From a bacterium (GTDB lineage Bacteria; SAR324; NAC60-12): DNA of 64,000 nucleotides. Under the pieces are notes generated by a model. It was not told where the DNA came from, searched no databases, and saw only the letters and a list, made by a program, of their open reading frames with translations. Positions 1 through 64,000 of this stretch are shown here, piece by piece (the first letter of the stretch is position 1; each line of letters begins with the position of its first letter). Location: NCBI GenBank assembly GCA_965233585.1, contig CBDDTI010000747.1, positions 736,001 to 800,000 of the forward strand, read 5' to 3'. A program made the translations under genes and the position numbers.

Positions 1-704
1 GTTTGACCACAAAGATTATGCACCCGAGAGTCTCCTGCACGAATGACTTCCCCTTGATCGTAGTCTTTTGTTGTGCCAACCAAAATAATGTCATGCGATG
101 TCTGTTGAAGCAGATGTTTGACCAGTTTGGCGAAGTGCATCCATTCTTTTGCTGGTCCATACAATGCCCCTGCTGCAATCATTAAAAATGACTTTGGCAG
201 TGAATATGAAAGGGATTGAAGTTGTTGCTGAATCCACTCGGGAGTGATTGACAGACAAGGTTTCAGTTCAGAACGTTTCATTTTTTTGCCAAGAAGGCAA
301 GCATATTCTTCTACTAAATGACGGGTTCTTGGTTGCCAAGGTAAAGTCACTGCAGGCGACAAAAGCCAGCGACGCCCCTGCTCTTTTAGACCAAAACGTT
401 CTGGAATACCTGCACAGAATGCCATCAAAGCAGATGAAAAACTAGGCGGTAAAATGTAAATTCGGTCGTATTTTTTGGAACGCAAAGACCAGCCAAAACG
501 TCCTGCTGAAGTTGCCTGACTTGAAAAAGTTAGAATGTCTCCTCGTTTGGGAAGAGGAAGCCCCTCAAAACCCTGACGCACTATCAAATCTACTTGCGCA
601 TGCGGAAATTCTTTTAAGACAAGTTGAATGAATGCCGTCGCCATCATCAAATCACCAAGCCAATTAGGGGTGCGAATCAGGATTTTATCAGGTTGGGACT
701 GCAT
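1..704 (-). CDS. waaF: LPS heptosyltransferase II-like glycosyltransferase (GT9); 5' part only, runs off the window start
   Basis: Not in the ORF track. Manual translation from ATG 704 gives MQSQPDKILIRTPNWLGDLMMATAF and later IAAGALYGPAKEW, both typical WaaF/GT9 motifs. Confidence 0.8.
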   Translation of the reverse strand, partial: MQSQPDKILIRTPNWLGDLMMATAFIQLVLKEFPHAQVDLIVRQGFEGLPLPKRGDILTFSSQATSAGRFGWSLRSKKYDRIYILPPSFSSALMAFCAGIPERFGLKEQGRRWLLSPAVTLPWQPRTRHLVEEYACLLGKKMKRSELKPCLSITPEWIQQQLQSLSYSLPKSFLMIAAGALYGPAKEWMHFAKLVKHLLQQTSHDIILVGTTKDYDQGEVIRAGDSRVHNLCGQ

Positions 705-802
705 TGTGACTGAATCCTTTTTGACATGGCAACCTAGCTATTCTTTTTAAAAAAATTTGATGCCTCATGCCTGAAAAAAGCTAGCATAATCCTTTGGCTA
801 GC

Positions 803-2293
803 TTACTCATCTGCCCAGATTTGCGAGCATTTGATGGCTTTTTTCCAACCTGCCAGACTTTGTTGCCTTTGGTCTTGTGTGTAAGTGGGGACAAACTTCC
901 GATCAATGTCTGTATTGCTCATCAATTCATCAGTGTTTTTCCAATATCCAACAGCTAGCCCCGCCAAATAAGCAGCACCCAGTGCTGTTTGTTCTGTCAA
1001 CTTTGGACGAAGCACCTCCACATTTAAAATATCAGCTTGAAATTGCATCAGAAAGTTATTGGCAACCGCACCGCCATCAACTTTTAGCGAATCAAGTGAA
1101 ATTCCAGAATCTCTTTGCATAGACTCTAAAATGTCAAAGTTTTGATAAGCAATGCTTTCCAAAGTGGCACGAATCAGGTGTTTGAAGTTGGTATCACGGT
1201 TTAAACCAACAATCATGCCTCTTGCATGAGGATTCCAATAAGGCGCACCCAGACCCGTGAAGGCAGGCACGACATAAGTGCCATGAGAAGACTCCACTTG
1301 AGTTGCAAAATATTCAGAATCCTTTGCAGAATCAAGCCATTTGATTTCATCACGCAACCACTGAATCGCGGCACCTCCAATGAAAACAGAACCTTCCAAA
1401 GCATAGGCAGGGTCTCCCTTAGCTCCACAAGCAAGGGTTGTTAATAAACCACCATGAGAAGTGATTTTGTCTTGACCTGTGTTCATCAAAAGAAAACAAC
1501 CTGTGCCGTAAGTGTTTTTTGCTTGCCCTTTTTGTGTGCAAAGATGCCCAAACAATGCCGCTTGTTGGTCGCCTGCAATGCCTGCAATGGGAACTTTAAC
1601 CCCGCTTTCATCTATTGCAACTTGGCAATATTCTGTGGAAGATGCTTTGACCTCTGGCATCATGGAAAGTGGAATGTCTAAGGCGTCAAGTAGTTTTTCG
1701 TCCCACTCTAAGGTGTTGATATTAAACAACATGGTTCTTGAGGCGTTGGTGTAATCCATGACGTGCGTTTGCCTGTCAGACAAATTCCAAATGAGCCAGC
1801 TGTCTACTGTGCCAAAAAGCAAATCATCAATGTTCAGGTTTGGAGTATGGTCTAAAATCCACCTGATTTTTGTGCCAGAAAAATAAGGGTCAATCACTAA
1901 GCCTGTCTGTTCTTTGACGTATTTTTCCAGCCCTGCTTGTTTCAGTTTTTGACAAATAGGGGCAGTTCTACGGCACTGCCAAACAATAGCATGATAAACA
2001 GGCTTTCCAGTGTTCTTGTTCCAAACGATGGTCGTTTCACGTTGATTCGTGATGCCAATGGCGGCAATTTGACTGGCTTGCAAATTTGCTTTTTGCAGTG
2101 CATCTTCCAAAGTCGCTTTTTGAGAAGCATAGATTTCCAGCGGGTCATGTTCTACCCAGCCCTCTTGGGGATAAAATTGTGTTAATTCCTTTTGGGAGAA
2201 GCTCACAACTTGAGAAGCATGGTCAAAAATGATGGCTCTGGAACTTGTCGTCCCTTGATCAAGTGCAAGAATGTATTGGGATTGATTTGTCAT
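803..2293 (-). CDS. glpK: Glycerol kinase
   Basis: [30 protein letters not shown] and KNTYGTGCF motifs; ATG at 2293 preferred over the track start at 2302. Confidence 0.97.
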
Positions 2294-2635
2294 ATATTTC
2301 AAAAACTAAAGAAGTGATTTCAAAAAATAAATGATCTGCAAGAATAAAAACAACTAAATCCATGTCAATTTTGAAAGCAACAGGTGACCAGTTGCAACCA
2401 AACTATCAAGACAGGGTACTCTTTTGAAAATTGAAACAATAAAGCATACCAGTCATGGTTGACCTTGACCAGCAATCTCTCTTGTTCTGCTTTCACTCCT
2501 TGAAAGAGATGCTTGCGTCAGTCAGTTGAGTGTTGAATTTGATTTTTTATTGCTATTTTTGAGCTTTATAAGTAACATAAGTCGTTTTTTCTCTGCAAAC
2601 AATTTATCTCATCATTCTTTCAAAAAGAGGTTCTT

Positions 2636-4117
2636 ATGACATTCAAAAAAGTATTTGTCGTCGTGTGTGTTCCATTGCTTTTGGCAGCTTGTAATCCTTC
2701 CAAAGATTCAGAAGAGGCAAAAGAAAAGCTGGCAAGTGTCAGTTGCAAGATTCAAAGTTCCACAACACAAGTGAACAAAGGGAGTCAAATCACTGCAAAC
2801 CTGAATTGTGATTTGAAAGATGTCGCTGAAGATTTGAGTTTGAGCTTGAAGTATGACCCTAGCCTCATCAATCTCTCTGCTTCAGGACAGACTCAAAGCC
2901 AAGCAGGTTCTCTCACAATCGCATTGCCAAAAAATGACGCTTTCCAAAGTACTTTGAACATTCGTGGTCTGAAGGCAGGCAAGGGCAAAGTAGATCTCAA
3001 TGTAGGAGACATCAGCCAAAAATGGAGCTTTGAAGTGGTGTTACCTACAATAGATTTTAGCAAGATTACAAACAGAGTGCCTTTTCATACAAGTCATAGC
3101 ATCAAATCAGACGGGAGTCTTTGGGCTTGGGGACGGAATAATAAGGGACAGCTTGGTGATGGCACTACGACCGACAGACTTTCTCCTACCAAAATTGGAT
3201 CTGACCAATGGAAGTTTGTCTTTGGAGGATTAAATGGATCCACATTAGCGATACAAGTTGATGACACACTTTGGGCTTGGGGACAGAATAATTTTGGACA
3301 GCTTGGCGACGGCACCAAGACTAACAGACCTTCTCCTATCAAAATTGGCTCTGACCTATGGAAAATCGTCTCTTCAGGAATAAATCACTCTTTGGGCTTG
3401 AAACCAGATGGGAGTCTTTGGGCTTGGGGTGATAATAGTAAGGGACAGCTTGGAGATGGTACCACGACCGGCAGACTTTCTCCTGTCAAAATTGGTTCTG
3501 ACCAATGGAAAATCGTATCTACTGGAGATCGCTATACACTAGCGATACAAGCAGACGGAAGTCTTTGGGCTTGGGGACGGAATCATATGGGACAGCTTGG
3601 TGATGGCACCACGACCGAAAGACTTTCTCCTGTCAAAATTGGTTCTGATACTGATTGGGATTCAGTGTATGGTGGAGCTATGTCATTTACATTAGCATTA
3701 AAATCAGACGGGAGTCTTTGGGCTTGGGGACGGAATCATGTGGGACAGCTTGGTGATGGCACCAAGACCGATAGGCTTTCTCCGGTCAAAATTGGTTCTG
3801 ACCAATGGAAAATGGTCTCTACTGGAGGAAATAGTCTGGACGGTGTTAGGCATTCTCTAGGGATCAAAAAAGATGGGACATTGTGGGCTTGGGGAGAGAA
3901 TGATTATGGGCAGCTTGGTGATGGCACCACGACCGATAGGCTTTCTCCTGTGAAGATTGGTTCTGATACTGATTGGGACTTGGTGTATGGTGGAGGAGGA
4001 CACAGTATTGGAGTCAAGACAAATGGAGAAATCTACTCTTGGGGTGATAATTTTTTTGGACAGCTTGGCGATGGCACCAAGACTAGTAGAAATGCCCCTG
4101 CGAAGATTAGTTTTTAG
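2636..4117 (+). CDS. Lipoprotein with an Ig/cohesin-like N-domain and a 7-blade RCC1/BLIP-II beta-propeller
   Basis: Lipobox LLLAA-C; seven DGSLWAWGxNxxGQLGDG-type repeats; RBS AAGAGG upstream. Confidence 0.88.
   Translation: MTFKKVFVVVCVPLLLAACNPSKDSEEAKEKLASVSCKIQSSTTQVNKGSQITANLNCDLKDVAEDLSLSLKYDPSLINLSASGQTQSQAGSLTIALPKNDAFQSTLNIRGLKAGKGKVDLNVGDISQKWSFEVVLPTIDFSKITNRVPFHTSHSIKSDGSLWAWGRNNKGQLGDGTTTDRLSPTKIGSDQWKFVFGGLNGSTLAIQVDDTLWAWGQNNFGQLGDGTKTNRPSPIKIGSDLWKIVSSGINHSLGLKPDGSLWAWGDNSKGQLGDGTTTGRLSPVKIGSDQWKIVSTGDRYTLAIQADGSLWAWGRNHMGQLGDGTTTERLSPVKIGSDTDWDSVYGGAMSFTLALKSDGSLWAWGRNHVGQLGDGTKTDRLSPVKIGSDQWKMVSTGGNSLDGVRHSLGIKKDGTLWAWGENDYGQLGDGTTTDRLSPVKIGSDTDWDLVYGGGGHSIGVKTNGEIYSWGDNFFGQLGDGTKTSRNAPAKISF
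3101..4110 (+). repeat. Intragenic RCC1-type repeats (7 units of about 150 bp), highly similar at DNA level
   Basis: Recurrent TGGGCTTGGGG...GGACAGCTTGGTGATGGCAC...CTTTCTCCTGTCAAAATTGG. Confidence 0.92.
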
Positions 4118-4148
4118 AACGAAACAAGCCTTGTGCATTTTTTCAAAT

Positions 4149-5900
4149 TTACACATCAAACGAATGAATCAAAAGTTCATGACGGTAGTGGTCAAAAAGT
4201 GTAGATTTGGAAAGCATGCCAAGGAATTTAGAATTTTCTACAACGGGTAACGCCCACTCTTTAGAGGTTTCAAAAATCTGGATGGCTTGGGGAACAGGAG
4301 CAGACGGGTCAATGGTAGGCAATTCCCTTGCTACTGCGCCCATGTTGACCAGCTGATAAAGCTCACGATGGAAAAGATAGGGGCGAATGTCATCTAAAAA
4401 CACCACCCCCACACAACGTTGGTCTTCATCAAGCGTTGGGAAGAGATTGCGATGAGCATTCTTAAAGACTTCCAAAAACTCTTCAAGCAACATAGAATCA
4501 CGAACCACCAAGCAATCTTTGTCCAAAATGTCTCTGATGTTCAACTGATGCAAGACGTAGGCATCACTGCCCGGTCGTGCCAGCTTGCCACGTTCTATCA
4601 ACTCACGTGTATAAACAGACCCCACCTCTAAGGCGTAATTGACCAACATGGCACTGCTAGAAGTCAACATTAAAGGCAAAATCAACGAATATCCACGTGT
4701 AATTTCCATAATCAAAAAGATGCCTGTCAAAGGTCCGTGCATGACGCCACTTAGCATGCCCGTCATACCTGTCAAAGCAAACGCAGAAGGTGCGGCAAAC
4801 TCACCAAAAGGTAGGTAATGCAGTGCTAAGCCAAACGCCATACCTAAAGAACTCCCTAAAATCAAGCTGGGTGCAAAGACTCCACCGACTCCGCCTGTTC
4901 CTAATGTCAAGCAACAAGCCAGAACTTTGAGAGCTAAGAAAATCAACACAAAGGATAAATCAGGTAAATGCTCACCAGTTAAAAAAGATTGTGTTGTAGA
5001 GTAGCTTTCTGCCAAGATTTCAGGTTGAAAGTATCCGATGATGCCCACGCCCAATCCTCCCAAACCTGCCTTGAGCCAAAAAGGGACTTTCCACTTGCCA
5101 AAGTAGGATTCACTCCATGTCAACAACCACTTGAACCAAACAGATGCCAAACCTGTCAAAATTCCAAGAGCAATACATGCCAACAAACTTGTCAAAGAAA
5201 ACCCCATCAATTCTTGTTGAAACACGAGTTTATCACCTAACAAGAGTCGGCTGATTTGAGTCGCTGTGACGGCAGCAACGATGATGGGTAGGATTGTCAT
5301 CATAGACCATTCTTGCAACACAATTTCCAAAGTGAAGACAATCCCAGTTAAAGGTGCATTGAAGATTCCAGCCACTGCAGCCGCAGAACCATAGCCTATC
5401 AACAGCTTTTTACGGCGTTCGCTTAAATGCAAATATTTACCGATGGCTGCACCCCATGCACCACCAATGCAAACGATTGGACCTTCCAAACCTGCAGAAC
5501 CCCCTGAACCCACCGTCAGCAAACTCCCTATGAACCTTGAACGCACCATGCCTTTTGCTATTTTTCCCTCACCAAGCGTGACACTTTGAATCACTTCAGG
5601 CACTCCATGACCCCCTTGGTCGTTAATCCACCTCACAAATAACACCGCAAGAATGGCACCCATTGCAGGAAAAAAGACCGTCCAAACCGACTGTCCATAA
5701 CTTCCTAAAAAGTTTTGAATCCAGTGTACAGAACCATTTAGAACGACAGCCAGCACTCCACACCCCACCCCAACAATAGCGGCACACAGCATCATAAATG
5801 CGGCATCTTTGGCAGGAACATTGCGAAAACGGACAAGACGGTCTGTCTTGGCATCAAATTCAGAAAGACTTGAAATTAATTTGGAGACTAATTTTTTCAC
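4149..5900 (-). CDS. ClC-family chloride channel/H+ antiporter with C-terminal CBS domains
   Basis: GHGVPE, GSAGLEGP, FNAPLTG and GGVFAP motifs; CBS-like tail. Confidence 0.92.
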   Translation of the reverse strand: MKKLVSKLISSLSEFDAKTDRLVRFRNVPAKDAAFMMLCAAIVGVGCGVLAVVLNGSVHWIQNFLGSYGQSVWTVFFPAMGAILAVLFVRWINDQGGHGVPEVIQSVTLGEGKIAKGMVRSRFIGSLLTVGSGGSAGLEGPIVCIGGAWGAAIGKYLHLSERRKKLLIGYGSAAAVAGIFNAPLTGIVFTLEIVLQEWSMMTILPIIVAAVTATQISRLLLGDKLVFQQELMGFSLTSLLACIALGILTGLASVWFKWLLTWSESYFGKWKVPFWLKAGLGGLGVGIIGYFQPEILAESYSTTQSFLTGEHLPDLSFVLIFLALKVLACCLTLGTGGVGGVFAPSLILGSSLGMAFGLALHYLPFGEFAAPSAFALTGMTGMLSGVMHGPLTGIFLIMEITRGYSLILPLMLTSSSAMLVNYALEVGSVYTRELIERGKLARPGSDAYVLHQLNIRDILDKDCLVVRDSMLLEEFLEVFKNAHRNLFPTLDEDQRCVGVVFLDDIRPYLFHRELYQLVNMGAVARELPTIDPSAPVPQAIQIFETSKEWALPVVENSKFLGMLSKSTLFDHYRHELLIHSFDV

Positions 5901-5903
5901 GGC

Positions 5904-6785
5904 TTACTGAAAATGAAGGGTCAACCTGTCATTTTGCCAAAACGTTTGAGACACTTGAGGAATTTGAGAAGTGTTGGCAAAAGGTAAAGGAATTTGAAGT
6001 TTATCCAAAGGAGAATCTTTGGAATCCACATTTTGGAAAAAAAGCAACAACTGGTCTTCTTCATTTTTCAAGAGAGGCGTCAGAGCCAGTGCTTGACTTT
6101 GTTTTTTGTTTTGAATGATGAGACCTGCTTTTCCCGACTGTTCGTTAGGTGAAATGTCTAGCCTCCAATCAGGATTCCATTTTTGCAAGATCAAATTAAG
6201 TGAATCTTCGTGGATTGAAAAAATGGTTTGTTGTTGAGTTTGAGACTCCCATTTGTCATCATTCAAGCGAATCTGTACCAATTTTTTTTGAAAAGAGACA
6301 TCAAACTTGTTCACTGTCCAGCCATATTCATTTTTTATTTTTTCTTGGTCGTCCCAAATGACTAATTGACGGAAAAATTCTTCAAAAACAGGGACAAACG
6401 TCTCTTCTAGTTCTGGTTGTTTTTCTATTTTGAGCTGTTGAAGTTTGGGATTCTGGAAGCGAAGTTGATTTTCCTTGAACACCAAAGAAAAATTTACCTT
6501 AAAATCCCCTGTAATATCCACAATCAAAAGTTTTTGTTCAGGGTCTAAAAAACGTTTAAACCAGAATTTTGCCTTCAGTTGAGCTTGTTCTTCTAAAAAC
6601 GAAACACGGGGTTCAGAAAATCCATACAAATTCACAGGGTTTTCGGATAGATTCTGCCCTTGAAATGATGAGCTAAGATGCTGTTGAGCAAAGGATTCAG
6701 TCAATGAAATGAAGAACTTGGGAGATTGTGCAAAGATGACTGATGAACTGATTAATAAAAGAAGTGTAGATTTAATTTTGAGCAT
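5904..6785 (-). CDS. Hypothetical exported protein
   Basis: 293 aa ORF with a signal peptide (..SVIFA-Q); tightly packed in the minus-strand run. Confidence 0.65.
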   Translation of the reverse strand: MLKIKSTLLLLISSSVIFAQSPKFFISLTESFAQQHLSSSFQGQNLSENPVNLYGFSEPRVSFLEEQAQLKAKFWFKRFLDPEQKLLIVDITGDFKVNFSLVFKENQLRFQNPKLQQLKIEKQPELEETFVPVFEEFFRQLVIWDDQEKIKNEYGWTVNKFDVSFQKKLVQIRLNDDKWESQTQQQTIFSIHEDSLNLILQKWNPDWRLDISPNEQSGKAGLIIQNKKQSQALALTPLLKNEEDQLLLFFQNVDSKDSPLDKLQIPLPFANTSQIPQVSQTFWQNDRLTLHFQ

Positions 6786-8430
6786 GACTTAAAAAAGGAC
6801 AAGGTGTTGTTTGAGGTGTTTTTAAGAAAAGAAAAATAGTATCACGCAAAGTCTCTGAAGTTTGAAGTTTTTTTTGTGAATCGTGAATCAAAGCAAGGGA
6901 ACGCAAGCCCCCACCTCCGTTAAAATGAAAGTTTGAAATCCAAATAGGATAAAGTTGGGAAGGCGTCAAAACAGGGTGTTCCTGATGAAAATCTGTTGGC
7001 AAGATGACAGCACTTTTTTGAACACGACGCCCCTGCTTCCATCTTTTGAATGGTTCGGACAGCTTTTGGATTTGTTGACCATAAAGGTTCATTAAAACAG
7101 GAAAGTTGTCATAAGGTAGCCACGTAAATAGGTCTCGTCTCAAGATGACTTTGCCAACTTTCAGCTTCTTCCATGCTCGCTTTGAAAAAGGAGCGAACGC
7201 AGAAAACGTATCTGATTTTTGAAACTTTTTTAAGGCATGGCGTGTCAGCATGGCACCGCATTTTTGGAAGTCTTCTAACGTTGGAATGTAGGACAACTGA
7301 AATAGCGTGTTCTCATTGACGTAGCTTTTCACACGTTGCAAGTCTTGATGAAAAGTTTGGACAAGTTTGGAGTCTCTGACTTTTGAGGCACGATGGAACT
7401 GTCGTTTGATAGACAAAACATGCCACTTGCCTTTTTGAAATTGAAACTCAATCAACGCACTAGAAACACCTTCAGCACGTTTCCCAGGTTGTAAAACAGG
7501 AGTTGGAAAGTTTAAGGACTTGTCTCTCAAGCGATAAGGAAACGTCCGATGTTCGTGTCCTGAAATTACAAGGTCATATCCAAGCATCGCCACATGATTT
7601 GCCAAATTTGGTGGAAACAGACCCCTGATTAAAGCATGTTTTCTGTCATAAAACTCTCCTAATCCGCTGTGTAACAAAGCGATAGTGAAGTCAACTTTTT
7701 CCTGATACTTTAAAACCTGCAACCAATCTTTTGCTGATTTGACGGTCTCTTCAAATCTTAAACCTTCTAAATGGTCTGCATTGTGCCACAATTTGATTGC
7801 TGGATTGGTTAATCCCACAATGCCAATACGAATCTTGTTTTTGATGACAATGTGGTAGGGAGGTAAAACTTGCTTGCCTTTGGAGGTTAGGTTAGAGGCA
7901 AGCCACACGAAATGCGATTGATTGATGGCTTTGGCTGTTTGCGATGGCTTGATTTCCAAATCGTGATTCCCCAAAACAACGGCATCATATTTCAGTTGAT
8001 TCATCAGTTTCACAGTCAAAGATTGCTTCCAATTTCTCAAACCAAATCCGAATAAGAAAGCAGAAGGACTGCCCTGCAAAGTATCACCTGCATCAAGCAG
8101 GATAGAATTTGAAAATTGCTTGCGAAGATTTTGCAAGGTTTCAGAAAGATACAACAACCCCCGTTTTTTCTTGGCATGAACATCGTAAATAGTATTGTCT
8201 ATTTCTCCATGCAAATCAGCTGTTGCTAAAATTAACAACGTTTGTCTTTGATTCTCAGCAATCTGAAAACGTTTTGAACTTAGATTTTTAGAAAATTTTT
8301 GATTTTTAATAGATTTTTGATTCAAAAAATCAGCAAAACTATCTGCCAAAATAAGACTACTATTGAAAAAAGTCAAACTGAAGAAAATCAAGATGTATGA
8401 ATGGATTTGTAATTTTGAAATAAATCCCAT
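6772..8430 (-). CDS. Periplasmic metallophosphoesterase/5'-nucleotidase (CpdB/UshA family)
   Basis: ATADLHG, DAGDTLQGS, LGNHD and SGHEH metallophosphoesterase motifs; signal peptide. Confidence 0.88.
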   Translation of the reverse strand: MGFISKLQIHSYILIFFSLTFFNSSLILADSFADFLNQKSIKNQKFSKNLSSKRFQIAENQRQTLLILATADLHGEIDNTIYDVHAKKKRGLLYLSETLQNLRKQFSNSILLDAGDTLQGSPSAFLFGFGLRNWKQSLTVKLMNQLKYDAVVLGNHDLEIKPSQTAKAINQSHFVWLASNLTSKGKQVLPPYHIVIKNKIRIGIVGLTNPAIKLWHNADHLEGLRFEETVKSAKDWLQVLKYQEKVDFTIALLHSGLGEFYDRKHALIRGLFPPNLANHVAMLGYDLVISGHEHRTFPYRLRDKSLNFPTPVLQPGKRAEGVSSALIEFQFQKGKWHVLSIKRQFHRASKVRDSKLVQTFHQDLQRVKSYVNENTLFQLSYIPTLEDFQKCGAMLTRHALKKFQKSDTFSAFAPFSKRAWKKLKVGKVILRRDLFTWLPYDNFPVLMNLYGQQIQKLSEPFKRWKQGRRVQKSAVILPTDFHQEHPVLTPSQLYPIWISNFHFNGGGGLRSLALIHDSQKKLQTSETLRDTIFLFLKTPQTTPCPFLSHAQN

Positions 8431-9179
8431 AACTCTATTGAAGAAAATGTTTCAACTCTTCTTTTGAAGTCATACTTTTTTGCCAATTCTTCTATAATTG
8501 GGGGCGGGATTGATGCAAATTTAAAGCTATTGAAAAGTGTTTTTCTACGATACTCAAACAATGTTTTAACCCAAGTCGCAAATTCTTTTTCTACTAAAGG
8601 ATTTTGAAGATAAGGCTTTGGAACTAAATTGATTAAAGCAGAATCTACACGAGGAGGTGGCAGGAAGGCAGTCGGGGGAACTTCTGACGCATATCTTCTC
8701 ACAAAGCCAAAGTCTGCAATCACTGACAATGCACCGTAATTTTTACCCTCTTGCACAGTAGCACAAACACGCTTTGCCCATTCTTTTTGAACCATTAAAG
8801 TTACAGATTGAAACAAATGACGCATCTCAAACAACCTAAAAAACAGGGGGCTGGAAATTTGATAGGGTAGGTTTGCAACAATTTTATAAGGTGCTTCAAA
8901 CAAACGTTCCCATTGTTCTTCTTGCAAATCTAAGACATCAGATTCTATCAGTCTCCAATGTTGATGCTTATCATATTTTTGATGCAATAATTGACAAAGT
9001 TTAGGGTCAATTTCAACGCAAACCATTTGAGAGGCAACTTGAATAAGTAAAGTTGTTAAAAAACCTCTGCCTGAACCTATTTCTAAGACGAAATCATCAG
9101 AAGTGATTCCTGCTAGTTTTAATAGTTTTTGTGCATATTTTCCTTTGATTAAAAAATGCTGACCCCATTTTTTTGCCAT
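8388..9179 (-). CDS. rsmA: 16S rRNA dimethyladenosine transferase
   Basis: KKWGQHFL, VLEIGSGRG, VANLPYQIS, FLPPPRVDS. Confidence 0.95.
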   Translation of the reverse strand: MAKKWGQHFLIKGKYAQKLLKLAGITSDDFVLEIGSGRGFLTTLLIQVASQMVCVEIDPKLCQLLHQKYDKHQHWRLIESDVLDLQEEQWERLFEAPYKIVANLPYQISSPLFFRLFEMRHLFQSVTLMVQKEWAKRVCATVQEGKNYGALSVIADFGFVRRYASEVPPTAFLPPPRVDSALINLVPKPYLQNPLVEKEFATWVKTLFEYRRKTLFNSFKFASIPPPIIEELAKKYDFKRRVETFSSIELWDLFQNYKSIHTS

Positions 9180-9225
9180 TTTGGTTCAATAATAAATCTT
9201 TGATATTTTGAAAAAATGATATTAA

Positions 9226-9882
9226 CTAATTAGGTGAAATTTGGGGTATGGCTTCAAAAAAAATATCTTGACCGATGATTTCCATTTTTAGAATTTGAAA
9301 AGCTGGAGCATGGTTTAAGTCAGTATTTAAATTTTGGCATAAAGACAACCCTGACCCTAATAGTTTGGGTGCAATGAATCCACAAATTTTGTCAAATAGT
9401 TTGGCTTGAATGAACGAGGTATTTATGTGAGTGCCTGCCTCTACTAAAAGCGTTTTAATTTGATATTTTTCATGTAGCAACGGTAATAGCCACTCTAATT
9501 CTGGACGAATTGTAGTGCTTTGCAACACTTCCACACCTTCAGGTTTTTCAAGTTCTTCTGTCTGACAATCTGCCCCTACAACCCAGATGACTTGACGTTC
9601 ATCAGCAAAACCAAAACATTGACTATCTGGTGGAATAATGCCGTAAGAATCTAACAAAATCAGTGTTGGAGACTTGCCTTGTCCTGAACGAAAATTGAGC
9701 TTGGGATTATCCGTTGTGATTGTTCCACAACCTGTCAGTAATGCCTGATGATTGGCACGAAGCTGATGCCCTTGCTCCCTAGCTGGGTCGTCTGTGATCC
9801 ATTGAGATTGACCATTCGTTTGTGCAATAAAGCCATCAAGGGTCAATGCGATTTTAATTGTAATTTGCGGACGTTTTATCAT
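9226..9882 (-). CDS. RibD C-terminal (pyrimidine reductase) domain protein
   Basis: KIALTLDG, SQWIT, DNPKL, LLVEAG and FIAPKLLG; no deaminase domain. Confidence 0.85.
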   Translation of the reverse strand: MIKRPQITIKIALTLDGFIAQTNGQSQWITDDPAREQGHQLRANHQALLTGCGTITTDNPKLNFRSGQGKSPTLILLDSYGIIPPDSQCFGFADERQVIWVVGADCQTEELEKPEGVEVLQSTTIRPELEWLLPLLHEKYQIKTLLVEAGTHINTSFIQAKLFDKICGFIAPKLLGSGLSLCQNLNTDLNHAPAFQILKMEIIGQDIFFEAIPQISPN

Positions 9883-11903
9883 TGAATTTTAACAGGAGTC
9901 AGTTTGACTGTTTTTGAGCTGGTTTGGTTGATTTTGTATAAAAAAGTTGTCGGGTCAAAGGCTTCAAAGACTCTTCCATATTTATCCCAAAATTTTTGGT
10001 CAATATAAACGATGTACAAAAAATCTGATTTTTTTTCAATTATTTGTTGTTGCCATTCTTCAACAGAAAGGTCGCAAGCATAGTCTAAATCTGATGTGCC
10101 TGTATATTCTTCTGCTGTGCCAAGTGTCATGCAGTCGTAAGGATAGCCCCTCCAGCCTGAAGTCAAGCGAATCGGTATTAATTCTAATGCTCGTGCTAAA
10201 TGAACCATTGCCGCAACAACAGAATTGCCATAGTTAATTTGGTCAATGACATAAAGTTTTGCAGAGGCAGGAATTGTTTGATGAATTTTCTGCACTTGTG
10301 GCTTGATTCGTTCCCTTTGTTGAGTGTGAACACCTTCACGTTTTTGGTAAAAATGCCTTAAATCCACAGGATAAGTATAAAAAAGGAATGCAACGAATGG
10401 TAATGCAAAAATTAATCTTGGATTCAATAAAATTTGTTTGATAGTTTGCTTTGAATATGCAAGAGAAGAAGATAAAAAGCCAAAACCAATTGAAGCAAAA
10501 GCAATCATGTAAGAGTTAAGATAACGATGAAATGAAGCCAATCGTGTTCCTTCATAATCTCCAAAATGAAAAAGATACTTCAATAGTAAGCCTGAAGTGA
10601 TGAGGATAAAAGCGGCAGATAAAGCTAAATAAATGAAAGATAATCTTAATTTAAAAAATTGACTTCTATGAAAAAAGACTCCAATGATGTAAAGAAAGGA
10701 GTAAATTAAAAAATAATCTAAATGACTAAAGTTAAATGTCAAATTTAAAAATTCTTGATGAATTTGCTTAGGATAATACTCAAATACCGTTCCACTGACA
10801 AAAACATGATAAAATTTGTTGATAATCAGCCGATGCTTGTCTATTGCTTGTTCTGGATCAAATGCTTCTTTGACCTTGTCTATTGAAAAACTAAAACTTT
10901 GCGTAAAAATCTTGCCTATTTGTTGCTCTTCTAAATATAAATCCCATAAATTTTTAGATAAAAATGGAGCTAGAACTAACATGACGACAATGATGCTTTT
11001 GCTTAAAGAAATTTGTTTTAAAATTGGAAATATTTTTTTATTTTGTGCCAAAAATAGAATGGGTTTTAAAATGATTTGATCAAATAGAATAATACTAATA
11101 CTCAATAATGCAAAATGAAATCCCAAGTCCTTTAATAATGGCATGACAAAAAGAACAGGAATCAATAAAACTGTAGTTGAATTTAAAAAAGAGTGGTAGA
11201 GATGAAACCTAACTAAAGAAGATTGTATGTTAATATAATGAATCATCACTGATGCAAACCATACACCTATAATGTGATCCAAATAAATAGAAAAAACACC
11301 CAATCCTTGACGATAAACAATATAAAAAACAAAAGATAAAACAACAAAAATCCAAATAAAATTTTTCCAGTGAATGTACTTAAAGAGAGATAGTAAAGGA
11401 GTGAGTAGCAAGATAAAATGAGCTAAATAAATCGCTCCTTCACTTTGGTCAATTCTTGAGGCAATATAATACTGAAACAAGATTGCTCCGCGAGGATAAC
11501 TAGTTAATCCCAATGGAATATGGTCAAGTAATTTATCTGTTTTTAGTGTTTCTATACTCATACTTCCCCAATTAGAAAATTCGTCCCAATAGAAGAACTG
11601 CATGTCTGAATAAAACCACCAGTACAGCAAAGGTAAAGAAACAAAAATGAAAAGGCTAGGTGATAAAATTGGCACTAACTCACCTTTTTTATAAAAAAGA
11701 TAGATCAGTACAAAAAACAAAATTAACCCAACATAAAAAAGAAGTTGTGACACATGGGCTAGCAAACTGAAATAGCTTGCTAAGTGAAGAATGGCGATGA
11801 TGCTTGCAATCACTGCTAAGAGAATTAGCTCTAAATCTTTTTTGAAGTAATAGAATAAAGAAAAAGCATAACCAAGTATGGACAAAATAGAAAAAACTGC
11901 CAT
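9879..11903 (-). CDS. Large polytopic membrane protein, possibly a GT-C-fold glycosyltransferase
   Basis: Many hydrophobic segments; WDE motif in an early loop and YP downstream; very AT-rich. Confidence 0.65.
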   Translation of the reverse strand: MAVFSILSILGYAFSLFYYFKKDLELILLAVIASIIAILHLASYFSLLAHVSQLLFYVGLILFFVLIYLFYKKGELVPILSPSLFIFVSLPLLYWWFYSDMQFFYWDEFSNWGSMSIETLKTDKLLDHIPLGLTSYPRGAILFQYYIASRIDQSEGAIYLAHFILLLTPLLSLFKYIHWKNFIWIFVVLSFVFYIVYRQGLGVFSIYLDHIIGVWFASVMIHYINIQSSLVRFHLYHSFLNSTTVLLIPVLFVMPLLKDLGFHFALLSISIILFDQIILKPILFLAQNKKIFPILKQISLSKSIIVVMLVLAPFLSKNLWDLYLEEQQIGKIFTQSFSFSIDKVKEAFDPEQAIDKHRLIINKFYHVFVSGTVFEYYPKQIHQEFLNLTFNFSHLDYFLIYSFLYIIGVFFHRSQFFKLRLSFIYLALSAAFILITSGLLLKYLFHFGDYEGTRLASFHRYLNSYMIAFASIGFGFLSSSLAYSKQTIKQILLNPRLIFALPFVAFLFYTYPVDLRHFYQKREGVHTQQRERIKPQVQKIHQTIPASAKLYVIDQINYGNSVVAAMVHLARALELIPIRLTSGWRGYPYDCMTLGTAEEYTGTSDLDYACDLSVEEWQQQIIEKKSDFLYIVYIDQKFWDKYGRVFEAFDPTTFLYKINQTSSKTVKLTPVKIQ

Positions 11904-11912
11904 TGGATCAAA

Positions 11913-12869
11913 CTAAAGAGATTTTAAAATGTGATGAATGAAAGTTAAAACAAAGGGATAACTATTGAAAGATGATAATCTAATCTTGATTTGATTAAAA
12001 GAAATTTCATCAAATTGATGAGTGATAAAATAAGGATCGTGGCTGTCAAATTGAAGTGATAAATGATCACCTTGATTGCTGTAAGAATTGATGTTGATGA
12101 AGCTCCATTTTTCAATTTGATTAATTGGGATTTCTTTAATAAATTGACCTGAATTAAAAAGCTGAATGGAATAAATATTGACAGCATCTAACGGAGTTTT
12201 GGAAGGGTCAAATCGTATCCGATTTGCTGTAATAGTCTTGGGAAATTGAATGCCATAATCTTTGGGAAGATGAGAAGATTTGATGGCAACATTGTAAGAT
12301 TTATTTTCACTAAATTTACCATCACTCTTAGAAGACCAAAAGAATTGTGACTCTAACGTCGTGTCTTGATAAATTTTATTGGCTTGATACCATTGACTGA
12401 ATCCAATCCAAGCAGATATAAAAATAACAGCCAAACAAAATATAGAAATTAAAAAGACTTTATATGTTTTAAAAAGAAAGAAGACGTAGCTTCTTTTGAA
12501 AAAATCAATCTTATTTTTGATTTGATACTTGTCTTTGATTTCACTCTGGATTTGCATTTCATATTTGTTGATAATCGTTTCAATCATTGTGATACATTGT
12601 TCAAAAAATCTTTCAAATTGTAACTGATTTTCAAATTTAAACTTCCCTGTGTCTAATTTTTGAATGAGTAAAATTTGTGAGGGATTCAAAATGTCTAAAT
12701 TTTGATGATTGAGTGAAAGGTGGAATCGCTCTTTGTAAACATTCATTGCTGAAAACACAGCATCTTTTAAACAAAGAGCAGAGCGATAAAATTGCTTTTG
12801 GTCAGCTAAAACTAATGCTTGTTGATAAAAATGATTGGTTTGAGAAAAAGATGGATTCACTTGAGGCAT
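11913..12869 (-). CDS. Hypothetical single-pass membrane protein
   Basis: 318 aa with one central TM segment and a beta-rich C-domain (QFFW..RIRFDP); AT-rich. Confidence 0.65.
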   Translation of the reverse strand: MPQVNPSFSQTNHFYQQALVLADQKQFYRSALCLKDAVFSAMNVYKERFHLSLNHQNLDILNPSQILLIQKLDTGKFKFENQLQFERFFEQCITMIETIINKYEMQIQSEIKDKYQIKNKIDFFKRSYVFFLFKTYKVFLISIFCLAVIFISAWIGFSQWYQANKIYQDTTLESQFFWSSKSDGKFSENKSYNVAIKSSHLPKDYGIQFPKTITANRIRFDPSKTPLDAVNIYSIQLFNSGQFIKEIPINQIEKWSFININSYSNQGDHLSLQFDSHDPYFITHQFDEISFNQIKIRLSSFNSYPFVLTFIHHILKSL

Positions 12870-12916
12870 GATAAAAATAAGTTAAAGAATCAAAAGAGTT
12901 GTTGAATCTATTGGGG

Positions 12917-13924
12917 TCATGTTTCATCAGCAACAAACTGTTCAATCGGTTTGACTAAATTTGTGTTTCCTAAGAATACAGGACAACGAGCATGAAGAGA
13001 TGTTGGTTTAAAATCAGACACAGGACTGACGCCAGTAGAAGCATAACCTCCTGCCTGTTCCACTAAAAAGCTCATTGGAGCGACTTCAAACAAAAATCTC
13101 AATTTGCCTGAAGTTTGTGTGCGGTCAGCAGGATAGTAAAACACGCCCCCACTTAACAATGTCCTATGAACATCAGCAACCATTGAGCCAATGTAACGTA
13201 AAGAAAGTTTAGGTTGATGCCTTTCTAGCCATTCTGTATAACGTCTCACGCCTAATGACCACTCTGTGCAATTTGCCCGATTGACGCTGTAATACTTTGG
13301 GGATTCAGGGATTTTGATGTTGGGGTGAGAAAGAAGAAATTCACCGATGCTGGGTTCAAGAGTAAATCCGTTGAGACCATTCCCAGAACTATAAACCATC
13401 ATCGTACTTGAACCGTAAATAATGTAGCCTGCCGCAACAATGTCTTTGGTACCTTGCAATGTATCTTCTAATGTTCCATGCCTTGCCACGTCTGATTTAA
13501 TGTGAAAAATTGTAAAAATAGTTCCAACACTGACGTTAAACTCAGTATTAGATGAACCATCAAGCGGGTCAAACAATAACACATACCTACCAACATCAAA
13601 ATGGCTGGGAATAGGAATAATGTCTTCGCTTTCTTCAGACCCCATCATTGCTAAGCAGCCGATATGGTCATGCAGTTTGTACATCACCTGATGTGCAAAC
13701 AAATCCAACTTCTGAACGGACTCCCCTTGTACATTAATCGTTCCTGCTTCACCAAGAATGTCAGACAACCCTGCACGAGTTGTCTGATGTGCAATCATTT
13801 TTCCTGCAAGTGCAATTTGTTGTAAAATATGAGTCAGTTCTCCTTTGGAAGAATCAGGCTGTTCTTGTAAAATATGCCGCTCAATCGTAATGATTTCAGG
13901 CGTTGGAAGCGATGGCAGATTCAT
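12917..13924 (-). CDS. fbp: Class 1 fructose-1,6-bisphosphatase
   Basis: [37 protein letters not shown]. Confidence 0.96.
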
Positions 13925-14151
13925 AATCACCTTGATAATTTGATAGTTTGTAGGTCAGGAATAAACGTTAAAAGAAGTTACACAACTGTTCACAGACAAT
14001 CAATCTCTATTTTTAGAACTCTTGAAGAAGGTCAAAATCAAAAATTCTTAAAAAGCGTGTTTGATGAAATGAAGAGTTACTTCTTTCTTGAGTTTCAGTC
14101 ATTTTTTGGTAAACTAACCGCTTTTGACTTTCAATGGGACGTTAGAAGACG

Positions 14152-14664
14152 ATGACCAATCAACCAAACTCATTTAATCGCGAGCAATTATTGCAATGTG
14201 GCCATGGTCAAATGTTTGGGAAAGGGAATGCTCAACTTCCTTTAGACCAGATGTTAATGTTGGATCGGATTTGTTATATTTCTGATCAAGGTGGCAATTA
14301 CGGAAAGGGAGAAATTATTGCAGAATTAGACATTACTGAAGAAGCATGGTTTTTTGCATGTCATTTTGCAGGTGATCCTGTGATGCCGGGGTGTCTGGGG
14401 CTTGATGCCTTGTGGCAACTGGGAGGGTTCTTTTTAGCATGGTTAGGAAACAAGGGACATGGGCGTGCGTTAGGGGTGGATAGCGTCAAATTCAAAGGGC
14501 AAATCTTGCCACAAAATCGTCTTGTTAGATACCATATTCATATCAAGAGAGTCATTGTCTCCCGCTTAGTTATGTGTGTTGGCAATGGCATTGTCTCGGT
14601 GGACGGAGAAGATGTTTACTTTGTAGAAGGTTTTCGCAGTGGGCTTTTTGAATCAACTCAATAA
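14152..14664 (+). CDS. fabA: 3-hydroxydecanoyl-ACP dehydratase/isomerase
   Basis: [25 protein letters not shown] with the FabA-type Asp; GRALG. Confidence 0.95.
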
Positions 14665-14679
14665 AATTTCCAACGACCT

Positions 14680-15639
14680 ATGAACGATTTGATTTTGGAA
14701 CATGACTTTGCTCTTACTGCCCAGACACATGAGCTGACCTTGCAAGAGTCTATTGACTTGGTCATGCAAAAATATAGTTCCAACACCAAACGTGCTTACC
14801 TTCGTGCGATGCGTGACTTCCAAAGCTGGCTTGACACGCAAGGTCTTCATTTGGAACAAATCAAACAGATTCACATCTTTCAATACCAAATGTTCCTAAG
14901 AGAGCAAGGTAAAAAGCCGGCGACTATCAATCAAAATATGAGTTGCTTGAGGAAAGTCTTTTCTATGTTGTTGGAGTTTGGATATGTCCAACAGAACCCT
15001 TGCGATTCAGAGGCTATACAAAGCGAAAAAGTCTCGCCACTCAGTAACAAAAATGCGCTGCGTTTTTCGCAAGTGTCAGACTTAATCTCTGCAAATGGAA
15101 TAGAAAGATATGATGGACGTGTTGCAAAATTACTTCGTTCTCGTAATGAGCTTTTGGTCAGGTTTCTTTACTTCACAGCAACAAGGAGAAGTGAGGTTGC
15201 AGGCTTGCGTTGGGAACATCTCCGTACAGATGGCGATTTTCACATTGCTGTACTGCCTGAAACCAAAAGTGGTACGCCCCAAAAAATTAAAATCAGAGAA
15301 GATTTGCATCAACGATTAACTGAATGGCAAGACATTTTAAAAAATCATCAAATTGACAGCCCTTGGGTGTTCCCCTCTCTTTCTCAACGAACCTTAGGTC
15401 GGCAGATGACAGGGGGAGGCATCAACATTGTGATTAAACGGCTTGGAAAAGCGACAGGGATTGACATTTCTGCACACTATTTAAGGCACACTGCTATCAC
15501 CATTGCCTTTGATTTGGGGCAACCTTTAGAAAAAGTGCGTGGATATGCCCGTCATGTTTCTGCTGACACAACTTTGAGGTATTACCATGACCGAGACATA
15601 CTTCGTAAAAACCCAACTGACGTTTTGCCTGCCTTATAA
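14680..15639 (+). CDS. Tyrosine recombinase/integrase
   Basis: N-terminal core-binding domain (NTKRAY); catalytic set R (ATRRSE), K (TKSG), HxxR (AHYLRH), H (RHVS) and Y (TLRY). Confidence 0.92.
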   Translation: MNDLILEHDFALTAQTHELTLQESIDLVMQKYSSNTKRAYLRAMRDFQSWLDTQGLHLEQIKQIHIFQYQMFLREQGKKPATINQNMSCLRKVFSMLLEFGYVQQNPCDSEAIQSEKVSPLSNKNALRFSQVSDLISANGIERYDGRVAKLLRSRNELLVRFLYFTATRRSEVAGLRWEHLRTDGDFHIAVLPETKSGTPQKIKIREDLHQRLTEWQDILKNHQIDSPWVFPSLSQRTLGRQMTGGGINIVIKRLGKATGIDISAHYLRHTAITIAFDLGQPLEKVRGYARHVSADTTLRYYHDRDILRKNPTDVLPAL

Positions 15640-15664
15640 ACCTAAAACATAAGCGACTGCTACA

Positions 15665-16780
15665 ATGACAATTTTAATGACAGGAAACACTGGCTACGTT
15701 GGCTCTGTCCTGACCAAAGAACTCCAAAAAAAAGACGCCAAAAGAGAAATCAAAGGCTGGGATGCAGGATTTTTTTTGGACTCTATTGACCCCAAAACAC
15801 CCATGCCTGAAGCAAATATCAGACAGTGTTTTGGAGACATTAGAGAACCATTAAGCTACTCGTGGACAACTGAGGCTCAACAGCTGGAGGCAGTCGTCCA
15901 TTTAGCTGCTATTTCTAATGACCCAATGGGAAAAGAGTTTGAGAAGGTGACCAAAGACATCAACGTCCGTTCAAGTTTAGAAGTGGCAAGGCTTGCAAAA
16001 ACGTATGGGGCAAGAAAATTTGTTTTTGCCTCAAGTTGTAGTTTGTATGGTGCAGGTGGAGACACCCCAAGAAAAGAAGATGACCCTTTGAATCCTCTGA
16101 CCGCTTATGCAGAATCAAAAGACCTGATGGAAAAGGGACTACAAACGTTGGCTGACCACAATTTTCAAGTGATTTGTTTAAGATTTGCCACAGCGTGCGG
16201 GGCATCTCCAAGAATACGATTGGACTTGGTTCTTAACGATTTTGTCGCCTCTGCTTTGACCCAAGGCAGAATTGAAGTTTTAAGTGACGGGTCTCCTTAC
16301 AGACCCTTGATTCATGTTCAAGATATGGTTAGAGCGATAGAGTGGGCAATAGATTTTGAACCTGAAAATCATTTTTTAGTCATCAACGTTGGCAGTGATT
16401 CATGGAATTACCAAATCAAAGACCTTGCTGCAACTGTGGCAGACCTTTTGCCAAATACAACATATTCCATCACTTCTGATGCCCTGCCAGACCAACGTTC
16501 GTATCGTGTGGACTTTAGCTTGTTTGAATCCCTTGCCCCCAATCATCAACCACAAGTTGACCTGAAAACTGCTGTGTTGGAAATTTATGACCATCTCAAA
16601 CAAATTGGGTTTCAAGACCCCAACTTCCGTCAATCTTCATTGATGCGATTACATCACTTGAGGTCATTGATTGCGACTCACCAAATCAACCATGAATTGT
16701 TTTGGAAAGACCAACATTGGCAAAGCCGACTTGAATCAGAGGTTCAAGAACACCAAAAAAATCTAAACCAACCAAATTAA
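15665..16780 (+). CDS. NAD-dependent nucleotide-sugar epimerase/dehydratase (extended SDR)
   Basis: TGNTGYVG, HLAAISNDP, ASSCS, YAESK, LRFATACG. Confidence 0.9.
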   Translation: MTILMTGNTGYVGSVLTKELQKKDAKREIKGWDAGFFLDSIDPKTPMPEANIRQCFGDIREPLSYSWTTEAQQLEAVVHLAAISNDPMGKEFEKVTKDINVRSSLEVARLAKTYGARKFVFASSCSLYGAGGDTPRKEDDPLNPLTAYAESKDLMEKGLQTLADHNFQVICLRFATACGASPRIRLDLVLNDFVASALTQGRIEVLSDGSPYRPLIHVQDMVRAIEWAIDFEPENHFLVINVGSDSWNYQIKDLAATVADLLPNTTYSITSDALPDQRSYRVDFSLFESLAPNHQPQVDLKTAVLEIYDHLKQIGFQDPNFRQSSLMRLHHLRSLIATHQINHELFWKDQHWQSRLESEVQEHQKNLNQPN

Positions 16781-16786
16781 TAAAAT

Positions 16787-17251
16787 ATGGCATCACACAT
16801 TGAAGGCGTGCAGGTTATCCCTCTCAAAAAAATTCCTGACGAACGAGGTACCATTTATCACATGCTTCGTGCTTCTGACCCGCATTTTCAAAAATTTGGG
16901 GAAATTTATTTTTCTAAAATCTATCAAGGGGCAATCAAAGGCTGGCATACACATAAGCAGATAACATTGAATTATAGCGTGGTGGTTGGTATGGTAAAGC
17001 TCGTTTTATTTGACATGAGAGAAGACTCTTGTACAAAAGGGAATCTCATGGAATTGTTTATTGGAGAAGACCATTACTGTTTAGTTATCATTCCTCCCGG
17101 TGTAACCAATGGACACAAGGGGATTTCATCTTTCGCCTTGCTTGCAAATGCTCCTGATGTGCCACATGACCAGCTTCAAAAAGATGAAATGGAGCGAATT
17201 GACCCCTACCAAAATAACATTCCATACGACTGGGCAAGAAAAGATTTATAA
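16787..17251 (+). CDS. RmlC-like NDP-4-keto-sugar 3,5-epimerase (cupin)
   Basis: DERG, IKGWH, VIIPPGVTNG. Confidence 0.88.
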   Translation: MASHIEGVQVIPLKKIPDERGTIYHMLRASDPHFQKFGEIYFSKIYQGAIKGWHTHKQITLNYSVVVGMVKLVLFDMREDSCTKGNLMELFIGEDHYCLVIIPPGVTNGHKGISSFALLANAPDVPHDQLQKDEMERIDPYQNNIPYDWARKDL

Positions 17252-17263
17252 CAAGCAAACTTT

Positions 17264-18034
17264 ATGAAAGTTGTTATTTTAGCTGGGGGGTTAGGAACAA
17301 GGTTGGCTGAATACACTGCTGACCTGCCAAAGCCAATGGTTCAAATTGGGGGCAAGCCTATTTTATGGCATATTATGAACTTCTATGCCTCTTATGGTTA
17401 TGATGATTTTTACATTGCTCTTGGTTACAAAGGGGGGTGTGTCAAAGAATACTTTTTAAATTATGCAACACTCCAGTCTGATTTTACTGTGGACTTAGCC
17501 ACAGGTCATGTGCAATGTTTGCGGAAGTCTCAGACTTCTTGGAAGGTCACCTTAGTTGAAACAGGGCAACACTCTATGACAGGAGGCAGGTTGAAACGTA
17601 TGCAACCCTATCTTGATGACACTTTCTTGCTAACTTATGGTGACGGGCTTTCTAATGTCAATTTAGAAAAACTTGTCAGGTTTCATCAACATCACAAACG
17701 TCTTATCACCGTCACGGCAGTCCGTCCTACTGCACGTTTTGGAGAGTTGGAAATTGTTGAAGGTCAGGTGACCCATTTTTTAGAAAAACCACAAACGAAT
17801 GTAGGCTGGATCAATGGAGGTTTTTTTGTTGTTGAACCCTCTTTCCTTCAGCAAATTGAAGACGATGACACCATTCTTGAGAAACAACCATTAGAAAATG
17901 CGGCAAAGCAAGGACAGCTTTCTGCTTACCAACATGACGGCTTTTGGCATTGCATGGACACTCTCCGTGATTTGAAATCTTTGGAAGCCTTATGGAAAAC
18001 GGGAGATGCCCCTTGGAACAGGTCAAATCTATGA
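17264..18034 (+). CDS. rfbF: Glucose-1-phosphate cytidylyltransferase
   Basis: ILAGGLGTRL, PKPMV, MTGGRLK, TYGDG, GFWHCMDTLRD, APW. Confidence 0.95.
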   Translation: MKVVILAGGLGTRLAEYTADLPKPMVQIGGKPILWHIMNFYASYGYDDFYIALGYKGGCVKEYFLNYATLQSDFTVDLATGHVQCLRKSQTSWKVTLVETGQHSMTGGRLKRMQPYLDDTFLLTYGDGLSNVNLEKLVRFHQHHKRLITVTAVRPTARFGELEIVEGQVTHFLEKPQTNVGWINGGFFVVEPSFLQQIEDDDTILEKQPLENAAKQGQLSAYQHDGFWHCMDTLRDLKSLEALWKTGDAPWNRSNL

Positions 18035-18103
18035 AACCAATGATTCATCAATACTCTTTTCACATTCTTTTTTCTAGTCTTTCAATCAAGCCTTTTTCTC
18101 ACC

Positions 18104-19381
18104 GTGTCTTCTGATTTTTTAAGTTTAAATTCTAGGGCATTGTTTCAAGGCTGTCTTACCGTTCCGGGGTCTAAAAGCATTGCAAATCGGGTGTTGTTGC
18201 TTTCAGCACTGGCTGAGGGAACAACCCTTTTGCAAAACGTCCCCAAGAATGATGATGTCAGTTACATGTCTCAAGCACTGGGGCAGTTGGGAGTGCAGAT
18301 TAATGCAAATGGGGATTCTTTAGTCATTGAAGGAGTAGGAGGGCAGTTTCCTTGTCAGCAAGCTGATTTATTTCTGGGTAATGCAGGAACAGCCACGCGT
18401 TTTCTAACAGCAGGTTTGTGCATTGCAGAAGGAAATTTTGGAGTTGATGGAGTGGAACGTATGCGGGAACGTCCTATTGCACCACTGGTAGAAACACTTA
18501 ACATGCTCGGTGCAGACATTTCTTATCAAAAACGCAAAGGCTATCTTCCCTTACAAATCAAGGCAAATGGCATTCAAGGACAAATCGTTCCTATTGACCC
18601 CTCTATGAGCAGTCAATATCTTTCTGCTGTTTTGATGATTGCCCCCCTCGCAAAGTCTGACGTCACGTTCACACTGCAAAGTCCTGCTGTTTCTCTACCC
18701 TACGTTGAGATGACGATGAAGTTGATGCAAAAGTTTGGAGTGCAAGTAGAACATCAAAACTTTGAAAAATTTCAGATTGCTGGGTCTCAAAATTATGTTG
18801 CACCAGAGGTTTTGCATATTGAACCTGATGCCTCGTCAGCTTCTTACTTCTTGGCAGGGGCTGCCATCACCAAAGGTGAAATCATCATCAAAGGCTATGG
18901 TTCAAGGAGTATTCAAGGCGATGCTCAATTTGCCAAGATACTAGAACAAATGGGGGCGACTCTTCACTGGCAAGATGAGCAAGTGACGATTCAAGGGGCA
19001 ACGCTACATGGAATTGATGTGGATATGAACAACATGCCAGATGCCGCAATGACACTTGCAGTAACAGCACTTTTTGCTAAGGGAAAAACCAAGATTCGCA
19101 ACATTTACAACTGGCGTCTTAAAGAAACAGAACGTCTTCAGGCAGTCTCCACAGAATTACGAAAACTTGGGGCAGATGTAGAGGAGGGCAGTGATTTTCT
19201 TGTGATTGAACCACCTCTAAAAATCAGACCTGCAGAAATCCAAACTTATGATGACCACCGAATGGCAATGGCATTTGCTCTTGCAGCGTGTCGGGGGACT
19301 CCAATCACTTTGCAAAATCCAAGTTGTGTGTCAAAATCGTTTCCTGATTTTTTTCAGATATTTACAAAGTTTTTCAATTAG
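18104..19381 (+). CDS. aroA: EPSP synthase
   Basis: PGSKSIANR, LGNAGTATR, SSQYLS, RLKETER, DDHRMAM. Confidence 0.97.
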   Translation: MSSDFLSLNSRALFQGCLTVPGSKSIANRVLLLSALAEGTTLLQNVPKNDDVSYMSQALGQLGVQINANGDSLVIEGVGGQFPCQQADLFLGNAGTATRFLTAGLCIAEGNFGVDGVERMRERPIAPLVETLNMLGADISYQKRKGYLPLQIKANGIQGQIVPIDPSMSSQYLSAVLMIAPLAKSDVTFTLQSPAVSLPYVEMTMKLMQKFGVQVEHQNFEKFQIAGSQNYVAPEVLHIEPDASSASYFLAGAAITKGEIIIKGYGSRSIQGDAQFAKILEQMGATLHWQDEQVTIQGATLHGIDVDMNNMPDAAMTLAVTALFAKGKTKIRNIYNWRLKETERLQAVSTELRKLGADVEEGSDFLVIEPPLKIRPAEIQTYDDHRMAMAFALAACRGTPITLQNPSCVSKSFPDFFQIFTKFFN

Positions 19382-19387
19382 TTCAAC

Positions 19388-20482
19388 ATGAGTAGTCATT
19401 TTGGCAAGTTATTCCAAATCAGCACATGGGGGGAATCTCATGGTGGAACAATCGGCGTCGTCGTTGATGGTTGTCCTGCAGGTCTTGAAATCACAGCAGA
19501 GGCTATTCAGAAAGAGCTAGACCGCAGAAAACCCGGACAAAGCAAAATCACCACACAACGCAAAGAAGCAGACACGATTGAAATTTTGTCAGGTGTGTTT
19601 GAAGGCAGGACGTTGGGAACACCGATTGCCATGCACGTTCACAATACTGATGCCAGACCTGAAGCATACGATGAGTTGAAGGACTTGTTTAGACCTAGCC
19701 ATGCAGATTATACCTATGAGGCTAAGTATGGATTGAGAAATTGGCAAGGAGGCGGACGTTCAAGTGCAAGGGAAACGATTGGGCGTGTTGCGGCAGGGGC
19801 GATTGCCAGACAAATTTTACAGCAAGCATGCGGTGCAACTGTCCTTGCCTACGTTGAACAAATTTATAACGTCCGTGCCAAAATTGACCCTGCACAAGTG
19901 TCTTTAGAAGATATAGAAAGCAATATTACCAGATGTCCCGATATTCAGTCAGCAGAACAAATGATAAAGGTGATAGATGAGGCAAGGAAGTCTGGCGACA
20001 GCGTGGGCGGTGTGGTTGCCGCTTATGTGAAAGGACTGCCTGCCGGGCTAGGCGAACCTGTTTTTGACAAACTCACGGCTGACTTGGCAAAAGCTCTCAT
20101 GTCATTACCTGCGACGCGTGGCATTGAGTTTGGGCTTGGGTTTGATGCAATCCATCTCAAAGGTTCTCAACACAATGACGCTTTTGTGCTGAAAGATGAC
20201 CAAATTCGCACAAAAACTAATCATTCAGGAGGCATACAAGGTGGCATTTCTAATGGTGAGCCTTTGTTTTTGCGGGTTGCCTTTAAACCAACTGCTACAA
20301 TCAACTTTGAACAGCAAACTCTCACAAGAGACCATCAGGCTTATTCACTTCGTGCAAAAGGAAGGCATGATCCTTGCGTCATTCCGAGGGCTGTGCCTAT
20401 TGTTGAAGCCATGATTCACCTAGTTTTGGTGGATCATTATTTGCGTCAGCAAACTGCGTCTATTCACCATTTAAAAAAGTAA
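19388..20482 (+). CDS. aroC: Chorismate synthase
   Basis: [32 protein letters not shown]. Confidence 0.97.
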
Positions 20483-20515
20483 CTTGACATCATTTTTTAT
20501 TTTAAAGGAGTCCTT

Positions 20516-21280
20516 ATGAATCGTTCTCATCTCTCAAAAATCCTCTTATCTCTTGCAATCCTTTTGTCTTTGGCAGTTTCTGCTTCTGCTCAACAAGAAG
20601 ATTCTCAACAGAATCTTTCGCAAAATGAACAGCTTGAAAATGAATTGCTTGAGGAGCGGGCTAGATATAATGCCATGAGGCAGGAGTTGGAAGATGAATT
20701 GCTTGAAGAAAGATCCATTTATGATGAGTTGTTGGAAAAATATGAAGTGCTTCAAAAACGTGCAGAAGAATATCAGGAGGCATTGAAACAAAAAAATACT
20801 GAAGATGCTTCTGCTAAATTGGCTCAAAGTCGCATGGTACAAATCCTGCGAGAAGAACTAGAGGCATCTCAAGCCAAGATAGATGAATTAGCCAATAGAG
20901 TGAGTGTCAGAGTTGAGTCACATCTTTTGTTTAAGCAAGGCACTGCTTATATTACGGCTGAAGGATTTAAAGTTTTGGATAAAATTGCCCCTGTATTGAA
21001 AGAACAAGTTGAGGGGCAACATATCCATGTAGAAGGACACACCGACTCCATCTTAATTTCAAAAAAACTACAAAAAATGTATCCAACTAATTGGGAACTT
21101 TCCACAGCACGTGCAGTCAAAGTTTTGCGATACCTTGTTGATGAACATGACTTTAAACCTTCACAACTCTCTGCAACAGGTTTTGGACCTTTTCAGCCGA
21201 TTGCTGACAACACCACGTATGAAGGTAGGAAAATAAACAGACGTGTTGAGTTTATCATCACCCCACCACAAAAACGTTAA
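20516..21280 (+). CDS. OmpA/MotB-family peptidoglycan-binding protein with coiled coil
   Basis: Signal peptide, coiled coil, VEGHTD, NWELSTARA, NRRVEF. Confidence 0.88.
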   Translation: MNRSHLSKILLSLAILLSLAVSASAQQEDSQQNLSQNEQLENELLEERARYNAMRQELEDELLEERSIYDELLEKYEVLQKRAEEYQEALKQKNTEDASAKLAQSRMVQILREELEASQAKIDELANRVSVRVESHLLFKQGTAYITAEGFKVLDKIAPVLKEQVEGQHIHVEGHTDSILISKKLQKMYPTNWELSTARAVKVLRYLVDEHDFKPSQLSATGFGPFQPIADNTTYEGRKINRRVEFIITPPQKR

Positions 21281-21355
21281 AGACGAAGAGACACATTGCA
21301 CCTGATACTAAACAAGTGGACTCTTGTGCAATGGTTTCTTTCGTCTGAAAACGTT
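21273..21355. repeat. Long imperfect inverted repeat (hairpin) after the OmpA/MotB-family gene
   Basis: AGACGAAGAGACACATTGCAC (21281-21301) versus GTGCAATGGTTTCTTTCGTCT (21326-21346), flanked by AACGTT on both sides. Confidence 0.65.
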
Positions 21356-21416
21356 GAGGTTTGCTTCTCTGAAGCAACTCTCAAACTCCTGCCATTTCTA
21401 AAACTCACAAAATTAC

Positions 21417-22286
21417 ATGTTGTCAAGCCGTAGCTGGATTATCTTCATTCCTCCAGTTGTTTGGGGACTTTCGTTTGTCGTCCAGCGGAACGCTACCTCA
21501 ATCATTGAACCATTTGGATTCAATGCCGCACGTTATTTAGTTGCGGCTTTGGTGGTGATTCCATTTTTTAGGCTTGGTCAATCTGACACAAATGTCAGCC
21601 TTCTCAAAAAAATTTATTTTGGCACATTGACTGGCATACTTTTGTATGGAGGTTCTGCGTTTCAACAAATTGGTCTTGAATTGACAACAGCAGGTAAATC
21701 TGCCTTCATTACGGGGTTGTATGTCATCTGGATTCCATGTTTGGCAAGGTTGCTAGGGCAGAAGATAGAAAAATCTGTTTGGCTGGGTGGGTGCATTGCA
21801 CTTGTTGGATTGTATCTATTGAGTGGCTTGGAAAGTGGAGACCTCAATCGTGGGGACGTGATGACTTTTTTAGGCTCAATTTGCTGGGCTGGACATGTCT
21901 TGATGGTGGAACGTTGCGCTAAAAGTCTCAATTCTTACAAATTTTGTGCATTGCAATTTATCGCCTGTTCCATTTTAAGTTTTTTTACGTCTTTGCAAGT
22001 TGAGCAAGTGACGTCAGAACAGTTACAAATGAGCATTTGGGGGATTCTCTACACGGGAGCAATTTCTGTTGGCATTGGACATACTTTGCAGACGATTGGG
22101 CAACGTTACGTGTCTTCTTCAAAAGCCGCATTGATTTTAAGCACAGAAGCCGTTTTTGGTGCGCTGTTTGGTTGGGTCTTTTTGTCAGAAATTCTTTCTC
22201 CAGTTGCCATGCTTGGCTGTGTTTTGATGTTTCTTGGTATTGTCATCTCTTTAAATCTCCAAATCCGCAAACAAGCCACTGCTTGA
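21417..22286 (+). CDS. EamA/DMT-family transporter
   Basis: About 10 TM segments; WGLSFV, TTAGKSAFITGLY, EAVFGALFG. Confidence 0.92.
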   Translation: MLSSRSWIIFIPPVVWGLSFVVQRNATSIIEPFGFNAARYLVAALVVIPFFRLGQSDTNVSLLKKIYFGTLTGILLYGGSAFQQIGLELTTAGKSAFITGLYVIWIPCLARLLGQKIEKSVWLGGCIALVGLYLLSGLESGDLNRGDVMTFLGSICWAGHVLMVERCAKSLNSYKFCALQFIACSILSFFTSLQVEQVTSEQLQMSIWGILYTGAISVGIGHTLQTIGQRYVSSSKAALILSTEAVFGALFGWVFLSEILSPVAMLGCVLMFLGIVISLNLQIRKQATA

Positions 22287-22398
22287 CTCCTTGCAAAAAA
22301 GACTCCTGTTTTTCACTGTTCAACAGGTTGAAAAACAATCGTCAATTTGTGTCAATCATTTTTGTCAAATTTTTCTAAACTCAAATCAAGGCATGATT

Positions 22399-23544
22399 TT
22401 ATTCTTCTAAATCAGGCAATGTGCCTTCAATGATAAAACGTTGTGTATTTTCGTAAGGTTCTTGGCTGACCAGACGAACAGACTTAAAGAGTGCCGCAGA
22501 GTTAAAAGACTCCAGTGAGTCAGGAATGCCTTGAGCTGAAACAGCACGTAGATGAAAGCGGACTTGATTTTTGTAATAGGTCAGACGTTCTAACCAAACA
22601 GAATTTGGAATGGTTTGCAGGGCATTTTTAAGATGTTGAAAAGTCGTAGAAGACTCCCGTTGCAAGCGATGATAAATTTTTGCAATATGACTGATTTGTT
22701 CCTGCTGTTTGATAAAGTCTTGTAACTGCGAAAGCTCCTGTTGGTCTCTTACCATGAGTGCTTCCAATTTGGCAATTTCTTGCAAATGGTCTTGAACTTG
22801 GTCTTGTAAAGATCTACTGAAAACATACACTCCTATCCAGATTAAGAGAGGCAAAAGGACGCTCAGCCAGTCTCTTCTTTTGAGCTTTGTATGCCATTTT
22901 AAACTTCTAAATTTGAATCTTTGAGGCAGATTGTGATTCAAAATCAAGGGAGCTTGCTCTTTCGTCATTTCCAGAATTTTGGCATGTTCTGCAAATGGAT
23001 ATAAATCTTGACTCCATTTGAGACCCTGCATTTCAGCAAATGGAGCAATCCACAATTTAATCAGATGCTTTTTGGTTTTTGAAAGACCAAGCACTTGACC
23101 TGCCCCACGAAAAATCAACACATTTTGCTCATGTTCTAATAGATACTTCACAAAGGCTAGCGAGGCAGGTCTCCAAATGTATTTTTGTTGCAGTTTGGTA
23201 AGTAATTCCTGACCAGCAGGAGAAAGACAGCTTAATAAAAATCCTTTGGCACTGCCGTCCACTGGGACAAAGGCTAAGCCAATATGTTCATTTGAGAGTT
23301 GGTGAGAAGTTGCAAAGTTTTGGACGTAGTGAATGGTTTCTAACTTGGAAAGTGAGCGGGTTTGTTGAAAACGAGTGAAAGCCCAAGGTGGTTCTAAAAA
23401 CAGGCAAATTGGTCTTTGAGCAAAGCCTTCTAAAAGCTCAAGAACAGCCTCAGGCTGGGGCGAATGAAGTTGATGAACTGACGTCTGGTCTTTGTCAACT
23501 ATGATGCACTGATGACGAGACAGCAGAACTCTAACAGTAGACAC
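22399..23544 (-). CDS. PilN/GspL-like inner-membrane protein
   Basis: Cytoplasmic domain, one TM segment, coiled coil, then IPNSVWLERL..FKSVRLVS, a PilN-like fold. Confidence 0.65.
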   Translation of the reverse strand: MSTVRVLLSRHQCIIVDKDQTSVHQLHSPQPEAVLELLEGFAQRPICLFLEPPWAFTRFQQTRSLSKLETIHYVQNFATSHQLSNEHIGLAFVPVDGSAKGFLLSCLSPAGQELLTKLQQKYIWRPASLAFVKYLLEHEQNVLIFRGAGQVLGLSKTKKHLIKLWIAPFAEMQGLKWSQDLYPFAEHAKILEMTKEQAPLILNHNLPQRFKFRSLKWHTKLKRRDWLSVLLPLLIWIGVYVFSRSLQDQVQDHLQEIAKLEALMVRDQQELSQLQDFIKQQEQISHIAKIYHRLQRESSTTFQHLKNALQTIPNSVWLERLTYYKNQVRFHLRAVSAQGIPDSLESFNSAALFKSVRLVSQEPYENTQRFIIEGTLPDLEE

Positions 23545-23573
23545 GGCTGAGACCTATCACTTCTGCAAAGTTT

Positions 23574-25163
23574 TTACCCATCTTGGCAAAGAGTCTGCCA
23601 GCAATATTGTCCACTTAGTGAAATGGTGTTGGGAGTTTTGGAAATGTAAGCAGAATTGACACGCAAATATTCCAAAACTTGAAAGACGTCTTCGCAGTCT
23701 TGGTCTAATGCCTTGGCACATTCTTCAGCAGTGCAAGACTTTTGTGTCTTTATAAAATCCAATATTTTTTTTTGGAGTTTTAAGATGTTTTCTGCGGCTT
23801 TTTTACCTGCTTCTACTCCCGGCTGGTGATAGGCATTGACATTGACCAATGTTGCATAAAATCCAACAGCACGTTCATACAAGGCGATTAATGCACCAAG
23901 TGAAAAGGCATCAAGTTTTTCAAGTGTGATGAGAATGGACTGCCTCTTGTTTTCTGAAAGTGCTTGACGAGAACCTAATAAAAACCCGTGTAAATAATCA
24001 CCAGACGTGGTCTGGTCTTCTACTTCAATAGAAGTTCCATGACGATTTTGCAAAATTTGAATGAATGTGACAAAAAAGTTATTGGCGCCCTCTCGCAGTT
24101 GTTGGATATAGGCATGTTGGTCAGTTGACCCTTTGTTGCCATAAACGACAAGACCTTGATTGACTTGTGAGCCATCAATCGCAAATTCTTTGCCCAATGA
24201 TTCCATCACAAGCTGTTGTAAGTAGCGTCCAAAATACTCAAGGCGGTCTTTGTAAGGTAAAATCACCATATCTTTTTGACCTGTTCCATGCCCTGCCAGA
24301 TACCATGACAACGCCAGCAACATTGACGGATTTTGCATAGCTTCAGGGGTGCGAGTAGCTTGGTCCATCGCTGATGCACCATCAAGGAATGATTGAATGG
24401 GAATACCTTGCAACGCAGCAGGAAGCAAACCGACTGCTGACAACTCTGAAGTCCTTCCACCAATCCAGTCCCACATTGGAAAGATTTTTAACCAGTTTTG
24501 ACTTTTGGCAAGGTTCTCTAAAGCACTGCCTTCCATCGTAATTGCCACAGCATGCCGACTAAAATTTAAATGATTCTGTGTGAAGAAAGATTCTATCTCC
24601 AGCATGCCGTTGCGGGTTTCTTTTGTGCCTCCAGATTTAGAAATGACAATGACCAATGTTTCATCAAGGGTAGGCTGGAGGGCTTTGAAAGTGTTGTCAA
24701 AGCCGTCAGGGTCAGTATTGTCAAGCAGGAAAAAATTCATAGGGGCATCTACATCGGCAATAGCACGGGAGACCATTTGGGGTCCAAGGGCAGAACCACC
24801 GACGCCTATAACCAACATGTTTTGAAACTTCTGACCTGACGGCGTTTGGATTGTGCCTTGATGAATTTTTGAGGAAAACTCTAAAATGTCAGTCATCGTC
24901 TGTTCAATGGCTTGGGATATTTGAACATTGGGGGCGAGTTTTGAGTCTCTCAACCAATAATGCCCAACCATACGATTTTCATCAGGGTTGGCAATCACAC
25001 CCTGTTCTAATTTTGCCATTTCAGCAATCGCAAAATCGGTTTGGGGCTTCATGCTTTCCAAAAAATCTGTCTCAAGATTCATCTTGGAAAAATCAATGCG
25101 GAATCCCAGACGTTCTTCAACCCAACACCACTGAAGGTAACTAAGCTGAAATTGATTAAACAT
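23574..25163 (-). CDS. pgi: Glucose-6-phosphate isomerase
   Basis: IGVGGSALGP, SKSGGTKET, GGRTS, QQLVMESLGK, QPGVEAGK. Confidence 0.96.
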   Translation of the reverse strand: MFNQFQLSYLQWCWVEERLGFRIDFSKMNLETDFLESMKPQTDFAIAEMAKLEQGVIANPDENRMVGHYWLRDSKLAPNVQISQAIEQTMTDILEFSSKIHQGTIQTPSGQKFQNMLVIGVGGSALGPQMVSRAIADVDAPMNFFLLDNTDPDGFDNTFKALQPTLDETLVIVISKSGGTKETRNGMLEIESFFTQNHLNFSRHAVAITMEGSALENLAKSQNWLKIFPMWDWIGGRTSELSAVGLLPAALQGIPIQSFLDGASAMDQATRTPEAMQNPSMLLALSWYLAGHGTGQKDMVILPYKDRLEYFGRYLQQLVMESLGKEFAIDGSQVNQGLVVYGNKGSTDQHAYIQQLREGANNFFVTFIQILQNRHGTSIEVEDQTTSGDYLHGFLLGSRQALSENKRQSILITLEKLDAFSLGALIALYERAVGFYATLVNVNAYHQPGVEAGKKAAENILKLQKKILDFIKTQKSCTAEECAKALDQDCEDVFQVLEYLRVNSAYISKTPNTISLSGQYCWQTLCQDG

Positions 25164-25203
25164 TTGAAATGAAATAAAAAAGAGAAGAGAGAGAACGCTA
25201 ACC

Positions 25204-25250
25204 GAAGGGCTTTTGCCTCAAATGAGAATTAAAAGACAAAAGCCTCTTTC
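25204..25250 (-). terminator. Hairpin downstream of ahpC (probable terminator)
   Basis: AGGGCTTTTGCCT...AGACAAAAGCCTCT inverted repeat. Confidence 0.5.
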
Positions 25251-25265
25251 TAAAGATTAGCTGTT

Positions 25266-25356
25266 TGCAAGATAGTTTGATGTGCCTCCGTGACTGGATT
25301 TTGGCAAACTACATAGGATTGTAGAGGTCTGCAAGGTAGTTTGATGTGCCTTCATG
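25266..25356 (-). repeat. 27-bp direct repeat duplicating the ahpC 3' end
   Basis: 25266-25292 versus 25330-25356, 24/27 identical; they encode HGGTSNYLA and HEGTSNYLA. Confidence 0.85.
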
Positions 25357-25950
25357 GGTGGGAGACATCGCTTTTTTGCCTTTGTCCCAGTTGGCGGGGC
25401 AAACTTCTCCGTGTTGCTCAAAATGTTGTAGGGCATCAATCGTACGCAAGACGCCATAAACACTTCTACCAAGAGGCATGTTATTGACAAGTTGATGTTG
25501 GACAATGCCATTTTTATCAATCAAAAACAACCCACGATACGCTACTAATTCACCTTCAACAGACACTTGACCGTCGCTGTCTTGGACATACTCACCTGCA
25601 AGCACTCCGTAATTTTCACTAATCGTTTTGTTGGTGTCTGCAACAAGAGGATAGGTGACTCCTCCGATACCGCCTTTGTCTTTGGGAATCTGTGACCAGC
25701 CCCAGTGGCTAAATTCTGTGTCTGTGGAACAACCCACGATTTGCACATCACGACTTTCAAAGTCTGATAACGCATCTTGAAAGGCGTGAAGTTCAGTGGG
25801 ACAAACGAAGGTAAAATCTTTGGGGTAGAAAAAGAAGACGACATACTTTTCGCCACGAAATTGACTTAACGTAAATTGGGGGACAATCTCTCCATTTGCA
25901 ACCGCATTGGCAGAGAAGTCGGGGGCAGTTTTTCCAACAAGTGTAGTCAT
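25309..25950 (-). CDS. ahpC: 2-Cys peroxiredoxin
   Basis: FYPKDFTFVCPTE and GEVCPANW. Confidence 0.95.
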   Translation of the reverse strand: MTTLVGKTAPDFSANAVANGEIVPQFTLSQFRGEKYVVFFFYPKDFTFVCPTELHAFQDALSDFESRDVQIVGCSTDTEFSHWGWSQIPKDKGGIGGVTYPLVADTNKTISENYGVLAGEYVQDSDGQVSVEGELVAYRGLFLIDKNGIVQHQLVNNMPLGRSVYGVLRTIDALQHFEQHGEVCPANWDKGKKAMSPTHEGTSNYLADLYNPM

Positions 25951-26129
25951 AATTGAATCCTTATATTTTTAAAAGTTAACAATAAGCTCTGAAAGCTAGC
26001 GTGATTGATTCCTCAAAGAACACCAACATTGAGACCATGTTCCCAAAGAACATGTCCCCTTGAAGAAGTCCACCAACTGAGGAAAAAAGGCATCATTGTA
26101 CGAAACCGAGAAAGTTTTGTCAACACAGC

Positions 26130-26630
26130 CTAGGTTTGCTCTTCTCCTTTAAGCATCACCAGAGGACCAGAACGCACCATCTCTAAAATTCCCAAATGCT
26201 GAAGCATCATCTCAATAGAGTCTATCTTTTCAGTATCTCCAGTAAATTCTACATGAATCACTTTGTCTGTCATTGTGAGTACCTTACCTTCAAAGTTTTG
26301 GATGATGTCAAAAATCTCTCGTCTTCGGGCAATCTCTGCATGTACTTTAAACAAGACTAATTCCCTGTGAATGACCTGATGTGCTTGGTGGTTGAAGGCA
26401 TGCTCCACATCTACCAATTTGTTGAGTTGTGCAACAATTTGTTGAGATTTATTGGTGTTGTGTTCTCCTTCTGCCACAATGGTCAATCTTGAAAAACGAT
26501 TGTTATGAGCAGGAGAGACAATGACAGAATGCAAATTGTATCCACGTCTGACAAAAGTTTGTAAAATCCGCATCAATGCCCCAAGATGATTGATGACCTT
26601 GATGCTGACTGTGAGTGTTGAGAGTTTCAT
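26130..26630 (-). CDS. ilvN: Acetolactate synthase small subunit
   Basis: ACT domain (GALMRI..RRGYN), QLNKLVDV, EMVRSG; directly downstream of ilvB. Confidence 0.93.
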   Translation of the reverse strand: MKLSTLTVSIKVINHLGALMRILQTFVRRGYNLHSVIVSPAHNNRFSRLTIVAEGEHNTNKSQQIVAQLNKLVDVEHAFNHQAHQVIHRELVLFKVHAEIARRREIFDIIQNFEGKVLTMTDKVIHVEFTGDTEKIDSIEMMLQHLGILEMVRSGPLVMLKGEEQT

Positions 26631-26649
26631 AATGTTTTTGATTGGAATC

Positions 26650-28356
26650 TTAAGTACTTCCCGTCGGTTTGGGCAGTTTAGTTTTGGGTGGTTCTAGCAA
26701 CATATCTTGATAAGTGCCTCCTGCGGGAATCATAGGGAAGACATTGTCTTCTTGTGAAACATGAGCATCAATGACGCAAGGACCAGCATAATCCAGTGCT
26801 TTTTTTAGAATCTTTTTGGTATCACTGACACGTTTGATGCGGAAGCCTGCCATGCCATAGGACGCTGCCAGCTTGACAAAATCAGGGTTGCCCTCCAAAT
26901 CCACACCATTTAAACGATTCTCAAAAAACATATTTTGCCACTGCCTCACCATTCCTAAAAACGCATTGTTGATGATTAATATTTTGATAGGAGTTTTTTG
27001 GAGAATGACGGTGGAAAGTTCTGCTTGTGTCATTTGAAAGCCTCCATCTCCCACAACAGCAATCACGATTTTGTCGGGGTGTGCCAGTTGTGCGCCAATC
27101 GCCGCAGGCATGCCAAATCCCATCGTTCCAGCTCCTCCGCTTGAAATCCATTGTCGTTCATACGAGCAAGGGTAAAATTGTGCTGCCCACATCTGGTGCT
27201 GTCCAACGTCGGTTGTCACAATGGCTTTGCCATCAGAGACTTCATAAATTTTACGAAGCACATATTGTGCAGTAAGTCCTTGCTGGTTGGAGTATTTAAG
27301 GGGGTATTCCTGTTTTAACGTTTTGATTTGTTTAAGCCACGACGAACGTTCTTGGGATTCAATGCTGGCAGTGAGTTCTTTTAAAGTATGGGTTGCGTCT
27401 CCACGAATCGCCAAATCTACTTGCACCGTTTTATTAAATTCAGCAGGGTCAATGTCAAGGTGAATCCTTTTGGCATTTTTGCAAAACTCCTCCACCTTTC
27501 CTGCCACACGGTCGTCCCACCTTGCCCCCACTGACAAAATCAAATCACAATCCAAAACTGCCTTGTTGGCATAAGCTGTGCCGTGCATACCAAGCATGCC
27601 AAGAGCAAGCTGATGACTTTCTGGGAATGCACCCTTGCCAAGTAAGGTATTCGTAACAGGAATGTTTCCTTTTTCTGCCAGCCGCAACAATGCCTCTCTT
27701 GCATAGGAGATGACTGCACCTTGACCAACATAAAGCAGGGGACGTCTTGAATAATTAATCATCTCTGCCGCTTTTCTCACGCTGTCTAAATCTACTTTGT
27801 GCCTATCGTGAATTTGGTAACCGGGCAATTCAACGTGGTCTATGAAGGGACTGGTGCATTCTGCACTTAAAACATCTTTGGGAATGTCAATTAAGATGGG
27901 ACCGGGTCTGCCCGTTGAGGCAATGTAAAAGGCTTCTTTCATCACTCTTGGCAGGTCATTTGGGTCTTTGACCAGATAGCTATGTTTGACAACTGGCATG
28001 GTGATTCCAAAAATATCTGCTTCTTGGAAGGCATCTAGTCCTAAATTAGTGGACAACGTCTGCCCTGAAATCACAATCAGCGGAGAAGAATCCATTTGAG
28101 CAGTCAAGAGACCTGTGACAGCGTTGGTTGCCCCAGGACCTGACGTGACCAAAACCACCCCCGGCTTACCTGAAGCACGAGCATAGCCGTCTGCCATGTG
28201 GGTTGCCCCTTGTTCGTGCCTCACCAACACAAGTTTAATCACCTTAGAGTCAAGAAGTGAATCAAAAATCGGAATACATGCACCACCGGGATACCCAAAA
28301 ACGTACTCCACTCCTTCTATTTCCAAAGACTTGATAACAACCTCAGATCCTTCCAT
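26650..28356 (-). CDS. ilvB: Acetolactate synthase large subunit
   Basis: [35 protein letters not shown]. Confidence 0.96.
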
Positions 28357-28491
28357 AATCTTTACTCTTCAAAATTGTTTGCAACAGGAAGATAATATCT
28401 TCAAAAAAACTAAAAATCAAATAAAATCTTAATCTTTTTTAAATTAATTCAAAAAATAAAACAAAAATTAATCCAAATCACTCAAATTCAT

Positions 28492-28520
28492 TTGAACAAA
28501 ATCAATTTTAAAAGTATATT
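28492..28520 (+). promoter_or_regulatory. Putative sigma70 promoter
   Basis: TTGAAC-17 nt-TATATT upstream of the 28572 ORF. Confidence 0.45.
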
Positions 28521-28571
28521 GAAACTGAAGAATCTTTCAAAACATCTCATCTTGAATTAAAAAGTAGTTTT

Positions 28572-29522
28572 ATGTCAAACATTGCAATCTTTGGTGGAAC
28601 AGGATTTATAGGGAGTCATCTCACAAAACATTTAGTGCAAGAGGGGCATCATTTGCATCTGTTGACCAGAACCTTGAAAAGTAAAGAACACGTCACCATG
28701 ACCAAAGGTCATGTGGAAAACCCAGATGATTTGAGCCACGTGTTACAAGACGTTGACGTTGCCATTTATTGCATAGGAATCATTCGGCAGTATCCTGATT
28801 TGTCATTTCAGCATGTGCATTTTGAGCTAGCCAAAAAGTGCATTGACCAGTCACTCCGTTCTGGCGTGCGTCATTTCGTGCTAATCAGTGCCAATGGTTC
28901 AAGACCCAACGGCACTGCTTATCAAAAAACTAAATTTTTAGCAGAAGAGTACCTCAAAAACTCTGGTCTCAGCTACACCATCTTAAAACCTTCATTGATT
29001 TTTGGAGAACCTGCAGAAGCAAACCAGATGGAATTTTGCAAGCAACTGGTCAAAGACATGCTGTCTCTGCCTAAACCTCTTGGCTATTTTGCACCACTTT
29101 TTTTCAAAGGATTCAGGCTGCATCAAGCAGGGCAATTTGAGCTTGCACCTGTGCATGTGAAAGACCTTGCATGGATTGTGGGACAGGTCGTTGCTGATTC
29201 GTCTTTTGCCAACCAAACCTTTCTTGTCTGTGGAACTCCTGTTTCTTTTAAAACCATCATTCAAACTCTGCTAAAAGCGATTGGTCAAAGGAAGTGTCTC
29301 GTTCCAATGCCTGCTTTCTTGGTGCAAAGCGTAGCATATTTTTTTGAAAACTTCCGATGGTTTCCTGTCAGTGTTGACCAGATGACCATGTTGTTAGAAG
29401 GCAACACGGCAGACTCTCAAAATGCAGAACACCCCCAAAAAAACATCATAGATCTTTTCCCCTCCCGTCAATGGCTTAATTTTGATACGGAGGCTTTGCA
29501 GTATTTAAACGACCTATCTTGA
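28572..29522 (+). CDS. Atypical SDR / NAD(P)H-binding protein (NDUFA9-like)
   Basis: FGGTGFIG, HFVLISANG, YQKTK, ILKPSLIFG. Confidence 0.85.
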   Translation: MSNIAIFGGTGFIGSHLTKHLVQEGHHLHLLTRTLKSKEHVTMTKGHVENPDDLSHVLQDVDVAIYCIGIIRQYPDLSFQHVHFELAKKCIDQSLRSGVRHFVLISANGSRPNGTAYQKTKFLAEEYLKNSGLSYTILKPSLIFGEPAEANQMEFCKQLVKDMLSLPKPLGYFAPLFFKGFRLHQAGQFELAPVHVKDLAWIVGQVVADSSFANQTFLVCGTPVSFKTIIQTLLKAIGQRKCLVPMPAFLVQSVAYFFENFRWFPVSVDQMTMLLEGNTADSQNAEHPQKNIIDLFPSRQWLNFDTEALQYLNDLS

Positions 29523-29610
29523 CAAACTTGACTAAACTTCTTGACAACAAACTCAAAACTATTTTAAAAGAATGACGTCTTTTTGCTTAATTCTTTTTAT
29601 TTGATTTGCT

Positions 29611-30789
29611 ATGAACACTCCAAAATCTAAGGCTGTGATTCAGTACAATCGCAACTATCCTTCTGTTGCCGATTTAAAAAAAGGGGCAGAACGTCGCATT
29701 CCCAAATTTGCGTTTGAATACCTTGTCGGCGGTTGCAACCACGATGAAAACTTACAAGCTAATCACGATGACTTGAAAAGCATCTTGCTAGAGCCTCAAT
29801 ACCTCACAAAGTATCAAGAACCTAACATGCAGACTGAATTATTTGGGCATGTTTACGATGCCCCCTTTGGCATCGCTCCTGTGGGATTACAAGGCATGAT
29901 TTGGCCTAATGCACCTGAAATCCTAGCCAAAGCCTCTCTCAAGCATAATGTGCCTTATATTCTAAGTACCGTCTCTACCTCTAGCATTGAACGTATCTCA
30001 GAGCTTTCAGAAGGACGTGCTTGGTTTCAGCTGTATCACCCCACTGAAGACAGCTTGCGAGATGACCTCATTCAACGAGCCTCCGATGCTCAATGTCCTG
30101 TGTTTGTGGTCATTGTGGACGTGCCTTCTTTTGGACACCGCCCAAGGGACATTCGCAATGGACTCTCCATGCCCCCCAAAATGTCTATCAGAAACATCTT
30201 ACAAGTGATGACCAAACCTGTCTGGGCATTGGAAACCTTGATTGCAGGGACGCCTCAATTTGCAACACTCAAAAAATACATGGACAGCAGTTTGAACCTG
30301 AAACAGCTTGGTGAGTTTATGAACCAGACTTTCACAGGCAGAATGGACAAGGACAAAGTCGCTGCTATCCGAGACCGCTGGAAAGGTGCATTAGTCTTAA
30401 AAGGCATTGTCAGTGAAGAAGACACGCAACATGCGATTGATTTGGGTGTAGATGGCATTATCGTCTCCAATCATGGTGGCAGACAGCTGGACATTGGGGA
30501 GTCTTCTATCAAACCGATGCAACGTCTTGCCAAAACGTTTCAAGGAAAAATCAAGGTGATGCTAGACAGCGGACTCACTGACGGAGCTGATGCCGCGAGG
30601 GCATTGGCAGTGGGTGCAGAGTTTACCTTCATGGGCAGGACGTTTCTCTATGGCGTTGGGGCATTGGGGCGTCAAGGTGGAGAACATACCCTTTCACTCC
30701 TTAAAACAGAACTCCAACAAATCATGGAACAAATTGGCTGTCAACGCATCAAAGACTTCCCCAAATTCTATATTCCTTCTTCAAAATAA
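29611..30789 (+). CDS. FMN-dependent alpha-hydroxy acid dehydrogenase (LldD-like)
   Basis: APVG, WFQLY, VLKGI, VSNHGGRQLD. Confidence 0.93.
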   Translation: MNTPKSKAVIQYNRNYPSVADLKKGAERRIPKFAFEYLVGGCNHDENLQANHDDLKSILLEPQYLTKYQEPNMQTELFGHVYDAPFGIAPVGLQGMIWPNAPEILAKASLKHNVPYILSTVSTSSIERISELSEGRAWFQLYHPTEDSLRDDLIQRASDAQCPVFVVIVDVPSFGHRPRDIRNGLSMPPKMSIRNILQVMTKPVWALETLIAGTPQFATLKKYMDSSLNLKQLGEFMNQTFTGRMDKDKVAAIRDRWKGALVLKGIVSEEDTQHAIDLGVDGIIVSNHGGRQLDIGESSIKPMQRLAKTFQGKIKVMLDSGLTDGADAARALAVGAEFTFMGRTFLYGVGALGRQGGEHTLSLLKTELQQIMEQIGCQRIKDFPKFYIPSSK

Positions 30790-30796
30790 CTAAACT

Positions 30797-31807
30797 ATGA
30801 AACATCTTTTTTTAGACCCGGATTACTGGAAAACTGCAACTGTGGCTTCTATCAAACAAGACCTTGCCAACGGGGCAGATTTAGAAATACAAGACCCACT
30901 CGGCTTGACTCCTTTGCACTTGGCAGCGACTTATAATGGACAGGAAGTGCTGAAGTTTCTCATCAACAACGGGGCAGATGTCAATGCAAGAACCAAAGAC
31001 GGCTTGACTCCTTTGCAAGCCGCTGCCTTTAACACTGGCACAGTAGAAGTGTTACAAGTTCTCATCAACAACGGGGCAGATGTCAATGCACAAACCCAAA
31101 ACGATATGACTCCTTTGCACGCAGCGGCTAGAAATAATCCCAATGCAGAAGTGGTGCAAGTTCTCATCAACAACGGGGCAGATGTCAATGCACGAGACAA
31201 CTACAGAGCGACTCCTTTGCACTTGGCAGCTGACAATAACCCCAATGTGGAAGTGGTGCAAGTGTTGCTTACCAACTGGGCAGATGTCAATGCACAAATC
31301 CAACAGAACAGCTACACTCCTTTACACTTGGCAGCTAGAAATAATCCCAATGCAGAAGTGGTGCAAGTGTTGCTTACCAACTGGGCAGATGTCAATGTAC
31401 AAGACGACGACAGCTACACTCCTTTGCACTTGGCAGCTAGAGATAATCCCAATGCAGAAGTATTGCAAGTTCTCATCAACAACGGGGCAGATGTCAATGT
31501 ACAAGACAAAGGCAACTGGACTCCTCTGCACTTCGCAGCGACATATAACCCCAAAGTAGAAGTGTTGGAGTTGTTGTTGAAGAATGGAGCGAATCTGGAA
31601 ACACGAACTGAAGGAGGCTGGACTCCTTTGCACTTAGCAGCTGGTGGGAACCCCAAAGTAGAAGTGTTGGAGTTGTTGTTGAAGAGTGGAGCAAATGTGA
31701 ATGCACGAGACGAAAACGGCAGGATTCCTTTGGACTTGATGGAGTATAACGAAAAATTGAAAGGCAGTGAGGTGTATTGGAAGTTGCACGATGCCAAATA
31801 CAATTAG
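30797..31807 (+). CDS. Ankyrin-repeat protein 1 (8 repeats plus caps, no signal peptide)
   Basis: TPLHxAA..GADVNA repeats; N-cap FLDPDYWKTAT; C-cap NEKLKGSEVYWKLHDAKYN. Confidence 0.95.
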   Translation: MKHLFLDPDYWKTATVASIKQDLANGADLEIQDPLGLTPLHLAATYNGQEVLKFLINNGADVNARTKDGLTPLQAAAFNTGTVEVLQVLINNGADVNAQTQNDMTPLHAAARNNPNAEVVQVLINNGADVNARDNYRATPLHLAADNNPNVEVVQVLLTNWADVNAQIQQNSYTPLHLAARNNPNAEVVQVLLTNWADVNVQDDDSYTPLHLAARDNPNAEVLQVLINNGADVNVQDKGNWTPLHFAATYNPKVEVLELLLKNGANLETRTEGGWTPLHLAAGGNPKVEVLELLLKSGANVNARDENGRIPLDLMEYNEKLKGSEVYWKLHDAKYN

Positions 31808-31873
31808 TGGGTGATGGTCTTGAGTCAAAAACATCACTCCTCAAAGGACTTTTTTTTGAGAGCTTTGAGGGAG
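31808..31873 (+). terminator. Two consecutive hairpins after ankyrin gene 1
   Basis: GTGATG...CATCAC, then CTCCTCAAAG...CTTTGAGGGAG. Confidence 0.45.
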
Positions 31874-31978
31874 GCAATCCATCAATTCCTAATCTTGACC
31901 AAATGACAAAAACGATCCATTTTTGAATTTCCAAACCTCCCTGTTTTTGTTAGACTGACCTTTTTCAAGGAATTTTTT

Positions 31979-32290
31979 ATGCCTATCGCCATCAATACAC
32001 TGGAATATGCCCGCTTGCTGATAGATTCAGGAGTAGAACAAAAACAAGCAGAAGCCCATGCTCTTACACTGGATAAAACGCTTAAAGAACATGTTCCCAG
32101 CAAAGAAGAACTCAAAGAAAGTCTTAAATCAGAGCTAGCAACTAAAGAAGACATCAGGCTTGTTAAAGAAGATATCAGGCTTGTTAAGATTGAGTTGAAC
32201 TCTAAAATAGACTCAACTCGTTGGTTACTAGGAGTTGTCATTTCACTCAATTTAGTGATGCTAGGAGTCATGTTGAGTCAGTTTTATTAA
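31979..32290 (+). CDS. DUF1640/CCDC90-like coiled-coil protein with C-terminal TM anchor
   Basis: NTLEYARLL..G....QAEA head, LATKED, 21-bp tandem repeat encoding KEDIRLV twice, terminal TM segment; RBS AAGGA. Confidence 0.8.
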   Translation: MPIAINTLEYARLLIDSGVEQKQAEAHALTLDKTLKEHVPSKEELKESLKSELATKEDIRLVKEDIRLVKIELNSKIDSTRWLLGVVISLNLVMLGVMLSQFY

Positions 32291-32358
32291 GAGCATCACC
32301 TCTTTTAATCCTATCTCCAAACTCAATTTTCCAATACCCACACCAACAATTTTGCCCT

Positions 32359-32649
32359 ATGTTTTTTAAAATAGAGGGGATTGATTTACAAGACCTAGAT
32401 TATCGCAAACGGAATCGGTCAATTCAAAGAGTCGGGGATTTTTATCGCCTCAATTTGGAGGCAAGAGGTATCAAAGACCGAGACACTGCTGTTCAGGTAG
32501 GTCTAAAAAGTGGCTGTTTGGACATCTCTCCATCAAGTCACCAGATGCCACACCTTCCAATAATTTTGTCTGAAGAATTAGGAAGGCGTGAGTTTTCAGA
32601 ATCTTCTAACCCTGATGTAGTGAAGCCACAAAAAAGACAACAAGCATGA
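32359..32649 (+). CDS. Possible small hypothetical ORF or decayed gene
   Basis: 96-aa open frame from ATG 32359; no recognisable family. Confidence 0.3.
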   Translation: MFFKIEGIDLQDLDYRKRNRSIQRVGDFYRLNLEARGIKDRDTAVQVGLKSGCLDISPSSHQMPHLPIILSEELGRREFSESSNPDVVKPQKRQQA

Positions 32650-32715
32650 CCCCTTCATTTTTCAACAAAGCATGACTCCTTCAATTCATTCACCCTTGAT
32701 TCATTAAAAGAAAAC

Positions 32716-33495
32716 ATGACGCATTTATCCTGCAACAAAATAACAATCCTTGCCTTCACCTTAGCAGTGATTCCTTTACAAACTCTATTGGCACAACAAT
32801 TCTTAAACCCTGTTTATTGGCAGACTGCTACAGTGGCGTCAGTGAAGCAACAGCTTGCCAAAGGAACAGATGTGAATGCACGAGACAAAGACGGCTTGAC
32901 TCCTTTGCACTTGGCAGCTTTAAACAACCCCAATAAAGAAGTGTTGGAGGTGTTGCTTGACAGAGGAGCGGAGCTGGAAGCACGGTCTGAAGGAGGATTC
33001 ACTCCTTTGCATTTAGCAGCTTTAAACAATCCCAATGAAGAAGTGTTGCAGATTTTGCTTGACAGAGGAGCAGAGCTGATACCACAAACTCAAGACGGTT
33101 GTACTCCTTTGCACTTTGCAGCTTGGAATAACCCCAATGAAGAAGTGTTGCAGATTTTGCTTGACAGAGGAGCAGATTTACACGCACGAACTCAAGCAGG
33201 CAGCACTCCTTTGCATTTGGCTGCTAGGCATCAGTCTAGGGCAGAAATGTTACAGATTCTACTTGACAGAGGAGCAGATTTACACGCACGAGACAAAAGC
33301 GGCTGGACTCCTTTGCACTCTGGGGCTAGGGATAGCGATAAAGCAGAAGTGTTAGAATTGTTATTGAAGAACGGGGCAAATTTAGAAGCACGAACCAAAG
33401 AAGGCTTGACTCCTTTGGATTTGATGGAAGAAAATGAAAACTTGAAAGGCAGTGAAATTTATCGGAAGTTGCACGATGCCAAATACAATCGCTGA
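32716..33495 (+). CDS. Ankyrin-repeat protein 2 (signal peptide, 5 repeats plus caps)
   Basis: Hydrophobic leader ending LLA-QQ; same caps as gene 1. Confidence 0.95.
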   Translation: MTHLSCNKITILAFTLAVIPLQTLLAQQFLNPVYWQTATVASVKQQLAKGTDVNARDKDGLTPLHLAALNNPNKEVLEVLLDRGAELEARSEGGFTPLHLAALNNPNEEVLQILLDRGAELIPQTQDGCTPLHFAAWNNPNEEVLQILLDRGADLHARTQAGSTPLHLAARHQSRAEMLQILLDRGADLHARDKSGWTPLHSGARDSDKAEVLELLLKNGANLEARTKEGLTPLDLMEENENLKGSEIYRKLHDAKYNR

Positions 33496-33552
33496 CACGA
33501 GGGTCTTGGCTTAAAACAAACTTTCTTTTTGAAAACTTTCAAGAACAACCTC

Positions 33553-33600
33553 TTCAAAGAATTGATTGATTATTTTACCTCACTTTTCTAACCTAGTCTG
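33553..33600 (+). repeat. Conserved 48-bp intergenic element, copy 1
   Basis: 41/48 identical to 34556-34603. Confidence 0.85.
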
Positions 33601-33682
33601 CTTTGACAAAATCCCTTTGTCACTTGAATGCTAAACACAGAATCCCAAAATCATTAAACTTTGATTCATTAAGAAGAAAAAC

Positions 33683-34486
33683 ATGACGCATTTTTTAGAC
33701 CTTGATTATTGGCGGACTGCCACAGTGGCATCAGTCAAACAACAGCTTGACAACGGAACAGATCTGGAGGCACGAGATGAGGAAGGCGGGACGCCTTTGC
33801 ACTTCGCAGCTGCTAAGAGCGAGAAAGCAGAAGTGTTGCAGTTGTTGATAGACAACGGAGCAAATGTGAATGCACTAGAAAAAGACGACTGGACGCCTTT
33901 GCACTCTGGGGCTGAGGGTAACCCCAATGTGGAAGTGTTGGAGGTGTTGATAGACAACGGAGCAAATGTGAATGCACGAGACAAACACGGCTTGACGCCT
34001 TTGCACGCAGCGGCTGGGAGTAATGAAAAAGCAGAGGTGTCAGGGTTTTTAATAGCCAACGGAGCCAATCTGGATGTCAAACACAAAAGGGGAGGGACGC
34101 CTTTGCACTTTGCCGCTCTTGGCAACGTAGGAGCAGAAGTTTTGCAGGTGTTGATAGACAATGGGGCAAATCTGGAGGCAAAAGACCAAAGTGGAGGGAC
34201 ACCTTTGCACATAGCCGCTTCTAGTAACACCCAATTAGAAGTGTTTCAGGTGTTGATAAAGAGTGGAGCGAATCTGGAGGCAACAAACAAAAAAAGAGGA
34301 ACGCCTTTGCACATGGCAGCTGGACTGACCTGCAAAGAGGAAGTGCTGCAGTTTTTGATAGACAACGGGGCAAACCTGAAGGCACGGTCTATCTCAGGAG
34401 AGACGCCTTTGGACGTGCTAGAACGTAATGACAAATTGAAAGGCACTGCAATTTATTGGCAGCTGCAAAATGCCAGACACAACTGA
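33683..34486 (+). CDS. Ankyrin-repeat protein 3 (6 repeats plus caps, no signal peptide)
   Basis: FLDLDYWRTAT N-cap; TPLH repeats; NDKLKGTAIYWQL C-cap. Confidence 0.95.
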   Translation: MTHFLDLDYWRTATVASVKQQLDNGTDLEARDEEGGTPLHFAAAKSEKAEVLQLLIDNGANVNALEKDDWTPLHSGAEGNPNVEVLEVLIDNGANVNARDKHGLTPLHAAAGSNEKAEVSGFLIANGANLDVKHKRGGTPLHFAALGNVGAEVLQVLIDNGANLEAKDQSGGTPLHIAASSNTQLEVFQVLIKSGANLEATNKKRGTPLHMAAGLTCKEEVLQFLIDNGANLKARSISGETPLDVLERNDKLKGTAIYWQLQNARHN

Positions 34487-34555
34487 TGAACAGCAACCTT
34501 GAATCACACATCACCCCTATTTCAAAAATTCATAGTCAAATGTTTCAAGAATGGA

Positions 34556-34603
34556 TTCAAAGAATTGATGGATTTCTTTATCTCATTTTTCTAGCCCAGT
34601 CTG
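34556..34603 (+). repeat. Conserved 48-bp intergenic element, copy 2
   Basis: 41/48 identical to 33553-33600. Confidence 0.85.
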
Positions 34604-34638
34604 TTCTTGAAGATTGAAAATGCTCAAATGATTGTCCT

Positions 34639-34666
34639 TTGCAACATCAGCAAATCCTGTTACAAT
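34639..34666 (+). promoter_or_regulatory. Putative promoter of ankyrin gene 4
   Basis: TTGCAA-16 nt-TACAAT with an extended -10 (TGtTACAAT). Confidence 0.45.
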
Positions 34667-34713
34667 TTGCAGTCTTCAAAATCATTAAACCTTGATTCCT
34701 CAAAAGCAAAAAC

Positions 34714-35622
34714 ATGACGCCTTCATCTTTCAGCAGAACATTCAATAAATCATTGTTTTTCCTCTTCACCCTATTAGTCATTCCTTTCCAAATCCTATTG
34801 GCACAACAATTTTTAAATTTTAGCTATTGGCAGACTGCGACAGCAGCGTCAGTCAAACAAGACCTTGCCAATGGAGCGAGTCTTGAGGTACAAGATAAAG
34901 ACGGCTGGACTCCTCTGCACTATGCGGCGATGTATCACCCCAAAGCAGAAGTGTTGAAGGTGTTGCTTGCCAATGGGGCAAATGTGAATGCACGGGCTAA
35001 AGACAGTGGGACTCCTTTGCACTATGCCGCTTTAAATAATCCCCAAGCGGAAGTGCTAAAGGTGTTGCTAGAAAATGGAGCAGAGCTGGAAGCACGAACT
35101 GAAACAGGAGAGACGCCTTTGCACGCAGCAGCTAGGTATAGCGAACAGCCAGAAGTGTTGAAGGTGTTGCTAGAAAGTGGAGCGAATTTGGAAGCACGTG
35201 ATGAAAACGGCTGGACTCCTTTGCATGCAGCAGCTAGGTATAATGTCAACCCAGAAGTGTTGAAAGTGTTGCTAGGAAATGGAGCAAATCTGGAGGCACG
35301 AACTCAAGACAGCTTGACTCCTTTGCACCATGCGGCTTTAAATCCCCAAGCAGAAGTATTGAGTGCGTTGATAGCTAATGGGGCGAATTTGGAAGCACGT
35401 AGTGAAAACGACTGGACTCCTTTGCACTATGCGGCTGGATTGAGTTCCAAAGAAGAAGTATTGAAGTTTTTGATAGCCAGAGGAGCAAATCTGGAAGTAC
35501 GAACCAAAGAAGGTTGGACTATTTTAGATTTGATAAAGAACAATGAAAACTTGAAAGGCAGTGAGATTTATCTGAAGTTGTTGAGTTTGAATCAAGTGCC
35601 AACGTCATCCCAAGGGTATTGA
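34714..35622 (+). CDS. Ankyrin-repeat protein 4 (signal peptide, 6 repeats plus caps)
   Basis: Leader ending LLA-QQ; TPLH repeats; 3' end overlaps the convergent gene by 31 nt. Confidence 0.95.
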   Translation: MTPSSFSRTFNKSLFFLFTLLVIPFQILLAQQFLNFSYWQTATAASVKQDLANGASLEVQDKDGWTPLHYAAMYHPKAEVLKVLLANGANVNARAKDSGTPLHYAALNNPQAEVLKVLLENGAELEARTETGETPLHAAARYSEQPEVLKVLLESGANLEARDENGWTPLHAAARYNVNPEVLKVLLGNGANLEARTQDSLTPLHHAALNPQAEVLSALIANGANLEARSENDWTPLHYAAGLSSKEEVLKFLIARGANLEVRTKEGWTILDLIKNNENLKGSEIYLKLLSLNQVPTSSQGY

Positions 35623-36896
35623 ATCCAAAGCGTGGTTGAGGTGCCTTCATCGCCAAATCCGACGTCCAAACGATAGACAAATCCAGAGCCTGTCACGACA
35701 CGAATACCGCTTCCCACAGAATATCGCCTTTCCTGCCAAAGGTCTGATGGTTCTTCTGAAACGGTGCCTTCTTCATAAAAGAAAGGGATTTGCACGTTAG
35801 AACGTACATCTTTCATAAACCAGATGTCATAAGGCGTGTTTTCATCAGTTAAATTCCAACGGAACTCAAAGGCTCTAAATTCACTATGCCCCCCAGAAAA
35901 ACGTCCACCGGGATAAGACCTGAGCCTCTCACGCCCGCCAAGTGCTGTGGCTCTGCCATGTTTATTCTCAATCGCCGTGGCTTCTGCTTGCTTCTCCAAC
36001 TCCTCATCATCACAACTGGCACCACAGTCAAGCTCTTCTTTCAGCTTCTTCAAGGCTTCATCTTTGTCAGTTATCCCTTCTCTTGTGACAAAAAAATCTG
36101 AACGAAAATAATTTAAAACCAGAGTGCTATTGGTCAATAACGGAATGTATCCAGAGATGTTGATGTCTGCCTTGTAGCCGTCTGACAAATCTTTGTCAGA
36201 TTGTTCAACCTCATCGCCTCGCCAGTAATTAGCACGGAATCCTTTCCGCGGGTCAGCTCGGTCATCAGTCAAATCTACAAGAACAGAAGACACCCTTGAG
36301 ATAAACTTATCGGCTGCTTTGTCATCAGAAAACTCTCCAATGAGTTCAGCCTCATTGTCCCGCAGTGCTTTGAGTTTTGACTCTCCTGTAAAGTAAATAC
36401 GGAAGAAAGAAAGCCTTCTTTCAAAAAACTCCAAATGTAAAGTGGCTCCTTCAAATTTAGAATCTGCAAGTTCGCTAATCAAAAAATCATCAGCTTTGTT
36501 GTCTGCACCCATGCCCCGTTTGGGATAAGTCCGAAAAGCCGCTTTGGTGGCAACACCATTGACATAACTGATAGACAGAAACTTTGGAAACAAATAAAGG
36601 TCTTTGACAATGACAACTGCTGAGTCAATATCACCTGCAATCGTTTTGATTGCAAAAAGGTCAGTTGGTGTTTCATACGAAAAAAATGGAATATTATTGA
36701 CGCCAGCAGTCAAGGCAAGTCCAGAACCGATGCCAGGCAATGAATAGGGTGCAGGAAGAATGAGGTATCCAAGTTCTGTGGAAAACTGTTCTTTTCGCCT
36801 TTCTGGAACAAGGTCAACTGCTAAAACAGAAGAGGCGACAACCAAAGCAGCCAAAGCACTGATGAGCAATTGTTTAAACACACTTTTTTTAAACAC
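35592..36896 (-). CDS. Omp85 (BamA/TamA)-family outer-membrane beta-barrel without evident POTRA domains
   Basis: Signal peptide; D.RADPRKG; LGG.ERLRSY...RF loop-6 motif; terminal amphipathic strands (GSGIR, YRLDVGFG). Confidence 0.75.
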   Translation of the reverse strand: MFKKSVFKQLLISALAALVVASSVLAVDLVPERRKEQFSTELGYLILPAPYSLPGIGSGLALTAGVNNIPFFSYETPTDLFAIKTIAGDIDSAVVIVKDLYLFPKFLSISYVNGVATKAAFRTYPKRGMGADNKADDFLISELADSKFEGATLHLEFFERRLSFFRIYFTGESKLKALRDNEAELIGEFSDDKAADKFISRVSSVLVDLTDDRADPRKGFRANYWRGDEVEQSDKDLSDGYKADINISGYIPLLTNSTLVLNYFRSDFFVTREGITDKDEALKKLKEELDCGASCDDEELEKQAEATAIENKHGRATALGGRERLRSYPGGRFSGGHSEFRAFEFRWNLTDENTPYDIWFMKDVRSNVQIPFFYEEGTVSEEPSDLWQERRYSVGSGIRVVTGSGFVYRLDVGFGDEGTSTTLWIQYPWDDVGT

Positions 36897-37132
36897 CTCT
36901 GAATCCTCAAATAAAATAGGAAGTTAGAAAGATACACAGGATATACTCTATTTTTGAATCCTGCAACTCCAAATAAAATAAGGATTAAAGTGGGAGTGAA
37001 TGAGAAGACCTAAAAGCGGAAAGCCGAGCTGTTGTTGAAAATACTGACTTCTGATTGACTAGAAAACTGAGTTTGTGGTTTAAATCAGCAGATTCAATGA
37101 AAAATTATTTGTCAGGCTGGTAAGTTTAATAC

Positions 37133-37489
37133 TTACTCTTCGTTGACGGTCAATTTGATTGTGACAGAATCTGATGTCGGCATGGGTAAAATGATGGGAA
37201 AAGTGGGCGGGTCAGTCGTGACAACCACTTTGACAGTAAATTCTCCTGGGTCTTCAAAAATAAATTCACATGTGACTTTTTGGGAACAACGTGTTTCTAG
37301 TTCTTCTTCAAGATACCAAGAAATACTGTCAAATTGAGAATGTTTTGCAGAAAGAATCGTTTCTTCACCTACCAGTAACTGAGTTGTTGAGGCACTGACT
37401 TCTGCCACTGCACGATTGCGATTGCCACAAGAAATCATGAAGAATGTAATCAGTAAAAAAAAAGTATTTTGCTTAAAAGATTTTTTCAT
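37133..37489 (-). CDS. Small lipoprotein with a PKD/Ig-like domain
   Basis: MKK..FFMIS-C lipobox; SW.....F..PGEFTVKV PKD-like pattern; ATG 37489 preferred. Confidence 0.7.
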   Translation of the reverse strand: MKKSFKQNTFFLLITFFMISCGNRNRAVAEVSASTTQLLVGEETILSAKHSQFDSISWYLEEELETRCSQKVTCEFIFEDPGEFTVKVVVTTDPPTFPIILPMPTSDSVTIKLTVNEE

Positions 37490-37551
37490 CAGAAAGATTG
37501 AATTGATGGTATTGAAACCTTGCAAGTGGTTTGCCTTGGTTTTAAAAATTC

Positions 37552-37580
37552 TTGCGATTTTTCCAAAGATTGACTACTTT
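37552..37580 (+). promoter_or_regulatory. Putative promoter of SRP RNA/dnaX
   Basis: TTGCGA-17 nt-TACTTT ending 10 nt before the SRP RNA stem. Confidence 0.5.
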
Positions 37581-37590
37581 ATTAGGCTTT

Positions 37591-37687
37591 GGTCAGAGTC
37601 TTGTGCAATGGCTCTCTTTGAACCGCGTCAGATCTTAACGGAAGCAGCGCTAAGAAGTTTTGAGCGATGTGCCACTTGGCTTTGACC
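37591..37687 (+). ncRNA. ffs: Small bacterial SRP RNA (4.5S)
   Basis: GAACCGCGTCAGATCT-TAAC-GGAAGCAGCGCTAAG matches the domain IV motif; terminal stem GGTCAGAGTC/GGCTTTGACC; lies just upstream of dnaX, a common location. Confidence 0.9.
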
Positions 37688-37716
37688 TTTTCTCTACCAA
37701 TGACCCTTCTTCTATT

Positions 37717-39615
37717 ATGGCATATCTTGTCTTGGCTCGTAAACTTCGCCCCAAAGTCTTTCAAGATTTATTGGGTCAAGAGTCCACTGCTCAAATCTTG
37801 CAAAATGCAATCTTGCAAAATCGTGTAGCCCATGCGTTTTTATTTTCAGGTTCAAGAGGGGTTGGCAAAACCAGTGCTGCGAGGATTCTGACAAAAGCCT
37901 TGAATTGTGAAAATCCTCAAGGATCGAATCCATGCAACATTTGTTCAATTTGTGTGGAAATTGAGCAAAATGCTTCCCCCGATGTTTACGAAATTGATGC
38001 GGCATCTAATCGTGGAGTAGAAAATATCCGAGAGCTTCGGTCTCATCTCAAATACAAGCCCGCACGTTGCAAACAAAAAATTTATATCATTGATGAGGCT
38101 CACATGCTGACGTTAGAGTCTTTTAATGCCTTACTTAAAACGTTAGAAGAACCCCCTGAACATGTGAAGTTTATCTTAGCAACAACGGATCCTCATAAAT
38201 TGCCCTCCACTGTGGTTTCAAGGTGTCAACGTTATGATTTTTTAAAAGTGCCTCACGAGACAATGGTTTCGTATCTTGCCCAAGTTGCCAAGACGGAAGG
38301 CATTGGTGTTTCGCAAACAGTGATTGATGCCATTGTCAAAAAAGCAACAGGAGGAATGCGAGACGCCTTGACAGCATTAGACCAAGTGAGAAATCATGCA
38401 GAATATGCCCAAACTGACAGTGAGATTTTGAGTAGTCTTGGCATTATTGAAGACCAAGCCAGTTTTGAACTTTTAGAGGCGATTTGGAGCAAAGATGCTA
38501 TCAAAGCTGTTGAATTATTGAACCAAATCCGCAATTATGGGCATGACTTGCAAGACATTCATTCAGAATTGCTGAGACTGGTGAAAAATTTTACACTTGT
38601 TCAGCTGATGTTGACGCAACAAACAGAATTACCACCGACTTTGTTTCAAGATGTTAGCCAAGCCGAAATCAGTTTTTTTAAGAAGTTTGCGACTCAAATC
38701 ACAGCAAATGAGGCTCAGCAGGCATTTTATATCTTGTTGGAGCTTGAAAAAAACTTAAAGCAAAGTGCATGGGCGCAAATTTGTTTTGAGATGGCGATCT
38801 TGCAGATGGTCTCTATTTCATCATTGGTCGGTCTGCCCGAGCTACTGGAATCAGTTAAAAAGTTACCGCAATCTCAAAGTCAAAATCATGTGGCAACCTC
38901 TGCATTGGCAAGCATTAGAGAACGATCAAACCAAAAAAAAAAATTAACTTCTAGCGTTGCACCAAGCCCCATCTCAAATTCAGAGCCGTTCCAACAAGAG
39001 ACGTCTCAACTGACTCCGACTGTCAAACATCACCAGACTTCAACTCCAAGTGCAGAACAGTCTGAACCTTCTGCAACTCTTCCTGCTACGCAAGAATCCC
39101 AACCTTTAAAAGAAACTTTGCCAAAAAATGAAGAGCTTCCAAAAGAAACACCTCCAGAGTTAACTCCTTCTGCCATTGCTCAGAACTCGGCAACCTCCTT
39201 ACAGACTCCTAAATTTTGGGAAAAATTGGTGGATTTGACACACCATGAATCACAACGAGTCGCCTCTTTTTTAAGACAAAGTCTTTGGGAATGGAAAACA
39301 GACAAACTCCTAACGGTTTATTTTAAGAGTGAAGATGTTTTAAAAATGATCCCTGAAAATTCAGAATTTTTATTGATGAAGGTGATACGAGAGCATTTTT
39401 CTGATTCCAATGCCATTGAAGTAGAGTTTGCGATAGGTCAGCCTGATGAACAGCAAAAAAGTCTTGCCCAACAAGACCATGAAACTCAAGCAAGAGAAGA
39501 ACAACTTGCCAAACAACAACTGATCAATCACCCCAAAGTCCAAAAAATTTTACAACACTTTCCTGATAGCGAAATCGTTCACCTCCAATTAGGAAAGACT
39601 CAGCCACAATCTTAA
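37717..39615 (+). CDS. dnaX: DNA polymerase III subunit gamma/tau
   Basis: MAYLVLARKLRP start, GSRGVGKT, Zn-binding Cys cluster, DEAHML, SRC; the track start at 37660 falls inside the SRP RNA. Confidence 0.97.
   Translation: MAYLVLARKLRPKVFQDLLGQESTAQILQNAILQNRVAHAFLFSGSRGVGKTSAARILTKALNCENPQGSNPCNICSICVEIEQNASPDVYEIDAASNRGVENIRELRSHLKYKPARCKQKIYIIDEAHMLTLESFNALLKTLEEPPEHVKFILATTDPHKLPSTVVSRCQRYDFLKVPHETMVSYLAQVAKTEGIGVSQTVIDAIVKKATGGMRDALTALDQVRNHAEYAQTDSEILSSLGIIEDQASFELLEAIWSKDAIKAVELLNQIRNYGHDLQDIHSELLRLVKNFTLVQLMLTQQTELPPTLFQDVSQAEISFFKKFATQITANEAQQAFYILLELEKNLKQSAWAQICFEMAILQMVSISSLVGLPELLESVKKLPQSQSQNHVATSALASIRERSNQKKKLTSSVAPSPISNSEPFQQETSQLTPTVKHHQTSTPSAEQSEPSATLPATQESQPLKETLPKNEELPKETPPELTPSAIAQNSATSLQTPKFWEKLVDLTHHESQRVASFLRQSLWEWKTDKLLTVYFKSEDVLKMIPENSEFLLMKVIREHFSDSNAIEVEFAIGQPDEQQKSLAQQDHETQAREEQLAKQQLINHPKVQKILQHFPDSEIVHLQLGKTQPQS
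38933..38943 (+). other. A11 slippery tract in dnaX
   Basis: C-A11-TTAACTTCTAG; stops in both shifted frames. Confidence 0.7.
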
Positions 39616-39631
39616 ATAAAGAGGTCCAATT

Positions 39632-39940
39632 ATGATGGAAGAATTGATGAAACGCGCCCAAGAGTTCGCAAGCTCTATGCAAGACCAGCAAGGGGAGCTT
39701 GCACAAAAAACAATAGATGTTTCTGTTGGAGGAGACATGGTACAAATGACATTCAATGGCAATCAGGAGTTGGTGAGTGTGAAGCTGTCACCTGAAGTGA
39801 TTGACTCTAACGAACCGCAAGTTTTAGAGGATTTGATCCGATCTGCTGTCAATGAAGGGATTGAAAAAAGCAAAAAAATCATTCAAGAAGAGTTGGGTAA
39901 AAAGTTAGGAGGGTTGAAAATACCGGGACTCAATTCATAA
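39632..39940 (+). CDS. ybaB: YbaB/EbfC nucleoid-associated protein
   Basis: VGGDMVQM, LEDLIRSAVN, GGLKIPG; follows dnaX. Confidence 0.93.
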   Translation: MMEELMKRAQEFASSMQDQQGELAQKTIDVSVGGDMVQMTFNGNQELVSVKLSPEVIDSNEPQVLEDLIRSAVNEGIEKSKKIIQEELGKKLGGLKIPGLNS

Positions 39941-39950
39941 ACTCAGCCAC

Positions 39951-42539
39951 ATGTGCCAACGTCTTTTGTGTCTTTTACCGAAGCAGTTTGTTGGCACTTT
40001 CTTCTTCTGCCTTGCCCTACAAGTCTATGCACAATCTTCAGATACCTCTCTCAAAATCAAGGCAACTGGCTATCGTTTTGACCAAAAGACTCAAACTTAT
40101 ACCTACTATGATGCTCTAATTTCATGGGGGGAGGTGAGTTTTGAAGCAGATGAGGTGAGGTATCATCAGCCAACCAAGTCTTTGGAAGCATCTGGGAATG
40201 TCCGTTTGTTTTCTCCTCAATTTACTGCGGTGATGGACGGCATTCAAGCAGATTTGGAAACGAATAATTTTTCTCTGGAAAATGCCACGTTGTATGACTG
40301 GGAGACTCAAACTTATTTTCGTGCCAAACGTATTCATCAAACCTCTCCAACTAGCTTTGTTGCAGAAGATTGTGTTTTTACAACATGCCCTCCTGAATCT
40401 TCAGCATGGGAGGTGGAAGGCTCAACGCTAGAATATCACGACCAAAGTGTCTCAAACATTTGGCACGCTAGATTGCGCATTGCCAACGTCCCTGTCTTTT
40501 ATTCCCCCTATTTTGCTTGGCCAACTGTCACACGTCGCCGCTCTGGATTTTTGATTCCCCGCTATGAATCACTCACATCAGGTGGGGGTGAGCGATTTGA
40601 CTTAGGTTCAAAGATTTCTGTGCCTTATTTTCTGGTGTTGGGAGAAGAACATGATGTGACGTTGACGGCAGATTGGATTGAAAAACGGGGTATTGGTCAA
40701 GAAGTGGATTATCAATATGCTTTCCGTCAAGGATTGCGTGGGAATCTGAAGGCATGGGCTATTGATGAAACCCATGATAGAAGTCCTGAAGAAGTACGAG
40801 GAGAAGACCCACGCCCCAGACGCTTTAGGGGTGAATGGAATCATAACCAAGTTTGGAATGCACAAACACGATTGATCATTTCTGCCTTGGCATATAGTGA
40901 TTCTCAAGTGCAAAGAGAATATGAACGTGTTATCCAACCTGACCCCAACTATCAAAGGCTTTTTCGTGCCTCATTGTCTCAACAATTAGAACGTGGAGAT
41001 TGGTTGCTACGGGTGAGCCGCGAGTCTGTCTATCAAAACATAGACCTCTATGATCAGAGTATAGACCTTGCCCACCCTCAACGCTTGCCAGAGTTTCAAT
41101 TCTTTTGGAATGACTTCTTTTTTGACAAATCTGTCTCTTTAGAATCAGACTTGTCTGCCATTCGTTTTGAAAGAGAATATGGATTGAATGGCTCGCGTGA
41201 AATCATCACGCCACGAATTGGTTACCGTTTCTCAAGTCTTGTTCAAACTACGTTTCAATATGGTCAACGCTTTTCCCAATATCAAGTGTACAACAGGTCA
41301 GAAGATGCTGTCGTTTTTCAAGATAACACTATCGCACTAGAGCCTTTTGAAAAAAAAGAGTTTGGATACCAAATTCATTTGTTTGATTGGGAAGCCAACA
41401 CCCAAGTTTTTAAAGTTTGGCAAAGTGATGGAGAGGTTTTTAGCAGGTTCAAGCATCTTCTCAAACCACGTTTGCGTTACGAATGGATTGAAGACGTGGC
41501 ACAAAATGAATCACGAAAAATCAAAACAAAGCGATTTGAATCTCCACGAGTGAAAGATGAAGAGAACAGAGAGAAAGTCAGAGATTACTTTGATGCCGAA
41601 GACCAAAAAGCTGGTAAGAGGCTCGTGATTTTGAGGTTTGACAATGTGTTGCTTGCCAAAGAAAAATCTGTCACTCCTCGTGTGGAATTGACAGGGTATT
41701 CTTTGCAACAGCTTCGTACGAATGGGTTGTCAGAAGACACTTTGCGAAAACTGTCAAGCTTGGTAGGTCGCCATTTTTTGTCAGAATTTGAGTTTTTACA
41801 GCAAATGGAGCTGTTGCTTCAAGGTCAGATGACACAAGAAGACAAGGCAAAAATCCTGCTGGCGCTAGAACGCTCCATCGTGCAGTTCAATCGTAATCGT
41901 CCAAGTCTCAAGGTGGACAGCTGGATTGTTGGCAAGCTCAATGTCATTCAGCGGTATAACATTTTAAGACAAGACAAGGATTTTGAACCGATTGGACCCA
42001 TGATTGAAAAGCAAGAGACCGAAGCAGGTCAACCTCTTTTACCACTGATTTTGGAAGGGACATGGAAACTGCAAGAAAATTTTTCTGTGGATTTGACAAC
42101 ACGGTATCATCATCAATTAAGGCGTGTGGTAGAGTCTAAATCTGTTTTGCGGGTGAAGTTTAACCAGACCGACCAAGCCACTGTGAATTATCACAAAAAC
42201 GAGGAAGATTATCGCACACCTGACAATGAATTTTTTGCCAAAACCAATACGTTGGGCTTTGACAATTCGTTTGCATTAACTAATGAGATGATTATTGGAG
42301 TGTCTGGCAAATTCAATCTTGATGCTTCTACCCAGACAACGCTCAATCGCAGGTTGGTTGAGGATTCTATCTCCGTGACGTGGATTCCTGACTGTTACAC
42401 CGTGAATGTTCAATTTAAGGAGGTCGTGGTTCAAGAAGAAAGGTCTGGTCAGGACGAGGCTTTCCTTGACCAGTCTATTATCCTAAACATTACATTAGGC
42501 AAAGCAATCTCTCTCCCCAGTCAAGCAGTGAGCTTATGA
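39951..42539 (+). CDS. lptD: LPS-assembly outer-membrane protein LptD
   Basis: Jelly-roll N-domain, FTTCPP..AW, VPVFYSPY, RRSGFLIP, C-terminal DCY. Confidence 0.85.
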   Translation: MCQRLLCLLPKQFVGTFFFCLALQVYAQSSDTSLKIKATGYRFDQKTQTYTYYDALISWGEVSFEADEVRYHQPTKSLEASGNVRLFSPQFTAVMDGIQADLETNNFSLENATLYDWETQTYFRAKRIHQTSPTSFVAEDCVFTTCPPESSAWEVEGSTLEYHDQSVSNIWHARLRIANVPVFYSPYFAWPTVTRRRSGFLIPRYESLTSGGGERFDLGSKISVPYFLVLGEEHDVTLTADWIEKRGIGQEVDYQYAFRQGLRGNLKAWAIDETHDRSPEEVRGEDPRPRRFRGEWNHNQVWNAQTRLIISALAYSDSQVQREYERVIQPDPNYQRLFRASLSQQLERGDWLLRVSRESVYQNIDLYDQSIDLAHPQRLPEFQFFWNDFFFDKSVSLESDLSAIRFEREYGLNGSREIITPRIGYRFSSLVQTTFQYGQRFSQYQVYNRSEDAVVFQDNTIALEPFEKKEFGYQIHLFDWEANTQVFKVWQSDGEVFSRFKHLLKPRLRYEWIEDVAQNESRKIKTKRFESPRVKDEENREKVRDYFDAEDQKAGKRLVILRFDNVLLAKEKSVTPRVELTGYSLQQLRTNGLSEDTLRKLSSLVGRHFLSEFEFLQQMELLLQGQMTQEDKAKILLALERSIVQFNRNRPSLKVDSWIVGKLNVIQRYNILRQDKDFEPIGPMIEKQETEAGQPLLPLILEGTWKLQENFSVDLTTRYHHQLRRVVESKSVLRVKFNQTDQATVNYHKNEEDYRTPDNEFFAKTNTLGFDNSFALTNEMIIGVSGKFNLDASTQTTLNRRLVEDSISVTWIPDCYTVNVQFKEVVVQEERSGQDEAFLDQSIILNITLGKAISLPSQAVSL

Positions 42540-43201
42540 AAAGACTTTTTTGTTTGACTTTCTTGATTGCGTTAAGCAGTTCGCTTGGGGCGCAGGAACA
42601 GCAAATTTTTAAAAAGCATGGTGTGAGAACCTCTGAACCTGTCTTTTTGGAAGACCTTAATTTGCAACGTTCTGAAGTTGCCTATTTTGGATTTGGTGCG
42701 CAACATTTTATGTTACAGCCAGCGAAGGGGCCCAAAACAAATAACACAGACTCCTCCACAAATGGAGTAGCTTTTAATTTGGGATATTTCACACGGGATT
42801 GGGTGGCAGAATATGCACAACAGATTTTGCTGACAGACCTTGATGAAAGTTTGATTTTTGATGATGAAGAATTTGATTTTGTGAATGTCGTGCAACATCA
42901 TTTTTTGGTGCAAATCCCAAGAAGACTTGTTGAAAATCTGCATTTTAGTTTTGGAGGGGGGCTTCAACTTTCTGAAGTACATTTGTTTTCTGATGACAAA
43001 AAAGAAGATGAAAAATTAAAGCATGAGTATTCTATTTTGATGGGATTTGGACTGACCTTTTTTATGACAAAGACAGTGTCAATCAAGGCACAGCTGGCAA
43101 GGGCTATGGCAGCACCTGTCTTCAATGACTCAAAAGAATCTATTTTTAAAGCATCTGAAATTTTCACTGTTTTTTTGGAATACTATTTTAGTTTGAAGTG
43201 A
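42536..43201 (+). CDS. Hypothetical exported protein, probably a small beta-barrel
   Basis: Signal peptide, alternating amphipathic strands, YYF near the C-terminus. Confidence 0.65.
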   Translation: MKRLFCLTFLIALSSSLGAQEQQIFKKHGVRTSEPVFLEDLNLQRSEVAYFGFGAQHFMLQPAKGPKTNNTDSSTNGVAFNLGYFTRDWVAEYAQQILLTDLDESLIFDDEEFDFVNVVQHHFLVQIPRRLVENLHFSFGGGLQLSEVHLFSDDKKEDEKLKHEYSILMGFGLTFFMTKTVSIKAQLARAMAAPVFNDSKESIFKASEIFTVFLEYYFSLK

Positions 43202-43208
43202 GGAAAAG

Positions 43209-44849
43209 TCACCTTTTCAGCTTTTCAATGAGAAAAAAGACAGTCAGGGAAAGGAGCATGAGAATCACACCAGCTGCTGACGCATGTTCAAAGCGATAAC
43301 CTCCCAGTGCCGCATAAATTTCCAAAGGGAGTGTGTGGATAGATTCATCGGTAATCATCAAAATTGCATTTAACTCTCCAAGAGACAGAGCAAAAGAGAC
43401 TGCAAATGCCAAAAAAAGGGACTGGCTTAACCAGGGATACAAGACTTTGAGGCAAAAAGACCATGACCGCACCCCAAGGACACGCGACTCTTGAAACCAC
43501 CTTTGAGGGATAGAATCCCAAACAGGCAAAATAAGTCTTAACCAATAAGGAGATGCCAAAACCGCATGCGTCATCACAATGACGACAAGCAAGGGAACAT
43601 CTTGAACGACGGGGCGTTGTCTCCAATAAAACCATGCGACGCCAAGAACGACTGAAGACAATGCCATTGGCAAAAGCAAAATGGCTTCCCACTCACGTCT
43701 ATAACGACGCACTTGATGCAAAAACATCAAGATTCCCACGCCAATCAATGCTGTTGTAAATGCTCCTAAAATTCCGATGTGCAAAGAGTTCCACAAGGAC
43801 ACTAAGAATGAGGATTCTTGCAGACTGAACAAATCTTGATAGGTTTGCAATGACCACTTTCCAGAGATGATGAGCGAGTCCAAGACCAAACTGACCAGAG
43901 GAACTCCCGAAAAAAACATCGCCACAAATGCCCATAACAATAAAAACCACGCTTTCAAATGGAACTTTATTAAATCATCAGAAAATCTTGGGGACACTTT
44001 TTGTTGTTGCTTGGGAGGTGTGAGTGTTTGATGCAAAAACAAGAATAGGGTGCATAAGGCAATGAGAGCTTGCAAAAGAGATAGCATGACTGCACCTGAA
44101 AAATCCAAGTCAATTCTTGCTAACTGATAAATCAAAACCTCAATCGTTGTATGCCTTACACCGCCACCCAAAACCAAAATGATTGCAAAGCTATTGAGAC
44201 ACATGAGGAAAATCAAGACAAAAGCACTTGCGAAAGAAGGTAGCATCATAGGCAACCACACTGACCAAACATAACGCCACCAGCTCACTCCAAGTGATTG
44301 GGAGACGTAAACATATTTGACCGATAGCTTCCCCCATTGCTCACTCACTAAAACCATCGCAAGTGGGTAATTGTAGAACACATGCCCTATGATGATTCCC
44401 CAAAATGAATACAACACTTGGATAGGAGGGTCTGATAAATTGAACAAATCCATCAAAAAAAGATTCAACCAGCCTTTGTTGCCTAAAAATAAAACCATTG
44501 TCAAGACAACTAAAATAGAGGGGAGGAGAAATGGCAAAAATGCTAATTTTTCAAAAAAAGCCTTCCCGAAAAATGAATAATGACTAAACAAATAAGCACC
44601 CGGTGTGGCAATCACAATAGACAGCAAGGCACTGACTGAGGCTTGCTTCACAGAAAACAACACGACCTGTTGATTCCATGAATCACTCCAAAAATCCCAA
44701 AAAAAATAAAGATTTAAAGCAGATTCATCAGGTTTCCATGGATTTTGACCCATTAGGAAAAAGAACACAGGTAAGTAAAAGGCTCCTAACAAGACAAACC
44801 ATGCAAACGCTTTGATGCTGAACGCAAGACATCTTTCAAATAAAAACAT
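43209..44849 (-). CDS. ABC transporter permease, ThiP/FbpB type (two TM modules)
   Basis: LPFLLP, GHVFYNYP, SLG, TTIEVLIY, SLGE, TLPLEIY. Confidence 0.88.
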   Translation of the reverse strand: MFLFERCLAFSIKAFAWFVLLGAFYLPVFFFLMGQNPWKPDESALNLYFFWDFWSDSWNQQVVLFSVKQASVSALLSIVIATPGAYLFSHYSFFGKAFFEKLAFLPFLLPSILVVLTMVLFLGNKGWLNLFLMDLFNLSDPPIQVLYSFWGIIIGHVFYNYPLAMVLVSEQWGKLSVKYVYVSQSLGVSWWRYVWSVWLPMMLPSFASAFVLIFLMCLNSFAIILVLGGGVRHTTIEVLIYQLARIDLDFSGAVMLSLLQALIALCTLFLFLHQTLTPPKQQQKVSPRFSDDLIKFHLKAWFLLLWAFVAMFFSGVPLVSLVLDSLIISGKWSLQTYQDLFSLQESSFLVSLWNSLHIGILGAFTTALIGVGILMFLHQVRRYRREWEAILLLPMALSSVVLGVAWFYWRQRPVVQDVPLLVVIVMTHAVLASPYWLRLILPVWDSIPQRWFQESRVLGVRSWSFCLKVLYPWLSQSLFLAFAVSFALSLGELNAILMITDESIHTLPLEIYAALGGYRFEHASAAGVILMLLSLTVFFLIEKLKR

Positions 44850-44867
44850 ACTTGGTTGGTGGATAGA

Positions 44868-44896
44868 TTGACAAACTATTAGAGGATTGCTACCAT
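44868..44896 (+). promoter_or_regulatory. sigma70 promoter of the ffh-rpsP-rimM-trmD-rplS operon
   Basis: TTGACA-17 nt-TACCAT with an extended -10 TG. Confidence 0.7.
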
Positions 44897-44957
44897 AAAA
44901 GGTTTTTCTAAATATCTTCTAAGGGTTTCATCAATTTGCCTTTAGACACGAAGCGTC

Positions 44958-46289
44958 ATGTTTGATTCACTCACTGAAAAATTTTCTAAAACCTTCCGAA
45001 AGATTCAAGGGCGGGGCAGATTAAATGAAGACAATATCGCCAGTGCTTTGAAGGAAGTGAGAGTAGCACTTTTGGAAGCAGATGTGAATTTTCGTGTAGT
45101 GAAAGCCTTTACAAGGGCAGTGAAAGAAAGGGCATTGGGTCAAGAAGTTCAAGGGAGTTTGACGCCCGGTCAGCAATTCTTCAAAATTGTTCAAGATGAG
45201 CTGACTCACATGATGGGAGAAGAAACAGTTGCTTTGAATGGTCATGCTCAAGGGACATCAATTGTGATGTTTGTTGGACTTCAAGGGGCAGGCAAGACCT
45301 CGTCTGTGGGAAAACTGGCAAGGTTTCTTCAAAATTCTGGCAAACAGCCGTACCTGATTCCTGCTGACATTTATCGTCCTGCTGCCATTGAGCAGCTGCA
45401 GGTGATTGCCAAATCCCTCAACCTTCCATGTTACAATTCTAACACTGACCAGACACCTGTCCAGATTGTTCAAAACGCATTAGAGGAAGGGCAAGCAGAT
45501 TATTTTTTGATTGACACAGCAGGACGTTTGCATATTGACGATGACCTCATGCAAGAGCTTGAAGAACTGCAAAGGCAATTTTCACCCCATGAAACCTTGT
45601 TTGTGGCTGATGCCATGACAGGTCAAGATGCTGTGAGTGTGGCGAAGACCTTCAGTGAAAGGATTGAGATTACAGGTGTGATGCTGACCAAAATGGACGG
45701 AGACGCCAGAGGTGGTGCTGCACTTTCTATTCGTGCTGTCACAGAGAAGCCTATTAAATTCATCACGGTCGGTGAGAAAACAGACAATTTAGAGCCGTTT
45801 CACCCTGACAGAATTGCCTCAAGAATTTTAGGCATGGGTGATTTGATGTCACTCATTGAAAAGGCAGAAAATGTCATCACTGATGAAGAATCTCATAGCA
45901 TTGTTCAAAAGCATCGTCAGAATGAATTTACGCTTGTGGACTTCCAAGCACAGCTTCGCGCCATGCAAAAAATCGGATCGTTCAAAGATTTTGTGCGTAT
46001 GATTCCCGGAATCAGTGCCTCTATGAGAAACAAAGACCTTGACGAAGGGAAGCTCAAGCGGATTGATGCCATCATTTGTTCCATGACTGCGAAGGAACGT
46101 CAAAATTCAAAAATCATTAACGGCTCAAGACGCAAGAGAATTGCACAAGGAAGTGGGACTTCTGTGAGTGAAATTAATAGGCTACTCAAGCAGTTTCATC
46201 AAATACAAAAGATGATGTATAAGTTGGCAAATACCAAAGATTCACGCAAAGCATCGCAGTTGATGCAAAATTTTACAAGTAATTATTAA
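44958..46289 (+). CDS. ffh: Signal recognition particle protein
   Basis: [47 protein letters not shown]. Confidence 0.98.
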   Translation: MFDSLTEKFSKTFRKIQGRGRLNEDNIASALKEVRVALLEADVNFRVVKAFTRAVKERALGQEVQGSLTPGQQFFKIVQDELTHMMGEETVALNGHAQGTSIVMFVGLQGAGKTSSVGKLARFLQNSGKQPYLIPADIYRPAAIEQLQVIAKSLNLPCYNSNTDQTPVQIVQNALEEGQADYFLIDTAGRLHIDDDLMQELEELQRQFSPHETLFVADAMTGQDAVSVAKTFSERIEITGVMLTKMDGDARGGAALSIRAVTEKPIKFITVGEKTDNLEPFHPDRIASRILGMGDLMSLIEKAENVITDEESHSIVQKHRQNEFTLVDFQAQLRAMQKIGSFKDFVRMIPGISASMRNKDLDEGKLKRIDAIICSMTAKERQNSKIINGSRRKRIAQGSGTSVSEINRLLKQFHQIQKMMYKLANTKDSRKASQLMQNFTSNY

Positions 46290-46856
46290 ATCTATTTTTC
46301 TAGGAAAAACAAAAGATGGTGAAAATTCGTCTAGCTCTTGCTGGTGCTAAAAAGAGACCTTATTATCATGTCGTCGTCGCAGATGTCCGTTCTAAACGTG
46401 ATGGAAAGTTCATTGAAAAGGTCGGGCATTATGACCCTATGCACACTCAAAATCGTTCTAGTTTCAAGTGGCAACGTATAGAACATTAACGGCTCAAGAC
46501 GCAAGAGAATTGCACAAGGAAGTGGGACTTCTGTGAGTGAAATTAATAGGCTACTCAAGCAGTTTCATCAAATACAAAAGATGATGTATAAGTTGGCAAA
46601 TACCAAAGATTCACGCAAAGCATCGCAGTTGATGCAAAATTTTACAAGTAATTATTAAATCTATTTTTCTAGGAAAAACAAAAGATGGTGAAAATTCGTC
46701 TAGCTCTTGCTGGTGCTAAAAAGAGACCTTATTATCATGTCGTCGTCGCAGATGTCCGTTCTAAACGTGATGGAAAGTTCATTGAAAAGGTTGGGCATTA
46801 TGACCCTATGCACACTCAAAATCGTTCTAGTTTCAAGTGGCAACGTATAGAACATT
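46115..46856 (+). repeat. 369-bp tandem duplication covering the ffh 3' end and rpsP 5' part
   Basis: 46115-46483 repeated at 46484-46852; CATT microhomology at the junctions; one difference seen (C46423/T46792). Confidence 0.95.
46316..46489 (+). pseudogene. rpsP: Truncated rpsP copy (57 aa) created by the duplication
   Basis: MVKIRL...RIEH then TAA at the junction. Confidence 0.88.
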
Positions 46857-46927
46857 GGATGTCGGTTGGAGCAAAACCTACTGACAAAGTGCAACGTCTT
46901 ATCAATGAAGTCAGAAAGTCGGCTTGA
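46685..46927 (+). CDS. rpsP: 30S ribosomal protein S16
   Basis: [27 protein letters not shown]. Confidence 0.97.
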   Translation: MVKIRLALAGAKKRPYYHVVVADVRSKRDGKFIEKVGHYDPMHTQNRSSFKWQRIEHWMSVGAKPTDKVQRLINEVRKSA

Positions 46928-47444
46928 TTATCCTGAACATACTCAAATTGCGTATGTTGCAGGAGTGCATGGAGTTCGTGGAAGTGTCAAGCTGTCTTTG
47001 ATGACAGATGCCCCAGAATACTACATGAATTGTGAATCGTTCACGGTGGAAATCCAGCGGGAACTCCAAGCCTTGCAAATTGAATCCATTCGTCTCCATC
47101 AAAATCAATGGATTACTAAATTTCAGGGGATTGAATCAAGGAACGAAGCAGAAGCATTGCGAGGGTGTCGTGTCTTTTTGGAAGACTCAAAACTGAGACC
47201 TCTTGCAGAAAATGAAGTTTTTTATCATCAACTGATTGGTTGTGATGTGAAAACGATGGAAGATGTGCTTGTTGGGCAGATTGTTGACATTTTGGAAACA
47301 GGTGCAAATGATGTGTACGTCATCAAAAATGGAGACAGCGAGGTTTTGATTCCTGCCACTCCTGAAGTGATACGTTCCAGAAATGTGCAAGAGAAGATGA
47401 TTTTGATTGAGCCATTTCCCGGTCTGTTAGATGATGCAATTTGA
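46905..47444 (+). CDS. rimM: Ribosome maturation factor RimM
   Basis: HGVRG, FYHQLIG, TGANDVY, LIP; ATG 46905 preferred. Confidence 0.95.
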   Translation: MKSESRLDYPEHTQIAYVAGVHGVRGSVKLSLMTDAPEYYMNCESFTVEIQRELQALQIESIRLHQNQWITKFQGIESRNEAEALRGCRVFLEDSKLRPLAENEVFYHQLIGCDVKTMEDVLVGQIVDILETGANDVYVIKNGDSEVLIPATPEVIRSRNVQEKMILIEPFPGLLDDAI

Positions 47445-48108
47445 AGTCATCACGTTATTCCCGAATATCTTGGATTCGTTCTTACAAGAAGGTTTGATGT
47501 ATAAGGCAATCCAAAAAGGTGTTTTGTCAGTGAAGACATACAACTTGAGAAATCATGGAATAGGGGAAAGAAGGCAAGTTGACGATGCTCCTTATGGAGG
47601 TGGTGCAGGCATGCTTTTGAGAGTAGAACCCATTTATGAAGCACTGAAAGACAGGAGGGCATCTTACAGAAATCAAGGTCAAAATCTGCATGTTGTGATG
47701 CTCACCCCCCAAGGAACAAGGTACAATCAGCAAAAAGCCAAAGAACTTGCAACTCATTCTGCTGTCGCTTTGTTGTGTGGACGCTATGAGGGTTTTGATG
47801 AAAGGGTTCGCACTTATGTTGATGAAGAGATTTCAGGAGGGGATTTCGTTTGTCTTGGAGGAGAGACGGTAGCGATGACAATCATTGAGTCGGTCGCTCG
47901 CTTGTTACCTGACTTTTTGGGCAATGCTCATTCTCTTGAACAAGAATCGTTCGCAGACCACCTGTTGGAATATCCCCAATACACGAGACCGCAAGAATTT
48001 AAGGGGCTTGGCACTCCTAATGTTTTGTTGTCTGGCAATCATGCAGAAATTGCCAGATGGAGACACGAACAGTCTGTCGTCAGAACAAAGTTAAGACAGA
48101 AAACTTAA
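47431..48108 (+). CDS. trmD: tRNA m1G37 methyltransferase
   Basis: DDAPYGGGAGM, CGRYEGFDER, LEYPQYTRP. Confidence 0.97.
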   Translation: MMQFEVITLFPNILDSFLQEGLMYKAIQKGVLSVKTYNLRNHGIGERRQVDDAPYGGGAGMLLRVEPIYEALKDRRASYRNQGQNLHVVMLTPQGTRYNQQKAKELATHSAVALLCGRYEGFDERVRTYVDEEISGGDFVCLGGETVAMTIIESVARLLPDFLGNAHSLEQESFADHLLEYPQYTRPQEFKGLGTPNVLLSGNHAEIARWRHEQSVVRTKLRQKT

Positions 48109-48135
48109 ACCCATTTATTTTAATTAAGGTATATT

Positions 48136-48498
48136 ATGAGTTCACTAATGGATTTAGTAGAGCAGTCGCAGTTACGCAAGGACGTTCTCCCTTCCTTTCC
48201 TGTTGGTGCAACAGTGAGGGTCAATTATCGCATTGTTGATGAAAAAAAAGCACGGATTCAGGCATTTGAAGGTGTCGTCATTGGCAAACATCGTGGAGAA
48301 AAGAATAACAAAGCGAGCTTTACTGTGCGAAAGGTGACGCAAGGTTACGGAGTAGAACGCACCTTCCCTCTACATTCTCCAAACATTGAGAGTGTCAAGG
48401 TTCTAAAAATTGGACACGTGAGGCGTGCAAAACTTTACTATTTGCGTCAAAGAAGGGGTAAAGCCGCACGAATCAGAGAAAAAATTGGCGCACTTTGA
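48136..48498 (+). CDS. rplS: 50S ribosomal protein L19
   Basis: RIQAFEGVVI, GVERTFP, VRRAKLYYLR. Confidence 0.97.
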   Translation: MSSLMDLVEQSQLRKDVLPSFPVGATVRVNYRIVDEKKARIQAFEGVVIGKHRGEKNNKASFTVRKVTQGYGVERTFPLHSPNIESVKVLKIGHVRRAKLYYLRQRRGKAARIREKIGAL

Positions 48499-49096
48499 TT
48501 TAGAAAATCAACTATGGCTTGCAGGGCATCAGCTGATTGCAGGAGTTGACGAGGCAGGACGGGGTTGCTTAGCAGGACCTGTTGTGGTTGCTGCTGTTGT
48601 GGTGGATCAGTCAACGAAACTTGAAGGCGTGGCAGACTCCAAAACACTGACGCCTGACCAACGTGAGACACTGTTTGACATGATTTGCAAACGGACAGTA
48701 CGTTATCATGTGACAGCAGTCGGTCATCAAGAAGTAGATAAACTCAATATTCTACAAGCGACAATGCAAGGCATGAGGCAGGTCTTGGAAGCCGTCAAAC
48801 CAGACTATGCTTTAGTTGACGGCAACCGCTACCCAGAATGCAAGGTCACAGGACATGCCGTTATCAAGGGTGATAGTCTTTCTAAAAGTATTGCTGCTGC
48901 GTCTATTTTGGCAAAAGTGTCTCGCGATCGTATCATGTGTGAGTTTGCAATGAAGCACCCTCAGTGGAATTTTTCTAAGCACAAAGGTTATCCCACATCG
49001 GAACATCGCCAGTTGATTGAAAAGTTCGGTTTGAGTCCAATACATCGCAGATCTTTTAAGGTGAAGTCTTTTAAACAACCATTAACATCTTTGTAA
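48485..49096 (+). CDS. rnhB: Ribonuclease HII
   Basis: GVDEAGRGCLAGPV, DSK, IAAASILAKV, HKGY; start uncertain (TTG 48485 chosen). Confidence 0.95.
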   Translation: MAHFDLENQLWLAGHQLIAGVDEAGRGCLAGPVVVAAVVVDQSTKLEGVADSKTLTPDQRETLFDMICKRTVRYHVTAVGHQEVDKLNILQATMQGMRQVLEAVKPDYALVDGNRYPECKVTGHAVIKGDSLSKSIAAASILAKVSRDRIMCEFAMKHPQWNFSKHKGYPTSEHRQLIEKFGLSPIHRRSFKVKSFKQPLTSL

Positions 49097-49098
49097 CT

Positions 49099-50472
49099 AT
49101 GAAAAAAATCATTACTAGCACTCTGGTCGGTCTGTTATTGAGCAGTGCGGCTTATGCTCAAAAACTGGTGATGGATAGCACGAATCTTTATCAGACCCAC
49201 ACGCGAGCTTTGTCTATGGGAAATGCCTTCACTGCCGTTGTGCCAAATGGTGAAACAGCTATGAATTACAATATTGCAGGCTTGGCTCAAACACGTGAGG
49301 ACTCTTGGGTTTTGGACATATTGCTTGGAGGGCAACTGGCTTTGAATGCAGAACTTGCTGAAGACTTGCAGAACAATAACAATTCAAGTGTTGAAAAATC
49401 CAGAGAATTTGTTGACAAATACAAGGACGATGCAAATGTTGTAAATGGTCAAGGTTGGTATCATGTCTCTTCTCAATTTGGACTAGAATCTTTGCCTTTG
49501 GTCCAAAGAATTGGTATAGGTTACCAACGATACTTCTCAGCATTCGCAGTTTTGCAACTGCCAGAGTCAGGAGATAAACCTATTGACATTACAGACTCTG
49601 AACAAGCGGTTGAGCAGGTTTCTGAACTCTTGGAGAACAAGTATGACAAAAAATTGACTTCTGAAGAAAAAAAGAAATTAAAAGAAAGAATTGATGAACT
49701 GAAAGATGACCCTAAAGCAGACCAAGCCAAAGCAGATTTGCGTCAGGCACAAGACGACTTCAATACCGTTCTTGGACGTGCTGTGGATTTTAGGTATGCC
49801 CTTTTTGACATTCAAGGTGTTGGGGGTGCAGTTTCTATCCTTGATGACAAACTCAAACTTGGTTTGCAAATGAGGTATTACAACCTTGTGTCCGCTAGAC
49901 ATCTTGAAGACTATTCTTTAATGAATGCCTTGTCTGAAGATGATCAAGATTTAGATAAAATTGCCACAGAGCAAAAAGGTCAAGGGGTAGGGTATGAAAT
50001 TGGTGCGTTGTACAGGGGAGGCGAGAGTTTCATTTATCAGGTTGGCACAGCATACCAGAACATTGGCGGGGTTAAAATACAAGATGTTGAGATTCCTGCT
50101 TCTTTGAATGTTGGTGGAAGTCTTCAATGGAATTGGTTTTTAGGCAGTTTTACAGGCTCTTTTGAAGTCAAAGATTTGTTGGCAGAAGGGGCTTACGAAC
50201 AAGATGGTGTGAATGACAAACGTTCTTGGGGGCAACGTTCTCATGTGGGAGTTCAAGCGGCATTAATACCGATTCCCAACCCTGATGAGTATTTGCTTTA
50301 TGCAAGTGTTGGTCTTAACCAGCTTCAACCAACCTATGGCGTGCAAGTGAGTTTGCCTTGGCACATTTTGCGTTTAGGATACACAAAATATGGTGCTGAT
50401 ATAGGCAATGCAAGTGAAAAGAAAACGTATGAGAATGATCAAGTCTTTGTTTCATTAGGTTTGAGTATCTAA
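49099..50472 (+). CDS. Outer-membrane beta-barrel protein (TraF-like/FadL-like N-terminal hatch motif)
   Basis: Signal peptide; RALSMGNAFTAV..YNIAGL; terminal strand VFVSLGLSI. Confidence 0.7.
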   Translation: MKKIITSTLVGLLLSSAAYAQKLVMDSTNLYQTHTRALSMGNAFTAVVPNGETAMNYNIAGLAQTREDSWVLDILLGGQLALNAELAEDLQNNNNSSVEKSREFVDKYKDDANVVNGQGWYHVSSQFGLESLPLVQRIGIGYQRYFSAFAVLQLPESGDKPIDITDSEQAVEQVSELLENKYDKKLTSEEKKKLKERIDELKDDPKADQAKADLRQAQDDFNTVLGRAVDFRYALFDIQGVGGAVSILDDKLKLGLQMRYYNLVSARHLEDYSLMNALSEDDQDLDKIATEQKGQGVGYEIGALYRGGESFIYQVGTAYQNIGGVKIQDVEIPASLNVGGSLQWNWFLGSFTGSFEVKDLLAEGAYEQDGVNDKRSWGQRSHVGVQAALIPIPNPDEYLLYASVGLNQLQPTYGVQVSLPWHILRLGYTKYGADIGNASEKKTYENDQVFVSLGLSI

Positions 50473-50493
50473 AGTCATTGCTTGTTTATTTAA

Positions 50494-51090
50494 ATGTACC
50501 CTGCAAAGTATTACCAAGAACTTGATGGAGAACGTCTTTTGGAGATCATAGAAAAATACCCTCTTGCGACTGTCATTTGCCAATCTGAAAGTCAGTCTCA
50601 CTTATGCTTCATTCCCATTGTCTATGACGAGGAACAGCAGGTTTTTTTGGGACATGTGATGAATAGTAACCCAATCGCTGGGGAACTCGCTCAGCGAGAC
50701 GTCCCATTGGAATTAGTTTTTAATGGAAGTGATTGCTATATTTCACCAAATTTTTTCCCCAGACAAACTGTTCCCACTTGGCATTATGCTAAAGTGTATG
50801 TCAAAGGTCTTGCTTGTCTTGTCTCAGATGAGACAGAAGAATTGTCGGATATGAGTCGCTTTATTGCTTTTTTTGAAAGAGGATTTGAAACACCTTGGAC
50901 AGTAAATGAGATGTCTGAAAAAAATCGCAAAGGTTTGATGAAGCAGATTAGTCTTTTTAGACTCAAAAAGTTTGAAATGGTTGGTTATTTCAAACTAAAC
51001 CAACATAAGTCAAAGTCTTTCAAGAAAGAGCTAAAAGAAAAGTTCTGGGAGGCTCATCAATTTGAAGATGCAAATCTTATAGAAATATAG
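50494..51090 (+). CDS. PaiB-family FMN-binding protein
   Basis: MYP..Y, PLATV, GH...NP, YISP, VPTW.Y, KLNQ. Confidence 0.88.
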   Translation: MYPAKYYQELDGERLLEIIEKYPLATVICQSESQSHLCFIPIVYDEEQQVFLGHVMNSNPIAGELAQRDVPLELVFNGSDCYISPNFFPRQTVPTWHYAKVYVKGLACLVSDETEELSDMSRFIAFFERGFETPWTVNEMSEKNRKGLMKQISLFRLKKFEMVGYFKLNQHKSKSFKKELKEKFWEAHQFEDANLIEI

Positions 51091-51114
51091 GAAAGTCTTT
51101 GTAATCGTTGTCTT

Positions 51115-51468
51115 ATGAGGAATGAACGTCAAAGTTTAGGAGCATGGGGAGAACAAATTGCATCAGATTTTTTGCAACAGAAAGGGTACCAAATCATTGA
51201 ACGCAATTACCGTTGCCAAATTGGAGAGTTGGACATCGTTGCATTGTTTCAAGATGACATCGTTTTTTGCGAGGTCAAAACAAGAAAACACGCAAAATAT
51301 GTTCACCCATCGGCTTCTGTAACGCTTTCAAAAATCAAAAAGATTCGTCAATTAGCAGAATTTTATTTAATCCAACACAATCATGATCATTTGCAACCTC
51401 GTTTTGACGTGGTGACTGTTTGTTGTCAAAATGGCAAGATTGTAGAACATTTTATCAATGCTTTTTAA
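51115..51468 (+). CDS. yraN: YraN-family (UPF0102) protein
   Basis: GE..A, RNYRC..GELDIV, EVKTR, RFDVV. Confidence 0.93.
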   Translation: MRNERQSLGAWGEQIASDFLQQKGYQIIERNYRCQIGELDIVALFQDDIVFCEVKTRKHAKYVHPSASVTLSKIKKIRQLAEFYLIQHNHDHLQPRFDVVTVCCQNGKIVEHFINAF

Positions 51469-51483
51469 TTCAAAAGGTTTTTT

Positions 51484-51753
51484 ATGGCACATCATAAATC
51501 AGCAATCAAAAGGATTCGTCAGAATGCAAAGAGAAACTTACGAAATCGTGGGCTTCGTTCGCGAATGCGTGGAGAAATCAAACAATTCCGTGAGCTACTC
51601 AAAACAGGCTCACATGAGGAAGCAAAAGCCAAGCTCCCTAGCATTTACAAGGCACTAGACAAGGCGACCACTAAGGGCATTTTGCACCGCAACGCCGCCT
51701 CTCGTAAAAAATCCCGCTTGGCTCATGCTGTCAATCAAAAAGCAAACTCATAA
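51484..51753 (+). CDS. rpsT: 30S ribosomal protein S20
   Basis: MAHHKSAIKR, KGILHRNAASRKKSRL. Confidence 0.97.
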   Translation: MAHHKSAIKRIRQNAKRNLRNRGLRSRMRGEIKQFRELLKTGSHEEAKAKLPSIYKALDKATTKGILHRNAASRKKSRLAHAVNQKANS

Positions 51754-51840
51754 AAATTTGTGAGCTTTTCAAGCAAGATTTTTTCATTTTTCAAAACCTT
51801 TATTGTTCATTAGTTTATTTTTTAAGAGGATTAGTAGAAG

Positions 51841-53691
51841 ATGCAACAGTATGAATTTCAGGCAGATATTCAAAAAGCACTGGACATTTTAGTCCATTCT
51901 CTCTATACCAAACGCGAAGTTTTTTTGCGTGAATTGATTTCTAATGCGTCTGACGCCTTAGAAAAAGCGCAGTTTCGGTCTTTGACTCACACGGACGATT
52001 CACAGTCTCATCTGGATTTGGAGATTCGTTTGTCTTTTGACAAAGACAATGGAGTGTTGATGATTGAAGATCATGGTGTCGGAATGATTAAAGACGAGTT
52101 GGTGCAAAATCTTGGGTCTATTGCAGGTTCTGGAACAGAGAAGTTTTTGAAGGAATTGAAGGAGAATCATCAAAACTCAAATAATTTGATAGGGCAATTT
52201 GGAGTAGGATTTTATTCAGCCTTTATGGTGGCAGAGAAGATTGAATTTGACACTCTGGCGATGGGAGGTTTGCAAGCATGGCGCTGGTCTTCAGAAGGAA
52301 ATGGGACTTATTCCATTGAACAGATTGACAAAAAAGAAAGGGGTTCAGTTGTTCGGCTGTTTCTTAAAGAAGATGCAAAAGAAGAATTTTGCAACGAGAA
52401 CAAATTAGAGTCCACTGTCCGTGAGCATTCCAATTACATTCCATTCCCTGTTAAATTTGGAGAGAAAGTTTTAAACGAAGTCAAAGCAATTTGGACAGCT
52501 TCCAAGCAGGATACTGCCAAAGAAGACTATGAAAAATTTTACCACTCCATTGCCCATGACTTCCGACCACCTAGACTTTATTATCATTTTTCTATTGATG
52601 CTCCAATCCAGTATTACGGACTCTTTTTTATACCTGAAGAAGTCAGTAACGAGATTCTGTATGCAAGGGAAAAAGGCACAATCAATGTGTATTCCAGACG
52701 TGTCATCATTGAACAAAACGCAGAGTTTTTGCCTCAATATTTAAGGTTTGTTTCAGGAGTTGTAGATTCTGAAGACTTACCTCTCAATGTGTCTCGTGAA
52801 AGTGTTCAACACAATGCAGTGTTAGAAAAAATTAAAAAAAATGTTGTCTCAAAGCTTTTGGGAGAGTTTAAGAATTTAGCAAGTTCTAATCCTGAAAGTT
52901 ACAATCAATTTTGGAAAAGGTTTGGGGGATTTTTGAAAGAAGGTTGTCATTCTGATTTTGCAAATCGTGAAAAATTCACGGAGTTACTTCGTTTTGATTC
53001 TTCTATTTTTCAAGAACAGGGAAGTTATACCTCGCTTAAAGAATATGTGGAGAGAATGCGTGAAGACCAAAAAGAAATTTATTATCTTTCAGGGGCTTCC
53101 AGACAAGCTGTCCTGCATAATCCAAATTTGGAATATTTCAAAAAGCAAGGGATTGAAACACTATTGCTGTATGACCCAATTGATGAGTTTTTGATTGGAG
53201 ATTTGCGAGAGTTTGAAGGCAAGGCATTGAAAAGTATTACAGAATCAGACATTGATACTGTTCAAGAACAGGACTCTCAACTTTCAGAGGACATCAAAAA
53301 GAAAATCATAGACCGTTTCCAAAAGCAATTAGAAGACCATGTTTCAGAGGTAGTAGAGTCTAAACGTCTTGTAGATAGCCCTTGTTCTTTGGTGCAAGCT
53401 AAAGATGGAATGAGTCCTCATCTTGAAAAAATGATGCAATCTATGAGTCAAGACTTCACCTTCAGCAAAAGGCGGTTGGAATTAAATCTGAACCATGCAC
53501 TCATTCAGAATCTTTGTCAGCTTGTTGAGAAGGATCAAGAACCATCTTTTGTTGACGATTGCATTCAATACCTCTTTCAAGTAGCAAAACTGGCAGAAGG
53601 CTCTCTTGAAAATCCACATGAGTTGTTACCGATTGCACACCGTATGATGCAAACCGCATCACTTTTACAACTCAAAGAAGTTAATCCATAA
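51841..53691 (+). CDS. htpG: Hsp90 chaperone
   Basis: FLRELISNASDA, IGQFGVGFYSAF, GVVDSEDLPLNVSRE. Confidence 0.98.
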   Translation: MQQYEFQADIQKALDILVHSLYTKREVFLRELISNASDALEKAQFRSLTHTDDSQSHLDLEIRLSFDKDNGVLMIEDHGVGMIKDELVQNLGSIAGSGTEKFLKELKENHQNSNNLIGQFGVGFYSAFMVAEKIEFDTLAMGGLQAWRWSSEGNGTYSIEQIDKKERGSVVRLFLKEDAKEEFCNENKLESTVREHSNYIPFPVKFGEKVLNEVKAIWTASKQDTAKEDYEKFYHSIAHDFRPPRLYYHFSIDAPIQYYGLFFIPEEVSNEILYAREKGTINVYSRRVIIEQNAEFLPQYLRFVSGVVDSEDLPLNVSRESVQHNAVLEKIKKNVVSKLLGEFKNLASSNPESYNQFWKRFGGFLKEGCHSDFANREKFTELLRFDSSIFQEQGSYTSLKEYVERMREDQKEIYYLSGASRQAVLHNPNLEYFKKQGIETLLLYDPIDEFLIGDLREFEGKALKSITESDIDTVQEQDSQLSEDIKKKIIDRFQKQLEDHVSEVVESKRLVDSPCSLVQAKDGMSPHLEKMMQSMSQDFTFSKRRLELNLNHALIQNLCQLVEKDQEPSFVDDCIQYLFQVAKLAEGSLENPHELLPIAHRMMQTASLLQLKEVNP

Positions 53692-53705
53692 TTTAAAAAA
53701 ATCAA

Positions 53706-54917
53706 ATGCCCGGTATCAGTGTTCCTATTCCATACAAAGGGACTGTTTTTAGCTCTACCTCCAAATTGTTAGAGATTGGCAAAACGAACCTTTTACCAGT
53801 TTATGACTGTACAAATATGGTCATTGACAGAGGTGATGGGGTGTATTTGTGGGACGTAGATGGTAACGAATACATTGACTTTAGCTCAGGTCTTGCCGTT
53901 TGTAATTTAGGTTATCGTCATCCAAGAGTGATGGAAGCGATTATGAGACAGACAGAAAAAATTTGGCATACTACCAGCCTTTATTATTCTGAACCTGCCA
54001 TTTTGCTTGCGGAATATCTGAACAAGCATACATTTTCCGATTACGTTTTCTTCTGGAATTCTGCAACAGCAGCATACGAAGGAGCTATCAAAACTGCCAA
54101 AAAATATTCACGGGTCAAACATTCTTCACGTAATAAGGAGAAGACCATTGTTTTAAGTTCCATACAACACAATCCTAACCATCGTCTCAACACTTCCAAT
54201 GACATTATTTATTGTCCGTTTGGCGATGTTGAAGCACTGGAAAACACTTTTTCTGATGTTGTGAATGCTGTCATTTGCAGATTAGTAGATGGAGGTGGTC
54301 AGGGTTCAAGCATGGAGAATGAATATTTTCAAAAAATTCGTCAGTTGTGTAATCAATATGGAGCATTGATGATTGTTGACGAGATTGGAACAGCGGTTGG
54401 GCGGACAGGAAAACTTTTTGGCTGTGAATGGTTTGACGAGCAACCTGATGTGGTGATTGTCGCACATGGCTTGAGTGCAGGGCTGCCTATTGGTGCATTG
54501 CTTCTTTCGGAAGAAGTTGGGTTGATTATGGAACGTGGTGATTATAGTTCTGCATTAGGTGGAAATCCCCTTTCTACCTTTGTGGCTTTGGAATGTATGG
54601 AAATCATCAACGATGATCGGTTTTTAAAAAAGGTCATAGCGAAAGGAAAGTATTTAAGAGAACAAATCGTCAAATTGAATCAAGACCAGCCCGTTTTTGG
54701 AGAAGTCAGTGGAAGGGGACTTTTGCTTGTTGCTCCATTTCTTCACAATAAGTGTTCTGCACAACGTTTTTCAGAACTTTGTGCAAGGTATGGCGTGTTA
54801 TTGCTACCTTCTGGAGAAAGTTGCATTAGATTTGCTCCTCCTCTGACCATTCAATATGATGAAATTGAGGAATGTATGGAACGAATACGTAAGTTGATTG
54901 CAGAAACATGGCTTTAA
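53706..54917 (+). CDS. ArgD-like class-III aminotransferase homolog with a degenerate active site
   Basis: WDVDGNEYIDF, GRTGK and IRFAPPL retained; PDVVIVAHGL has His at the PLP-lysine position. Confidence 0.85.
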   Translation: MPGISVPIPYKGTVFSSTSKLLEIGKTNLLPVYDCTNMVIDRGDGVYLWDVDGNEYIDFSSGLAVCNLGYRHPRVMEAIMRQTEKIWHTTSLYYSEPAILLAEYLNKHTFSDYVFFWNSATAAYEGAIKTAKKYSRVKHSSRNKEKTIVLSSIQHNPNHRLNTSNDIIYCPFGDVEALENTFSDVVNAVICRLVDGGGQGSSMENEYFQKIRQLCNQYGALMIVDEIGTAVGRTGKLFGCEWFDEQPDVVIVAHGLSAGLPIGALLLSEEVGLIMERGDYSSALGGNPLSTFVALECMEIINDDRFLKKVIAKGKYLREQIVKLNQDQPVFGEVSGRGLLLVAPFLHNKCSAQRFSELCARYGVLLLPSGESCIRFAPPLTIQYDEIEECMERIRKLIAETWL

Positions 54918-54918
54918 G

Positions 54919-55422
54919 ATGCCTATTGCTTGTTTAGCTTTGGGGGCAAATTTAGGCAACTGTACTCAAACTTTCAAAAAGGTCTCTCTTGCTTTGTCTG
55001 TTCCGTCCCGTCAAATCCAACTCATTGCTTCATCTTCTGTCTATACCACCCCTCCTTATCAAGGGGGCAAACAGCCTGACTACTACAATCAAGTCCTACT
55101 GATTGACACTTCTTTTTCTCCTTTCCAATTATTAAAAACTTGCTTACAAATAGAAGCTGAATTTGGCAGAAAAAGAAATCTTCAAGAAAAATGGGAATCT
55201 CGTGTCATTGATATTGACATTCTCTATTATGGATCTGAAGTCATTCACAATGATTCCTTGCAAATTCCACATTATGACCTTGTCAATCGTGCATTTTTTT
55301 TGAAGCCTCTTTGTGAAATTGTTCCCCAATGGCAAGACCCCATTCTAAATCGTTCTGTCTTACAAATTTGGAATGAACTTTGTCCAAAAATTCAGCAAGA
55401 GCAACTTCCTAGAAAAGTTTAG
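54919..55422 (+). CDS. folK: 6-hydroxymethyl-7,8-dihydropterin pyrophosphokinase
   Basis: LALGANLG, IEAEFGR, RVIDIDIL, IPH; ATG 54919 preferred. Confidence 0.94.
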   Translation: MPIACLALGANLGNCTQTFKKVSLALSVPSRQIQLIASSSVYTTPPYQGGKQPDYYNQVLLIDTSFSPFQLLKTCLQIEAEFGRKRNLQEKWESRVIDIDILYYGSEVIHNDSLQIPHYDLVNRAFFLKPLCEIVPQWQDPILNRSVLQIWNELCPKIQQEQLPRKV

Positions 55423-55534
55423 GTTTTGCCAAATTTTGAAGTCGGTCTTTCAAACTTAAATAGAATTGAAACTTTTAGAATATTTAGGCAAAAACATTCT
55501 CTTTTTTTGTTTTGTGTTTCACAAAAAATGCTTC

Positions 55535-55564
55535 TTGACAAGACTTCTTGCAAGCATTTAGAAT
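55535..55564 (+). promoter_or_regulatory. Putative sigma70 promoter upstream of mraY
   Basis: TTGACA-18 nt-TAGAAT. Confidence 0.55.
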
Positions 55565-55802
55565 ACTTGGTTTCGTTTGCAAGTCTATATTTTGCGGTTT
55601 TGGTTTCGTCTGAAAATGTCCTGTTCTGGTTTGTTCTTAAAATTGTTTCAAAGTTGCAAATTGGCTCACATACGAAAAGATAGGCTTGTCAGAATTGAAG
55701 GTTTTTTCTCTTGCTGACGTGGTTATTTTCTTTAACTACTTTGTGGTTTTATGCAGGACTTCTTGATGTCCATCTCTAGCGTCAATTTTTTATTCTGAAA
55801 TC

Positions 55803-57062
55803 ATGGCGGCGACGTTTTTCTACTCTCTTTTGCCTTATCAGATTTTTAAATCAGTTCTTTTTCGCAGCGGTATGATTTTTTTGACAAGCTACATGATTGT
55901 CACTTTTTTAATGCCGTACGTGATTGGCCTATTCAGAAAATATCGCGTCTCGTCTGATTTTGTATCCTCATCGTCAGTTCATTCTGTTCCTTACACGGGG
56001 GCTACTCCTATCATGGGGGGTAGTGTGTTGGTTTTTGCAGTTGTGATTGGAGTGCTACTGTGGTGTAATCTCAATCAGTTTGTCACAGCACTTTTAGCGA
56101 TTATGTTGACCTTTGCATGTATTGGGGCAGTTGATGACCTTTCAAAGGTGTTGAGCAAAAGAAGGGTGGAATCAGGAAGAGAATCCCAGAAAACTTATTC
56201 AAATAAAGCAGATGGTATAGGTGGAAAATGGCGTCTGGCTTTGGAATTTCTTTTTGCTTTTTGTGTGGTCATCGCTTTATATTTGTACGTTGACATAGAT
56301 GGTCATTTGGTCATTCCATTAGTCCCTTTGAAAGATTGGTACCCCTATCTACCAAAATACCTTTTTATTCCTCTGATGCTCTTTATCATTGTAGGTGGGG
56401 CAAATGCAGTCAACCTGACAGATGGAATGGATTCTTTGGCAACAGTGCCTTTGATTACCTGTGCCATTTTCGCTGCTGCAGTTGCATATATTGGTGCAGA
56501 TTCAGAATGGGCGGCACGTCTCAAAGTTCCAAATTTATCTGAAGATTTGAAAGAAGTCGCTATTTTTGCTATTGCGATTGTCAGTGTCTGTTTGACTTTT
56601 CTACGATTTAATGCCCCCCCTGCTTCTATTTATATGGGAGATTTAGGTGCATTGGCTTTGGGAAGTGCTATTTCTACCATGTTTATCTTTGTCAAGGCAG
56701 AGTTGTTTTTGCCTATTGTAGGAGGGGTTTTCGTTTTTTCTGCACTTTCTGTCATGATTCAAGTTCTTTTTTTTAAAATAGTGTCATGGCAATATGATGT
56801 GAGTACCGCCAAGAAGTATCGTTTTTTTCTACGCGCTCCGTATCATCACCACTTGCAACAAATGTGGACGTATTCATCAAAGCCTTCTTCTGTGGTTTCT
56901 GTGTGGTTACTGCTTTTGCAAAAACTCAAAATTCCACTGATTTCAGATGAAGACAAAATGTTGCATGCCAGCGAGGTGCATAGCCGTGTTGTTTGGTTGA
57001 TGCACCTTAGATCTATCTGGTTATTTGTTGTCACTATTGTTGTTTATTTCAAGGTGCGTTAG
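55803..57062 (+). CDS. mraY: Phospho-MurNAc-pentapeptide transferase (variant)
   Basis: TPIMGG, GAVDD, NAVNLTDGMD, YMGDLG, APYHHH. Confidence 0.88.
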   Translation: MAATFFYSLLPYQIFKSVLFRSGMIFLTSYMIVTFLMPYVIGLFRKYRVSSDFVSSSSVHSVPYTGATPIMGGSVLVFAVVIGVLLWCNLNQFVTALLAIMLTFACIGAVDDLSKVLSKRRVESGRESQKTYSNKADGIGGKWRLALEFLFAFCVVIALYLYVDIDGHLVIPLVPLKDWYPYLPKYLFIPLMLFIIVGGANAVNLTDGMDSLATVPLITCAIFAAAVAYIGADSEWAARLKVPNLSEDLKEVAIFAIAIVSVCLTFLRFNAPPASIYMGDLGALALGSAISTMFIFVKAELFLPIVGGVFVFSALSVMIQVLFFKIVSWQYDVSTAKKYRFFLRAPYHHHLQQMWTYSSKPSSVVSVWLLLLQKLKIPLISDEDKMLHASEVHSRVVWLMHLRSIWLFVVTIVVYFKVR

Positions 57063-57092
57063 TCTGTTTAAATTTTATTTCGGTTTAGAAGA

Positions 57093-57830
57093 ATGTTTGA
57101 AAATCAGGTTGTCTTGGTCACGGGGGCAGGTCGTGGCATAGGAAAGTCCATTGCCTTACATTTTGCAAAATTGGGGGCAAGTGTCGCATTCACAAACCGT
57201 AATGTGGAATACTCCAAACAGACGCAATCAGAAATAGAGGCATTGGGGGCAAAAAGTCTTCCTTTCCAAGTTGATGTGAGTGATGCTGAAGGCGTAGGGC
57301 AAATGGTACAGTCCACGTTAGACCAATTTGGTAGAATTGATGTTGTTGTCAATAATGCTGGAGTGACGTCTGATAGCTTATTTTTAAGAATGAAGCAAGA
57401 GGATTGGCAAAGGGTGCTAAATGTTAACCTCAATGCTGTGTTTTATGTTTGTCAAGCTGTGGTCAAGCCGATGGTGAAACAACGTTACGGCAGAATCATT
57501 AATCTTTCTTCTGTCGTCGGATTTTCAGGCAATCCCGGTCAAACAAACTATTGTGCTGCAAAAGCAGGTTTGATAGGATTCACTAAATCCCTTGCACAAG
57601 AGGTTGCAAGTCGGAAGGTCACATGCAACGCTGTGGCACCGGGCTTTATTGAAACGGATATGACTGCCTCTCTTGGAGAGGAACAAAGCAAGCAGGTTTT
57701 AGAAAAAGTGCCTATGAAACGGATGGGAACTGTTGATGAAGTTGCCAGTGCTGTCACTTTTCTTGCTTCAAAGGAGGCAGGTTATATTACCGGAACAACG
57801 ATTCATGTCAATGGTGGTATGTATTGTTAA
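57093..57830 (+). CDS. fabG: 3-oxoacyl-ACP reductase
   Basis: TGAGRGIG, NNAG, GQTNYCAAK, PGFIETDM; precedes acpP-fabF. Confidence 0.96.
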   Translation: MFENQVVLVTGAGRGIGKSIALHFAKLGASVAFTNRNVEYSKQTQSEIEALGAKSLPFQVDVSDAEGVGQMVQSTLDQFGRIDVVVNNAGVTSDSLFLRMKQEDWQRVLNVNLNAVFYVCQAVVKPMVKQRYGRIINLSSVVGFSGNPGQTNYCAAKAGLIGFTKSLAQEVASRKVTCNAVAPGFIETDMTASLGEEQSKQVLEKVPMKRMGTVDEVASAVTFLASKEAGYITGTTIHVNGGMYC

Positions 57831-57840
57831 AAATTGATGC

Positions 57841-57880
57841 TTGATATTGCCTGCAGTTTCAGGCATCAATTATTTTACTT
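57841..57880 (+). terminator. Hairpin plus T-rich tail between fabG and acpP
   Basis: TGCCTG-CAGTTT-CAGGCA followed by a T-rich stretch. Confidence 0.35.
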
Positions 57881-57907
57881 TTAATCTAAAAATCAAAGAG
57901 GAACTTT

Positions 57908-58144
57908 ATGAGTGCAGAACTTGAAGAGAAAGTCAAAAAAATCATTGCAGAACAACTTGATTCAGAGATTGACAAAATTGAGCTAGATTCTAGTTTCCAA
58001 GACGATCTGAATGCAGATTCATTGGATATTGTAGAGCTGGTGATGACTTTTGAAGAAGAGTTTGGTATTTCTATTTCTGACGATGCAGCAGAAAAAATCA
58101 CTAATGTCCGATCCGCTATAGAATACATAGAAGCCAACGTATGA
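57908..58144 (+). CDS. acpP: Acyl carrier protein
   Basis: DLNADSLDIVELVM. Confidence 0.97.
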   Translation: MSAELEEKVKKIIAEQLDSEIDKIELDSSFQDDLNADSLDIVELVMTFEEEFGISISDDAAEKITNVRSAIEYIEANV

Positions 58145-59373
58145 AAAAACGTATTGCTATTACAGGTCTTGGGGGAGTATGCCCCATTGGCAATGATGTT
58201 CAGACAGCGTGGCATGCCTGTCAAAATGGAATATCAGGCACAGACCGTGTAACACGTTTTGACCCATCTCACCTGAGAAGTCAGATGGCTGGTGAAGTGA
58301 AAAACTATCAGATTCCTAGCCTCCTTTCCAAGAAGGAGGCACGTAAGATGGATTCCTTCACTCACTATGCCATCAGTGCAACACAGCAAGCCCTACAAGA
58401 TGCAGATTTAACTATTGATGAATCTTTGCAGCATGACATTGGGGTTTCTCTGGGTGTGGGAATTGGAGGTCAGCCTACCATTGAAAAATACTTCCAAGTT
58501 CTTAACGAATCGGGACCAGAAAAAATCTCACCTTTCTTCCTGCCTATGGCACTGGGGAATATGGTGGCGGGACAAGTGTCTTTGGTGTTTCAAACAAAGG
58601 GATACAATGCTTGCACGATTTCTGCCTGTGCGTCTTCTAGTCATGCCATTGGAGATGCCTCAAGAATGATTGAGAGGGGTGATGCCAAAGTGATGATTGC
58701 TGGAGGCACAGAAAGTGCGATGACTCCGCTTTGCATGGCAGGATTTTCTGCTATGAGGGCATTATCAGAAAGAAATGATGACCCCAAGCGGGCAAGCCGT
58801 CCTTATGACATTGGCAGAGATGGATTTGTCTTTGCTGAAGGTGCTGGTATTTTAGTGATTGAAGATTGGGATTTTGCCAAAGCACGTGGAGCAAGAATCT
58901 ATTGTGAATTGGTGGGATATGGATTCAGCTCTGATGCACACCACGTCACTGCTCCTTCCGTTGATGGACCTGTTCATGCGATTAAAAAAGCACTCAAAGA
59001 TGGGCAAGTTCTGCCTGAACAGGTGGATTACGTCAATGCTCATGGCACGTCAACTCCTGTTGGTGATTTAAATGAGTTGAAGGCATTTAAACAAGTTCTA
59101 GGTGCTGATGCTTCTCAAAAAGTTTCCATTAGTTCTACTAAATCTATGACGGGGCATTTACTTGGGGCAGCAGGTGCGATTGAAGCCATTTTGACAGTGA
59201 AAGCATTGGAGAATAATTTTGTGCCTCCCACCATCAATATTGATGAAATTGACCCAGAGTGTGACTTAGACGTCACCCCAAATCAAGGCAAAGAACGTCC
59301 AATCCACCATGCCTTTTCTACTTCTTTTGGATTTGGAGGAACGAACGCATGCCTTGTGTTTAAGTCTGTGTAA
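58141..59373 (+). CDS. fabF: Beta-ketoacyl-ACP synthase II
   Basis: SACAS, NAHGTST, KSMTGHLLGAAG, FGFGGTN. Confidence 0.97.
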   Translation: MKKRIAITGLGGVCPIGNDVQTAWHACQNGISGTDRVTRFDPSHLRSQMAGEVKNYQIPSLLSKKEARKMDSFTHYAISATQQALQDADLTIDESLQHDIGVSLGVGIGGQPTIEKYFQVLNESGPEKISPFFLPMALGNMVAGQVSLVFQTKGYNACTISACASSSHAIGDASRMIERGDAKVMIAGGTESAMTPLCMAGFSAMRALSERNDDPKRASRPYDIGRDGFVFAEGAGILVIEDWDFAKARGARIYCELVGYGFSSDAHHVTAPSVDGPVHAIKKALKDGQVLPEQVDYVNAHGTSTPVGDLNELKAFKQVLGADASQKVSISSTKSMTGHLLGAAGAIEAILTVKALENNFVPPTINIDEIDPECDLDVTPNQGKERPIHHAFSTSFGFGGTNACLVFKSV

Positions 59374-59387
59374 ATTGACACTGACTC

Positions 59388-61094
59388 ATGTCTGACAAAC
59401 AAAGAGAACTCTTTCTAGTTCCTCTTCTGTTTTTTCTGTGTCTCTCTTTACTGAGTGCATTTTCTAGCGAGCAGCTCAACGAAGATTCTTACCAGCATTT
59501 CCAGACAAGCGTTGAAGTTTGGAAGACAAGCAACTGGAAGGAATTGGTGACCGATACTTGGAATCGCCCTTTTTCTGCATTTTTCTATGGAATAGCAGGG
59601 CAACAGGGACTCACTTCTGCACGCTTGGTGAGTGTTTTTTTGGCATTTCTGACAAGTTTAGGAATCTACAAAATCATTTGTTGCATCTCAAAACACTCCA
59701 TTGAAGGCAACTTTCTCATTCCAATTGCAGTCTTTTTTGGACAACTTCCCATCTTACCTGAATCTTTTGTAACGATGACAGAAATCCCTGCCGCATTTTT
59801 GTTGGCATGGGGAGTTTTTTTTCATTGTGCAAGACGTCATTTTTGGAGCTTTTTGGTCTTAGGTTTGTTGCCATTGGCAAGACTGGAGATGTCATTGATG
59901 ACAGCATGGCTTTTTGTCATGTGTTCTTTACAGCATCTACAAAAAGCAAACTGGGAGTTCAAAGCATTTTTTAAGGCGTTTCAATGGTGTTGCATTGGCT
60001 CGTTACCATTTGTGATTTGGTGGTTGAGTGGCTATGCTTTGACTGGTCGTTTTTTTTGGCTACTGCCATCTTCTAGTATTTTTCGCTTACGAGAGTTTCA
60101 GCTTGATTTCTTCACAATCAACGCATTGACAAGTCTCAATGGGGTGCTTTCCTCATCTGCTTTGTTACTATTTTTGTTGGGTTTTTTGCAGTTCCCCAGA
60201 GTTCTAAAACCCGCTTTTGACTCCCATCTATTCGTGGCAAGTATTTATGGTGTGCTTGTCATTTATTTGATTTTTGCCAGTCTCTTCATCGTTTACCCTG
60301 AAGGGAGTTCTGTCTTTGGTGATTTAGGCATCACTGCTGTCAATCCCAGAAATTTCAATGTCATCTCTCCTATATTCGCCCTCTTTATCTTTGCAGGCAT
60401 GACTTCTCTTGTGGACGTCAAACAAAAATTTTTGAATGTCAAAAAAATTTGGGTCGTGTGCATGGTGGTCATTTTGCTGATAATTGGCTTTTTTTTCTTC
60501 CAACAGACATTTGGAACAAGTTTAAAAAAAGGCTTATTCAAGTTGAGCTTGCAAAGCATCATTTTACTAGCATTGATGTCGTGGCTTGCTTGCCGTTTTT
60601 TGACAAAACGCATTCCTCTTAATTTGACCACCCTTTCATTATTTTTAGGAGTCTCTTTTGTTGTGAGCGTGCCTTTGTTTTGGCATCCTCTTAAATTTTA
60701 TGATCAACGATTTCTTGTGCAAAAAGAATTGTGCTTGTGGTTGGAAACTCAAGAAAAAGCTCCAGTGATTGTTCAAGACACGAACAGCCGATTAGACCAA
60801 TTTTGCCAACTTTCTTTGAATGCACAATGGGAGTGGTCGCAGTTTTTTGAAAGAAATTTAAAGCATGCTCCTGTCGGTAGTTTGGTCATTTTGGAGGCAG
60901 ACCAACACTATGTGCCTCATGCACGTTATTCAAGACAGTTAGTTCAGTTGTTGCAGTCTGGTCAATATGCTGTGATTCAGAAGAGTCAACCTATTACAAA
61001 TGTCTCAAGCTGGCAGAAACGACTTAATCAAATCTCTGCCAGAAACAAGCCTATCACTTGGATTGTTTACCAAAAACGGTTTGACTCACAGTGA
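59388..61094 (+). CDS. Polytopic membrane protein, possibly a GT-C-fold glycosyltransferase
   Basis: ED after TM1; WNRP, MTE and LARLE motifs; many TM segments. Confidence 0.65.
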   Translation: MSDKQRELFLVPLLFFLCLSLLSAFSSEQLNEDSYQHFQTSVEVWKTSNWKELVTDTWNRPFSAFFYGIAGQQGLTSARLVSVFLAFLTSLGIYKIICCISKHSIEGNFLIPIAVFFGQLPILPESFVTMTEIPAAFLLAWGVFFHCARRHFWSFLVLGLLPLARLEMSLMTAWLFVMCSLQHLQKANWEFKAFFKAFQWCCIGSLPFVIWWLSGYALTGRFFWLLPSSSIFRLREFQLDFFTINALTSLNGVLSSSALLLFLLGFLQFPRVLKPAFDSHLFVASIYGVLVIYLIFASLFIVYPEGSSVFGDLGITAVNPRNFNVISPIFALFIFAGMTSLVDVKQKFLNVKKIWVVCMVVILLIIGFFFFQQTFGTSLKKGLFKLSLQSIILLALMSWLACRFLTKRIPLNLTTLSLFLGVSFVVSVPLFWHPLKFYDQRFLVQKELCLWLETQEKAPVIVQDTNSRLDQFCQLSLNAQWEWSQFFERNLKHAPVGSLVILEADQHYVPHARYSRQLVQLLQSGQYAVIQKSQPITNVSSWQKRLNQISARNKPITWIVYQKRFDSQ

Positions 61095-61098
61095 ATTA

Positions 61099-61677
61099 AT
61101 GAGCATGCAAGAATTACCAGTGTTTTTACAACTTTTGATTGCCCGGTACCAAGCTCAGCGGTCTAAAATCTTTTTGCTGGCAGGTCTGCTCATCACCTTA
61201 GGAATTGCTCATTATTATTCAACGAATTTACGGCAAACGACTCAGCAGCTGGAACAAACAGCAAATCAGCTTGCATTGTTGCAACAACAACAAACCAGTT
61301 TGGCAGAATACCGTCTGAACCCTAAAAATTTTTCTGTCAAATCAGAGGCTTTGCAAAAGACTATGCAACAAATAGAAACAGCTATACCCCAGACATGGAA
61401 ACCTGAAGCGATTTCTCGTGCAGTCAATCAATCGTTAAAAACTAGTACAATGACCTTGCTACGTCAGGCTGTCAAAGAAAAGAAAGTTTTTAAATATTAT
61501 GAAGAATTAGAGGTATCATTAGAATTACAAGGGACGTATCAAGCATGGAATACTTTTTTTGAAAGCACGAAACAATGGAATTTTATTTACACAATTCGTC
61601 ATTTGGAGATGGTCTGGGTCGGAGGAGAAAGCCCCCTAAAAATCAAATATCAATTTGCAACATTTCGCCGTATTTGA
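61099..61677 (+). CDS. PilO/GspM-like protein
   Basis: TM segment, coiled coil, YYEELEVSLELQGTY..FF; ATG 61099 preferred. Confidence 0.72.
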   Translation: MSMQELPVFLQLLIARYQAQRSKIFLLAGLLITLGIAHYYSTNLRQTTQQLEQTANQLALLQQQQTSLAEYRLNPKNFSVKSEALQKTMQQIETAIPQTWKPEAISRAVNQSLKTSTMTLLRQAVKEKKVFKYYEELEVSLELQGTYQAWNTFFESTKQWNFIYTIRHLEMVWVGGESPLKIKYQFATFRRI

Positions 61678-61685
61678 TTGCAATA

Positions 61686-61916
61686 ATGCTTGTGTTTTGG
61701 GGGCAAAATGGATTAGCTCAACGGAATCCTTTCAGCTCACCCATTCAGAAAAAAGAAGCTCCTAAAAAAATTCAAAAACCCAAAGTTCAAGCTCCAAAAA
61801 AGAAAATTGTCAAACCAGAAAAGCCCCAAGTGATTGGGAAGGTGTTCAGTCAAAATCAAGTTTGGTTGGTGAAAAGGTTCAAAAATCGTGTCTGGGTGGA
61901 AGCCCAAAATGAGTGA
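61686..61916 (+). CDS. Small exported protein, weakly PilP-like
   Basis: RNPF motif directly after the pilO-like gene; start uncertain. Confidence 0.4.
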   Translation: MLVFWGQNGLAQRNPFSSPIQKKEAPKKIQKPKVQAPKKKIVKPEKPQVIGKVFSQNQVWLVKRFKNRVWVEAQNE

Positions 61917-61956
61917 TTGAATGGTAGACTTTTTACGTTCTAAATCTGAATAAATC

Positions 61957-62520
61957 ATGCCTGCAATAAAAGTCTGGGAATTTAGGTATGAAATCATTGT
62001 CTTAATCATTTTCAGTAGCATCTTGGGCTATTTGCTGACTTCCGTGTTTCAAGACTCTGCGCCTTCTGATTCTGTGATTGCATCGCAAAGCAATCTTCTT
62101 TCTCTCTCCAATCCTCAACTGGAAAGCTTTGTTGCTGATCATAAAAGTTGGGAGGTTTCAGGTCAGGAAGCCTTGATTATAGACAAGTCTGGTCAAATTA
62201 GATTGAAGCAGGTCAAGGCACTGATCTACTATCCCAAAGATTCTGAACAAAGCTCTGAAGTCCAAACCAAGATTCAGGCAGATTATGGGTTGGTCAATCA
62301 AAATGAACAGAGACTGGAACTTTGGGGGAATGTGATGATTTTTCAAGAAGAATTACAAATTGAGTCTCAACGGGTGCATTACTTTTACAGTCAAAAAGTA
62401 GTGGAGTTGCCTGCAACATTTCGTTTCACCAGAGGGCAAGAAGTCTTATTGGGGCAATTCGCAAAATACAGCATTGAACAATCTCTTTTAGAATCACAAA
62501 ATTTGGAGTTTAGAAAATGA
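61957..62520 (+). CDS. lptC: LPS export protein LptC
   Basis: N-terminal TM segment; WEVSGQEA, IQADYG and LELWGNV jelly-roll pattern. Confidence 0.75.
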   Translation: MPAIKVWEFRYEIIVLIIFSSILGYLLTSVFQDSAPSDSVIASQSNLLSLSNPQLESFVADHKSWEVSGQEALIIDKSGQIRLKQVKALIYYPKDSEQSSEVQTKIQADYGLVNQNEQRLELWGNVMIFQEELQIESQRVHYFYSQKVVELPATFRFTRGQEVLLGQFAKYSIEQSLLESQNLEFRK

Positions 62521-62735
62521 AACTTTTTGCAGTCGTGGCGTTGTGTCTATTGGGAGTTGGAGTTTTTTTGCTGTTTGGTTGGAATGACCAATTTTTAGAC
62601 CCATCGCTGCAAACAAAAATCACAATCAGTCCTGAAAAATTTGAGCTGACACGAGATTTTGCAGATGGTGACCAAATCCAAATTCAAATCCGTGATGACC
62701 AAGCCTTTCAAATTCAAGATTTATTCTCATGGTAA
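62517..62735 (+). CDS. Small hypothetical membrane/exported protein
   Basis: ATGA overlap with lptC; hydrophobic N-terminus. Confidence 0.55.
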   Translation: MKLFAVVALCLLGVGVFLLFGWNDQFLDPSLQTKITISPEKFELTRDFADGDQIQIQIRDDQAFQIQDLFSW

Positions 62736-63598
62736 AAACGTTTCAATCAACTCAAGCTGTTTTATGTTTTTTAACGTTTGTACTGGTGTTTGCAAAAGTT
62801 GACGCACAGAATTTGGAGATAGAACCTGACGAAACATTTCAAACTTCAGACGTAGTACAAGATGTTGTTTGCAATCATGCCACATTGCAAATTCAGCATG
62901 AGATTCAGGGGAAAGTTTTAGCAGTGGGCTGTCATCTCATCTTCAAGCAAGGTGTTGTTCTTGTTCAAGGTGGGGTCATTGTTGGAGGCACAAGCACATT
63001 TGAAGGCGATGTATTGATTCAAAATGAGTTAGTTCAGACAGGCGGTGTTTTTTCAGGGGGACAAATTGACAACTTCAAATACGTCACTCTCCATGACAAA
63101 ATTGTAGAAAGGATTTCGCAAACTGCTAAAAGTTACCTGACTTCTGTTCGCATCGTTCCTGAAGACATTGAGCATCTTTTACGGACGCACAAAGAATTGT
63201 TGCTTCATTATCCTAAACAACAACGTGGAGCATTGGAACTATTGCAGCTTTCTCAAGTGGCATCATTTGAGCTAGACAAATCACAAGTACGTTTTGCTCA
63301 AAAGTGGCAATACCTTGTAGAAGGGAAGCCTGTGCAACTTCAATTTACTCAATTTAAAAGTCAGGAGTCTGCAAAACAATTCTGGAACGTTCTCAAAGCA
63401 CTCACTCCAAGCAATGCTGATGTCGTCTTACAAAACGACCTTGGTGATGGGTCTCATCGTTTTTTAAAGATTAAACAAGAAAGCTCCCTTGTTTGGATTC
63501 AACAACAATGGGTCGTGACTATGTTTTCAAGTCAAGGAGAAAATACCCTAAAACTCCTGCTTCAAACTCTCAAACAACTGATGAAAAACAATGCTTGA
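62729..63598 (+). CDS. Hypothetical exported protein with a Gly/Val-rich beta-helix-like N-domain
   Basis: Signal peptide; VQGGVIVGG-type repeats. Confidence 0.65.
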   Translation: MVKTFQSTQAVLCFLTFVLVFAKVDAQNLEIEPDETFQTSDVVQDVVCNHATLQIQHEIQGKVLAVGCHLIFKQGVVLVQGGVIVGGTSTFEGDVLIQNELVQTGGVFSGGQIDNFKYVTLHDKIVERISQTAKSYLTSVRIVPEDIEHLLRTHKELLLHYPKQQRGALELLQLSQVASFELDKSQVRFAQKWQYLVEGKPVQLQFTQFKSQESAKQFWNVLKALTPSNADVVLQNDLGDGSHRFLKIKQESSLVWIQQQWVVTMFSSQGENTLKLLLQTLKQLMKNNA

Positions 63599-63664
63599 TT
63601 TGGGTGATTATGTTGCATTTCCTCAGATTCTGCCCATTCTTAAACCAATCCCAAAAAACTCAAG

Positions 63665-63754
63665 CAATAACAAATTCTCACCAGTTGCACACGACAGAAC
63701 AAAGTTGAACAAACAGCCAAACTTTAGCTAGTTTGTTGCAGTGGTTTGTTAGGT
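63665..63754 (-). mobile_element. Eroded attC-like integron recombination site
   Basis: Minus strand reads ACCTAAC-AAACC-ACTGCAAC...GGTGAG-AATTT-GTTA, overlapping the stop codon of the upstream gene; 90 bp; TAACAAA pairs with TTTGTTA. Confidence 0.55.
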
Positions 63755-64000
63755 TACGTTCCCTGTATAGCTTTTGATCTAAGCCTTGCGCCAACTGTAG
63801 CCTCTATTATCTTGCTCCTTATACTTTCAGTCTTATCACTCTTTAAGATCGCTACATCTAGTTTTTTAGCAATTTCTTCAAGTATTTTTTTAGTTTTAGG
63901 TTCAATGATTTTTAATGCTTCTTCTCTTGAAGATGATTCCTCTATGCTTGAGATGAGTTCCTTTATTTCTTCATCAGATAGTGCAGAGGATGAAGCTTTT
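63754..64000 (-). CDS. Hypothetical protein, 3' part only (starts beyond the window); probable gene-cassette ORF
   Basis: Not in the ORF track. Open frame ...LSDEEIKELISSIEE...KIIEATVGARLRSKAIQGT*. Confidence 0.75.
   Translation of the reverse strand, partial: KASSSALSDEEIKELISSIEESSSREEALKIIEPKTKKILEEIAKKLDVAILKSDKTESIRSKIIEATVGARLRSKAIQGT

What the first reader, a model, noticed from the sequence alone, without database searches (positions are those of the whole stretch)
30797..35622. Tandem array of four natural DARPin-like ankyrin genes: shared caps and variable binding positions
Seen: four paralogs share an N-cap (FLxxxYWxTATxASxKQxLxxG) and a C-cap (LDxxxxNxxLKGxxxY). Between them are 8, 5, 6 and 6 repeats, mostly 34 aa. 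The scaffold (TPLH.AA, EV...L...GA) is fixed, while the residues before TPLH and after AA change in nearly every repeat. Each gene has its own DNA repeat signature: CTCATCAACAACGGGGCAGAT, CTTGACAGAGGAGC, ATAGACAACGGAGC and CTAGAAAATGGAGC. WTPLHSGA is shared between genes 2 and 3. Established: these positions form the ankyrin binding surface randomised in DARPin libraries, and expanded ankyrin families are common in host-associated bacteria. Inference: a binder repertoire diversified by recombination (intragenic amplification plus repeat swapping), acting on host, predator or phage targets. This is the best candidate for an undescribed system here.
Basis: partly seen in the sequence, partly recalled or inferred. 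Interest (0 to 1): 0.78.

Follow-up and report, generated by a model that had tools for sequence, protein, structure and literature searches.

The report
Tandem capped ankyrin binder genes
Four neighbouring ankyrin-repeat genes of a likely SAR324 bacterium belong to a capped ankyrin family spread over many bacterial phyla; their predicted binding positions change fast, their repeats were likely reshuffled by recombination, and they likely bind proteins of a eukaryotic host, a pattern already known from other symbionts.

Summary
In detail: four intact ankyrin genes with 8, 5, 6 and 6 repeats and shared caps. The caps are not private to the array. Four more capped genes sit elsewhere in this genome. 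The C-cap occurs in 29 other genomes of 9 named phyla and has no Pfam or PDB model. Genes 2 and 4 have signal-peptide-like leaders; genes 1 and 3 do not. Repeats cluster mostly by gene, and sub-repeat recombination is supported. Predicted interface codons change about 1.8 times faster than neutral, but positive selection cannot be told from short-tract replacement. The variability profile is the family's norm (rho 0.84). Repeats are old (at most 84% identical), no diversifying machinery was found, and low-depth runs show no variants. Verdict: tandem expansion of host-facing symbiont ankyrins, as in Wolbachia and sponge symbionts, not a new system. The cap-defined family itself appears undescribed.

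The parts
30797..31807 (+). g1: capped ankyrin protein, 336 aa, 8 repeats, no leader; the most clearly mosaic gene
32716..33495 (+). g2: capped ankyrin protein, 259 aa, 5 repeats, predicted signal peptide (residues 1-26)
33683..34486 (+). g3: capped ankyrin protein, 267 aa, 6 repeats, no leader (likely lost by deletion)
34714..35622 (+). g4: capped ankyrin protein, 302 aa, 6 repeats, predicted signal peptide (residues 1-30)
32716..32793 (+). hydrophobic leader of g2 (predicted Sec signal peptide; hydropathy test only)
34714..34803 (+). hydrophobic leader of g4 (predicted Sec signal peptide; hydropathy test only)
30806..30886 (+). N-cap of g1 (g2 32800-32880, g3 33692-33772, g4 34810-34890); two helices in the g3 model
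31706..31801 (+). C-cap of g1 (g2 33391-33486, g3 34385-34480, g4 35500-35595); family-defining, no Pfam model, distal half unmatched in PDB
33646..33693 (+). upstream and start segment of g3, homologous to those of g2 (32683-32726, 87%) and g4 (34677-34723, 85%): whole-gene tandem duplication
31979..32290 (+). 103-aa coiled-coil ORF between g1 and g2; weak CCDC90-like hit, 25 other tblastn matches in the genome; likely unrelated to the array

Best explanation
The four genes are tandem paralogues of a widespread capped ankyrin family, likely expanded by whole-gene duplication, repeat amplification and short-tract recombination, and they likely act as binders of eukaryotic host proteins that help the bacterium persist in a host. 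Shown: shared caps and upstream DNA, gene-wise repeat clustering, mosaic repeats in g1, about 1.8-fold faster change at predicted interface codons, two leader-bearing and two leaderless copies. Inferred: ordinary homologous recombination does the reshuffling, with no dedicated enzyme; g2 and g4 are exported through Sec and perhaps type II secretion; g1 and g3 stay cytoplasmic or act on release; different paralogues bind different targets; the effect is on phagocytosis or immune signalling, by analogy with sponge-symbiont ankyrins.
For: Family: 31 of 33 pattern hits in GTDB genomes lie in open frames, 29 of the 31 with ankyrin repeats in frame. They come from 29 genomes and 9 named phyla. The cap profile finds 1,574 50%-cluster representatives; 145 of the best 150 have the full cap, and 24 of 26 complete N-capped ones have a hydrophobic leader. 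Distribution is patchy: 3 of 64 genomes of the order match, one of them doubtful, and there are only 6 hits in JGI metagenomes. A transposase or integrase flanks 8 of 30 loci and no partner gene recurs. Host context: about 9 Mb of the 12 Mb assembly is low-coding-density, retroelement-rich DNA. Evolution. Fold: AF2 pLDDT 84, TM 0.85-0.88 to DARPin and ankyrin chains. Literature: symbionts are enriched in ANK proteins (PMC3932732, abstract). Symbiont and phage ankyrins alter phagocytosis (PMC13747020, parts 1-2 of 3; 10.1101/608950, passages). Wolbachia ANK genes expand, recombine and form four-gene clusters (PMC3563639, abstract; PMC2515876, passages).
Against: No target, expression or localisation data. 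Co-binned eukaryote DNA shows a host-rich sample, not that this bacterium is a symbiont. Habitats of the family's genomes were not looked up; that these lineages are sponge symbionts is recalled. Two of four genes have no export leader, and no T6SS sheath gene was found (genome 92% complete). The GspE-like hit is under its cut-off (605.6 vs 630.25). A model that speeds all changes at interface codons fits better than one that raises omega alone (lnL -1743.85 vs -1746.34; omega 1.06 with both free). The 12-repeat paralogue elsewhere shows no excess (omega 1.08). Whether the tested sponge ankyrins carry these caps could not be checked. The transposase count has no background control.
Confidence: 0.55

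Rival explanations
1. Self-protection or immunity proteins: periplasmic (g2, g4) and cytoplasmic (g1, g3) inhibitors of the cell's own or competitors' enzymes or toxins, like Bdellovibrio Bd3460; the array would be a bank of immunity specificities.
For: Bd3460 is an ankyrin self-protection protein (PMC4686830, abstract). A Sec leader alone delivers only to the periplasm (established). The split into exported and cytoplasmic copies and the fast-changing face fit an inhibitor bank.
Against: No toxin or endopeptidase lies beside the array, beside the paralogues at C745:254 kb and C746:225 kb, or recurs among 70 neighbours from 30 family loci (about half of them had no Pfam hit). PADLOC hits cover only generic ankyrin stretches.
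Confidence: 0.2
2. Neutral or relaxed expansion: repeat slippage and duplication in a drifting host-associated genome, with exposed residues simply unconstrained and no selected repertoire.
For: Omega at interface codons is not different from 1 when their synonymous rate is free. Counting gives pN/pS 0.95 within genes. Exposed non-interface omega is about 1.2. Another small gene family is also much expanded in this genome.
Against: All four frames are intact with core omega 0.22. Interface codons exceed exposed non-interface codons (LRT 9.2) and all 54 neutral simulations.
Confidence: 0.2
3. A dedicated, ongoing diversifying system (DGR-like or cassette shuffling) that generates a binder library within populations.
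For: Mosaic repeats and fast interface change.
Against: No near-identical template copy of the repeats in the genome; outside matches are 63-83% identical, to one paralogue. The one RT hit on the large bacterial contigs is most like antiviral Drt4. No recombinase adjoins the array. Repeats reach at most 84% identity, under the 85% line used for hypervariable fungal ANK repeats (PMC4986451, passages). The same signal occurs in an unrelated single gene (L029).
Confidence: 0.05

Closest known systems
Ankyrin eukaryotic-like proteins of sponge symbionts (SSA4, ELP1) and Ankyphage ANKp
   Same: Stand-alone ankyrin-repeat proteins of marine bacteria or their phages; two Ankyphage ANKs have signal peptides; shown to alter phagocytosis (PMC13747020; 10.1101/608950).
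   Different: Function untested here. Cap identity with those proteins not testable (only primers in the supplement). The cap pattern had 0 hits in IMG/VR. Host taxon not established.
Wolbachia ANK gene family (wPip ANK38-41, four adjacent genes)
   Same: Adjacent ANK paralogues alike in their non-repeat parts; expansion and contraction of repeats; intragenic recombination (PMC2515876; PMC3563639).
   Different: Different lineage and caps; predicted Sec leaders on two genes; only one VirB4, on a plasmid-like contig; 34-aa repeats.
Fungal NLR ANK, TPR and WD repeat domains (Podospora)
   Same: Concerted evolution of repeats with diversification on the concave face and hairpin (PMC4986451).
   Different: No NOD or effector domain; repeats 68-72% identical on average instead of over 85%; no repeat-number polymorphism shown.
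DARPins (designed)
   Same: N-cap, stacked repeats, C-cap; same fold (TM 0.85); variable positions overlap the randomised ones (positions recalled).
   Different: DARPins are synthetic consensus proteins drawn from natural ankyrins, so the likeness is expected. Repeat 34 vs 33 aa; the distal C-cap half has no match among DARPin chains.
Bdellovibrio Bd3460
   Same: Stand-alone bacterial ankyrin acting as a protein binder (PMC4686830, abstract).
   Different: No cognate endopeptidase beside the array; sequence relationship not tested.

Membership tests
Ankyrin repeat proteins (PF00023 clan) | Tandem TPLH helix-turn-helix repeats above Pfam cut-off | tested here: met
   fold
Capped 34-aa ankyrin family (defined here) | C-cap P-x-D-x4-N-x2-LKG-[ST]-x2-YW-x-L or close variant | tested here: met
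   All four genes score E 7e-16 to 3e-12 with profile A1, but they are 4 of its 31 rows; g1 alone is 34-56% identical to the 27 foreign rows
Capped 34-aa ankyrin family (defined here) | N-cap of aromatic-aromatic-x2-AT-x3-V-x3-L-x2-G type and mostly 34-aa repeats | tested here: met
   47 of 150 representatives match a strict N-cap expression (many are fragments)
Capped 34-aa ankyrin family (defined here) | Hydrophobic export leader | tested here: inconclusive
   Present in g2 and g4, absent in g1 and g3; hydropathy only, no SignalP
Symbiont ankyrin eukaryotic-like proteins | Encoded by a host-associated bacterium | tested here: inconclusive
   About 9 Mb of eukaryote-like contigs co-binned; lifestyle not shown
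Symbiont ankyrin eukaryotic-like proteins | Alters host phagocytosis or immune signalling | not testable with these tools
   needs bench assay
Symbiont ankyrin eukaryotic-like proteins | Sequence kinship with SSA4, ELP1 or ANKp beyond generic repeats | not testable with these tools
   sequences not in the supplement read
Legionella and Coxiella Dot/Icm Ank effectors | NCBIfam equivalog cut-offs | tested here: not met
   g1 and g4 tested; best 146 bits against a cut-off of 600
Diversity-generating retroelement | Near-identical template repeat plus DGR reverse transcriptase | tested here: not met
Hypervariable concerted repeat arrays (fungal NLR type) | Internal repeat identity above 85% | tested here: not met
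   maximum 84% DNA identity, mean 68-72%; the paper's criterion is on protein
Hypervariable concerted repeat arrays (fungal NLR type) | Positive selection on interface positions | tested here: inconclusive
   omega 1.8 with shared dS; 1.06 with free class rate
Hypervariable concerted repeat arrays (fungal NLR type) | Repeat-number polymorphism among isolates | tested here: inconclusive
   No variant in contigs of 4 runs from at most 2 samples at depth 2-7; no other genome of the genus listed
Bd3460-type self-protection ankyrins | Adjacent cognate enzyme or toxin | tested here: not met
   Neighbours are an FMN-dependent dehydrogenase and an Omp85-like protein

The most novel reading that the evidence does not exclude
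The caps define an undescribed, horizontally spread ankyrin binder cassette of marine host-associated bacteria across ten phyla. Fixed caps frame a repeat stack whose binding face is renewed by sub-repeat recombination under positive selection, giving natural binder libraries against host proteins; this array is a local library with paired exported and cytoplasmic versions.
Probability: 0.2. Interest if true: 0.65.

Novelty: new member of a known kind. Interest (0 to 1): 0.32.

Why it matters
Ankyrin proteins of marine symbionts are usually counted only as Pfam hits. A conserved cap pair gives a handle to treat many of them as one family, follow its transfer between phyla and pick members for target identification, which bears on how symbionts avoid digestion by their hosts. 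It also places such genes in a likely SAR324 lineage and offers natural caps for a 34-aa repeat scaffold. The array itself is an expected product of known processes.

Tried and rejected
Close orthologues for allele comparison: none found. The g3 search returned at most 45% identity and missed the window's own genes, so it is insensitive. The g2 leader-plus-cap search had no candidates. The neighbour-gene scan of JGI metagenomes found nothing. A sister organism exists (Ffh 88%, P0122) but its DNA could not be fetched. Read variation: no RNA holder listed. Contigs of 4 runs showed no array variants; the differences listed come from a paralogue of the 103-aa gene and from g2 laid on g1; depth is too low to count as evidence. 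Scaffold-half-only homogenisation as a source of the omega excess: not supported, synonymous differences are 0.27 and 0.29 in the two halves. A simple (g1 g2)->(g3 g4) block duplication: cap comparisons are incongruent and have too few informative sites. PHI within g3 and g4 alone was not significant (p 0.39, 0.23). Functional link to the Omp85-like neighbour: rejected; it is convergent and occurs in 35 of 40 family genomes, while a cap match occurs in 1 of 44 family genomes and that one is doubtful. Synteny of the flanks could not be settled. Phage origin: 0 hits in viral contigs with one strict pattern. The family tree was a quick run on 66 columns; g1-g5 group with SH-aLRT 94, mostly unresolved elsewhere, so no donor is claimed. 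Promoter and terminator scan uninformative. ESM Atlas gave only generic ankyrin clusters. Literature: no description of the caps in searches (open-access library only). No complex prediction was run, for lack of a candidate partner.
Full report
Observation. The four ORFs are intact and on the + strand, with 8, 5, 6 and 6 ankyrin repeats, 22 of 25 being 34 aa. Both caps are present in all four. A 103-aa coiled-coil gene of a much-expanded family lies between g1 and g2. A single-sequence AlphaFold model of g3 (pLDDT 84; 1 of 5 models confident) shows two-helix caps on a regular stack and matches DARPin and ankyrin chains at TM 0.85-0.88.

Organism. The best named Ffh relatives are SAR324 cluster bacteria at 62-64% identity, and one unnamed relative is at 88%. 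No other genome of the genus was listed among relatives. The 12-Mb assembly holds about 2.95 Mb on six gene-dense contigs and about 9 Mb of mostly low-coding, retroelement-rich DNA. That points to a host-rich sample but does not prove symbiosis. An earlier unchecked note (e1-9815909) calls one such contig coral-like; I checked only that eukaryote-like contigs exist. Secretion genes found: two secretins, a GspE-like ATPase just under cut-off, one FHIPEP protein not resolved between flagellum and injectisome, one VirB4 on a plasmid-like contig, and no VipB.

The caps mark a large family. Eight capped genes are in this genome. Twelve of 120 listed homologues of g3 were flagged for an N-cap-like motif, and many of the 21 I read carry both caps. 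A strict C-cap DNA pattern hit 33 places in GTDB genomes; 31 are in open frames and 29 of those have ankyrin repeats in frame. They come from 29 genomes: Pseudomonadota, Acidobacteriota, Binatota, Deinococcota, Latescibacterota, Nitrospinota, Rhodothermota, Thermodesulfobacteriota, Chloroflexota and three unclassified. That many of these lineages are sponge symbionts is my recall. The same pattern had 6 hits in JGI metagenomes and none in viral contigs. A 32-column cap profile found 1,574 cluster representatives at E<=0.001 and 335 at 1e-10. I checked only the best 150: 145 have the full cap. The tail may include generic ankyrins, since the first half of the profile also matches DARPins. No Pfam family matched the cap and none of the 60 PDB matches shown covers its distal half. 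In the order, 3 of 64 genomes match, one doubtfully. Six of 31 loci hold further ankyrin ORFs, including three capped genes within about 5 kb (L037) and an adjacent pair (L048). Among 70 of 122 candidate neighbours scanned from 30 loci, no partner recurs, and 8 loci have a transposase or integrase (no background control).

Evolution of the repeats. Mean DNA identity is 68-72% within genes and 63-67% between them, with maxima of 84% and 78%. All 12 exact tracts of 30 bp or more are within a gene, 9 in g1; the longest between genes are 27 and 26 bp. Segments upstream of g2, g3 and g4 are homologous (85-87%), which indicates whole-gene duplication. In the tree, g1 repeats 1-6 are set apart (98), g2 repeats 1-4 group (81), g3 and g4 group weakly (54, 50), and the last repeats of g1 and g2 group (87). 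Synonymous differences are lower within genes in both repeat halves (permutation p<=0.003). A PHI-type test gives p=0.001 for all 25 repeats and for g1, but is not significant for g3 or g4; 1 of 100 no-recombination simulations reached p<=0.005. In g1 the mosaic is visible: repeat 5 shares one tract with repeat 3 and another with repeat 4. Evidence for swapping between genes is thin: the 18-bp tract shared by g2 and g3, and incongruent cap similarities.

Selection. The column-wise variability of the array follows that of 85 repeats from 22 foreign family genes (rho 0.84) and is slightly lower, so fixed scaffold with variable face is no special sign. With a shared synonymous rate, interface codons have omega 1.8, exposed non-interface 1.16 and core 0.22 (LRT p about 1e-4). 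The six DARPin-randomised positions alone (recalled; I added column 10 for the seven-site class) give 1.79. The observed LRT of 14.3 exceeds all 54 null simulations (maximum 3.9). Against this, a model that speeds all changes at those codons fits better, omega falls to 1.06 with both free, and omega does not differ from 1 when estimated on those codons alone. Interface codons therefore change about 1.8 times faster, by positive selection, short-tract replacement or both. Of 8 single genes tested, g1 (2.52) and the foreign gene in L029 (3.3) show the excess at p<0.01; the 12-repeat paralogue does not.

No dedicated machinery or present-day variation. There is no near-identical template copy of the repeats. 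The single RT match on the large bacterial contigs is Drt4-like. Flanking genes are an FMN-dependent dehydrogenase and a convergent Omp85-like protein. Contigs of four runs from at most two samples match the array without variants, at depth 2-7, which is too low to weigh.

Mechanism. Most likely a capped ankyrin gene was gained or kept by this lineage, duplicated in tandem, lost its leader in two copies, and had its repeats amplified and reshuffled by ordinary recombination, with the binding face diverging fastest. Export of g2 and g4, binding of host proteins and an effect on phagocytosis are inferred from analogy. The rivals are self-protection or immunity proteins, neutral expansion, and a dedicated diversifier.

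Known kinds, and what I read. PMC2515876 (passages): four adjacent Wolbachia ANK genes alike in their non-repeat parts. PMC3563639 (abstract): repeat expansion, contraction and intragenic recombination in Wolbachia ANK genes. PMC4986451 (passages): concerted evolution and positive selection on the ANK binding face in fungal NLRs. PMC13747020 (parts 1-2 of 3, supplement searched): single symbiont ankyrins change uptake by a sponge. 10.1101/608950 (passages; its supplements were closed and may hold the ANKp sequence needed for a cap test). PMC3932732 and PMC4686830 (abstracts). PMC9868349 (passages): ankyrin proteins and SAR324 genomes in coral skeleton microbiomes. Nguyen et al. 2014 was seen only as cited in these. 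Ten searches found no description of the caps, in an open-access library only.

Verdict. The array is a new member of a known kind: tandemly expanded, recombining ankyrin binders of likely host-associated bacteria. The part worth keeping is the cap-defined, cross-phylum family without a model or structure. Interest 0.32.

Noticed in passing
G000 whole assembly: About 2.95 Mb on six gene-dense contigs plus about 9.05 Mb of mostly low-coding-density, retroelement-rich eukaryote-like contigs, although marker contamination reads 2%. An earlier unchecked note calls one such contig coral-like.
   Followed up: partly
G000:C745:254101-255588; C746:199896-200693, 225178-225822, 225858-226436: Four more capped ankyrin genes, all with leader-like N-termini; one has 12 repeats, two are adjacent, one has almost no repeats between its caps.
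   Followed up: yes
G000:C747:1060834-1068537: A second, different ankyrin cluster: two leader-bearing proteins with near-identical repeats and internally repeated caps, flanking a 973-aa ankyrin protein with a long non-ankyrin C-terminal part. Its repeats look far more alike than those of the array, so it is a better candidate for active repeat turnover.
   Followed up: no
window:31979-32290 and 25 other places: Expanded family of about 100-aa coiled-coil proteins (weak CCDC90-like hit), including four copies at C747:983-989 kb and a 90%-identical 5' segment on C109.
   Followed up: partly
G000:C109 (36 kb): Plasmid-like contig with a VirB4 match and ORFs that look by eye like topoisomerase, primase, ParA and conjugation genes.
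   Followed up: partly
L072:3880-6913: Drt4-like antiviral reverse transcriptase (384 bits, cut-off 450) next to a type I restriction specificity subunit and a YhcG nuclease.
   Followed up: partly
window:2636-4117: 493-aa RCC1-repeat protein, another eukaryotic-like repeat class.
   Followed up: no
window:35592-36896: Omp85-like outer-membrane protein without a Pfam hit; multi-copy family in 35 of 40 related genomes; overlaps the end of g4 by 31 bp.
   Followed up: partly
L027, L031, L046 and P0110: Some family members carry a conserved cysteine-rich domain behind the C-cap.
   Followed up: no
L004, L005, L006 (G021, G026, G023): Small (1.6-3.0 Mb), near-closed genomes of the same order carry leader-bearing ankyrins with degenerate versions of the caps.
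   Followed up: partly
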